In this document: one piece after another, positions 1 through 27,991 of the stretch | How positions within the stretch are numbered: the stretch's first letter is position 1 | How the letters are laid out: each line of letters starts with the position of its first letter | Origin: Oligoflexus sp. | Lineage (GTDB): Bacteria; Bdellovibrionota_B; Oligoflexia; Oligoflexales; Oligoflexaceae | Reading direction: 5' to 3' | Assembly (NCBI GenBank): GCA_041736305.1 | Contig: JBGSTX010000381.1 | Coordinates: 1-27,991 of the forward strand | Length of the DNA: 27,991 nucleotides | Translations under genes and position numbers: made by a program | The notes under the pieces: model-generated | Told to the model about the DNA's origin: nothing | What the model saw: only the letters and a program-made list of their open reading frames with translations | The model's database searches: none

Positions 1-293
1 TAGAGCTTATTTCTGGCCTTCCCACGGGCATTTCTTTTTTCAGTGCCTTTGCTCAAGACTGGACCTAGATTGACTCCATAAAAGCGTCCCTCAGAATCAG
101 CAAAGGCTTCGCTATAGCCTTTGTCGACACCGATGACTTCATCGCCGTGGGCCCTATATGTTTTCTGGACTATCGTATAGTGAACGTAAACCACGCCCTT
201 CTTCAAAATTAGTCTTAAGCAGCCATGGAGGCGAGCCTTGGCGTTTAACGGTACGCATATTCTTTTGCCCTTGTTACTACGATCGCTTATCAT
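1..293 (-). pseudogene. IS200/IS605-type TnpB-like RuvC nuclease fragment, N-terminally truncated, runs off the window edge
   Basis: Not in the ORF track because it has no stop in the window. My translation of the minus frame from 272 reads KGKRICVPLNAKARLHGCLRLILKKGVVYVHYTIVQKTYRAHGDEVIGVDKGYSEAFADSEGRFYGVNLGPVLSKGTEKRNARGKARNKL. VIGVDKGYSEAFADSEG looks like a RuvC-I motif followed by a bridge-helix-like segment. An in-frame ATG lies at 293, overlapping the permease 3' end. Confidence 0.6.
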
Positions 294-786
294 TGTTCTT
301 GGCTTTTCCCATGGAATCTTCATTGTTGGCATCAAAAAACTGGTTTTCTATCGCCGGCGTGCCAGTATCCTTGATGCCTCGACGCAGTTGATCGCGTCCT
401 GCCTGTGCCAGGGCATAGTAGCGTTGCTTGATGTGAAACAGTTCGGCATCGGTCAATTCTTCGAGGTCCATCATCGCTGTGTGTGCGCCACGCACGGCCC
501 GAATCAGTTCGTCCATCTTCAAATGCATCGCTTGGCTATCACGATTTTGAGTGTTTTGAATGAGGAACACCATAATGAAAGTGATAATGGTCGTGCTCGT
601 GTTGATCACAAGTTGCCAGGTGTCACTGTAGTGAAAGAAAGGGCCCGTGGCGAGCCACACCAAGACCGCGCTGACGGCGGCGGCGAAGGCCCAGGGGCGG
701 CCAGTGGCATAGGCAATGGCCTTAGCAAAATGGGCAAACCGTCCGCGGTCGGAGCGATGATGAGTGTCCTTTAGATGGTTGTTCAT
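277..786 (-). CDS. Low-affinity iron permease family protein (Fet4-like small membrane protein)
   Basis: Family signature WLATGPFFHYSDTWQLVINTSTTIITFIMVFLIQNTQNRDSQAMHLKMDELIRA. Confidence 0.9.
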   Translation of the reverse strand: MNNHLKDTHHRSDRGRFAHFAKAIAYATGRPWAFAAAVSAVLVWLATGPFFHYSDTWQLVINTSTTIITFIMVFLIQNTQNRDSQAMHLKMDELIRAVRGAHTAMMDLEELTDAELFHIKQRYYALAQAGRDQLRRGIKDTGTPAIENQFFDANNEDSMGKAKNNDKRS

Positions 787-1222
787 AGCTGGCTTCTCTT
801 GGGTTTAGGTCTTAGTGATTAAGGAAAAGCTCCTAGCATTAAGATCTCAAGTATCGATTTAATTCTTGATTCTACCCATCCTGGGCAAAACCTCTGACTC
901 AATACTGCCAGCCTATCGATACTGCGCACTAGACTAGCAGGAATGGTCGCAGGGTGTTGCAAATTTCAATCAATAAAGCTTATAGGATTGATATCATAAG
1001 CCGAGCAGAGTACCCTATCGGGCACTTGATTAGAATATTTGTTTAATCTTTTCTTGAAAGAAAATCGTCCAATAGAAGAATTGAAAAAATTTGTCATGAA
1101 CTTATTCATCAGGCATCGCCGCGCTCCGGTCGAAAGTCCAGGAATTCGTGGGTGGACTCAGTCGGAACCTCCGGTCGGATACTCAGAAATACGCAACTGT
1201 CACCCTTTGATAAGCAGAGATT

Positions 1223-1930
1223 ATGCACACCTCACGCCCTAGGCATCAAGAAATGCATCGTAGCGACCGTACCGGATGGTTGCGTGCCGCGGTGCTTGGA
1301 TCCAATGATGCTATCGTTTCGACGGCTAGTTTGATGCTGGGCGTTGCCGCTAGCAATGCATCCCGGGAGGCCATTCTAGTCGCTGGTATTGCGGGGCTCG
1401 TTGCAGGTTCCATGTCGATGGCGGCTGGTGAATTTGTTTCAGTCAGTTCTCAGCGCGATGCTGAGTCAGCTGATATCGTCAAGGAAATGCGTGAACTCGC
1501 AAAGAGCCCCATACCGGAGCTGAATGAACTCGCTGAAATTTACATGCGCCGCGGTCTAGACCGGGTCTTAGCTTTCGAGGTAGCCAAGCAATTGACTGCG
1601 CACGACGTACTTGCCGCTCACCTCCGCGATGAGCTCGGAATAAGAGAAGGTGACCTGGCTCAGCCCTGGCATGCGGCTTGGGTTTCAGCTGTGAGCTTTG
1701 CTGCTTTTGCACTGATACCCTTGCTCTTTCTTTGGATCGCTCCACAATCTCTGCAAATTTTTTGCATCACTGCTTCATCTCTGGTGAGTCTGGCTATACT
1801 GGGTGCCTTGGGAGCCAAGCTCGGCGGCGCACCAGTGCCGCGAGCCGTTTTGCGCGTGGTCCTCGGAGGAGGGCTTGCCATGCTGGTAACGGCCGGAATC
1901 GGAAAACTTCTGAATGTGGCTGTCGTCTGA
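1223..1930 (+). CDS. VIT1/CCC1 family Fe2+/Mn2+ transporter
   Basis: WLRAAVLGSNDAIVS, AGSMSMAAGEFVSVSSQRD and AHLRDELGI motifs, with several TM helices. Confidence 0.93.
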   Translation: MHTSRPRHQEMHRSDRTGWLRAAVLGSNDAIVSTASLMLGVAASNASREAILVAGIAGLVAGSMSMAAGEFVSVSSQRDAESADIVKEMRELAKSPIPELNELAEIYMRRGLDRVLAFEVAKQLTAHDVLAAHLRDELGIREGDLAQPWHAAWVSAVSFAAFALIPLLFLWIAPQSLQIFCITASSLVSLAILGALGAKLGGAPVPRAVLRVVLGGGLAMLVTAGIGKLLNVAVV

Positions 1931-2352
1931 AGATATCAAAATACTTGGCTTTGCCTAAAAATTGGTAAATCAGTGTCAATAGCAGCCTCAGCAAGCTTGC
2001 AGGGTGTGTTTGTTTTCCCAGATACCTTTCTGATGTTATTGAGTAGTTTTTCTCGACCTTTTTTCCACCATTTCGCGGAACCTGCTTCAACCCTTGTCAT
2101 ACTAAAGAGCCTTTTTCCTCACTGGTCACTGGTCACTTACTTGCCAGCTCGAAACGGCAAAAAAATTCCAATTTGAGTCGCTTTCCTAGGCAAAAATCCT
2201 TCGCCGAAGGTGTTTTCTAATCTTAATTGAACTGGGCTTGAGGGCTGCTCAAACACCGCGCGAAAGCTTCTTGCTCTTTTGGCGTGTGTCTGGCAAGAAA
2301 CGCCTACTGACACATCAATCATAGCGAACGGAGATCGCAACAGGCTTTTGGA

Positions 2353-3846
2353 GTGACTGTGAAACTATTTTACTTCAGCCATTTAACTTTGTCTTTGCTT
2401 CTGATTTCGTGCGGATCTTCCGAAGACAAAGCCAGCCGCGTCGACGATCGCTTCGAATCCTTAATCAGCAACATCAATCTTAACGACCCAGAAGCTTTCA
2501 ACTCCGAAGGTTTTAATCTTAGGCGCCCCGAAGTCGACTTTTTCAGCGGTGAGGGTGGTGCCGAGGGTGATCCTATCCTCAAATGGAACTATGTGCTGCT
2601 CGAGGCTAACGCCATTGATCACGGTTTGCAGCGGCCAGACCAGGGAGGCCCAGTGCGCACGGCCCGGGCTTTTGCAATCGTCCACATCGCCATGTATGAA
2701 GCCATCAATTCTATAGTTCATTTCGCAGCTCCTTATCTGGGTCTCGATGCGCGGTCTGATGTCGATCAGCGGGTCGCAATTGCTGCTGCTGCACATAAGA
2801 CTCTTTCGGAGCTCTATCCTCAGCAGAGGGAGAGTTTCGATGAGGCTCTCCGCGATAGCCTCCGGCCCCTCTCATATTCCGACGCGAGCTATCGGGGATT
2901 CGCCCTTGGTCGCTACAGCGCGAATATGATTCTTCGCCAGCGTGAGAACGATGGCTCGCAGAATCCTGGATTCTATAGACCAAGAAATGAAGTCGGCTTT
3001 CACCAAGTAGATCCGCTGCATCCCAATCAGGGTTTCCTCGATCCCAACTGGGGATCGGTCCGGCCTTTTGTTCTCAGTAGCACCAGGATCGGTGAGGTTC
3101 CGCCACCCCCTGCGATCGACAGTGAAGAATACGCTGCAAACTTCGAAGAAGTGAGACGTCTCGGCGGTGATGGTAGGACGACTCCGACACAAAGATCTCG
3201 CGAACAGACTGAGATCGGTACTTTCTGGGGATACGACGGGAGGCCAGGTCTCGGCACTCCTCCGCGCCTCTACAATCAAATCGCGCGCGAGATCACCGTC
3301 CAAGAATGCAGCACGCCCTACGAAAATGCTCTTTTGTTTCTTGGGATCAATATCGCGATGGCCGATGCAGGAATTGTCGCCTGGAAGGCTAAGTATGACT
3401 TTGAGCTTTGGCGTCCTGTGGTAGGAATCCGGGCAGGGCAGCGTGATCGCAACTCCAGCACGCGCGGTGACGAACGATGGGCACCTCTGGGGGCCCCAGC
3501 CTCCAATGGACCTGGCGGTGATTTTTCGCCTAATTTTCCGGCTTACACTTCGGGTCACGCATCCTTCGGTGAGGCCCTGTTCAAAACACTTTCAAACTTC
3601 TTTAAAAGAGATCGACTGCCCTTTAGCTTTGTGTCAGATGAATTCAACGGCCGGACAGTCGATCAGGACGGTCGGGTGCGACCGCTCCGACGTCGCAGCT
3701 ACGAGCGGCTGAGCGAGGCCAGTGAAGAAAATGCAGTGAGCCGCCTATACCTCGGCATTCACTGGCGCTTTGACAAAGATGAAGGGCAAAAAAGCGGGGG
3801 GACCGTGGCCGACTTCGTCAGTTCGCGTCTTTTTAAGGACTACTGA
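2353..3846 (+). CDS. Vanadium-dependent haloperoxidase (PAP2 superfamily, chloroperoxidase-like), predicted lipoprotein
   Basis: Vanadate-binding motifs KAKYDFELWRP, FPAYTSGH and SRLYLGIHWRFD, plus FWGYDG..LGTPPRLYNQI. N-terminal lipobox LLISC. GTG start preceded by GGA. Confidence 0.88.
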   Translation: MTVKLFYFSHLTLSLLLISCGSSEDKASRVDDRFESLISNINLNDPEAFNSEGFNLRRPEVDFFSGEGGAEGDPILKWNYVLLEANAIDHGLQRPDQGGPVRTARAFAIVHIAMYEAINSIVHFAAPYLGLDARSDVDQRVAIAAAAHKTLSELYPQQRESFDEALRDSLRPLSYSDASYRGFALGRYSANMILRQRENDGSQNPGFYRPRNEVGFHQVDPLHPNQGFLDPNWGSVRPFVLSSTRIGEVPPPPAIDSEEYAANFEEVRRLGGDGRTTPTQRSREQTEIGTFWGYDGRPGLGTPPRLYNQIAREITVQECSTPYENALLFLGINIAMADAGIVAWKAKYDFELWRPVVGIRAGQRDRNSSTRGDERWAPLGAPASNGPGGDFSPNFPAYTSGHASFGEALFKTLSNFFKRDRLPFSFVSDEFNGRTVDQDGRVRPLRRRSYERLSEASEENAVSRLYLGIHWRFDKDEGQKSGGTVADFVSSRLFKDY

Positions 3847-4407
3847 GCATCTTGCCCGTCGGGAGCAGCGGGACGAAAGTCCCGACGGCGACCGAAACCT
3901 AACTAAGTCGCAAGTTTTTCGCCTTCTCCTGCCAATCATCTATCCTGCTGTCATCATCACCAGAATACTGAAGAATGCGGATACTAGCCACAGGTGCTCA
4001 CAGAAGACTACACCGATGCCGATTCGTTTTCTAACAAGAGACAACCAGCTGGGAGCCACAAACATGACAAGGGTTTTAGGCCAAATTGCTCGGCTGATGG
4101 CGCATTATCCCGCGTGAGCACTGCGAACTTTCCGGCTGCTGCCGCTGCGGACGCTGACGCTACCTTTGGGTGGCATTCAGCGGAAATTTCTTTCTTCTTC
4201 ATCGAAGGAGAAACCTGCCTTGGAAGCGATGGGCCTTGTACTCTGAACTTTCCCAAGGTCTGGGCTGCTGCTGGTGAGGACTGTGATGCTCTTCTGCCTG
4301 TGTTCGATGTGTCGAGCTGCAGGTCTTAAGGGCCATTAGCTGAGGGTCGGGGCTTTTTAAGGCTCCCGGCCTGGAAGCACGGCCTCACCATCGACTTGAG
4401 TCCAAAC

Positions 4408-4827
4408 TCATTTCTTCACTTCAACGGCCGGGTAGTCTTCAAGATAAGATTCTCCGAGGGCGCCAAGGTAGGTAACCTTACGAGTTTGAAAATCTACGTT
4501 GTAGCTAACAACTCCAGCAGCCCAAGATGCATTTAAGAATTCTGGAAAAGTGCTTTCTCCCGCTTGATCAATTCGCAATGCACGAACGAGCGCTTCTCGG
4601 TCGAACTTCGGTACATCAGCTTTACCTTTGATAAGAGGATCACCTTGCATGACGACTGGTCCATGCTTTGTCAGGTAAAGGCTTTGGCAAGAAGGAAGAG
4701 TCCAGATATTCCGCGTCACCCCGGCGAGCCGCAAAATCTCCGCGAAGTATGGAAATCCTCCAAGCTTAGGGCGATTGCTGATTGCAGTCTGTAGCGCATC
4801 TTCAAGATTTTTGCTTGCTTGACTCAA
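4408..4827 (-). CDS. DUF1398 family protein
   Basis: FPYFAEILRLAGV...ALRIDQAGESTFPEFLNASWAAGVVSYNVDF two-repeat pattern. AAGGAG RBS upstream of the TTG start. Confidence 0.85.
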   Translation of the reverse strand: MSQASKNLEDALQTAISNRPKLGGFPYFAEILRLAGVTRNIWTLPSCQSLYLTKHGPVVMQGDPLIKGKADVPKFDREALVRALRIDQAGESTFPEFLNASWAAGVVSYNVDFQTRKVTYLGALGESYLEDYPAVEVKK

Positions 4828-5220
4828 GTCGTCTCCTTCTCGTCTGGTGAGATGTGCAAATTATAGAATATGGCTACTTCGCCGCTGAGTTGTGCCTCAG
4901 ACTAGAGATGGATGAGAAGCTAAGCTGTCCCAGCCTAGAGGCATTTTACCAGATTGCCCAAAAACGACAAACCTGTCGGAATATCGTAACTCTGAGGGAA
5001 TGTGTTCAACGCACTTCAGCTGCGAAACAAGTCCTTCTAAGCGCTGAAGCTAGCAAGCAATAAGTCAAAAACTATAATTCCATGATAATATGAACTTGCA
5101 TGACGCATTCTGTTCGACAAATTTGCTTGGAATTCTCTTTTAGGCATCTTTGTAACTTAGTGAGGTCAGGAGCAGAAGTGAATTGAGAAAGCAAAACTTC
5201 TTCTTGGGAGCCGCCTGCTC

Positions 5221-6558
5221 ATGACTTCATCTGCATTTTTTTGCTTGTTGGCATTCATGCTGAATCTCAGTGTTCTGATGGCGCCTAAAGCTTTGTTTGC
5301 TGAGACTCACTCGTGTGAGCAAGCTGAGTCAAATCCATCGATTAAAGGATTGAAAGTCACATCGATAGATTTTCGTGGCTTGGTCAAGACCGATTCCGTG
5401 CAACTCTCGCGATTTCTGGAATCAAATATTCAAGAGGAATTGTCGTTTGAAAAACTGGCTACGGATCTTGCACGCCTGCAGGATTTAGGTATTTTCTCCC
5501 GAGTGAGCTGTAATATTGAGCTGAATGAGCAGACGGCAAAAGTACTTTTTGATGTCGAAGAAAAGTGGACCACAATCCCCATTATCAAATTCACAAGTGG
5601 AGGTGGGGTTCGTCAGCAAACTTTGGGTCTGTTAGATGCCAACTTCCTCGGGCAGGCTCGCGAAATAGGGGCATTCGTAGAAAAATTGGGTGATGCCTGG
5701 TCAGGCGTCATTTGGTTTAAAGATGCAGCTATATTTGATCCGCGATGGTCGCTATTAGTCCAGGCTTGGTCCATCCATCGCCTGAGAACGAAATACGTAC
5801 AAGAAATATCAGAAGTACAAATCAAAACTGGTTTTTTTCAAAGCCGACAGAAGTACCAAATCGATCTTGCTCGAGAATGGTCAAGCACTTGGAAAAGCAC
5901 AGCGATATTTGAGTTCAATCAAGATCAATTCTCCGATCAATTTCTCGACGACGAAATCAAACTTAAGTTGATGTCCACTGGTCTGCCCCCCGCTACGCGC
6001 GCGTCAATTATTGGGCTTGTGAATCGATGGGGACGTATTACGGCAGATAGAAGCCTATTCAAAGGTCAGGAATTGGAGCAAAGTGTTCGATACTATTCCA
6101 TTCTTGGAGGGAATTCCCATGATTTCTTGCAGAATGAGCTTCGCTGGCGTGGGTTTTTTCCTCTGCTGGCTCAGTCTTCATTAGCCTGGCAATTGCGGAT
6201 GGGACTGAGCGATACTAATGTCCTCCAGTACTGGTATTACTTGGGTGGGCTCGACGGAATTCGAGGATTCAGAGACAATCGATTTGCTGGCAGAAATTTT
6301 TTGCTTGGCAATTTTGAATTGCGGCAGAACTTTGTTGTCCACCCCAGCCTCCACCTTCAACTGGTGCCTTTTATCGATAGCGTCGCTGTAAGCGAAAGGA
6401 TTGAATACTTGGATGCGGTGGATGGTTCGAGTGCTGGTGTGGGAGTGCGTATACTGCTGCCCAAAGTCTATCGACTTGTAGTAAGACTGGACTATGCAGT
6501 CCCAATCAAGAGTAAAGATGATGAACGCCTGGGACTGGGCGTTCAGCACTTCTTCTGA
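5221..6558 (+). CDS. Omp85/BamA-TamA superfamily outer-membrane protein with a single N-terminal POTRA domain
   Basis: Signal peptide. POTRA-like segment (IDFRGLVKT...DLARLQDLGIFSRV...VEEKW), LGGLDGIRGF (VRGF/Y-like motif), RLDYA and C-terminal Phe. Confidence 0.8.
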   Translation: MTSSAFFCLLAFMLNLSVLMAPKALFAETHSCEQAESNPSIKGLKVTSIDFRGLVKTDSVQLSRFLESNIQEELSFEKLATDLARLQDLGIFSRVSCNIELNEQTAKVLFDVEEKWTTIPIIKFTSGGGVRQQTLGLLDANFLGQAREIGAFVEKLGDAWSGVIWFKDAAIFDPRWSLLVQAWSIHRLRTKYVQEISEVQIKTGFFQSRQKYQIDLAREWSSTWKSTAIFEFNQDQFSDQFLDDEIKLKLMSTGLPPATRASIIGLVNRWGRITADRSLFKGQELEQSVRYYSILGGNSHDFLQNELRWRGFFPLLAQSSLAWQLRMGLSDTNVLQYWYYLGGLDGIRGFRDNRFAGRNFLLGNFELRQNFVVHPSLHLQLVPFIDSVAVSERIEYLDAVDGSSAGVGVRILLPKVYRLVVRLDYAVPIKSKDDERLGLGVQHFF

Positions 6559-6750
6559 GCGGATATTATGGTCCAGAGAACTTGGCCACGAGTGAGCGGG
6601 GGTGTATTCAATGATATTGGATGCTTAGCATTCGGTAATTGTGTTTTGCTTATCAGTCCTTGGCGGAAAATACGACCAAAGAGAGCATTTGAACGACCGA
6701 CTAGGCGCCTAGCTAAGACTTGCTCAAGACTCGTGCCATCGTTGGTATTT

Positions 6751-7188
6751 TTACTTGCAAAGCCTATCAACCAGATCGATCAATGCTTGAGCTTCTGGGC
6801 TTTTATTTGTGATGAAGATACTTGATCGCTGTCCACCAAGAATGATCATTTCACCAGATACTTGATTGAATCCGAAATACTTGTCCGATGGGACGTCTGT
6901 TGGACCTTCGCTCTCAACAACTTCGCCATCAGCAGCTGCAGCCAGCAAATCCAGGGCGGAGGCGTCGAGGGTCTGCTCGCGCTTTTCTACTGTAGTTTGG
7001 CCATCTCTCGTCTTATTGGTGATGACTGTTACATCAGAAAAGATCTCGCATTTGTAAGAAAAACTGTAGGGGCCCCAACTAAAGATTGAACTCTTGCCTA
7101 GAACAGGACTCTGGTCTGCAGCCAGTGCAGAAACGCTGGCGAAAGCTGCGGCAAATAAAAGCGCTTTAATGCATGTACTGATTTTCAT
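6751..7188 (-). CDS. Hypothetical secreted protein
   Basis: Clear signal peptide (MKISTCIKALLFAAAFASVSALA), AGGAG RBS, two Cys in the mature part. Confidence 0.75.
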   Translation of the reverse strand: MKISTCIKALLFAAAFASVSALAADQSPVLGKSSIFSWGPYSFSYKCEIFSDVTVITNKTRDGQTTVEKREQTLDASALDLLAAAADGEVVESEGPTDVPSDKYFGFNQVSGEMIILGGQRSSIFITNKSPEAQALIDLVDRLCK

Positions 7189-7359
7189 AAAATCTCCTGA
7201 AGTAAAGTGAAAAACGATTGCCTGAACTGCAGCTGTATATAGGGCGCTTCTTACTAAACTTCAATACACAACGGATTTGAGTCGACAAAATCGCTCTCTC
7301 AGTAAGAGCAACTGCGAGTGGCTGGTCGGTCAACAAATAGTTCGTTTGAGCCCCCAACT

Positions 7360-7378
7360 TATAATGATTAATATTAGT
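7360..7378. promoter_or_regulatory. Possible Fur-box-like site
   Basis: TATAATGATTAATATTAGT matches 13 of 19 positions of the E. coli Fur consensus GATAATGATAATCATTATC. It is an AT-rich patch about 170 bp upstream of the 6751-7188 gene. Confidence 0.25.
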
Positions 7379-7537
7379 ATCTTGAGAGTGGGGAATTCTC
7401 CCCCCCCTCCCTTGAGCCCGGCGATCTTCTCTTGCTTGGCATTGGGGTCGTGGGCGCGCACTTCGCCTGCCAACGTCAATGCGCATCTTTTTTTCTGAGG
7501 TCGTTTTGAGCTTGAGTGGGGCCGCTTTGAAATGCCC

Positions 7538-9916
7538 CTATTTTCTGACGAAGGTGTAGACACCGTCCCAAGAAGCAGGCATGGCTTGGAGCTCTGCCTC
7601 TTGGCAGCGCTCGATATAGAGCCTCGAAGCCACGTCATCAGACCGAAGTTCCAAACACTGCCCAAATAAAGCAATAGCAGCGACCCAGTCCTGTCGCTTG
7701 TAAGCTTGGCGTCCTGCGGCAAAGCGATCAATAAAGGCTCGCAGTTCAGCTTCTGATCTGAAGGTATGAGGCAGCATGACTTCGAAAATATGTACGGGCT
7801 CTCGCTTGCCTTTGACCCGAACATCATCGATATCGCGCAGGAAGAAATGGCCCGGAGTGAGCTGCTTCTGTGTAAATTCACTAATCAGGATGCTAACCCC
7901 GTATTCCTTAGTGAGGCTTTCGAGGCGCGAGCCAAGATTGACAGCATCGCCCATGACGGTATAGGTAAACCTCTCGTTCGATCCCATGTTGCCTACGGAC
8001 ATGAAGCCTGTATTCAGGCCGATCCCGATATCGATGGGTGGGAGTCCTCGCTCTTTGAATTCCAGCTTCAGGCGATCCATGGCCCGCATCATATCGAGAG
8101 CCGCCTTCGCAGCGATATCTGCATGCTGTGGCAATTCGATCGGAGCACCCCAGAAGGCCATGATCGCATCGCCGATATACTTGTCCAGCACACCGCCGCT
8201 GCGTAAGATAATGGAAGTCATTGGCGTAAAATACTGATTCATCATGCTGCACAGGGCTTCTGGAGTCAGCGATTCAGAAATGCTGGTGAAACCTCGCATA
8301 TCTGAAAACAAGACGGTCAGTTCCCGCTTTACCCCACCGAGCTGCATGGCCTTAGGATTGTCTAGCAGCTGCTTGATGACTGCGGGGCTCAGGTAATGCT
8401 GAAAGGTCCCTTTGACCTTTTTCCGCTCCCTCTCCTCGGTAAAATATTTATAAAGCGTGGTCAAGCCGAACATCGAGAAGATTTCCAGACTGGGAATGGC
8501 GAGATAAGCCCAGGTTCCCTGGCCGAACCAGAAAAATTTGTCGACGCAGAGGTAGCCCAGGAGGAAAGCCAGGACCGCGATGCCGGATATCAGGGCCTGT
8601 CCGTAGATCATGAGCGGCGCAAACAAGAGACCGATGCCGAGAATGATCAGGAGTTCGGTTCTATAGATGCTAGTCGATCGCAGGAGGTAGCGCTGCGATA
8701 AAATATTATCAAGAGCCGCCGCGTGATTCTCTACGCCATCCAGCGAGGAGTCGAAGGGATTGGCGCGGATATCGTTGGTCCCCGATGCTGTCCCGCCAAA
8801 GATCAAGATAGCGTCTTTGAGGAACTTTTTCTCGCGCTTGCTAAAGGAATTGTTATATGCATCAGCTAGGCTGAAATGGGGAATGCTGTGGCTCGGTCCC
8901 AGGTGGTTGATCAGCATGCGACCGCTACCACGCGCATCGGTCGGGATCTCGATCACGTCCTCAGGATTATCTCGCTTGACCAAAACGAGACTATTGATCC
9001 CAAACTCATCGAAAACTACCGCTATCTCGCGATCGAGACTTTCTGCGGCTAGCTTGAGCGACAAAGAAGGCATGAGGCTGCCACCTACGTCGGCCACCAA
9101 GGTGATCCAGCGATTGATCGCATCGTTGTCGGCATTGTTCGAAAAGAAGCCGAAATGATGCGCAGCTCCCGTCAGTGGAGGAATATTGGCCAGGATGCCC
9201 TTCGCTCTGGCGAGCTCTCTATAGCTAGCGAGAGTTCGCCCTGAGGGCATGTCGATCATGATTTCGGATGCTTCCTTCATCGGCCCTAACTGCGGGAAAA
9301 CCGAGTTTTCAGCGACAGGTTTCAAAGTGATTTCGGAATCATGCTCGAAGTATAAATATCCCATGACGATGTTTGCGAAGGTAGCAATTGCCTGCGTAAA
9401 AGAGCTATCAGCCGGGCTTTCCTGCAAGATCTTATCGAGTTTAGCCACCTCAAAAGAAGCCGGACTACGGCTGGTTCGCAGCTCTTCGATCACTTGGGAA
9501 AAGTCAGGCCCGGTAGCGCCTTCAACCTCGGCAAAGATCGCATCGAAGCCGATCCACCTCACGCCCAAGTTTTTGAGATTTTGAAAGGCCTGAGCGTAGT
9601 AGCGCCGCGAGAAGGGCCAGCGACCGAACTGCGCGATCGCTTTCTCATCGACGGCGAGGATGCCGATTTTGCTGGAACTGTGCAGAGGCCCACGCAGCTT
9701 CATACGCAGATCGAGTATCTTTGACTCGATCATATAGACGAAGTCGCTGTCCTTATTGTCGAAGCGGAAGCTCTTGTAGTGGTAGAGCATAGCCCCGTAG
9801 CTGGCGAGCATACAGGCCATGCAAATCCCTATCAGCATGGCCCGCTTTTTGAGATGGCTACCGAGGCCTTTGAAAAAGAGCTTGCTAGAGCTTCGATGGC
9901 TCAAAGCCTGCCTCAC
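7538..9916 (-). CDS. CHASE2-domain class III adenylate cyclase
   Basis: CHASE2 motifs (FGRWPFSR, IGFDAIFAE, GVENHA), TM helices, and cyclase motifs LFSDMRGFT, DKYIGDAIMAFWGAP, TYTVMGDAVNLGSRLE. The Lys/Thr specificity pair indicates ATP. Short TPR-like tail. Confidence 0.93.
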   Translation of the reverse strand: MRQALSHRSSSKLFFKGLGSHLKKRAMLIGICMACMLASYGAMLYHYKSFRFDNKDSDFVYMIESKILDLRMKLRGPLHSSSKIGILAVDEKAIAQFGRWPFSRRYYAQAFQNLKNLGVRWIGFDAIFAEVEGATGPDFSQVIEELRTSRSPASFEVAKLDKILQESPADSSFTQAIATFANIVMGYLYFEHDSEITLKPVAENSVFPQLGPMKEASEIMIDMPSGRTLASYRELARAKGILANIPPLTGAAHHFGFFSNNADNDAINRWITLVADVGGSLMPSLSLKLAAESLDREIAVVFDEFGINSLVLVKRDNPEDVIEIPTDARGSGRMLINHLGPSHSIPHFSLADAYNNSFSKREKKFLKDAILIFGGTASGTNDIRANPFDSSLDGVENHAAALDNILSQRYLLRSTSIYRTELLIILGIGLLFAPLMIYGQALISGIAVLAFLLGYLCVDKFFWFGQGTWAYLAIPSLEIFSMFGLTTLYKYFTEERERKKVKGTFQHYLSPAVIKQLLDNPKAMQLGGVKRELTVLFSDMRGFTSISESLTPEALCSMMNQYFTPMTSIILRSGGVLDKYIGDAIMAFWGAPIELPQHADIAAKAALDMMRAMDRLKLEFKERGLPPIDIGIGLNTGFMSVGNMGSNERFTYTVMGDAVNLGSRLESLTKEYGVSILISEFTQKQLTPGHFFLRDIDDVRVKGKREPVHIFEVMLPHTFRSEAELRAFIDRFAAGRQAYKRQDWVAAIALFGQCLELRSDDVASRLYIERCQEAELQAMPASWDGVYTFVRK

Positions 9917-10995
9917 TTCTTGAAATATTTATCATAGACGTCATCTTCCATCTCTTTCAGCTGCTCTTTGCTTGGCTTCGGCGGGGGAGGCGTGGGCTTT
10001 TGCAAGCCACTCATCTTATCGAACTGCTGCTTCTTCTCGGGGTTCGCTTCTGGAGCACTGATCAGAGCCTTCGCGAGGGTCACCTCCTGCAGGACCTCCA
10101 GATCTTGGATCTTTCGGCCTTTCGACTCTGCGGCCTCGATTCTTTTATAGAGTTCGGGATCACTGCTTTTGATGTCCGATTTAGTTGTACTGATGGCTTG
10201 CTCTTCGAGTTGTGCCAGCCTTTTCTGCGTTTCGGGATCGACGGCTGTAGCAGGCGATGCCTCGTCAGAAGCTTGCTTGAAACTCACGCTGGCCTTGATT
10301 TGTTGCAAATCGACCTTGTCAGTCTTGTTGATGGCAACACGTACTGGAGTCGCCTCAGGTCCCGTCGCAAGAGGTTCGGGTATCTTCGCACTGAAACCCG
10401 CCGCGACGCTCACAGGCTCCACGTTCACATCAGCAGCAGTCGGCCTTGGAGCGACAGCGACGACCCCTCGCAGCACCGAAACAGTAGAAGAGCCGGATGC
10501 ATCGCTCGCACTCACATGGAAGTCGGTGCCGCGGATGCCCATGACCATGGTGCGGGTCCTCACCTCCATGTCTTTGCGTGGACCCTCGCTGGAAATGATA
10601 GCGCGAAACTTTCCATACAGGAGGTCTGAGACTGGCTTCTCTTCGCCGCCTGGTTTTTTCACGGTACTGATCTTATAGGAAGATTGTGCGGCGACCATCA
10701 CCTGGTCGCCGTTTTCAAACACGAGGCGCGCCATGGATTTTTCCTTGGTTTGGACGACGCTGCCTTCATAGACTTTTGCTCCCAGCTTCGCCGCTTGGAC
10801 TACATAGCTGCTTCCTTCAAAAATAGCTTGGGTTTGATCGGCTTGCTCGCTGATGGCGGGCGAAGAGAGGATGATGACCTTACCAAAAAATTTGGTGATC
10901 GTGGCGATGGGCTTCGGACTTCCCCCCGCCTTGGCCGCAGCTAAGACGAGTGATCCCTGCAGAAGGAAACCGAGGCAAATCACGACTCGGGTCAT
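9913..10995 (-). CDS. FecR-domain periplasmic protein
   Basis: FecR pattern (GSVVQT...ARLVFENGD...MGIRGTDFHV...VSVLRGVVAV). The likely start at 10995 (MTRVVICLG) gives a signal peptide, whereas the track ORF extends to 11172. 4-bp overlap with the cyclase gene. Confidence 0.8.
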   Translation of the reverse strand: MTRVVICLGFLLQGSLVLAAAKAGGSPKPIATITKFFGKVIILSSPAISEQADQTQAIFEGSSYVVQAAKLGAKVYEGSVVQTKEKSMARLVFENGDQVMVAAQSSYKISTVKKPGGEEKPVSDLLYGKFRAIISSEGPRKDMEVRTRTMVMGIRGTDFHVSASDASGSSTVSVLRGVVAVAPRPTAADVNVEPVSVAAGFSAKIPEPLATGPEATPVRVAINKTDKVDLQQIKASVSFKQASDEASPATAVDPETQKRLAQLEEQAISTTKSDIKSSDPELYKRIEAAESKGRKIQDLEVLQEVTLAKALISAPEANPEKKQQFDKMSGLQKPTPPPPKPSKEQLKEMEDDVYDKYFKK

Positions 10996-11141
10996 GAGAT
11001 TCAAAGGCAACTCCAAAGAAAAGAAGTTTTGCTCTATTTGCACAGTCCGTATAAATTTGCAGAACATTGACGTGATTCTAATGGATTGGCTGGGAAAAAG
11101 TCCATCTGACTCGATCACAAGGCCAGAAATTCGAGGTGGAA

Positions 11142-11867
11142 ATGCTCGTATTGAAAGCGCTCTTGCTCGCATGTAGTCTGCTGTCTTTGCTGCCAGCCAG
11201 CCTCGCCCTATCTGCCTTGGCTGACGAGGGATTTAAGTACCCCGAGCTCCTTGTCGTGCCACGGGCAAGCCAGACACTGGCTAAAAAGGCTGCAGACGAG
11301 AACCAATCTCGCTTCACCACTCATCTGCTGCTTCAGGCTCCAGCAGTCCTGACTTTGACCGCCGGTCTGAGCGCTATGGGAATGAAGGAAGACCAAAGCA
11401 AAGACACGGGTCTCTTCGCTACAGGCGTAGGGGCTAGTTGGTTGATGATGACGGTCTTTATGAGTGCTGCGTATACTCCCTACCGGTCCGGGCTGCAAGA
11501 GGTCAGCTCCATGGGCAAGAAATCGGTGGAGCAGACTCTGGCGGCCGAAAGGCGCGCAGAAGAGGCCTTGCAGTATCCAGCCTATATCATGCGCCGTCTC
11601 CAATACATTTCAGTACTGACTCAGTTCGGTGCCGGCGTAGCCGTAGCGGGTCTGGCGGAAGAGAACGAAAGCAGCAAAGTGCTGGGGGGCATGGCTGCGG
11701 CGGCTGCACTCTTGCCTCTTATCTTTTCGCATCCCTGGATCGAAGCTTACGATCAGCAGCTTGAGTATAAGAAGCGCATCTATGGGCCACTCAGCGAGGT
11801 GACGCTGCTATTGGACAATAGGACCGGTCGCCTGGTCCCGGGTTTTAGCCTCCGGGTCTGGCTTTGA
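11142..11867 (+). CDS. Hypothetical membrane/exported protein
   Basis: GAGG RBS before ATG 11142, signal peptide, several hydrophobic helices. Confidence 0.7.
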   Translation: MLVLKALLLACSLLSLLPASLALSALADEGFKYPELLVVPRASQTLAKKAADENQSRFTTHLLLQAPAVLTLTAGLSAMGMKEDQSKDTGLFATGVGASWLMMTVFMSAAYTPYRSGLQEVSSMGKKSVEQTLAAERRAEEALQYPAYIMRRLQYISVLTQFGAGVAVAGLAEENESSKVLGGMAAAAALLPLIFSHPWIEAYDQQLEYKKRIYGPLSEVTLLLDNRTGRLVPGFSLRVWL

Positions 11868-12755
11868 AACAGGCTGTGATGGGGACGGAGCGCGGCTCAA
11901 AGCGGCAAGGTCTTTGGCGAAAGTGATGGCCTGAGCGCGCTCGAGCCCCAACTCATTCCTGTCGCGTGCGAACTTAAAGGCTGCAATAAAATTTTTGCCA
12001 CCTTCGACATGGACCTTCATTACGTCTCTGGCGATCTGCATGGCGTCGTAGCTCGGAAGCTGTGGGCCGTCCTTATCCTCCCGTAAAAATTCCATCAGTG
12101 CGATGAAGGCCGAGCCTACCGACTTAGTCTTGGTCTCGATATCGTAGGAAATCAAATCAGCAGAGAATTTTGCGCAGTTGGGCCGGCTGAGCCCTAAGCC
12201 CTCCTTTGAAAGACAGTATTCCACCAGCTTTTTGAATTCGCTTGCCTTTAGAGCACTTTGCCGACTGGAGTTCAAGGCGACAATGCGGGCCAGACCTATG
12301 GCTTCGGGCAAGGGCAAATCCAGATAATTCTCCAAAAAGGCGAACCTGAAAACTTCAACAAAGGTCTTCGAACTCTCATCGTTGCTCAGGGCCAGGTCCT
12401 GAGCTAGTTTTGTGGCTTCAGACACGATAACGCCGGCAGTCATCAGAATCTCAAAGACTCGGATAAAGCGTCCAGCAGCGCCGTCGCAAGCCTTAGCCAC
12501 CGAAAAAGCAGTACGAGACAGCTGGTCCTTAGTTTGGCCGAGTTCTTTTTTGTTCATAAGATACGTGTAGGTGGTCACATATTCTTTGTAAGCATCGCAG
12601 AGCTTGGCTTCGGGATGGTGTACAATGCAGACTTCTGCCGTCTGGTCCAAGGTGCACTCCAAACCCGCTCGGTTCGACGATGAGAGCGAGGACGCGCAGG
12701 ATGCGCTCATGATCCCTGTGAGGCCCAGCCAACGTATTCTTGCAAGATTCAGCAT
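11808..12755 (-). CDS. Hypothetical lipoprotein with alpha-helical repeats
   Basis: Lipobox-like SASC, AAGGA RBS, internal repeats of about 40 aa. Confidence 0.75.
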   Translation of the reverse strand: MLNLARIRWLGLTGIMSASCASSLSSSNRAGLECTLDQTAEVCIVHHPEAKLCDAYKEYVTTYTYLMNKKELGQTKDQLSRTAFSVAKACDGAAGRFIRVFEILMTAGVIVSEATKLAQDLALSNDESSKTFVEVFRFAFLENYLDLPLPEAIGLARIVALNSSRQSALKASEFKKLVEYCLSKEGLGLSRPNCAKFSADLISYDIETKTKSVGSAFIALMEFLREDKDGPQLPSYDAMQIARDVMKVHVEGGKNFIAAFKFARDRNELGLERAQAITFAKDLAALSRAPSPSQPVSKPDPEAKTRDQATGPIVQ

Positions 12756-13013
12756 GCTTTAATTCCTTGTCTCAGGCTAACAAGTTCGCAGTATAGCAAA
12801 TAGGATCGCGTGAGTACGGGTCTTTCGATCGCAGCCAACCCCATCGTCGACGTGCCAGTCGGACCGAAGGCGTCGTGTAAACCCTATTCATAAAATAGAA
12901 TTATGCTTTCAGCCATGGTAGACCCGAGCATGGCGCCTTGGGATGCATCGAATCGCTTGCTGAAATTACGTGCTCGCTGCTAAATTCTCTCTTTTTCAAT
13001 AGGGAGACATTCG

Positions 13014-14084
13014 GTGAAACGGAACACATTTGGTTACTCAATTCGTGCTCGGACACTTCCTGTATTTGCAGCCAGTCTATTTTTCACCTCCGAGATGTCT
13101 AAGGCCGAATCTTTAAGTCTTTTGCGAGAGATCAAGGGCGTACGCAATGCATATTCTTACGATGCGAAGGAAAACTCTCTGAGTTATCTGGAAAAGCTTA
13201 AGACGCCTGGAGGGGCCAGCAGCAGCGATACCGATTGCAGCCTAAAATTAAAAAAGACCTTTCTCGCCACGGATCAAACCACAATTCTGTTTGATAGAGA
13301 AAAGTTGCCAATAGCAGGATTTATTGGCTGTACCACGACAAACGAAATCGTGGCTGACGGCGGAAAAACCATGCTCCTGGGCGAGACTGTCATCAATATT
13401 GGAGAGAGAGACAGTTGGGTGTCGTTTGCCAAAATCAACACCAATGGCCGCGACGGAGATGATACCAGAATTGAAACTGTAAAGACTTTCACTTCTGAAA
13501 AAGCGCTGAGCTTTCGCTTTCAACTCCTAGACGATGGCGAAGTTAAAGTTATTGGCTTAGATAATCTGGGGCCCCTGACGCCTGATGGTCAGCGCCAAGT
13601 GGTCAGCGGACGCTATCTTGAGAGCCGAGATAATAGTAAGGTCTATCTGCAAAGCAACTCTGGAGAGACCTTAGCCGTCCTACAACGACCGAGCGCCTAT
13701 CAGAGACGCCGTATCGTACCTGTCGACAACAAGCGTATTTTACTTTTGGAAGATAAGCAGGTCGGATATTACTCAATAGCAAATGACCGGTTCTCGAAGA
13801 TATTTGAACTAACAACTCCGTCTGATATCGATTCGGACCGGTATTTTCAAGCAGCAGCTTTCTCACCTGAGCAGAGATACCTAGCAACCCTCGAGTATGG
13901 GAATGGATCTTCGAAGGTCGCCATCTATGATACCGCAAACGGCGCACTCTTGCATTCGGTCGATGTTAGCGATGCCTCTTTTAAGCCGCTTTGGGTATTC
14001 GAAAGTGCCAAAATAGAGTTCATTTCTAAAAATCGTTTTCTTGTTAATTTGAAAGATTCCTTGAGAACTTATTCGATCGATTAG
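13014..14084 (+). CDS. Hypothetical secreted protein, probable beta-propeller
   Basis: GGGAG RBS, signal peptide, WD40-like blade AAFSPEQRYLAT...VAIYDTANGALL. Confidence 0.65.
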   Translation: MKRNTFGYSIRARTLPVFAASLFFTSEMSKAESLSLLREIKGVRNAYSYDAKENSLSYLEKLKTPGGASSSDTDCSLKLKKTFLATDQTTILFDREKLPIAGFIGCTTTNEIVADGGKTMLLGETVINIGERDSWVSFAKINTNGRDGDDTRIETVKTFTSEKALSFRFQLLDDGEVKVIGLDNLGPLTPDGQRQVVSGRYLESRDNSKVYLQSNSGETLAVLQRPSAYQRRRIVPVDNKRILLLEDKQVGYYSIANDRFSKIFELTTPSDIDSDRYFQAAAFSPEQRYLATLEYGNGSSKVAIYDTANGALLHSVDVSDASFKPLWVFESAKIEFISKNRFLVNLKDSLRTYSID

Positions 14085-14109
14085 ACCGTCTACCTGTTTA
14101 ATTTAGCTT

Positions 14110-15777
14110 ATGAGGCAACATCCCTTGAAAAACTATCAGTTCAAACCAGCCTTTCTTATGGCAAGCTTAGCAACGGCGGCTCTACAGCTGAGCTCCCCCC
14201 TAATGGGTAGCGCCTTCGCATCGCATGAGACGAATACTAAATTCATCGAGCCTCCGATCGCAAGCTATGCAGATTTGAAGAATGCGATCATTCAAAACCG
14301 CTTGAAAAGCGTTGATGCCCTGATGAGTTATGTGAGGACAAATTCGCAAGACTCTCTAGACCGCTTCACACTCGCGTTTGCAAGCCGCAGCTTGCATGCG
14401 GCATCGTTTCGCTATCCTCGCCTGATCGCGTTTGGCAAGGACCATGGAAGCGAATTGAATGCCGACCATACCCTGCTCAATCCCAAACTTGATTCGGACT
14501 ACAACAACCTGGTTTTTGCCGTTTCTGGTGATCCTGAGTCTAAAAGGAGCCGGATCATCGAAGTCATGGAATTTATTCCGGCTGAGAACCGATTTGAGTT
14601 CCATGAGATAACATTTCCTGAAAATGGTTTGGAAGGGGTCAGTTTCACCGAAAACGCCCAATCATGTTTAACTTGCCACGGAATGAATCCGAAGCCCATA
14701 TGGGATGCCTACACTCTTTGGCCCGGCCTCTATGGAGGCGAGCAGCACACCTTTGATGGCCAAACGAAGGAATTCAAGCTTTTCCAGGATTTCAAGGCTC
14801 AATCAAGCTTAATAAGTCCTTATAAGCATCTCGATCAACAGGCTGTATCCTCTGTATTTTCCTTGGACAACCTTAAGAGTCCATTCCCGGAAGTATCAGT
14901 TCAGCTGGAAAGCAAAAACCATCGAAGGGTCATCCAAGAATTTATCGACAATCCATCGAAGAGAAACGGGAGATTCGCGCTTGCAATGGCCTTGGGTGCC
15001 TGTGACGAGAATCAGCTAATCAGCATACTCGGGTACGATATCAATGAAGGCAAGTCACTGCTCAAGCTCGAGAGTGATTATGTGGGAGAGCGCTTGAGTG
15101 CATATGATATCGACCTAGCCAAGAGAAGTCGGCAGATGCATGGCCTCCCGTTGCCGACAGAGAAGGAATATGGCCCTTATCCCGTGGAGAAAGAAGTGGC
15201 TATGATGCAGTTCGTATTACGGCATTTCAATAGCCATCTCCGAGATTGGACCCTGTCTCTCTTAATGGACAGTGCTGAGCTTTCCACAGGAGGCCGCTAC
15301 TTTTTCTTTCCTGTTCTGGAAGAATTCAGGAAAGTCGTGCGTTATGATCCTGATTTTGGATTATTCCTGGCTTCGACTGAAGGACGGAAACCCTACGATC
15401 GGCTCAGGCCCGAAGTTTGCCAAGATCTCGAGAATAAGCATCAACGTATCAACGGTAACGCGGCCAAGGTCCAGTATGTACCAAGCAGCTGGGTTTCCCA
15501 TGCTGAAACTACCGATGCAAACTCTATCATTATACGCTGTGCCACCTGCCATGCCTCTGAGAAGTTCTCGCGTGAAGTACCGCAATATCCATTACTTGAC
15601 TCAAGCAAAATGAAGGAATTGCTCACGGTTAAAGAAAAAGCACTAGCCGCGAAGTTCTTGGATCGCATTTCGAGCAATGACCCTAATACTCGTATGCCGC
15701 CCGCACCGCATCGGGCGCTAACTTCAGGAGAAAAGGAAGCTTTCCGCGCTTACTTGGATGCCTTACTCATGCACTAG
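14110..15777 (+). CDS. Secreted di-heme c-type cytochrome of unknown function
   Basis: Signal peptide, two CxxCH motifs (CLTCH, CATCH), C-terminal RMPP axial-Met motif. Confidence 0.8.
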   Translation: MRQHPLKNYQFKPAFLMASLATAALQLSSPLMGSAFASHETNTKFIEPPIASYADLKNAIIQNRLKSVDALMSYVRTNSQDSLDRFTLAFASRSLHAASFRYPRLIAFGKDHGSELNADHTLLNPKLDSDYNNLVFAVSGDPESKRSRIIEVMEFIPAENRFEFHEITFPENGLEGVSFTENAQSCLTCHGMNPKPIWDAYTLWPGLYGGEQHTFDGQTKEFKLFQDFKAQSSLISPYKHLDQQAVSSVFSLDNLKSPFPEVSVQLESKNHRRVIQEFIDNPSKRNGRFALAMALGACDENQLISILGYDINEGKSLLKLESDYVGERLSAYDIDLAKRSRQMHGLPLPTEKEYGPYPVEKEVAMMQFVLRHFNSHLRDWTLSLLMDSAELSTGGRYFFFPVLEEFRKVVRYDPDFGLFLASTEGRKPYDRLRPEVCQDLENKHQRINGNAAKVQYVPSSWVSHAETTDANSIIIRCATCHASEKFSREVPQYPLLDSSKMKELLTVKEKALAAKFLDRISSNDPNTRMPPAPHRALTSGEKEAFRAYLDALLMH

Positions 15778-15998
15778 TGTTCCGTCAAAAAAGTCTTTCC
15801 CCATGGATGCAAGGTGACGTTGAGCAAGCGGGATTAGCCCGAAACCTTTAGCAGATTTTTTCGCGCCGCTATCGTTCGCCGCTGGCCTTCATCGACGAGA
15901 TAGTGGCATTCGCGCCACATCAGATCCAAGGAGGCCGCATCAGCGAGATGGTCTAGATTCTGATCCAGGTAGAGACTATGACGACTGCGGTTTACCAC

Positions 15999-16303
15999 TC
16001 AATGACTGAGATTTTTGAGCAGGTGAAGGCAACGATCAAACTCCTTCGCATAGAGGTCACGCACTCGCTCATAAATTTCGATGCTGAGATTCTCATTGTA
16101 GATATGGACGGTAAGGTTTCTGTCGTTGATCATTTTGAGCCAGAGCACCTCATCACTTATCAGAGCCATGGAAAAGGCCGCCTTGATAGCCTGCTTTGGC
16201 GAACCCACGATGAGGCCGTCACTCGCTGCTTGCTTCTGAAAAGTTTTCCAAAAAAGTTCATAACAGAACTCAAAGCCTTCAAGTTTTTCTCAAGATCACT
16301 CAT
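15999..16303 (-). pseudogene. HI0074-family nucleotidyltransferase substrate-binding (HEPN-type) protein, internally deleted and frameshifted
   Basis: GGAAGGA RBS then ATG 16303 (MSDLEKNLKAL). A frame change near 16269-16279 leads into FEFCYELFWKTFQK...SPKQAIKAAF...WLKMINDRNLTVHIYNE, with the Rx4H motif RNLTVH. The segment normally between these parts appears to be missing. Confidence 0.75.
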
Positions 16304-16317
16304 CAATGACAATTCCT

Positions 16318-16425
16318 TCCGCGCCGTCAAGTCTCTACACTTTCATCACCGCTAGTGTGATGCTTAGCTCGGGATTGTCATCGCCTTGAAGCGTTAAGAG
16401 TTCCCCGAATTTGACGCGTTCTACT
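16318..16425. repeat. 108-bp perfect direct repeat, copy A (group I intron core P3-P7); putative att site
   Basis: Identical base for base to 19927-20034 (offset 3609). Confidence 0.97.
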
Positions 16426-16513
16426 TCTGAAGTTTCCTTCAGAGCACTCAAATTAGCCGCTCAAAGGCAGCCCGAATAAGTCTTATGAGCCTACCGGTAT
16501 CCCCACCTGATGC
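16318..16513 (-). pseudogene. Degenerate tRNA-Leu 5' half plus 5' two-thirds of a group I intron
   Basis: Minus strand reads ...CGGTAGGCTCATAAGACTT (16/19 identical to the intact 5' exon end), then a variant P1, a variant P2 (TCTGAAG-GAAA-CTTCAGA) and the identical core. P8, S, P9 and the 3' exon are absent. Confidence 0.8.
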
Positions 16514-16817
16514 GAATTTCCATAATAATGTCATAGTGCTGTGATGGAGGCGGCGAGGGAGTGGTGTAGGCGTTAAAAGGATGTAGGGCTTACATGATTC
16601 TTATCGGCACCCGGCTCGATATATTGTTGATAGGGGGGGAATTTAAGGTTGACGTGCTGCTGCCACTTCTTTGTGTGCACGTCACGGCAATGCTGTGCCT
16701 AGTTGTCTATTGATTTTGAGCAATCAGACATGGACCCATCACCTGATCTGCAGTATTCTAAAAATGTCAGATCCACTCGACAAATTTGTATGGTTAGGCT
16801 GACAAACTCAGAATAAA

Positions 16818-17978
16818 ATGGATAAAACCATGATAATATTGGATTTTAAAGAGACTCTCCAAGCCCGACTTGGCGAGTTTCAGCCTCTCATTCAAGTGAT
16901 TCTTGGCCCACGTCAAGTTGGCAAAACCACAGCTATAGAACAAATAACGAATGCACTTTCAAACATCACTCCGGTCCATTATGCATCAGCAGACGCTGTG
17001 TTTCACAGTGACTGGAGTTGGATCGAAAGACAATGGTTGGCGGCCGAGGCAGCTGGTCCTGGAACGTTACTGGTTTTGGATGAAATTCAAAAAGTCGAAA
17101 ATTGGTCTGAAGTCATCAAAAAACTCTGGGATGCTAATCGACGGAGTAAAGTGCACCTTAAAGTCGTTTTACTTGGGTCAAGTTCCTTAGCATTGCAAAC
17201 GGGTTTGTCAGAGAGTCTGACCGGTCGATTTGAATTAATTCGCGCTTACCATTGGAACTATGTGGAATGCAAAGAGGCCTTTGATTATGACTTAGACGAC
17301 TACTTGCGATTCGGCGGTTATCCTGGAGCCGCTCCTTTCCGCTCTGATGAGATGCGATGGCTCTCCTATATTAAATCATCCATTGTTGAAACTGTTTTGG
17401 AAAAAGACATTTTGCAACTACGCCGAGTAGCGAGACCGGCATTATTCAAACAAGTTTTCGAGCTCCTTTGTAGCTACCCGGCGGCAGAGATAAGCTTGAG
17501 GAAACTCGTAGGACAACTGCAAGACCCGGGAAGTATAGAAACAGTTAAGCATTACATTGAGTTGTTCGAAGGTGCTTTCCTTGTGAAAACGCTCCAAAAA
17601 TTCAGCACGAATCCACTCCAAAAAAAATCATCGAGTCCTAAAATTCTACCTCTTTGCCCTGCGCTCTGTTCATTCGCTCGTGGAGAAACAAGTCTAAATC
17701 CAGATCTTAGAGGGCGCTTATTCGAATTAATTGTAGGACTCGACCTTATGCGACTGCCAGGGGAACTCTACTACTGGAGAGTTGACCACGATGAAGTGGA
17801 CTACGTCTATCGGCAAGGCAAATCCATTACAGCTATTGAAGTTAAATCTGGTCGCAAAAAATCGCAGCATGGACTCGCTCGCTTCCGCGAGAACTTTACT
17901 TCAGCCCGGTGCCTCGTTTTAACTCCTGAAAATTACCTTATATTCGCGAAAGACCCAGCTACCTTTGTGAATCACTAA
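16818..17978 (+). CDS. AAA_14-type ATPase with DUF4143 / C-terminal PD-(D/E)xK-like domain
   Basis: Walker A GPRQVGKTT, Walker B LVLDEIQ, LLGSS, ESLTGR, GGYP and C-terminal EVDYV...AIEVKSG. Confidence 0.9.
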   Translation: MDKTMIILDFKETLQARLGEFQPLIQVILGPRQVGKTTAIEQITNALSNITPVHYASADAVFHSDWSWIERQWLAAEAAGPGTLLVLDEIQKVENWSEVIKKLWDANRRSKVHLKVVLLGSSSLALQTGLSESLTGRFELIRAYHWNYVECKEAFDYDLDDYLRFGGYPGAAPFRSDEMRWLSYIKSSIVETVLEKDILQLRRVARPALFKQVFELLCSYPAAEISLRKLVGQLQDPGSIETVKHYIELFEGAFLVKTLQKFSTNPLQKKSSSPKILPLCPALCSFARGETSLNPDLRGRLFELIVGLDLMRLPGELYYWRVDHDEVDYVYRQGKSITAIEVKSGRKKSQHGLARFRENFTSARCLVLTPENYLIFAKDPATFVNH

Positions 17979-18278
17979 ACCTGTGGGTTTATTTGAGCGT
18001 AGCTAATCCAAAGGTTTGCCTCAGGCGTCGAGCGTCTCAAATTATGAATAAACAGTCTCGGGCATTGGCCGATTTTTGATGAGAATGAAAGGGTCGATCC
18101 TGAGTATATGCAGTTGATCACTCGCATCGGTGATCAGATTTTTTTCTCTTTAATTGATGATCTTGAGACGGAAAATCAGCATCCTTGCATGTCTGGCAGC
18201 GGTGATAGGTCGGGCTCAGGGGGCAAACTGACCGTCACTTATACAGTTGTCAAGCCGGGTGTTGTAAGCTTCCCGTTC

Positions 18279-18700
18279 TTAAGGTCCGTCCCTTTTGCTA
18301 GGCTTTTTAAACTTAGGCAGTTGAGTGAATTGCACAGGAATGGCCCGGCAAGCCTTTGGCTCTGATCGGTTATAGAGAGGAAGCAGCAGCAAAGCCTGCA
18401 AATAGCGCATTCCCCAGACGAAATTTGTGGAAAAATGAGGCGAGAGACTGTCTCGCTGCCAGGATGTCCCTTTAATCTTTTTGCCTGTCTTTCGTATCAA
18501 AGTATCATCAAAGGCAACTGCAATCAGGGCCTCGTCTACAAAGCTGCGCAGCTTTGCGAAGAATAGGCCGGAACAGATGACAAGGACTCCACCGACACCG
18601 ACTGAACAGCCTGTAGTCGGCGCTCCAGTCAAGTTGATCACGCCCAGATGCGGCTAAAGCGCGCGTAAATAATTTCCTCCCCATGGCCATCAGCCAATTC
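18279..18700 (-). pseudogene. IS701-like (DDE superfamily) transposase fragment, frameshifted and truncated at both ends
   Basis: GRKLFTRALAASGRDQLDWSADYRLFSRCRW in one frame continues, after a shift near 18540-18560, as VAFDDTLIRKTGKKIKGTSWQRDSLSPHFSTNFVWGMRY. Confidence 0.75.
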
Positions 18701-19513
18701 CTGATGCAACAAAATCTCAAAAGCACAACTATGAATCGTATTTATACGAGTCTCCGTCGCTACTTAAATTATTTAGACTACGCGGGCGTTCACCAAGGAG
18801 TTCATCTGCCTCCCCAAGAACCACTTTCGAAAGATGAGATATCTGGCAAGCAGATCCCCGGTCAACTACCTACATGGGATTATCTTCTGGGTGTTTTGAA
18901 AAAAATGAAGCCGGGGTATGAGCGTTGGGTAATGACTATGTGCGTAGCCTTCGGAGTTCGAGTTTCGGAAGCATTACGTATACAGCCCGAACATTTACTT
19001 GGCAGCGAGACGGTCGGGACCGGTAGTGAGAACGATTTTATTGCGCGAATAAACCGTATTTATAAGCCTTTTCTATATGCATGTGTCACAGAATCTGAGC
19101 AACGCATCAAAGTTAATAGTCACATTTTAAAAGTTCTCGGTGAAGACCCAGACGACCCAAAAAGCGGGGACTACAATGCAGCGTGCATTGACGAAGGCAT
19201 TGCTGAATTTATATTAACGATTATTGGAAACGAGGAATTCGTTCGACATGAGGATTTTGTCTACAATCGACTTAGCACTGCAATCAAATCTCTTCCGGTC
19301 GATGAAGAAATTAAGTTACAAGAGTATGGCTACCACGACTTTCGCCGAGTACAAATCACGCTTATGTCGTTAAGTTGGGGATTAAATACCGACGTATCTC
19401 AATGTCATGGGCATGTAGGGCTGAATACAACAAGTAAATATTATCAATGGGCATTGGCGCTGCAGAGAAAGAGTAGAATTCAAACCCTAAAGCTTATTCG
19501 GAAGGAAGCCTAA
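18683..19513 (+). CDS. Tyrosine recombinase/integrase, probably N-terminally truncated
   Basis: Catalytic signature FGVRVSEAL (R), HDFRR (HxxR), HGH and TTSKYY (Y). Core-binding-like TMNRIYTSLRRYLNYL. The start abuts or overlaps the IS fragment. Confidence 0.8.
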   Translation: MAISQFLMQQNLKSTTMNRIYTSLRRYLNYLDYAGVHQGVHLPPQEPLSKDEISGKQIPGQLPTWDYLLGVLKKMKPGYERWVMTMCVAFGVRVSEALRIQPEHLLGSETVGTGSENDFIARINRIYKPFLYACVTESEQRIKVNSHILKVLGEDPDDPKSGDYNAACIDEGIAEFILTIIGNEEFVRHEDFVYNRLSTAIKSLPVDEEIKLQEYGYHDFRRVQITLMSLSWGLNTDVSQCHGHVGLNTTSKYYQWALALQRKSRIQTLKLIRKEA

Positions 19514-19758
19514 TTATTAACTTTCAGAAATTTGTACTTACGTCCTTTGTAGACGTTCACACGATTACAGTAAGCACGCAAGAAAAACAGATCTGATTCG
19601 ATAAGGCGGTCATCTTTAAGACGCTGGCCGATCTCCTTTCGAAGCGGAGTGTCATCAAAACCCCTGTCGAAAATTCGCAGATATCCCGACAAAAGTCCCT
19701 TCGCAGAATCTTGGTCTTTATCTTTATTTTCTTCGAAAACCATCTTAAAGATAGCCAT
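19510..19758 (-). CDS. Small hypothetical protein (possibly a gene fragment)
   Basis: 82-aa ORF filling the gap between the tRNA 3' end and the integrase stop. No recognisable motif. Confidence 0.4.
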   Translation of the reverse strand: MAIFKMVFEENKDKDQDSAKGLLSGYLRIFDRGFDDTPLRKEIGQRLKDDRLIESDLFFLRAYCNRVNVYKGRKYKFLKVNN

Positions 19759-19841
19759 TACAATTCCGACAAAATAAAGTGCAAAGTAGTGGTGCTCCCA
19801 GCCAGACTTGAACTGGCACGACCTTACGGTCGCAAGATTTT

Positions 19842-20089
19842 CTTACCACTTCGACTTTCGCAGCCTCTTCTTAACGAAGAGTTCGTGGTCTGGACTTTCT
19901 CTTGACCATCGCCTTGAGGCATTAGGTCCGCGCCGTCAAGTCTCTACACTTTCATCACCGCTAGTGTGATGCTTAGCTCGGGATTGTCATCGCCTTGAAG
20001 CGTTAAGAGTTCCCCGAATTTGACGCGTTCTACTCCAAGCGTTTCCACTTGGGCACTCCGTGATTACAGCGAAAATGGCTGTAATATCA
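19842..20089 (-). ncRNA. Group I self-splicing intron (IC3-like), 248 nt, no ORF
   Basis: Inserted after the first anticodon U and ends in G. P1 ACUU/GAGU has a U.G pair at the splice site. P AAATTCGGGGAA, Q AATCCCGAGC, R GTGTAGAGACTTGACGG, S AAGAGAAAGTCC. P3 CGCGTC/GGCGCG, P2 capped by GAAA, P9.0 ACCAC/GTGGT. Confidence 0.95.
19927..20034. repeat. 108-bp perfect direct repeat, copy B (inside the intact intron)
   Basis: Identical to 16318-16425. Confidence 0.97.
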
Positions 20090-20160
20090 AAGTCTTGTGT
20101 GTCTACCGATTCCACCATGAGAGCATTCTATCGAATCTGTCATCTAAGTCCAAAAAGAGA

Positions 20161-20976
20161 CTAAGTCATCTTTTCTCGTTCAGAGGAATTTAAAAGTAAA
20201 GATTTTTCGAACTCTCGACAAGTCCTATCACCGCGCAGAGCCTTTTTCCTGGCCCTAAAAACAAGCCCCGGAAGAAGTGGCAGAGCAAAAAGCAGCCAAT
20301 TTAAGCCAGACGAGGCACCCCCTACGCCGAGAGTACCGCAGGAAATCAGTTCCCGCGGAGCTTTGACAGTAGCATCAGGGTAGAGGTAAATAAGTCCGGC
20401 CTCGTCATCTAGGCCGAGCTCAAGATCCCGCGATTCCCGCGCATAGCTCATCGCCGCTTTATAATCGCTATGATTATGGCCGAGCCCAAGGCAGTGACCC
20501 AACTCATGCATCAGCGTGAAAGCCAAACTCTCCGCCCTCGACCCGCGCTCCGACACTGCAATATCGCAGTCGGCAATCAGCGCATCACTCAACTCGGGTT
20601 TTGCATAAGCCGACGTTGTCAGATTCGTCGAAGAAGCTACGATGGAATTCACCCCATCTTCCCCATCCAAGCTTGCGCCATCGCCTAGCTCGGCGCGCAG
20701 CTCAAGATAAGATCCGTTCACATTATTCCACTCACCCATAGCGATCCGAATCAAAGCCAACCAATAAGCTGAGTCACTCAAGAGTTGACTAGCCCCGGCA
20801 GCAAACTCATCTTTTTCATAAATAGGCGGTGGCGAAGGACTCACCAAAAAAGTAAGCACTGGCTGTTCAAGACTCACCGGCAAACGAGCTTCTCTCGCAC
20901 CAGAAAGCAGGACAAAGCAGAAGGCTGGGGAAGCAATAAGAGACAGGCCGAGCACGAGCAAAGTCTTCAAAACCAT
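20161..20976 (-). CDS. Matrixin (M10-like) metzincin metalloprotease with C-terminal membrane anchor
   Basis: HELGHCLGLGH zinc motif, Met-turn AAMSY, signal peptide, C-terminal SCG-Gly/Ser linker-TM-basic tail. Confidence 0.88.
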   Translation of the reverse strand: MVLKTLLVLGLSLIASPAFCFVLLSGAREARLPVSLEQPVLTFLVSPSPPPIYEKDEFAAGASQLLSDSAYWLALIRIAMGEWNNVNGSYLELRAELGDGASLDGEDGVNSIVASSTNLTTSAYAKPELSDALIADCDIAVSERGSRAESLAFTLMHELGHCLGLGHNHSDYKAAMSYARESRDLELGLDDEAGLIYLYPDATVKAPRELISCGTLGVGGASSGLNWLLFALPLLPGLVFRARKKALRGDRTCREFEKSLLLNSSEREKMT

Positions 20977-21410
20977 TTGATACCCCCCAGTCTCAAGGCA
21001 TAGGGGCTCACAACACGCCCGGCGCCAAAGCCAAGACCCTGATTAATCTCGACGGAAAAACAAGCGAGCCAGCTGATGCAGCCACCTTCATAGCCAAAGC
21101 CAGCGTAAGGACCGAACCCGACTCCCGACACACTGAATATCAATCCCCCGCCGAGGCTGAAATAGGCTCCACCCTTCAGACGGCTTCGCTGCGCCAGTGC
21201 TAGGGCTGTCAGAGACGCATCCATCTGCAAGCCTTTATTCGTGACGTAAGATAGGCCCAGATCCCCAAAGGAAGGAGGAATCGAGACCGGATTGGGACCA
21301 CCCCCGCCGATTCCCGGAGGCCCTAAGCGCATAGCCAAGGCCCCCGCTTGAGCACGGCCCGACCCAGCACAAAAGGCAAGTAAGAGCAGTGCCCGGCTGA
21401 AACTTTTCAT
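20967..21410 (-). CDS. Hypothetical small outer-membrane beta-barrel-like protein
   Basis: The likely start at 21410 (MKSFSRALLL) overlaps the upstream stop as ATGA. Signal peptide, alternating Gly/aromatic strands, C-terminal WF. Confidence 0.7.
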   Translation of the reverse strand: MKSFSRALLLLAFCAGSGRAQAGALAMRLGPPGIGGGGPNPVSIPPSFGDLGLSYVTNKGLQMDASLTALALAQRSRLKGGAYFSLGGGLIFSVSGVGFGPYAGFGYEGGCISWLACFSVEINQGLGFGAGRVVSPYALRLGGIKWF

Positions 21411-21940
21411 TTGAATCGCCATCCCATACCCAAGTTGAAGCTTTGTTTTCGTGCCGTCGCGAGAAAAATCCCCGCGACCCCAGCCGGGAATAGCGAGGAG
21501 CCCCATTCAGCCGTTACGAATAATTTGCTGCTCGATTGCCAGGCTATGCCTAAGCTAAGGCCTACATTGGTGTTGGTCGCGGAGCTCGGACGCTCATCGC
21601 CCTCAAGTCGCTTTACCGTCGTCGACTCTGAGGCTAGAGCCAGTCCCACTCGACCCAAGAGCAATTTGAAAAGGGGAAACTGGCGTGAGAAGGTGAGCAG
21701 GTGGGTAGTCTGTGTCACCGGCTTTTGCACGCGCCCGTAGGTCTCTAGCTGCAGCACCCAACGATCAGCAAAAAGGCCTTGCACCCAAAAAGCTGGACGG
21801 AAGCGTTCGTCCGTCTCTTCAATTGCACCCAAGCCCAAACTGAAACCCTGCGCAGCTTCTAGACGAAAACTCGCTAGACAGATAAGACTCAAGATCAGCG
21901 AAAACAAAAGCCGATAGCAATTCGAAAGGCGATAGAACAT
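21407..21940 (-). CDS. Hypothetical small outer-membrane beta-barrel-like protein
   Basis: Signal peptide, amphipathic strands, C-terminal FNLGMGWRF beta-signal-like motif. Confidence 0.7.
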   Translation of the reverse strand: MFYRLSNCYRLLFSLILSLICLASFRLEAAQGFSLGLGAIEETDERFRPAFWVQGLFADRWVLQLETYGRVQKPVTQTTHLLTFSRQFPLFKLLLGRVGLALASESTTVKRLEGDERPSSATNTNVGLSLGIAWQSSSKLFVTAEWGSSLFPAGVAGIFLATARKQSFNLGMGWRFK

Positions 21941-21980
21941 ACGAGCCTTTTCTTAGATAAATAGCTTTAGGACATGCCGG

Positions 21981-22985
21981 ATGAATCGAGATCGCAGCGA
22001 ACTACAGGCCCTGAGAATCTCCGAAATACGTAGCAGCATCACAGAATTCAGCCTCTATCTCGATACTGGTAACGATATTATCCCCTATGCCACCAGTCGA
22101 CACCAGTGGTCGCTGCCCGAGCGCATGAAACTCGTTCAAAATGGACAATTCGTCATTCTCTACGCGAGGCAAGACCAGGAGCGAGTGCGGCAGCATCTGA
22201 CGAGCACAGCTGAAGAACCCTGGCCTTACCGCGGGAAAGAAGCTAGCGTTCAGTTCCTCATCGCCGACGGCATCGCCGAATTCATCAAGACCCGTTACTG
22301 CTTTCCCTTTCAAAAGAACCACTTCGAAATTTTCCAAGGCCTCGTTCAGCGCCTCTATCAGTACCTGTCCCAGCACTCCCGTTTGCATGAACTGCTGTGG
22401 CAGCTCACCCAGCACGATACTCATACATTCTACCACGCTGCACGCGTTGCTGCTTACGCGGTGGGTACCGCTTCATTCCTCGAAGTTTCTAAAAGCACAA
22501 GGCTCTGGGAGCTGGCCTTGGGTGCGTTTCTTCACGATATGGGGCATCTCTCGGTGGATTCCAGCCTACTTAAGTGCCCAGGGCCCCTCCTCCGAAAAGA
22601 TTGGTACCAGATCGAGAGGCATCCTGACGAAACGCTACGACTCCTTAGCCAGGTTTCACTTAACCCTTACGTTCTAGAACTCGCCATCCATCACCATGAA
22701 CGAATGGATGGGAGCGGCTATCCCCATCGTCTGGCAGGCGCAGAACTCCCCCTCGACGTCCGCCTGCTGAGCTTTGTCGAAGTTTTCACGGCCCTTACCA
22801 GTCCAAGGCCCTACCAGGCACCCTCCTCGTCGAACAAGGCCATTAAGTTTATGCAGGAGAAGCTCAGCCAGCGGATCGATCTGAGCCTCGTCGAGCCCTT
22901 TCAGGCCCTCTTGGGCTACGCTAAAGCCGAAAGAAGTCAGTTGAAAGCCCAGGAAGTGCTTTCCGCCTCCCTAGCGATCGTTTAA
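21981..22985 (+). CDS. HD-GYP domain protein (partly degenerate)
   Basis: HTFYHAARVA, LHDMGH, RHP, HHERMDGSGYP, RPY. Confidence 0.88.
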   Translation: MNRDRSELQALRISEIRSSITEFSLYLDTGNDIIPYATSRHQWSLPERMKLVQNGQFVILYARQDQERVRQHLTSTAEEPWPYRGKEASVQFLIADGIAEFIKTRYCFPFQKNHFEIFQGLVQRLYQYLSQHSRLHELLWQLTQHDTHTFYHAARVAAYAVGTASFLEVSKSTRLWELALGAFLHDMGHLSVDSSLLKCPGPLLRKDWYQIERHPDETLRLLSQVSLNPYVLELAIHHHERMDGSGYPHRLAGAELPLDVRLLSFVEVFTALTSPRPYQAPSSSNKAIKFMQEKLSQRIDLSLVEPFQALLGYAKAERSQLKAQEVLSASLAIV

Positions 22986-23015
22986 AATGCGGCTCTAGAC
23001 CTTAAGGAGGCCGCT

Positions 23016-23729
23016 GTGCTGCACAGAATTTTGCTCGCTTTAGTGGCTCTATCCATTGCCCCCTATAGTCCCGCACAGGTCAACCCAGCCAAAGATGAGG
23101 AGACTTCCACCCCCGACCTTGACGAGCAAGATTTGCGCGAGGCACTCGATTTTTCCCAAAAAGAGCAGCGCGATAGCTTCGACTATGGAGTGGGTCTCAA
23201 TATTGGGCCTATCCAACCCTGGACCGATTGGGGAACTAGTTTCCTATGGAAGCAGAAGTATGGGATCGCGAGCTTTAGCGTAGGTATCGGGAGTTTTGAT
23301 TTCTCTGATAATTACAGGGATAGGAACTTCCAGGTTACAGTCGATAGCCAAAGCGCAGCTTATAGCCAACGTTTTTTTCCTCTGGGATTTGGGCCAATCT
23401 ATTTGGAACCGACAGCTGGTCTAACGCACTGGAAAGGCGATATACAGCCGCAGGGTGATGACCCGCTCCTAGACGAACTGACAAGCGCGCTCAGTTCCCG
23501 ATATGATCTTCACGGCGTATCGCTTGGTGTCAACCTAGGGCTGATGTGGATTTTTTCCAACCGCATTTTTCTTGATTACAATTTGATCGGTATCAACAAG
23601 GCTTTTTTCTTCAAAGAGTACTATTCGGTCAATACCGGAGAAGCCCGCGCCAACATCCGTCGTCAGATCTCGCGACCCTTGAGTTTCTCTAACGCTCACA
23701 TCCGCGTTGGCTGGTCCTGGAACATCTGA
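23016..23729 (+). CDS. Hypothetical outer-membrane beta-barrel-like protein
   Basis: AAGGAGG RBS, signal peptide, amphipathic strands, C-terminal IRVGWSW. Confidence 0.7.
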   Translation: MLHRILLALVALSIAPYSPAQVNPAKDEETSTPDLDEQDLREALDFSQKEQRDSFDYGVGLNIGPIQPWTDWGTSFLWKQKYGIASFSVGIGSFDFSDNYRDRNFQVTVDSQSAAYSQRFFPLGFGPIYLEPTAGLTHWKGDIQPQGDDPLLDELTSALSSRYDLHGVSLGVNLGLMWIFSNRIFLDYNLIGINKAFFFKEYYSVNTGEARANIRRQISRPLSFSNAHIRVGWSWNI

Positions 23730-23733
23730 GGCG

Positions 23734-24693
23734 TTACCTTCTCGTGGCGAGCTTAGGCCCTAGCGAGAGCTTCTGCTCCTGAAAGCGGGCCAAATCATCC
23801 TCGGCCGCGAGCAGCATATCCTGGATACTGCGTTGGTTCATCTTGTCGGCGTCGGAAGTGCAGCAGCCAAAGCTAAGTTCAATGGAGATCCGATCGTGAT
23901 CGAGTCCATAGAGGTGTTGCGTTACAGCCTTAAGAATACGTTCGCGTAGAAAATCGCAACCGTCGGGCTTCGTCTCTGGCAGTATAATGAGGAACTCACC
24001 GCCCCATGAACGACCGACGATATCGTCAGCACGCGTCAGATGAAGGAGCTCATTGCCAAGTTGCTGCAGGAGTTTGATGCAGTAAACCGGTCCTTTGATA
24101 TGAGAGAGATCACGAAAATTGTCGATCACCATCATCATCACGGAAAGGGGGAGCTTGAAGCGTTCAGCATGACGAAATTCTTTTTCGAAGCGACTATTGA
24201 TATAGGCAAGATTGTAAAGCCTGGTGATACTATCCTGGTCTTCAAGTTCTCGAATCGTTTCCTTGGTCTGACTCAACTTCATAATGAGAGAGTTAGACTT
24301 ATCATTGAGAAATTTGAGCTTTATGAGGAGAGTGACGCGTCCGACTAAATCTTGGCGAATATGCTCGACTCTACAAACTGAATCGGCCCCGGATTCTGCC
24401 TGCATCTCTTCAAGATCGGCATTTTTAGAGCTCGCGACCAAGAGGATCGCATAATAGTGGGGAGCTGCCTGATCATTGCGAATCCACTGGGATAATTCTG
24501 TGCCCGGGATGCTAGGAAGCTTCTCATCGATAATCACGACGTCGGGTTCAAAATCATCGATGCAGTCGATAGCTGTCTCAGCTGTAAGAGCTGTTTCAGT
24601 CTGAAAGGAAGTCAGCTGGGTCTCATAGTGCATGAGGGATTCAGCGGAGCCTGCGACGATCAAGACTTTTCCACGCTTGCCTTTGCCTGCCAT
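23734..24693 (-). CDS. Receiver domain plus degenerate GGDEF domain protein
   Basis: REC-like PDVVIIDEKLPSIPG, DSITRLYN linker, RxxD (RADD) followed by WGGEF. Likely start 24693, whereas the track ORF extends to 24771. Confidence 0.85.
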   Translation of the reverse strand: MAGKGKRGKVLIVAGSAESLMHYETQLTSFQTETALTAETAIDCIDDFEPDVVIIDEKLPSIPGTELSQWIRNDQAAPHYYAILLVASSKNADLEEMQAESGADSVCRVEHIRQDLVGRVTLLIKLKFLNDKSNSLIMKLSQTKETIRELEDQDSITRLYNLAYINSRFEKEFRHAERFKLPLSVMMMVIDNFRDLSHIKGPVYCIKLLQQLGNELLHLTRADDIVGRSWGGEFLIILPETKPDGCDFLRERILKAVTQHLYGLDHDRISIELSFGCCTSDADKMNQRSIQDMLLAAEDDLARFQEQKLSLGPKLATRR

Positions 24694-25037
24694 ACGACTT
24701 TCTCGCTCTACAAGTATACTGTCGACCGACTGCTCAGCTGAGCACGAGGAGCTATCGGCGTCTTTTGGCAAAAACGTAAAAGCATATCACTCCAAAGCAC
24801 CCAAAAGCCCAAGGATGCAGGCTTAGCCGCGGAAATCAAAGGGATAAAGATTTGGTGTTTTAAGAGGTTTTTGACCTGAGGAACCCACTCCAATGGCTCA
24901 AAGCTCCCAAGAGGCTTAAACGTCCGGGTGAAATGCGGGGCCAAATTGAAGTTTTATTAAAGATTTTTCCCGAACTAGCCGATGAAACAAGGATAGGGGA
25001 TTTTGATCAGTTGTTGGCTATCAAAAAGGGGATGGTA

Positions 25038-26138
25038 ATGATTCGTAAAGGTTTAAAAACCATTGTAGTCCTAGCAATCGGGGCTGCAACTCATTATAGT
25101 TGCGGTGCGCCCACTGCACCGACCAGTACGACCAATTATGGAACTACAGGTCCAGCTGGAGAACAGGATCCAGGTGCGACGGATTCAGTTAAGACCCCCG
25201 GGAAAACTACGTCAGGAACTGGAACGGGCAGCAATGTGCCAACTGCCGCGCAGCTAGCCAAGTCCAGCGAATTCTTTCTCAATAAAGTGCAGCCGCTCTT
25301 CAAAGGTCTGCCCTGCAGCGATTGCCATAACGCTCCGCGAAACCTCAAAGATCCGAAGGTCGATGGCGGGACGGGCATTCTAGAACATAACAAGATGTTT
25401 GCATTTCTAAAAGACGGCAAGGGCGCCAACGACAATAAGCTTATCAACAAGCTCCTCGGTACTATCGTGCACACAGGCGGCAAGCAGTGCAAAGACGAAG
25501 CCGCCCAGCCCTGCGCTACGATCAAAGAATGGTATAAAACTGTCTTCGGTGACGGTGTTTTGAGTCTCGGCAAGATTGAAGGCGTAAACCGCGAAGGCGT
25601 TATCGCGGGCTGGGCGGGAAATATCGATGCGACCACGACGGCCTATGAGATTAAGCTCTTCCTCGATGGCGACAAGGCCACGGGCGTGGCTCTGCCCAAT
25701 ACAATGGCTAATCTAGATGCTTATGATAACGGCCTTTCAGGTCCTCACGCGTTTAGTGTCAAGCTACCCCCTGCTTTGATCGATGGTAAACCCCACAAGA
25801 TTTGGGCCTACACCACTCATAACGGTACAGAAGTAATGCTGGCTGGATCACCTTTCAGCTTCCAGGCTTTTAAGCCCAAGGGCTCGTCGACTAACTTCAA
25901 CGCGATTGGCTTTAATGGTTGTAACGGCGCCTGCCATACCTTTACCTATGAAACCCGCTGGGGCACTATGCTTGGCAATGGTATGGACGGCAGTTGGACC
26001 GCGACCAGCAATGCAGCCTATGACAAGATCTCTGGCAGACTCGGACATGGCGGTCCTGGGCTACCCGGGGGTTTGAGTGTTGCTGCGCTTCAAGCTTGGT
26101 TTACGGAAGAGTTCGGAACTCCAGTAGCTAATCCCTAA
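25038..26138 (+). CDS. Lipoprotein c-type cytochrome with two heme domains
   Basis: AAGGGG RBS before ATG 25038, lipoprotein-like YSC, Thr/Gly/Pro-rich linker, CSDCH and CNGACH motifs. Confidence 0.75.
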   Translation: MIRKGLKTIVVLAIGAATHYSCGAPTAPTSTTNYGTTGPAGEQDPGATDSVKTPGKTTSGTGTGSNVPTAAQLAKSSEFFLNKVQPLFKGLPCSDCHNAPRNLKDPKVDGGTGILEHNKMFAFLKDGKGANDNKLINKLLGTIVHTGGKQCKDEAAQPCATIKEWYKTVFGDGVLSLGKIEGVNREGVIAGWAGNIDATTTAYEIKLFLDGDKATGVALPNTMANLDAYDNGLSGPHAFSVKLPPALIDGKPHKIWAYTTHNGTEVMLAGSPFSFQAFKPKGSSTNFNAIGFNGCNGACHTFTYETRWGTMLGNGMDGSWTATSNAAYDKISGRLGHGGPGLPGGLSVAALQAWFTEEFGTPVANP

Positions 26139-26146
26139 GATCCGGC

Positions 26147-26176
26147 AAACAAGAGGAGCACAACTCCTCTTGTTTT
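26147..26176. terminator. Probable bidirectional intrinsic terminator
   Basis: 12-bp perfect stem AAACAAGAGGAG-cacaa-CTCCTCTTGTTT between convergent genes. Confidence 0.8.
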
Positions 26177-26182
26177 CAAGTT

Positions 26183-26623
26183 TTACTGCCAGGGTCGGAC
26201 TATGACCATAGTCACGATAATAATCATGAGCAAAGTCGGAACTTCATTCAAATAGCGCAAGGTCTTGCCGCGGGGTAAGTCGGCGCTTTTTTGTACCTGC
26301 TCCACAAGTTTCCAAGCGTATATCGTACTTGCTGTAAGCAGTACGACCGACGTGAGTTTGACGTGAAACCAAGGCAGTTGGAACAGCCCTGGATTGAGCG
26401 CGATCATGCTCAGACCTGCGAGCCAGGAAACGACCATAGCTGGTATCGTAATTGCCTTGAGGAGGCGGCGACTCATCGTCTTCAAGAGATCTTCGACCTG
26501 TGCATTCTCTTGGCGTCGTTCGGCAGCGTAGATCAAAAGACGGTAGAGATAAAGTATGCCGGCCATCCAACTGATAATGGCGATCACATGCAAAGCCAAG
26601 ATAGGTCGGTACCACTCAAGCAT
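26183..26623 (-). CDS. hemJ: Protoporphyrinogen IX oxidase HemJ (UPF0093)
   Basis: ALHVIAIISWMAGILYLYRL, ITIPAM, WFHVKL, LRYLNEVPTLLMIIIV...VRP. Confidence 0.88.
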   Translation of the reverse strand: MLEWYRPILALHVIAIISWMAGILYLYRLLIYAAERRQENAQVEDLLKTMSRRLLKAITIPAMVVSWLAGLSMIALNPGLFQLPWFHVKLTSVVLLTASTIYAWKLVEQVQKSADLPRGKTLRYLNEVPTLLMIIIVTMVIVRPWQ

Positions 26624-27443
26624 TCTGCGCGTCTCCTTTTTGAAGCAAAAGCGAGCCTCCGGAAAGACTTTGTAGACGGGATAAGCAATCGCGGCTGATG
26701 CAGTCGAGGGGATGCTGCTGGCGCAGCTTGGCGATTTTGCGCGAAATCGAGGCTTTCACGCTGAAATCTGCGGCCGCATCGTTCAATTGCCGGCAGTCGC
26801 CATCGAGCCGCAGGTCGACCCATAGGAAGGCTTCAGCGTTATAAGCTCGCTGAACAATATATTCGAAAGTCTCTGCCGTGGCTGGATCCCAGAGCTTTTC
26901 CACCTGTTCGACGAACCAGGCCGCTTGTCCCCCAGACTCCGCGGTGAAGGCAGCCAAGTTCTTGGGGTCCACATTCTGCAAGTTGATTACTCTGGTCTCT
27001 ACCCCAAAGCGCCACACCGAAGCGAGAGCTTTCGACCAGAGAACGGATGGAGAAGCGGAACCAGAAGCCTGCGCCCGGGTTGTCTGCATAGTCAGGGTCG
27101 CGGGAGCTTGGTCATGGCGGAAGACTGCCGCCAGCTCCTGGAGAATTTGTCCTCCGACTTGAGGAGATACCTGTTGAGGACTGCGCGTCGCCTTCGGCCA
27201 CTGCCGTCGAAACTGCTGAACGAGGCCTTGCACCCGCTTGAGCCGCGTCCCTAGTTTGCAGCTTCGATACGCGTATAGATTTTCATCCCAAGCCCCACCT
27301 GCCGCCTGGCAGCAGGGATAGAGACCGCTCTGTGGACTGACACCACCGTCCTCATGAAAAGTCAGGCCCAAAGCCAGACCGTTCAGTAAAGGATTATCGA
27401 GCGTGCTGATCATGCAGCTCGATTGCTGGCCACAAGTGCTCAC
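26616..27443 (-). CDS. Hypothetical protein, possible degenerate DnaC/IstB-like AAA+ paralog
   Basis: Overlaps both neighbours (operon-like). Colinear similarity to the upstream ATPase without intact Walker motifs. Confidence 0.6.
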   Translation of the reverse strand: MSTCGQQSSCMISTLDNPLLNGLALGLTFHEDGGVSPQSGLYPCCQAAGGAWDENLYAYRSCKLGTRLKRVQGLVQQFRRQWPKATRSPQQVSPQVGGQILQELAAVFRHDQAPATLTMQTTRAQASGSASPSVLWSKALASVWRFGVETRVINLQNVDPKNLAAFTAESGGQAAWFVEQVEKLWDPATAETFEYIVQRAYNAEAFLWVDLRLDGDCRQLNDAAADFSVKASISRKIAKLRQQHPLDCISRDCLSRLQSLSGGSLLLQKGDAQNA

Positions 27444-27991
27444 AGAGTTCTCCGGGGCTGAGGTTGAGGACGAAGATTCTGCATTTTTTCCGAGAAGGCG
27501 CGTTTGCGAAAATCATCCCCGTTCAGTTCAAGCAGATCAGAGGTTTCGAAAAGCCGCGAATAGATGCGCGAGCCCACGCGCTGCTCAAGACTCTCGAAGC
27601 GGTCTAAATCAAAGCTACCAGGCTTCTTCTCGTCGAGCGAGCCATTGCCTAGGTTGACTCTTTCCGTCGGCTTAAGATCGTAATTGGTCGAAGCCACGAT
27701 GATCTTATTGCGATTGTAACGACCCATCACCAGCTGGTCCAGAATCGAGGCCTCCCAATCACTGTTGCGACCCTTACCTAGCTCATCGACCAGAAGAATA
27801 TCGACTTCGATCAGCTCGTTCAGCAGATTCGCATCGTTTTTGTCGTTCGCATAACCTGACTTTAGTTCGAGCAGCAGTTGGAAAAAATCAACGAAGCGAA
27901 CGCTGATGCCGCGACTGGCAAAGTTCTTGGCGATGGCAGCCAGCAGGTACGTTTTGCCAACGCCCACAGGCCCACCCAGCAACAGCCCGCG
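27440..27991 (-). CDS. DnaC/IstB-like AAA+ ATP-binding protein (partial, 5' end outside window)
   Basis: Walker A GPVGVGKT, Walker B LLVDELG, RYN, STN, RIYSRLFE, GDDFR. The frame is open to the window edge. Confidence 0.88.
   Translation of the reverse strand, partial: RGLLLGGPVGVGKTYLLAAIAKNFASRGISVRFVDFFQLLLELKSGYANDKNDANLLNELIEVDILLVDELGKGRNSDWEASILDQLVMGRYNRNKIIVASTNYDLKPTERVNLGNGSLDEKKPGSFDLDRFESLEQRVGSRIYSRLFETSDLLELNGDDFRKRAFSEKMQNLRPQPQPRRTL

Follow-up and report, generated by a model that had tools for sequence, protein, structure and literature searches.

The window, as we call the whole stretch of 27,991 nt analyzed here, is one whole contig of a MAG of 392 contigs (92.7% complete). 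It harbors on the minus strand an intact tRNA-Leu(UAA) gene (20124-19790), which is split by a 248-nt group I intron (copy B), and, 3.6 kb away in direct orientation, a 196-nt fragment (16513-16318, minus strand) of such an intron with its 5′ exon (copy A). The two copies have in common a block of 108 nt on the minus strand that is 100% identical. Between them lie, among others, the genes for a divergent tyrosine recombinase (integrase) and for an ATPase (Table 1).

Table 1. Positions in the window of the two intron copies and of the genes around them, and tRNA-Leu genes linked to the integrase family.
Feature	Position	Strand	Evidence or remark
Copy B 5′ exon	20090-20124	-	Ends CTT; direct reading
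Copy B group I intron, 248 nt	19842-20089	-	Inserted CTT/..G/AAAA, anticodon loop; RF00028 match
Copy B P2, CCAAGTG-GAAA-CGCTTGG	20052-20035	-	Pairs 7/7
108-nt block inside intact intron B	19927-20034	-	Identical to copy A core
Copy B 3′ exon, AAAATCTTG ... ACCA	19790-19841	-	Direct reading
82-aa ORF	19510-19758	-	Directly downstream of copy B tRNA gene; no family match
Tyrosine recombinase (integrase), divergent, 276 aa	18683-19513	+	phrog_1, E 2.1e-9; transcribed towards tRNA gene
Possible transposase fragment (weak hint)	18279-18641	-	Only PF13546 DDE_5, E 0.086
AAA_14/DUF4143 ATPase	16818-17978	+	PF13173, E 1.3e-22; PF13635, E 6.2e-22
Copy A degenerate tRNA-Leu-like 5′ exon	16478-16513	-	Ends AAGACTT; 26/35 vs. 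B
Copy A P1 with extension, guide and P2	16426-16477	-	RNAfold, 7/7 P2 pairing, covariation
Copy A P1 plus extension	16477-16450	-	
Copy A guide segment GAGTGC	16449-16444	-	
Copy A P2, TCTGAAG-GAAA-CTTCAGA	16443-16426	-	Pairs 7/7
Copy A core: J2/3, P3, P4, P5, P6, P7 5′ strand, P3′	16318-16425	-	108/108 to 19927-20034
HEPN-type gene remnant (nucleotidyltransferase substrate-binding family)	15999-16330	-	PF08780, E 2.6e-17; abuts copy A break
Integrase-linked tRNA-Leu	Window		UAA, with intron
Integrase-linked tRNA-Leu	G003:C39		CAA, other group I intron (48.5 bits), 82-aa ORF homologue
Integrase-linked tRNA-Leu	G002:C30		CAA, intronless
Integrase-linked tRNA-Leu	G053:C152		CAA, intronless, integrase broken

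The copy B gene was defined by direct reading and by comparison with relatives, of which G003 and G005 are MAGs of the same genus (Oligoflexus sp.). The 5′ exon is identical in 35/35 positions to those of G005 and G003 and the 3′ exon in 52/52 positions to that of G003; the whole gene is 86% identical to that of G005 and 79% to that of G003. In the acceptor stem GCTCTCA pairs with TGGGAGC, which belongs to the 3′ exon. On direct reading the exons make up acceptor, anticodon and T arms and agree with the genes of those relatives that have no intron and in which the two exons abut. The intron is inserted between CTT and AAAA of the anticodon loop of tRNA-Leu(UAA), as in introns of the Leu.3Ug type, pairs U-1 to a G of the guide in P1 and has a terminal G (at 19842) before the 3′ splice site. 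At permissive thresholds RF00028 matched copy B in full length, with all 253 positions aligned, at 36.9 bits (E 5.9e-7, the gathering score of 50 bits not being reached); the core from P3 to P9 is complete in B and incomplete in A. An Rfam scan of the window at the gathering threshold gave no match, and ARAGORN reported no tRNA in the window and also missed copy B in a genome-wide run with introns allowed. Besides copy B no tRNA-Leu(UAA) exon sequence was found in the 392-contig assembly with blastn-short and ARAGORN. That it is the sole tRNA-Leu(UAA) gene found in the assembly argues that copy B must splice. Intron B contains an 11-mer, TCAAGGCGATG, twice, in its P5 loop and in its P8 region (window 19900-19915 and 19985-20000, minus strand); the four related introns do not show the repeat, which could be due to chance or to a small internal duplication.

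Copy A had been described at 16426-16513 in a sequence-only reading that preceded this analysis, and direct reading proved its coordinates and description correct. In the 5′ exon of copy A there is no U8, one D-stem register contains a T-T mismatch, and 2/7 positions would mispair if the first seven bases faced the 3′ acceptor strand of B. At the other side copy A ends directly after P3′ (GACGGCGCGGA) and is devoid of P8, the 3′ strand of P7 (P7′), P9, the terminal G and the 3′ exon. RF00028 scored it at 27.6 bits (E 3.5e-4), below the gathering score of 50 bits, and in the cmscan alignment everything 3′ of P3′ was of low posterior probability, with no credible P8, P7′ or P9. Because P8, P7′, P9 and the 3′ exon are missing, copy A is predicted to be dead, a non-functional scar. 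The sequence-only reading had mentioned neither the truncation of copy A at the 3′ side nor its lack of function.

The sequence past 16318 is unrelated to the intron and leads into the HEPN-type gene remnant, in which a 69-aa ORF (15999-16208) matches PF08780 at profile positions 63-125 of 126. The remnant is split over two frames, with the upstream part in the other frame across a T run. It seems to be without part of its N-terminal half, and no partner nucleotidyltransferase gene was recognizable next to it. Two other roles or origins for copy A were considered and rejected. The idea that it is one half of a trans-splicing intron was dropped because a separate 3′ half is absent from the whole assembly, and reverse splicing as the origin does not explain why copy A includes a 5′ exon.

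With RNAfold the 5′ regions of both copies fold into one architecture, consisting of P1, an extension hairpin and P2, with ACUU of the exon paired with GAGU and, in P1 of both folds, the last exon U paired to G. For copy A the minimum was -21.5 kcal/mol (z -2.85; 2/200 shuffles as good) and for copy B -24.1 kcal/mol (z -5.44; 0/200 shuffles as good).

The core pattern AGTAGAAYNNGTCAAATTCGGGGAA was found at 58 loci in a collection of species-representative genomes. Going by the titles of the records, the hosts are planctomycetes, acidobacteria, relatives of Fimbriimonas, large sulfur bacteria, alphaproteobacteria, Bacteroidota and relatives of Oligoflexus, and the loci sit in several different tRNA genes. 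Eighteen distinct sequences with the layout guide, 7 nt, GAAA, 7 nt, core were aligned. In 13 of them P2 pairs in 7/7 positions, in one in 6/7 and in four in 5/7, which amounts to 92.9% of the cells paired vs. 64.5% in shuffles, none of 500 shuffles reaching 92.9%. All seven pairs change on both sides among these family members, and when the partner strand is slid out of register the pairing falls to 25-52%. Since P2 covaries across the 18 members and the stems of both copies pair in 7/7 positions, P2 of A and P2 of B are two sound variants of one covarying helix. The sequence-only reading had noticed the two different, paired stems, and the family of 18 members places both of them within natural covariation.

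Six sequences, those of A and B and the introns of four relatives, were compared segment by segment. Between A and B the P2 hairpins agree in 12/18 positions and differ in 6/18, and the P1 extensions, which differ in length, agree in 17/31. Within the 108-nt block, the P5 and P6 loops of A and B are identical in 23/23 and 18/18 positions (41/41 together). The same loops of B agree with those of G005 in 18/25 and 11/18 positions and with those of G003 in 21/23 and 10/19, so that relatives of the same genus differ from B by about a third in these loops. As the identity covers the hypervariable P5 and P6 loops, the mosaicism is real and one of the two copies a mosaic. The sharp switch to identity had already been taken as a sign of mosaicism, and the 41/41 positions bear this out. 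What the sequence-only reading had left out is that, of the 108 nt, 67 are near-invariant in the genus, in three stretches of 25/25, 16/16 and 25-26/26, and therefore carry no information on history; only the P5 and P6 loops are informative. For the same reason the identity could predate the recombination and be its cause, not its result.

Outside the block the 5′ parts of the two copies match different alleles of the genus, for B resembles G005 and P2 of A is nearer to G003. Copy B agrees with G005 in 25/33 positions of the P1 extension, 15/18 of P2 and 40/45 of P9. P2 of copy A agrees with that of G003 in 13/18 and with that of G005 in 9/18 positions. When the 5′ part of copy A was used as query in a BLAST search of 131 genomes of the phylum, the sole match was that of IGS-P2 to G003 (87% over 45 nt). 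In an unrelated run (X2) a contig was found in which a normal 5′ exon is followed by a G003-like P1 extension and by a stretch that aligns with copy A at 16320-16451 with 11 mismatches and three gap positions; this contig with the A-type IGS-P2 contains a full-length intron.

For the 5′ exon of copy A there was no match in the 131 phylum genomes. An exact 25-mer across its exon-intron junction was absent from the metagenome contigs scanned, as was an exact 32-mer from the core, so that these scans brought up neither extra alleles nor a donor. Altogether, no donor for the exon or the P1 extension of copy A was found in the 131 phylum genomes and the two exact-pattern scans of metagenome contigs.

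Two copies 3.6 kb apart, in direct orientation and with an identical core could also have arisen by local partial duplication of B, the 5′ part of the new copy having then decayed. We hold this to be highly improbable. Decay cannot step from 108/108 to 12/18 in P2 and to 17/31 in P1 extensions of different length with P1 and P2 still perfectly paired, the compensatory changes in P2 contradict it, and IGS-P2 of copy A matches the type of G003 and X2. The perfect pairing, the covariation and the G003/X2-type IGS-P2 all speak for the earlier view that P1 and P2 of copy A belong to a separately evolved, structurally sound allele and are not those of a decayed B.

The two copies were also looked for in sequencing runs. 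The 108-nt block makes up a unitig of its own in the probable source run (X1, Logan unitigs), with a depth of 13.1, and the four arms of the block have depths of 8.25, 8.06, 7.3 and 8.1. The block has about twice the depth of the arms, which fits two copies in one genome. Runs X4 and X6 gave short pieces only. None of the records listed in any run spans the block, and the order of the joins across this repeat rests on the original assembler. An alternative arrangement is therefore conceivable, in which the chromosome contains the 5′ part of B joined via the block to the HEPN side, next to a 3609-bp circle composed of the 5′ part of A and the 3′ part of B, or in which both forms coexist. At k=31 all words are common to both arrangements, and the block is, as mentioned, a separate unitig without a spanning record among those listed. 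The four arms, however, are equal in depth (7.3-8.25, the block having 13.1), and the alternative would leave the sole tRNA-Leu(UAA) gene of the assembly with a mispairing exon. We regard this arrangement as unlikely, for in the present assembly the B gene aligns with those of G003 and G005 over its full length and has exons that pair with one another.

The low-GC segment between the copies, of about 3.3 kb, carries the integrase and has copy A on its far side. As the sequence-only reading had assumed, an integrase is indeed present between the copies. Its ORF is intact and ends 277 nt from the 3′ end of the copy B tRNA gene. The phrog_1 match spans residues 9-263; PF00589 (Phage_integrase) gave E 0.041 and, against a cut-off of 27.1, only 14.1 bits. 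With its homologues the protein shares AFGVR.SEA, HDFRR and HGH..T..Y, which we take to be the R/HxxR/H/Y pattern of tyrosine recombinases. No relatives of the integrase were found in viral contigs by alignment, no phage record was matched by protein, and a sequence search of the PDB gave chance-level matches only.

For the 82-aa ORF tblastn revealed homologues in G005:C162 (34%; L086 2741-2938) and G003:C39 (30%; L090 7686-7886), in both cases directly downstream of an intron-bearing tRNA-Leu gene, and none at the integrase-linked, intronless tRNA-Leu(CAA) loci of G002 and G053. The 82-aa ORF may be an accessory gene of the element. The ATPase has paralogues that are patchy in the genus, and since none of them is located beside a tRNA gene we consider the ATPase as cargo and not as a marker of the element. 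An 85-aa ORF is also present between copies A and B.

Contigs of the unrelated run X2 are about 96% identical to the ATPase region. They match the window at 16660-18262, diverge at 16660 and at 18006, and the last piece ends at 18262. The stretch 16660-18262 may be a cassette that moves on its own.

The GC content is 0.43-0.50 at 13-20 kb vs. 0.51-0.55 at 8-13 kb and at 20-24 kb. The low GC reaches beyond copy A, which thus lies inside a foreign-looking block and not at its end, and more than one island may therefore be present. Upstream of B, the genes for a metalloprotease, an HD_5 protein, a 237-aa protein and a GGDEF protein are syntenic with the tRNA-Leu loci of G003, G005, G015 and G019; the downstream side of B is not syntenic with these four, which differ there also among each other. 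Short direct repeats of at least 9 nt were not found at the borders of A and B except for one chance 9-mer. The lower-GC block next to copy A contains three ORFs (315, 356 and 555 aa) at 11808-15777 that have no match in Pfam, PHROGs and NCBIfam; in the 555-aa protein, CLTCHG and CATCHA resemble haem-binding CxxCH motifs.

In 4 of 40 relatives this intron was found in tRNA-Leu(UAA), with identities of 86% (G005), 79% (G003), 72% (G019) and 71% (G015). In 10 of the 40, five of these from the same genus, the exons abut (intronless allele). Homologues of the integrase are present in 4 of the 131 phylum genomes, including that of the window, and each is located 0.3-2.9 kb from a tRNA-Leu gene (Table 1). 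The intron of the tRNA-Leu(CAA) gene in G003:C39 (L090 8086-8438, minus strand) is a different group I intron of 271 nt (ARAGORN) that RF00028 scores at 48.5 bits. A degenerate 5′ half ending GGATTCAAAA precedes this gene by about 200 nt, and at 89-328 of the same contig there is a group II intron domain.

In G005 a 5′ half with the native upstream flank, which is common to G003, ends exactly at CTTAAAA, and 165 nt past it there is a complete gene with an intron. The upstream flank of this gene is foreign, and an 82-aa ORF homologue accompanies it. Judging from this arrangement, the intron-bearing copy of G005 has been inserted into an intronless gene. In an alphaproteobacterial MAG (Rhodospirillaceae) a 5′ half likewise ends at CTTAAAA and is separated by about 215 nt from a complete intron-bearing gene. 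Downstream of it the MAG has an IS630-type transposase, a 17-nt repeat of the tRNA 3′ end and a DUF6538 protein, a remnant of a domain with which integrases begin at the N terminus. Upstream 5′ halves of tRNA-Leu are also present in G002 and G015, and in G003, G005 and G010 hipA genes have as neighbors intronless tRNA-Leu fragments that extend from the D-loop to the 3′ end. Integration at the tRNA-Leu genes of this group is thus frequent, and intron-bearing copies have a part in it.

The intronless fragments are of tRNA-Leu(UAA) and were located at L103 (G005:C73) 9477-9555 and 11438-11477, L093 7645-7717 and L092 2217-2289. Each of the fragments flanking hipA is then followed, in three genomes of the same genus, by a similar terminator-like hairpin. 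The distance between the two in G005, 1.9 kb, is suggestive of tandem islands.

On plasmid pCTX-M3 (NC_004464.2; L112), too, a group I intron was encountered within a complete tRNA-Leu(UAA) gene. This gene lies at 2455-2755 on the minus strand, in a module bounded by IS26 and ISCfr1, past aac(3)-IId and the "AAA family ATPase" gene behind it. The plasmid copy is about 74% identical to copy B (19835-20059) over 213-225 nt and is scored by RF00028 at 36.8 bits. It matches 1266 PLSDB records (Escherichia 485, Klebsiella 357, Salmonella 114, and others), and among complete E. coli genomes 636 of 5426 contain it at an identity of at least 99%. None of the six rows listed has an annotated feature under the match, and a literature search found no description of a plasmid-borne split tRNA-Leu(UAA) gene. 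The enterobacterial resistance module is a case in which the same broad intron family, together with its tRNA gene, does ride on mobile DNA.

With slightly more confidence than doubt, we propose that copy A is a recombination or gene-conversion scar of island traffic at a tRNA-Leu hotspot. Two intron alleles of different lineages of the genus would have met at the locus via an integrative element with a tRNA-Leu sequence that recombined with the resident gene. Either a crossover in pre-existing identity, or a later gene conversion between direct repeats 3.6 kb apart, would then have gone through the conserved catalytic core. The exchange tract would have ended where the homology collapses at P2, the central 108 nt becoming identical, and a later deletion would have stripped copy A of P8-P9 and the 3′ exon. 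The sequences show the structure of both copies, the mosaic, the truncation of A, the integrase with its tie to tRNA-Leu genes and the hotspot in the relatives, whereas the order of these events, which of the copies came on the element and whether the exchange was homologous or site-specific are the parts that we infer. With four related alleles compared, any choice of the mosaic copy or of the direction of the exchange is tentative.

The sequence-only reading had derived copy A from an independently evolved intron. As to import, the comparative hints rather favor B, with the 82-aa ORF and the integrase, as the traveling module: the combination of an intron-bearing tRNA-Leu gene and the 82-aa ORF recurs in G005 and in G003:C39, with or without the integrase, and the copy closest to B is the inserted one of G005. 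These hints weakly suggest that B may be the imported copy and A the older resident.

Some findings do not fit easily. The island model predicts a displaced fragment that extends from the crossover to the 3′ end of the gene, whereas copy A is a 5′ part, and at least one extra deletion therefore has to be assumed. No 3′ tRNA-Leu fragment was found elsewhere in the 392-contig assembly, and the lack of border repeats and of a donor for A in the genomes and contigs named above also speaks against the proposal.

The repeat could instead be the product of a site-specific reaction with the intron core as target, copy A being the attachment-site arm of the element, a mimic of tRNA-Leu and its intron, and the 108-nt block the identity of attP and attB. 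An intact integrase ORF indeed has a perfect 108-nt direct repeat on either side, two stretches of 25 nt and 26 nt, the longest invariant ones of the intron, mark the limits of the block, and the degenerate exon would fit an arm that was never part of a working tRNA. After excision, however, the chromosome would hold a gene that breaks off past P3′ and continues into the HEPN remnant, which makes the far side of A implausible as the original target. In the relatives the displaced halves either stop at the anticodon loop (CTTAAAA) or begin in the D-loop, an indication of sites in the exons and not in the intron, and the loci of G002 and G053 carry this integrase family without an intron. There would also be no reason for P1 and P2 of copy A to keep their perfect pairing. 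We therefore judge this explanation to be rather improbable.

Group I introns at CUU/AAAA of tRNA-Leu(UAA) are classical. A 2002 study from Rudi and coworkers, by its title, deals with the evolution of introns at the tRNA-Leu locus of cyanobacteria by transfer and recombination. Copy B shares with the classical introns the CTT/AAAA site, U-1:G in P1, the terminal G, the lack of an ORF and the length of about 250 nt. It differs from them in its host, which is an Oligoflexus-like MAG and not a cyanobacterium, in its Rfam score below the gathering threshold, in that the presence of the intron is polymorphic within the genus, and in the truncated second allele nearby. A survey described in the Williams preprint raises the number of tRNA settings of group I introns to 21, in many phyla; according to this preprint none of the 12 Rfam seeds is bacterial, and the survey works from 18-20 bits.

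In the island model (Islander, PMC4383910) the tRNA gene is regenerated and the displaced fragment runs from the crossover to the 3′ end of the gene. With such islands the locus has in common an integrase at the 3′ side of the tRNA gene, a foreign, low-GC flank and a direct repeat at the far side. A tyrosine integrase does lie beside the tRNA gene of copy B; synteny to four relatives is seen upstream of B and not downstream, and the low GC at 13-20 kb extends past copy A. Unlike in that model, the repeat consists of the intron core and not of the tRNA 3′ end, the fragment comprises a 5′ part, with another P1/P2 allele and without a 3′ exon, and the island, of about 3.3 kb, looks degraded.

Randau and Soll (2008), as cited in PMC4090602, proposed that introns shield archaeal tRNA genes from integrating viruses. 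The intron found here likewise splits the anticodon stem-loop, where the halves in the relatives end (CTTAAAA). In contrast to those archaeal introns, which are protein-spliced, an intron copy may here come with the integrating element. Since the site that these integrases appear to use, the anticodon stem-loop, is interrupted by the intron, the new copy might be protected from further insertion. The review PMC3984707 states that there is little evidence of horizontal movement among bacterial species and no direct evidence of a reverse-splicing route. In a limited literature search we found neither a truncated second intron allele beside an integrase nor an island-borne tRNA group I intron.

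Taken alone, the fragment at 16426-16513 would be a non-functional scar. Together with the related loci it provides concrete cases at the DNA level: two neighboring alleles that share a recombination tract, integrases linked to tRNA-Leu genes, and a relative whose intronless gene has received an intron-bearing copy. The idea that islands ferry such introns thereby becomes testable. Tentatively, and with doubt prevailing, we extend it to the proposal that integrase elements targeting tRNA-Leu carry an intron-bearing tRNA-Leu copy or its 3′ portion, that their insertion turns intronless alleles into intron-bearing ones, and that it unites alleles which can then recombine via the invariant core. 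If true, this would be a DNA-level route, free of homing endonucleases, for the spread and the domain shuffling of group I introns without an ORF.
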